7,886 nt of DNA from Zygophlyctis sp. KS116 (Eukaryota > Fungi > Chytridiomycota), in the NCBI GenBank assembly GCA_054661495.1, contig BAAFSQ010000396.1, positions 1 to 7,886 of the forward strand. Direction: 5' to 3'. This document shows, one piece after another, positions 1-7,886 of the stretch. Position 1 is the first letter of the stretch; each line of letters starts with the position of its first letter. The translations under genes were made by a program, and so were the position numbers. The notes beneath the pieces are model-generated. The model worked only from the letters and a program-made list of their open reading frames with translations, ran no database searches and was not told where the DNA came from.

Positions 1-1777
1 TGATTTCGAATGTGGAATCATCTATACGATAGTATTGTCCGACCATAGTATCAAAAGTCCAATAATAGCCCGTTGCACTATCATATATATCGGGATTCTG
101 GCTTTCACTTGAGTCTGATGTCGAGCCATCTGAGACATCACCGGAAGCTTCGCTAGAAGTATCTGAAGCGGTATCATCGGAGGCCGTATCATCTGAGGCC
201 GTATCAGCAGAGGCCGTATCAGCAGAGGCCGTATTAGCAGAGGCCGTATCAGCAGAGGCTGCAGAAGAACCGGCAGAAGAATCAGTGAAAGAACCAGCAA
301 AAGGATCGGCAGAAGAATCAGTGAAAGAACCAGCAAAAGGATCGGCAGAAGAATCAGTGAAAGAACCAGCAAAAGGATCGGCGGAAGGATCGGTGAAAGA
401 ACCAGCAAAAGGATCGACAGAAGGATCGGTGAAAGAACCAGCAAAAGGATCGACAGAAGGATCGGCGAAAGGATCGGCAGTACTATCAAAAGAAGTTGCA
501 AAAGGATCGTCATAAAATTCGGGCATTTGACCGGATCCTTCATCGAAAGCCGGCGCAGATTCAGAGCTTCCACCAAAAAATGTATAAAACGCAGCTAGTC
601 CAACTCCAGCAAAGATAATTTTTTTAGCATGCTGTTTGATCCAACTTGGTTTGGGTTTGGCTGCTTCGAGCACTGACATTGTACCAGAGCTAGGATTTCT
701 GCCATAATAATGATGATGGACTTCCTTTACTCGAGATGGAGATCCTACGTTAGATGAAGATCCTCCAGGAGATTGTGGTCTTGCATTAGATGGAGATCCT
801 AAGTTAGATGAAGACCCTCCAGGAGATGAAGACCCTACGTTAGATGAAGATCCTCCAGGAGATTGTGGTCTTGCATTAGATGGAGATCCTACGTTAGATG
901 CAGATCCTCCAGGAGATGAAGACCCTACGTTGGATGAAGATCCTCCAGGTGATTGTGGTCTTGCATTAGATGAAGACCCTCCAGGAGATGAAGACCCTGC
1001 GTTAGACGAAGACCCTCCAGGAGATTGTGGTCTTGCATTTGACCCTGAAGTACTTGCATCACCAAAAAAGTGTTGAGCTTGTCCTGAGGAATGTCTGTTA
1101 GGTGGGACCTGGGGAACTTCAAGCGATGATGGGCTGTTGACTTGAATGTTAGGTGGTCGAGCACCCGAATTTGGAAAACCGGGGGGTGGTGCTTGAGGAC
1201 CCGAATTTGGAATCGTTATTTCTCTGGGAATATCAGGATTTCGTCCACTACCAACACTTTGAGATGATGGTACATCTGCTTTTCCGAAAAGTTTGCCTAG
1301 AAAACTGAAACGACTCCTCCTCTTCAATCCAGTGCCTTCATTTTGAGATATAATGTCGTCAAGGACCTTTTTTAATCTGCTGACGAGCAAGTTAGAATTC
1401 ACAGCTGCAGCATTCTTTACTTCCACAGCAGGATTTCCTTTTAGAGTACCGTTACCACTCTTTTCATCAATGATAAAATAAGTCTCGTCCACATCCACAT
1501 TATGTGCTGCATCATTTATGGTCTTAATAGCTTTGGGCTTGAACTGAGTGTAGATGTTTTTAGTGTAGTTGAAGGAATAATCAAAACAGTCTTCTATTGT
1601 AAGATTTTGGTTACTAGCAGCTGCACATTGCTCGTTGGCCATATCATTGGTAAAGTTGTATAAAGTCTTTTGGGTTTGATTAAGAAATACCTCGATGGTA
1701 TGTTTTATCTGTGCTTGACTTGGTTGACTAGCTAAAGCTACTGATATGATTGAAACAAGAACTAGTACAAGCTTCAT
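1..1777 (-). CDS. Secreted/membrane repeat protein of unknown family, 3'-partial (>=592 aa); candidate Kex2-processed effector with DPF-repeat tail
   Basis: Manual translation from the ATG at 1777 (context GAAATG) finds no stop down to position 2, so it runs off the window, which probably explains its absence from the ORF track. It starts MKLVLVLVSIISVALA|SQP (signal peptide). It has five N-x-T sequons and 2 Cys in aa 17-151, then LKRR-SRFSFLGKLFGK, Pro-rich and SPGGSSS repeats, KKIIFAGVGLAAFYTFFGG, DPFAGSFTDxSx repeats, SADTA repeats and YDSATGYYWTFDTMVGQYYRID. All repeat units are multiples of 3 nt. Confidence 0.9.
   Translation of the reverse strand, partial: MKLVLVLVSIISVALASQPSQAQIKHTIEVFLNQTQKTLYNFTNDMANEQCAAASNQNLTIEDCFDYSFNYTKNIYTQFKPKAIKTINDAAHNVDVDETYFIIDEKSGNGTLKGNPAVEVKNAAAVNSNLLVSRLKKVLDDIISQNEGTGLKRRSRFSFLGKLFGKADVPSSQSVGSGRNPDIPREITIPNSGPQAPPPGFPNSGARPPNIQVNSPSSLEVPQVPPNRHSSGQAQHFFGDASTSGSNARPQSPGGSSSNAGSSSPGGSSSNARPQSPGGSSSNVGSSSPGGSASNVGSPSNARPQSPGGSSSNVGSSSPGGSSSNLGSPSNARPQSPGGSSSNVGSPSRVKEVHHHYYGRNPSSGTMSVLEAAKPKPSWIKQHAKKIIFAGVGLAAFYTFFGGSSESAPAFDEGSGQMPEFYDDPFATSFDSTADPFADPSVDPFAGSFTDPSVDPFAGSFTDPSADPFAGSFTDSSADPFAGSFTDSSADPFAGSFTDSSAGSSAASADTASANTASADTASADTASDDTASDDTASDTSSEASGDVSDGSTSDSSESQNPDIYDSATGYYWTFDTMVGQYYRIDDSTFEI
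167..256 (-). repeat. Coding tandem repeat, 6 x 15 bp, S(A/D)(D/N)TA
   Basis: Plus-strand unit GGCCGTATCAGCAGA and variants; translates SADTA SANTA SADTA SADTA SDDTA SDDTA in the 1777 frame. Confidence 0.9.
272..451 (-). repeat. Coding tandem repeat, 5 x 36 bp, DPFAGSFTD(S/P)S(A/V)
   Basis: Plus-strand unit GGCAGAAGAATCAGTGAAAGAACCAGCAAAAGGATC and near-identical copies; two further DPF codon triplets at 467-475 and 500-508. Confidence 0.92.
734..1039 (-). repeat. Coding higher-order Ser/Gly/Pro repeat (36-, 36- and 18-bp units; 90-bp super-period)
   Basis: Units A=NARPQSPGGSSS, B=N(A/V)GSSSPGGS(S/A)S, C=N(V/L)GSPS in the order A-B-A-B-C-A-B-C-A-C (102 aa). Positions 741-800 and 831-890 are nearly identical. 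Confidence 0.92.
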
Positions 1778-1797
1778 TTCTATTTTTTTTGAAAGCT

Positions 1798-1879
1798 GAG
1801 CGGCACATTGCCTTTTAAAGACAGTTGCGGCATGTGCGGCATGTGCGGCAACTAGAATTAAGATGCAATATGCGGCCAC
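1798..1879. promoter_or_regulatory. Clustered GCGGC motifs in a divergent promoter, including a 9-bp tandem (TGCGGCATG)x2 plus TGCGGCA
   Basis: Tandem at 1826-1850, with extra copies GAGCGGCAC (1798-1806) and TGCGGCCAC (1871-1879), in the 177-bp gap between divergent ATGs. Regulatory function is inferred. Confidence 0.45.
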
Positions 1880-1954
1880 TAGGGGACATCTTCCTCATGC
1901 ATGTAACTTGTAAATTCAAGACAACGGCCCAGGAATCAGGTGTAGGAGTGGAAA

Positions 1955-3008
1955 ATGACTGCAACGTTAACGGTGATTGATAATTCATCGTCAGACTTTT
2001 TACTCACTTGCGCATTGGAAATTAATTCCTCTACAAATTATCCTAAATCCTCATATACGATTTCCAAAAGAATCTCAGAGTTTGAAAGTCTCTACAACTA
2101 CTTGAGTAATGCATGTAATAATAGTATCATTTGTCCTCCGCCATTTGTCTCATCAGACTCAAACTTTCTAAAAAACTCTGCATCGAAATTCCTAGAATCT
2201 ATTATTGATAATTCTGCTCTATTAGAGAATCCAGTCGTTTTAAATTTCATCACATCTCAGTTTGCGGTAATTATTAATCCTTAAAATCTAGTTTTTAGCA
2301 CCAAAATCACCTCCATTACCACGTAAATCCACGGGAATATTCTCATTTAATAACCAAATTCAAGATGTTGATACTTTTTATGAACAAGTTTGGGACAAGA
2401 TTTCCTTTTTATTATCTAGACTTGAATCTATTGGTCTCTGTCTCTCTAAAACTGTTAAAAATGGAAATATGTTATCTGATCTAAAAACCTTTTGTACTGA
2501 TATAAATCCAGTTTTTGAGTTGCTGGAAATTTCAAAATTAAAATCAGTATTTACTGCATTACAACTTGAAGAAATTAAGAGATTAGACTATCAAGGTGGA
2601 GTTTTGAATGATGAATTAATATATATTGTAAGATGGTTAAATGGAGTCAAGGTAAGAATAATCTTAAACTTATTAAAGAAATCTCTTTTATACCGTCATT
2701 ATCTACTTGAAAAGTATGAAGCAGCGTGTCTAAAAACATCAAAAAAATTAACAAAATTAGAAAAACTAAAGGCATCAACTTCAATTGGATCTAGTTCTGT
2801 TGATACTGTTTTAGAAGAATTTACTGTAATTAAACAAGAAGAAGGAATTGCAAGATCTGAATTTAGAAATATTTCAGAAGATCTTAAACCCCTAGTAGTA
2901 CATCACATGAATGAAATAGAATTGGAATTAATAGGGATATGGGGAAGATGGTCTAATTTCCAAAGAGAAAATTGTGGTCTTGGACGAATAAAGACTCTAA
3001 ATTCTTGA
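1955..3008 (+). CDS. VPS17: PX-BAR sorting nexin, Vps17-like retromer subunit; exons 1955-2266, 2292-2651, 2679-3008 (~333 aa)
   Basis: PX motifs (KRISEFESLYNYL..ICPPP..LLENPVVLNFI). A 25-nt intron joins the two track ORFs in frame (SQFA|FLAPKSPPLPRKSTGIFSF). The BAR C-terminus K.SLLYRHYLL...KLEKLKASTSI...VDTVLEE resembles fungal Vps17. Confidence 0.8.
2267..2291 (+). other. Spliceosomal intron, 25 nt
   Basis: GTAATTATTAATCCTTAAAATCTAG; removal is needed to bypass the stop at 2282-2284 and restore the frame into the 2469 ORF. Confidence 0.85.
2652..2678 (+). other. Probable spliceosomal intron, 27 nt, in frame and stopless
   Basis: AAG|GTAAGAATAATCTTAAACTTATTAAAG|; strong donor, same size class as the other introns. 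Removal gives VK|KSLLYRH, matching the Vps17 helix spacing. Confidence 0.65.
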
Positions 3009-3017
3009 TTAAATTTG

Positions 3018-3078
3018 ATTATAGGGAATTTTTAAAGCAAATTATTAGGAATTTTAAAAGGAAATTATAAGGTTTTAA
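3018..3078. repeat. Imperfect 23-bp tandem repeat (~2.6 copies) filling the VPS17-DCP1 gap
   Basis: ATTATAGGGAATTTTTAAAGCAA / ATTATTAGGAATTTTAAAAGGAA / ATTATAAGGTTTTAA. Confidence 0.6.
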
Positions 3079-3086
3079 TTTGGGAA

Positions 3087-3687
3087 ATGTCCAAAAACAA
3101 CAAAAACATCAATGTTTTAAAGAGACTGGACGCCAATATTCTAGAAATTAATGACACATACTCACATGTAGTAGTCTATGAGCTTATTGAAATGTCTTGG
3201 AGAAAAAAAGGAATAGAAGGAACTGCTTTTTTAGTCACAAATTCTGATTCTTCACAGTCACTCTTTGTCATGAACCGACTCAGTCTAGAAAATCATATTT
3301 TTAATCTCAAGTCTTGGAAAAACTTGGAAATTTGTAAAGATTTTGTTTTTTACCAGTCTGATGGAATTTATGGAATTTGGATTTATGATCTCAAGGATAG
3401 AATTCGATTTAACACTATGCTTGAGTCCTCTATAAACAAAATTACAAAAGATTTAAAAGCAATACTTGGTCTAAATCCTAATCTATCTCAACCTGTTCAG
3501 ACTATTCAACCTTCCCAACCTACTTTTACAACTTTAACACATCTCTGGTCATTTATAGATCCACATTCTGAAAAATTGGATTTTGTCAATTTTAAATCTC
3601 GTATACAAGTAACTTTTTTCTTGTTAAATTTAGAATCCTGCTACATTAGAAATGTTGTATAGCACATACTTGAATCAAGAAATGTGA
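3087..3687 (+). CDS. DCP1: mRNA decapping activator Dcp1 (EVH1 domain plus C-terminal trimerisation-like helix); exons 3087-3608, 3634-3687 (191 aa)
   Basis: NINVLKRLDANILEI..SHVVVY..WRKKGIEGTAFL..VMNRLSLEN..GIYGIWIYD are hallmark Dcp1 EVH1 motifs. The spliced tail FKSRIQ|NPATLEMLYSTYLNQEM* resembles the Dcp1 C-terminal domain. Confidence 0.9.
3609..3633 (+). other. Spliceosomal intron, 25 nt
   Basis: GTAACTTTTTTCTTGTTAAATTTAG; splicing yields the conserved-looking L..LY..YL Dcp1 tail. Confidence 0.75.
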
Positions 3688-4277
3688 ATTTTGTAACCTT
3701 TAGATTTCTTATTTTCCAAGACAGGAATAGTATTAACAGTTTTGGTCCTAGAAATCACTTGACCATTTGAATTTAGAATAATTTCTTCACGAGTAATATT
3801 ATTTCCTACTCTAGACTCTGTAATTGATTTTGTAATTCCATTTTGAATGATGGTAGACTTACTAGTACTTGAAAAAGATCCAGATTGTCGTGAACTAGAA
3901 GACAATAAACTGTCAAAAACACAAGATTTATCATTTCCAAAAGAAGAGAATGGATCGTTTGAAAAGTGATTTCTTGAGAAAAATGGATGAGAGAATGGAT
4001 CATTGAAAAAGTCTCTTTGAGTAAAGAAATCATCAAAAAAATCAAAAGATGAAGAACCAGACATTCGTTTCTTTGAAGAATCATAGTCTGCTCTCTTAAC
4101 TGGATCACAAAGTACTTGGTATGCTTCAGTGAGTAATTTAAACTTTTCTTCAGCTGATGATCGTTCGGGAGGAGCGACCTTGTCTGGATGACAAGTTAGA
4201 ACTTGAGTTTTATAAGCTCTTTTAATAATTGATTCGGATGCATCTCTATCAACTCCTAATATTTCGTAATAATCCAT
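3675..4277 (-). CDS. Class B J-domain co-chaperone, DNAJB6/DNAJB8-like (200 aa)
   Basis: MDYYEILGV..IKRAYK..HPDK..AEEKFK..EAYQVL.DP.KRADYD J-domain, then an F/D-rich linker and an S/T-rich C-terminus (FSSTSKSTIIQNG) as in the DNAJB6 group. Confidence 0.9.
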   Translation of the reverse strand: MDYYEILGVDRDASESIIKRAYKTQVLTCHPDKVAPPERSSAEEKFKLLTEAYQVLCDPVKRADYDSSKKRMSGSSSFDFFDDFFTQRDFFNDPFSHPFFSRNHFSNDPFSSFGNDKSCVFDSLLSSSSRQSGSFSSTSKSTIIQNGITKSITESRVGNNITREEIILNSNGQVISRTKTVNTIPVLENKKSKGYKIHIS

Positions 4278-4345
4278 CGCTTGCAGGAAACTTTAGAAAA
4301 TTCTCCGCCACAATGAGAGTTGTTTTAGTGGCGTGAACAGTTGAG

Positions 4346-5512
4346 TCAAAATGCACTTTTATTAATTTTAGAATTCAAGTATTCTACAACTTCTGTATGA
4401 TGGTTTTTAATTGCAAGTTTTATTGCAGATCCGTTATCATAGTTTAAATCATGTTGAGGAAATTCCTTCATTAAAACTTTTAGCGTGTCCAAATGTCCGA
4501 ATTCTGCTGCAGCTATAATTGATCGATTTACAATATTGAAAAATGAAAATTTATATCCATTAATAAAAGTTTCTAGTTCTGATTTTTTACCTCCTGCAGA
4601 ATATAATAAAATTTCTTGTAAATTGGGAATTACATAAGCCTTTACAGGACTATATTTAATGTCTGAAACAGGTGAGACTGGCTCTCTAAAGTTTGTTGAA
4701 ATATCAGACACATTTTGTTTTTTTAGTTCATTCATCTTTTTTAAAAGAATAGATTCTACTTTTTCAATCAATGGTTGAAATGATCTATAATTTTTCCTTG
4801 AAGCAGCTAGTACTTGTTCTAGTTTAACTCTGGGATCTTGAAGTAACAAATCAACTATTTCCCAATGATCATTTTTTGAAGCATATCTAATAGGATAATT
4901 ATCTTTTGTAGAAGGATCAATTCTAGAGTCTTGAAGTAACAATTTCACAATTTCTAAATGACCGTTAATAGAAGCAACACGAATTGGATAATTATTATCT
5001 GATGATGGATCAGCTTTAGAATGTTCCAAAAATAATTTTAGTATTTGTAAATGTCCATTTCTAACTGCCATTCTTATAGCATAATTTCTTTGATCAGTTG
5101 GATTTGTACGTGAATCTTGAAGTAATCTTTGACAAATATGTAAATGACCATTTTTAGCGGCTTCTATCAATGCAATATTATTGCATACTCCTGGATGTAT
5201 TTGATTTGCTTTTAAAAGTTTATTTACAGTCTCTAAATCTCCAGTTGCTGCAGCTGTCCTAAACAAGTAAATATCTTTTTCTCTTGATGAGTCCTGCTGA
5301 TCAGGCAGTTTTTGTACTTTTCGCCTTGATTCCAATGACGGCCATTGATTTTTAGATTTTGGTTCCTCTGTGTCCTGGGTAGTTGTCTGATCTATCAAGT
5401 TTGCAGCTTCTTGAAGGAGCATTAACGGATTATCAGCTTTCGTTGATATTGTTTCAGGCTCAGCTTTAATCAATGCAGTTTTAGAATTTAGAATGATCGA
5501 TTCTTTATTCAT
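4346..5512 (-). CDS. Ankyrin-repeat protein (388 aa) with 31-aa repeats
   Basis: Five consecutive repeats of the form AxxNGHLEIVKLLLQDSRIDPSxxDNYPIR, plus a C-terminal cluster (AAEFGHLDTLKVLM; AIKNHHTEVVEYL). Confidence 0.9.
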   Translation of the reverse strand: MNKESIILNSKTALIKAEPETISTKADNPLMLLQEAANLIDQTTTQDTEEPKSKNQWPSLESRRKVQKLPDQQDSSREKDIYLFRTAAATGDLETVNKLLKANQIHPGVCNNIALIEAAKNGHLHICQRLLQDSRTNPTDQRNYAIRMAVRNGHLQILKLFLEHSKADPSSDNNYPIRVASINGHLEIVKLLLQDSRIDPSTKDNYPIRYASKNDHWEIVDLLLQDPRVKLEQVLAASRKNYRSFQPLIEKVESILLKKMNELKKQNVSDISTNFREPVSPVSDIKYSPVKAYVIPNLQEILLYSAGGKKSELETFINGYKFSFFNIVNRSIIAAAEFGHLDTLKVLMKEFPQHDLNYDNGSAIKLAIKNHHTEVVEYLNSKINKSAF

Positions 5513-5582
5513 TTGATAAACGTCATTATTGTTGATATGTCGTCATAAGCGAATGTAATTAGCCCTCAAGACTAGAAATTTA

Positions 5583-6155
5583 ATGTCGCAAGATAAGCAA
5601 GCTCCAAACTATAATAAATCTGGTCTGTTATCAAAGGAAGCTCTAATAGTTTCTTCCGGAACACTAAAATACTCTATTCCTCCAGAAGCAAGGACGCCAT
5701 CACTAAAATATAGATTATATGTCTTTAAAGACTCTGAAAACATTAATATTTATCATGTGTATAGACAGCCAAGTTATTTAATCGGAAGGGATAGAAGTAT
5801 TGTGGATATTCCAGTTGATCATCCATCTTGTTCTAAACAGCATGCAGTTATTGTATTTCGTCAGGTTTTGGAAAAGGATGATCTTGGATTAGATACTGTT
5901 CCTGTCATCAAACCTTATATATTAGATTTAGAATCATCGAATGGGACAATGGTTAATTCAAAGAAAATTCCTTCTGCAAGGTATTATCAGTTGCTAGCTG
6001 GTGATGTTTTACAATTTGGATCTAGTACAAGAGAATATGTTTTAATGATTGAAGATTTAGATCATCAAGAAATGAATAGTTTGGAAAGTAAAGAATCTAC
6101 TGAAATTTCTAAAGATACAAAAACTAGAGAAAGTAAAAGGAAACGAGTTAGTTGA
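5583..6155 (+). CDS. SNIP1: FHA-domain RES-complex splicing factor, SNIP1/Pml1 orthologue (190 aa)
   Basis: PNY..SGLL, LKYSIPPEARTP, RLYVFK, YLIGRDR, DHPSCSKQHAVI.FR, KPYILDLESSNGT, DVLQFGSSTREYVLM are characteristic of SNIP1/Pml1. Confidence 0.92.
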   Translation: MSQDKQAPNYNKSGLLSKEALIVSSGTLKYSIPPEARTPSLKYRLYVFKDSENINIYHVYRQPSYLIGRDRSIVDIPVDHPSCSKQHAVIVFRQVLEKDDLGLDTVPVIKPYILDLESSNGTMVNSKKIPSARYYQLLAGDVLQFGSSTREYVLMIEDLDHQEMNSLESKESTEISKDTKTRESKRKRVS

Positions 6156-7265
6156 GGTATTGCTTCTCTTCTAAAATAGTTGATGTAATCAGAAATTCTA
6201 ATTGTTTTGGATCAAGTTTGATGTCATCTGGTATAATAGAATTTTGTAGCTCATTTAATCTTTGATCTATTTCCTTTAGTCTTTCATGATTAAGCGATAA
6301 TTCAAACGTCAGTGATTCCAAGACTGAGTCTACCACATTTGGCGATCTGATTGATGAAAGAGGGGTCGTGGTTCCAGATGGCATTGCTGATGACCACACG
6401 AGTGATTTAGTCTCCCAATCTGATTCAGGAACAATTTTCTGTAGCTCTTTGTCTATTTCTAATAATCTATTTAGATCCAAAGGATCTGGATAAAAGCCTG
6501 TCAAAGATGATTGAGGTCGATCGATTGAAGATGCATTTTCAAAGTTATCAAAAGATTCAACATCAAACTCTGAATTTTCCAAAATGTTTTCAACTCTTAT
6601 ACATTCAACCTGGGACATTGCATGATAATAACGAGCGTCTTTACCAAGTACTATATTCCTTTGTACAAAATCTCCTGTATCATAAGCGATAGGAGTCGGA
6701 TAAACTATTTTGGGTTAAAACTTGAAAATTACCTGAATTTACTGTTTTTTGAAATAGTTGATCTCTACCGACTTTAGGCCTGGAATGCATATGAGTAGCT
6801 TCAGTAGTCTCTTCTAAAGAATTTGGAGTCTCTTCTTTCTTTATCCGATTATTTTGCAGATCTTGTGCGATCTAGTTGTATTATATTTTTAAGAATACCT
6901 TTGATTTTAATTTAAGTATTTCATCTAATTCCTGAATTTTCTTCATCCCTGAATTTATTTTCTGACTGATTAAAGGATCTGAAGCATCATTAGCCTAATA
7001 GAAATTATTTCGCTATAATACCTTATTTTCATCCTCAGTGATACAGATACTATTCTCTAAAGTAAATGGCAGCTGTGAGATACCTGAATGCAACATTTGG
7101 CTTGTCTCCAGGACCGAATATGAAGTTTCCGATGGCAGAGGTGTGAGTCCGCCTGATGATCTTCTTGATCTGACTGTCTAATTTTAATTCAAATTATAAT
7201 AATACTTTTACTGGAGTAGTAGATCGAGGAGTACTAATGGTATGAGAAACTGTATTATCATCCAT
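6148..7265 (-). CDS. FSIP1: Fibrous sheath-interacting protein 1 (FSIP1) family; exons 7265-7206, 7177-7022, 6994-6899, 6871-6733, 6704-6148 (~335 aa)
   Basis: Four 27-28-nt GT-AG introns give one continuous frame ending in the track ORF 6148-6618. The motifs GMKKIQELDEILK, DFVQRNIVLG..AMSQVE..RVENIL, RLLEIDKELQ and RLKEIDQRLNEL occur in the FSIP1 order. The first exon is the least certain. Confidence 0.75.
6705..6732 (-). other. Spliceosomal intron, 28 nt (phase 1)
   Basis: GTAATTTTCAAGTTTTAACCCAAAATAG; needed to shift into the DFVQRNI frame. Confidence 0.8.
6872..6898 (-). other. Spliceosomal intron, 27 nt
   Basis: AAG|GTATTCTTAAAAATATAATACAACTAG; contains an in-frame TAA. Confidence 0.8.
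6995..7021 (-). other. Spliceosomal intron, 27 nt
   Basis: AAG|GTATTATAGCGAAATAATTTCTATTAG; contains an in-frame TAG. Confidence 0.78.
7178..7205 (-). other. Spliceosomal intron, 28 nt
   Basis: GTATTATTATAATTTGAATTAAAATTAG; links the ATG at 7265 in frame. An alternative in-frame donor at 7211 would give 34 nt. Confidence 0.68.
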
Positions 7266-7743
7266 TCGAAAGTTCGGACAAATATTTGGCACGGATGGCT
7301 ATCAGTTTCAAATTAGATCCATTCTTCGAACTTTACAGTCAAATATTCCATTAAGTCCGAAATAATTACTCGACAACTCATGCACATTCAATAACAGTAA
7401 CTAGTATACAGGGAGGTTTTAAAAATCGAGGCATAACAGTTGTTTATCATATATCCCATATCATACGGAAATAATAAAATGATTTTATGTCATAATTAAA
7501 AAGGGCTTCGTATTACTGAGACGAAGGCTTACTAATTCAAAATATATTTAACTAACGGTTGATCTAATTGCGCCCAAACTACCTCACTAGGTCCCTGCTG
7601 TGAGATTTCCTCCGGTCCTCCGGAAGAGTTTTTCTGAATAACCGACGATTGAATTAAATATGAAAGCATTTGGTTGATTTTAAGCTTGTCAGAATATTCT
7701 ATTAATAGATTGCGTCAAGTATATTTTTAGATTTAAGTCCAAT

Positions 7744-7886
7744 ATGCAATTATTATTAATGTTACTCTTCAGCGCTCAGGTGCTTTCATTAAAGACTACT
7801 CCAACTCCAAAACCAGTAGATTGTAAAACCATCTATACAAAAACTGGAAAATGTGATGGGGACCAAAAATATACAACATATATAAC
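7744..7886 (+). CDS. Putative secreted Cys-containing protein, 5' part only
   Basis: Open to the window end: MQLLLMLLFSAQVLS-LKTTPTPKPVDCKTIYTKTGKCDGDQKYTTYI. Hydrophobic signal-like N-terminus, a T/P linker and two Cys. Confidence 0.65.
   Translation, partial: MQLLLMLLFSAQVLSLKTTPTPKPVDCKTIYTKTGKCDGDQKYTTYI

Follow-up and report, generated by a model that had tools for sequence, protein, structure and literature searches.

Chytrid precursors with a shared folded pro-domain, a predicted kexin site and sequon-poor payloads exchanged at that site

Precursors that couple a conserved prepro part to a kexin site and a variable mature part are already known from K2PP (Kex2-processed pro-domain) effectors, KEPs (Kex2-processed repeat proteins) and alpha-factor. 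Crinkler (CRN) proteins and other polymorphic effector/toxin families join a conserved N-terminal part for delivery to C-terminal payloads, which are exchanged where the two meet at a fixed point; they are arranged in tandem arrays. The K2PP effectors SnTox3, ToxA and SIX1/4/6 of plant-pathogenic fungi comprise a signal peptide, a pro-domain and an LxxR/KR site with an aliphatic P4, served by a single kexin; for their pro-domains, which often have no secondary structure and precede folded soluble effectors, a chaperone role has been proposed (PMC8528282). The glycosylated pro-region of prepro-alpha-factor promotes secretion and is cut off at KR, so that the product carries no glycans (PMC12141369). 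Toxoplasma GRA5 and GRA64 insert in the host-facing membrane after their secretion, with the N-terminus towards the host cytosol (PMC9426488).

The family analysed here resembles these systems in part. Like K2PP effectors, its members have a signal peptide, an N-terminal pro-domain in the first half and a Kex2 motif, and a kexin is encoded. Unlike in K2PP effectors, however, the pro-domain is folded and conserved (three helices plus a hairpin, pLDDT 88-93), and it is the mature part that varies; this part is poor in Cys, for the most part disordered and usually equipped with a membrane helix. The glycan-rich pro-part, the cut site and the glycan-free product, all predicted here from sequence, recall alpha-factor; yet there is one cut and one long payload, with no repeated short peptides split by KR/RR as in alpha-factor and KEPs, and the precursors add a 135-aa folded pro-domain, a membrane helix, a C-terminal module and dozens of unrelated payloads. 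A signal peptide, one helix and low-complexity flanks are shared with GRA5, GRA6, GRA14 and GRA64, an analogy in the possible way of working; no sequence relation to the GRAs was found, and the cleavable pro-domain common to the family sets it apart from them. It differs from CRN in giving no Pfam CRN hit, in a helical header with one hairpin that is not ubiquitin-like, in its classical signal peptide and kexin site, and in its non-enzymatic membrane payloads. Our literature search found no folded orphan pro-domain, helix-bearing payloads swapped at a cut site or sequon depletion of this kind, nor any description of the pro-domain family.

The stretch analysed (the window, 7,886 nt) is the entire contig C396 of a 12.7-Mb, 1175-contig assembly. 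Its minus strand is open from position 1777 to 2 over 592 codons without a stop, bearing out the preliminary description of a hidden frame of at least 592 aa, which is absent from the ORF list because it runs off the contig end. The leftward extension proposed there yielded the stop codon: two independent metagenome contigs, L009, which overlaps window positions 31..1 (31/31 nt), and L059, which carries an allele of the window gene, each add five further codons and then a stop. The coding region at 2..1777 thus holds aa 1-592 of a precursor that is most likely 597 aa long, its final five codons and stop lying beyond the contig end. A tandem paralogue lies downstream in both L009 and L059, and contig C12 ends with the 3' part of the L009 paralogue, next to an ILVD gene that is 99% identical, so that C396 and C12 probably adjoin in the genome. 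This downstream paralogue changes payload and helix part-way between samples (L059:1856-2741 versus L009:302-1462 and L024), which suggests mosaic alleles or a third tandem copy. The frame had also been described as richer in GC than its neighbours. The figure holds (0.44 against 0.32 elsewhere in the window), but the excess sits in the repeats, owing to the Gly, Pro, Ser and Ala that they encode; the pro part reaches only 0.37 and the remainder of the gene 0.46. A pro-domain dN/dS of 0.38 between the window gene and its tandem paralogue, together with mostly synonymous differences in other runs (13 of the 22 listed), supports the frame as coding, and we regard the gene as real. Two metatranscriptome runs contain contigs on the gene, which, DNA carry-over being possible, do not amount to proof of transcription.

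All parts of the protein named in the preliminary description were found, in the same order and places, on the minus strand. The signal peptide (aa 1-16; 1730..1777), recognised by eye and by hydropathy, has a hydrophobic core and Ala at -3 and -1. It is followed by the conserved pro-domain (aa 17-150; 1328..1729), modelled by AF2 as three helices and a beta-hairpin (pLDDT 88), with Cys51 and Cys64 flanking the first loop and five N-glycosylation sequons. The Kex2/kexin-type motif LKRR (aa 151-154, with KRR at 152-154; 1316..1327; PMC8528282) is the only dibasic cluster of the protein, the repeats being free of KR. Upon the predicted cleavage, an amphipathic, acid-poor segment (aa 155-168; 1274..1315; moment 0.52) would be the new N-terminus. 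The payload as a whole (aa 155-386; 620..1315) is basic (19 K/R versus 7 D/E), has Pro/Ser/Gly repeats, HHHYY at 354 and a basic run before the helix, and contains 17 Asn and not one N-x-S/T sequon; nested tandem repeats of 36, 54, 72 and 90 nt, whose copy number differs among alleles, encode its Pro/Ser/Gly units (733..1039). A single hydrophobic helix (aa 387-403, up to 405; 569..619) was assigned from hydropathy, with a KD19 of only 1.49, and its N-side flank has a net charge of +5, its C-side flank one of -4. Beyond it lie acidic repeats with DPF motifs (271..508; 5.6 copies of a 36-nt unit plus two upstream DPF), an acidic Ser/Thr spacer of 15-nt SADTA/DDTA repeats, delimited by repeats and composition (161..259), and a C-terminal aromatic module of 10-residue repeats (2..94), which the model of a relative renders as a four-strand beta-meander (pLDDT about 90).

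Residues 17-154 match paralogues on contigs C13, C56, C97, C1141, C804, C243, C944 and C256, and a relic on C89. The proposed search of the same genome for paralogues with pro-region and KR thus returned about 15 copies, a lower bound given that the array is collapsed in the assembly: identical pro-domain DNA with differing payloads stands at the contig ends of C13, C944 and C256. Seven family genes form a tandem array on C13 between a syntaxin-like gene and a DCN1 gene, and eight occupy the equivalent locus of a second species (DCN1 79% identical). A profile search of 1.84 billion representatives uncovered 46 clusters at 50% identity that share the pro-domain, a domain of about 135 aa modelled with pLDDT 88-93. 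All ten entries looked up came from metagenomes (ENA, JGI or Logan assemblies) and none had a functional name. The motif [LIV]x[KR]R ends the pro-domain in 57 of 62 members, with Leu (45), Ile (10) or Val (2) at P4, and the single kexin P-domain locus of the genome, on C48, encodes a subtilase part, a P-domain above cut-off and a TM tail. The Kex2-type site that had been proposed is therefore a family trait (aliphatic P4, Lys/Arg at P2, Arg at P1), matched by a kexin in the genome, and in the window precursor kexin would cut after Arg154.

No named family accounts for the pro-domain. Pfam assigned no shared family to the whole window protein and 44 pro-domains, and a PDB sequence search with the pro-domain was blank. 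The HMMER and Foldseek lookup recommended in the preliminary description brought no family or fold match beyond generic helical bundles (Foldseek against the PDB, best E 1.6); fold searches with the pro-domain in VIA (best Z 7.1, rmsd 6-8 A, to BAR domains and apoA-IV), Atlas (best TM 0.41; ESM Atlas features gave nothing) and the viral set BFVD (best E 0.29) were equally uninformative, as was a fold search with the full-length model, in which the tail was barely covered. Narrow scans of viral and prokaryotic contigs, with a subfamily alignment as query, yielded no relatives. A relation to BAR domains was rejected on rmsd, Z values under about 13 being uninformative for bundles. The idea of a lineage-restricted precursor outside any named family is supported.

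Some loci carry variants of this design. In three species the array opens with pro-domain-only genes that have neither Lx[KR]R nor payload (L006:6716-7231, that is C13a; L072:6715-7218; L076:3927-4367); these genes evolve under purifying selection (dN/dS 0.17) and could act in trans. A pro-domain variant of about 75 aa that has no hairpin (L006:7419-9467, C13b/c; L076:4526-6269) retains the same LxKR, a sequon-free payload and the helix, and barely scores on the family HMM. A decayed copy with a stop and frameshifts lies at the C89 end (L035:2950-3250); this relic and a frameshifted L059 allele were taken as they stand. With hhalign, the pro-domain hairpin (aa ~98-112) aligns to a single repeat of the tail module over 15 columns at a probability of 60%, a similarity that may be chance.

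Past the cut site, members are mostly unalignable to each other. Four tandem pairs, drawn from two species, keep a nucleotide identity of 28-30 of 30 across almost the whole pro-domain; at the KR codons, or no more than about 15 codons past them, it drops to background. C13f and C13g, for instance, share 94% identity ahead of the site and 21% beyond it. Payloads have thus been swapped as cassettes. No intron marks this boundary, so the 5' cassette has likely undergone partial duplication or been gene-converted. The swapped segments are not junk, as the payload (with helix) of C13d is more constrained between species than its own pro-domain (dN/dS 0.13 versus 0.30). Payloads span 26-500 aa and are Cys-poor. 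Their first 14 residues hold more F/W/L/I/Y (p=5e-8) and fewer D/E (p=3e-7) than the rest and are more amphipathic than the remaining payload (family trend p=0.006), which extends the amphipathic new N-terminus of the preliminary description to the whole family and adds its aromatic/aliphatic, acid-poor character.

About half of the database entries have one hydrophobic helix, strongly hydrophobic in several members (KD19 2.5-3.0). Its N flank is the more basic one in 23 of 32 members (mean +2.8 versus +0.2). In one subfamily, the helix is split by a GT-AG intron that is very short and contains an in-frame stop (L042:1011, L043:1950, L045:1122 and 2649); database proteins are truncated there and their tails called as separate genes because of it, and the exons of such members were examined one by one, without joining. 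The member at L044:1620-3644 has no helix; an 8-residue Tyr/Asp/Pro/Gln repeat recurs in it many times, and its pro-domain is 90% identical to that of a helix-bearing neighbour. This helix-less member retains the aromatic tail, so this tail can, by sequence, be secreted.

The aromatic module ends at least 14 family members. The preliminary description had called it OCRE-like, a label that did not hold: neither OCRE nor WW is hit by the window tail in Pfam, relatives stay below the OCRE cut-off (PF17780, 24.7 bits; best single member 22.1), and the alignment has a repeat period of 10 residues, not the 8 of the OCRE octamers with their aromatic triplets. Partial matches to WW (PF00397, cut-off 26.9 bits for a full model that includes both Trp; model positions 7-28) occur in 8 of 14 tails, and only P0029, with four repeats, rises above that cut-off, through summed partial matches (model positions 8-28). 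What the tails share with OCRE/WW is a small Tyr-rich antiparallel beta-meander with D-x-x-T-G-x-Y-Y turns, of which the P0036 model is a confident four-strand example, and weak HMM hits in about half of them; the period of 10 and the placement on a secretory-pathway protein are unlike either. Nor did a DPF/AP-2 mechanism of the Eps15/epsin kind, DPF/AP-2 being also raised earlier, survive as a family feature. The window protein has seven DPF (424, 435, 443, 455, 467, 479 and 491), P0045 and P0049 (near-identical members) have one each and all others none; five of the seven lie in one 36-nt tandem repeat whose copy number varies among samples, and the tandem paralogue has DPY/DPN where the array sits. 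Should its tail be cytosolic, the array could still be functional in the window protein.

N-glycosylation sequons evidenced a sharp partition of the precursors. We compared counts with local shuffles after removal of near-duplicates, the sequences being not fully independent. Pro-domains contain 95 N-x-S/T sequons against 53.0+-6.4 expected, whereas the stretch between cut site and helix contains 4 against 51.5+-6.3 (48 non-redundant payloads, 358 Asn) and the tails a neutral 19 against 14.4+-3.1, with tandem N-S-T/N-T-T sequons in some. Control motifs in the payloads are normal (N-S/T 57, N-x-x-S/T 65, S/T-x-N 58), and in cytosolic and nuclear ORFs from this genome sequons are not depleted (38 versus 32.6 expected). 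Six genes found afterwards behave likewise, with a single sequon ahead of the helix. Such avoidance would be sensible only for a payload that travels through the ER lumen and is harmed by a glycan, which would point to a chain that enters or crosses a membrane or works in the cytosol.

We tentatively favour, as quite possible, a kexin-activated carrier-and-payload system in which a glycan-free basic segment enters or crosses a target membrane. The precursor would enter the ER, where its glycosylated pro-domain would serve as a throw-away cap or carrier and keep the payload soluble and inactive; kexin would cut after Arg154 in the late Golgi; and the freed amphipathic, basic N-terminus would lead the glycan-free segment into or across the target membrane until the helix brings it to a halt. 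That membrane would most likely belong to the host or substrate cell, where infection takes place. The payload would then face the target cytosol, with the basic flank inside, and its function there would differ from one payload to the next; the acidic stalk and the aromatic module would remain outside as spacer and tether, and the DPF repeats would be part of the spacer, without AP-2 binding. This proposal draws on the 46 clusters with the pro-domain, [LIV]x[KR]R in 57/62 members and the kexin on C48; on sequons enriched in the pro-domain and near-absent from the payload; on the N-side basic bias of the helix and the aromatic/aliphatic, acid-poor first 14 payload residues; on the helix-less member that keeps the aromatic tail and the sequons of some tails; on pro-domain-only genes kept in three species under purifying selection; and on the precedent of GRA5 and GRA64, which are secreted in soluble form and then inserted in a membrane (PMC9426488). 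Against it, helices with KD19 of 2.5-3.0 would normally halt translocation in the fungal ER and give a type I protein, and neutral sequon counts in the tails are exactly what a cytosolic tail would lead one to expect. WW/OCRE-like modules and DPF motifs are usually cytosolic, and we know of no soluble-then-insert route in fungi. The full-length model (pTM 0.52, helix pLDDT 50-60, no confident pro-domain/helix contact) does not decide between this and a type I topology. That the mature part acts on membranes, as the preliminary description supposed, would still be the most likely reading of the sequences. A wider version is possible but doubtful, namely that the pro-domain is a general carrier for the soluble secretion of single-pass proteins, from which kexin would release payloads to be threaded into a host, probably algal, membrane. 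It is similarly tentative to regard this, by analogy, as a fungal counterpart of apicomplexan dense-granule membrane effectors in which payload cassettes are swapped.

The main rival of the carrier-and-payload system, unlikely though not far-fetched, holds that these are type I membrane proteins of the fungus itself. Kexin would uncap a glycan-free cationic ectodomain, which would work on the surface of the cyst, germ tube or rhizoid as an adhesin, a sensor or a fusogen-like spike, and the acidic tail and WW/OCRE-like module (here with DPF too) would serve trafficking control in the fungal cytosol, a version that takes in the self-endocytosing surface protein first suggested. Type I is the default topology for a signal peptide with one hydrophobic helix; it explains why the depletion ends at the helix and why the tails match the cytosolic control, and it suits a tail that folds as a WW/OCRE-like beta-meander. 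The Gly/Phe-rich new N-termini are reminiscent of cleavage-activated fusion peptides. The depletion boundary is nonetheless explained equally by the carrier-and-payload system, and type I accounts less well for the depletion itself, as surface stalks normally gain glycans rather than lose them, and for the reversed charge bias of the helix. Payloads of 26-33 aa could hardly reach beyond the wall, helix-less members exist, one with the same tail, and the DPF array belongs to one gene only.

Improbable, in our judgement, are precursors of released cationic peptides (antimicrobial, lytic or glue-like) aimed at bacteria, competitors or anionic host surfaces, with helix and tail as leftovers or secondary anchors. 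A conserved prepro part with a variable mature part and the glycosylated pro-region match prepro-alpha-factor (PMC12141369), the new N-termini are amphipathic and acid-poor, and some payloads are strongly basic and have no helix. Killer toxins and amphibian skin peptides have a comparable design. A second conserved processing site is, however, generally missing, the payloads are Cys-poor and 26-500 aa in length, purifying selection acts more strongly on at least one payload-plus-helix than on its own pro-domain (dN/dS 0.13 versus 0.30), and the aromatic tail is conserved across subfamilies. A little more improbable still are structural or storage proteins of a secretory organelle or cyst coat (encystment vesicles), with the pro-domain as sorting or aggregation signal: a common upstream motif suggestive of stage-specific co-expression, an array position conserved between species and many low-complexity payloads would fit, but near-total sequon loss, rapid payload replacement and allelic repeat variation would be left unexplained. 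An artefact, that is, a frame held open by GC-rich repeats with no gene, might be argued from repeats making up most of the frame and RNA support by contigs only, but is already refuted by dozens of homologues with the same architecture, purifying selection in dN/dS, a confident fold and independent samples, and has next to no probability left.

A marker gene of the C13 region matches only metagenome proteins and, at 31%, Gorgonomyces haynaldii, a Rhizophydiales chytrid; the fungus analysed here is probably a member of Rhizophydiales too. Metagenomes in which the window DNA is found are chiefly those of lakes and other fresh waters. From the habitat, the small genome and the clade, the fungus may be a parasite of phytoplankton. 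To our knowledge, almost nothing is known of the molecular basis of chytrid attachment, entry and host reprogramming in phytoplankton. The genome of one phytoplankton-parasitic chytrid includes many hypothetical proteins among its highly expressed genes (PMC13391722). The combination of the pro-domain HMM, LxKR and a sequon-free payload could tag a candidate effector repertoire in lake chytrids, comparable to RxLR or PEXEL elsewhere. Whether the precursor is soluble or type I, and the effect of an added glycan, are predictions checkable in yeast, with no need for a culture of the fungus. If the pro-domain does keep hydrophobic payloads secretable, it would constitute a membrane-protein delivery route of which we have seen no description in fungi.

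Five copies of GCCGC, mostly as TGCCGCA, lie within 100 nt upstream of the ATG of the window gene (1798..1878, minus strand) and constitute a candidate cis-regulatory element. Of 13 family genes, 8 have TGCCGCA/GCCGC in the 110 nt that precede them, against 2 of 18 control genes (Fisher p=0.006), the motif being present at the C13e/f/g, C56, C97, C804b, L009 and L076 genes as well as in the window. Genome-wide, TGCCGCA followed by ATGAA 10-40 nt later was counted 67 times versus 11 for the reversed control; the motif is a candidate mark of a regulon of co-expressed genes. The C56 family gene (L018:282-2994) lies between two related secreted genes, which may be of the phosphate-induced-1/EXORDIUM type. 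The neighbours in the window are ordinary compact eukaryotic genes (PX, Dcp1, DnaJ, ankyrin and FHA). Among them, a PX-domain ORF followed by a helical ORF (1955-3008) is probably one intron-split sorting nexin, and its transcription is divergent from that of the family gene, with 177 nt in between.
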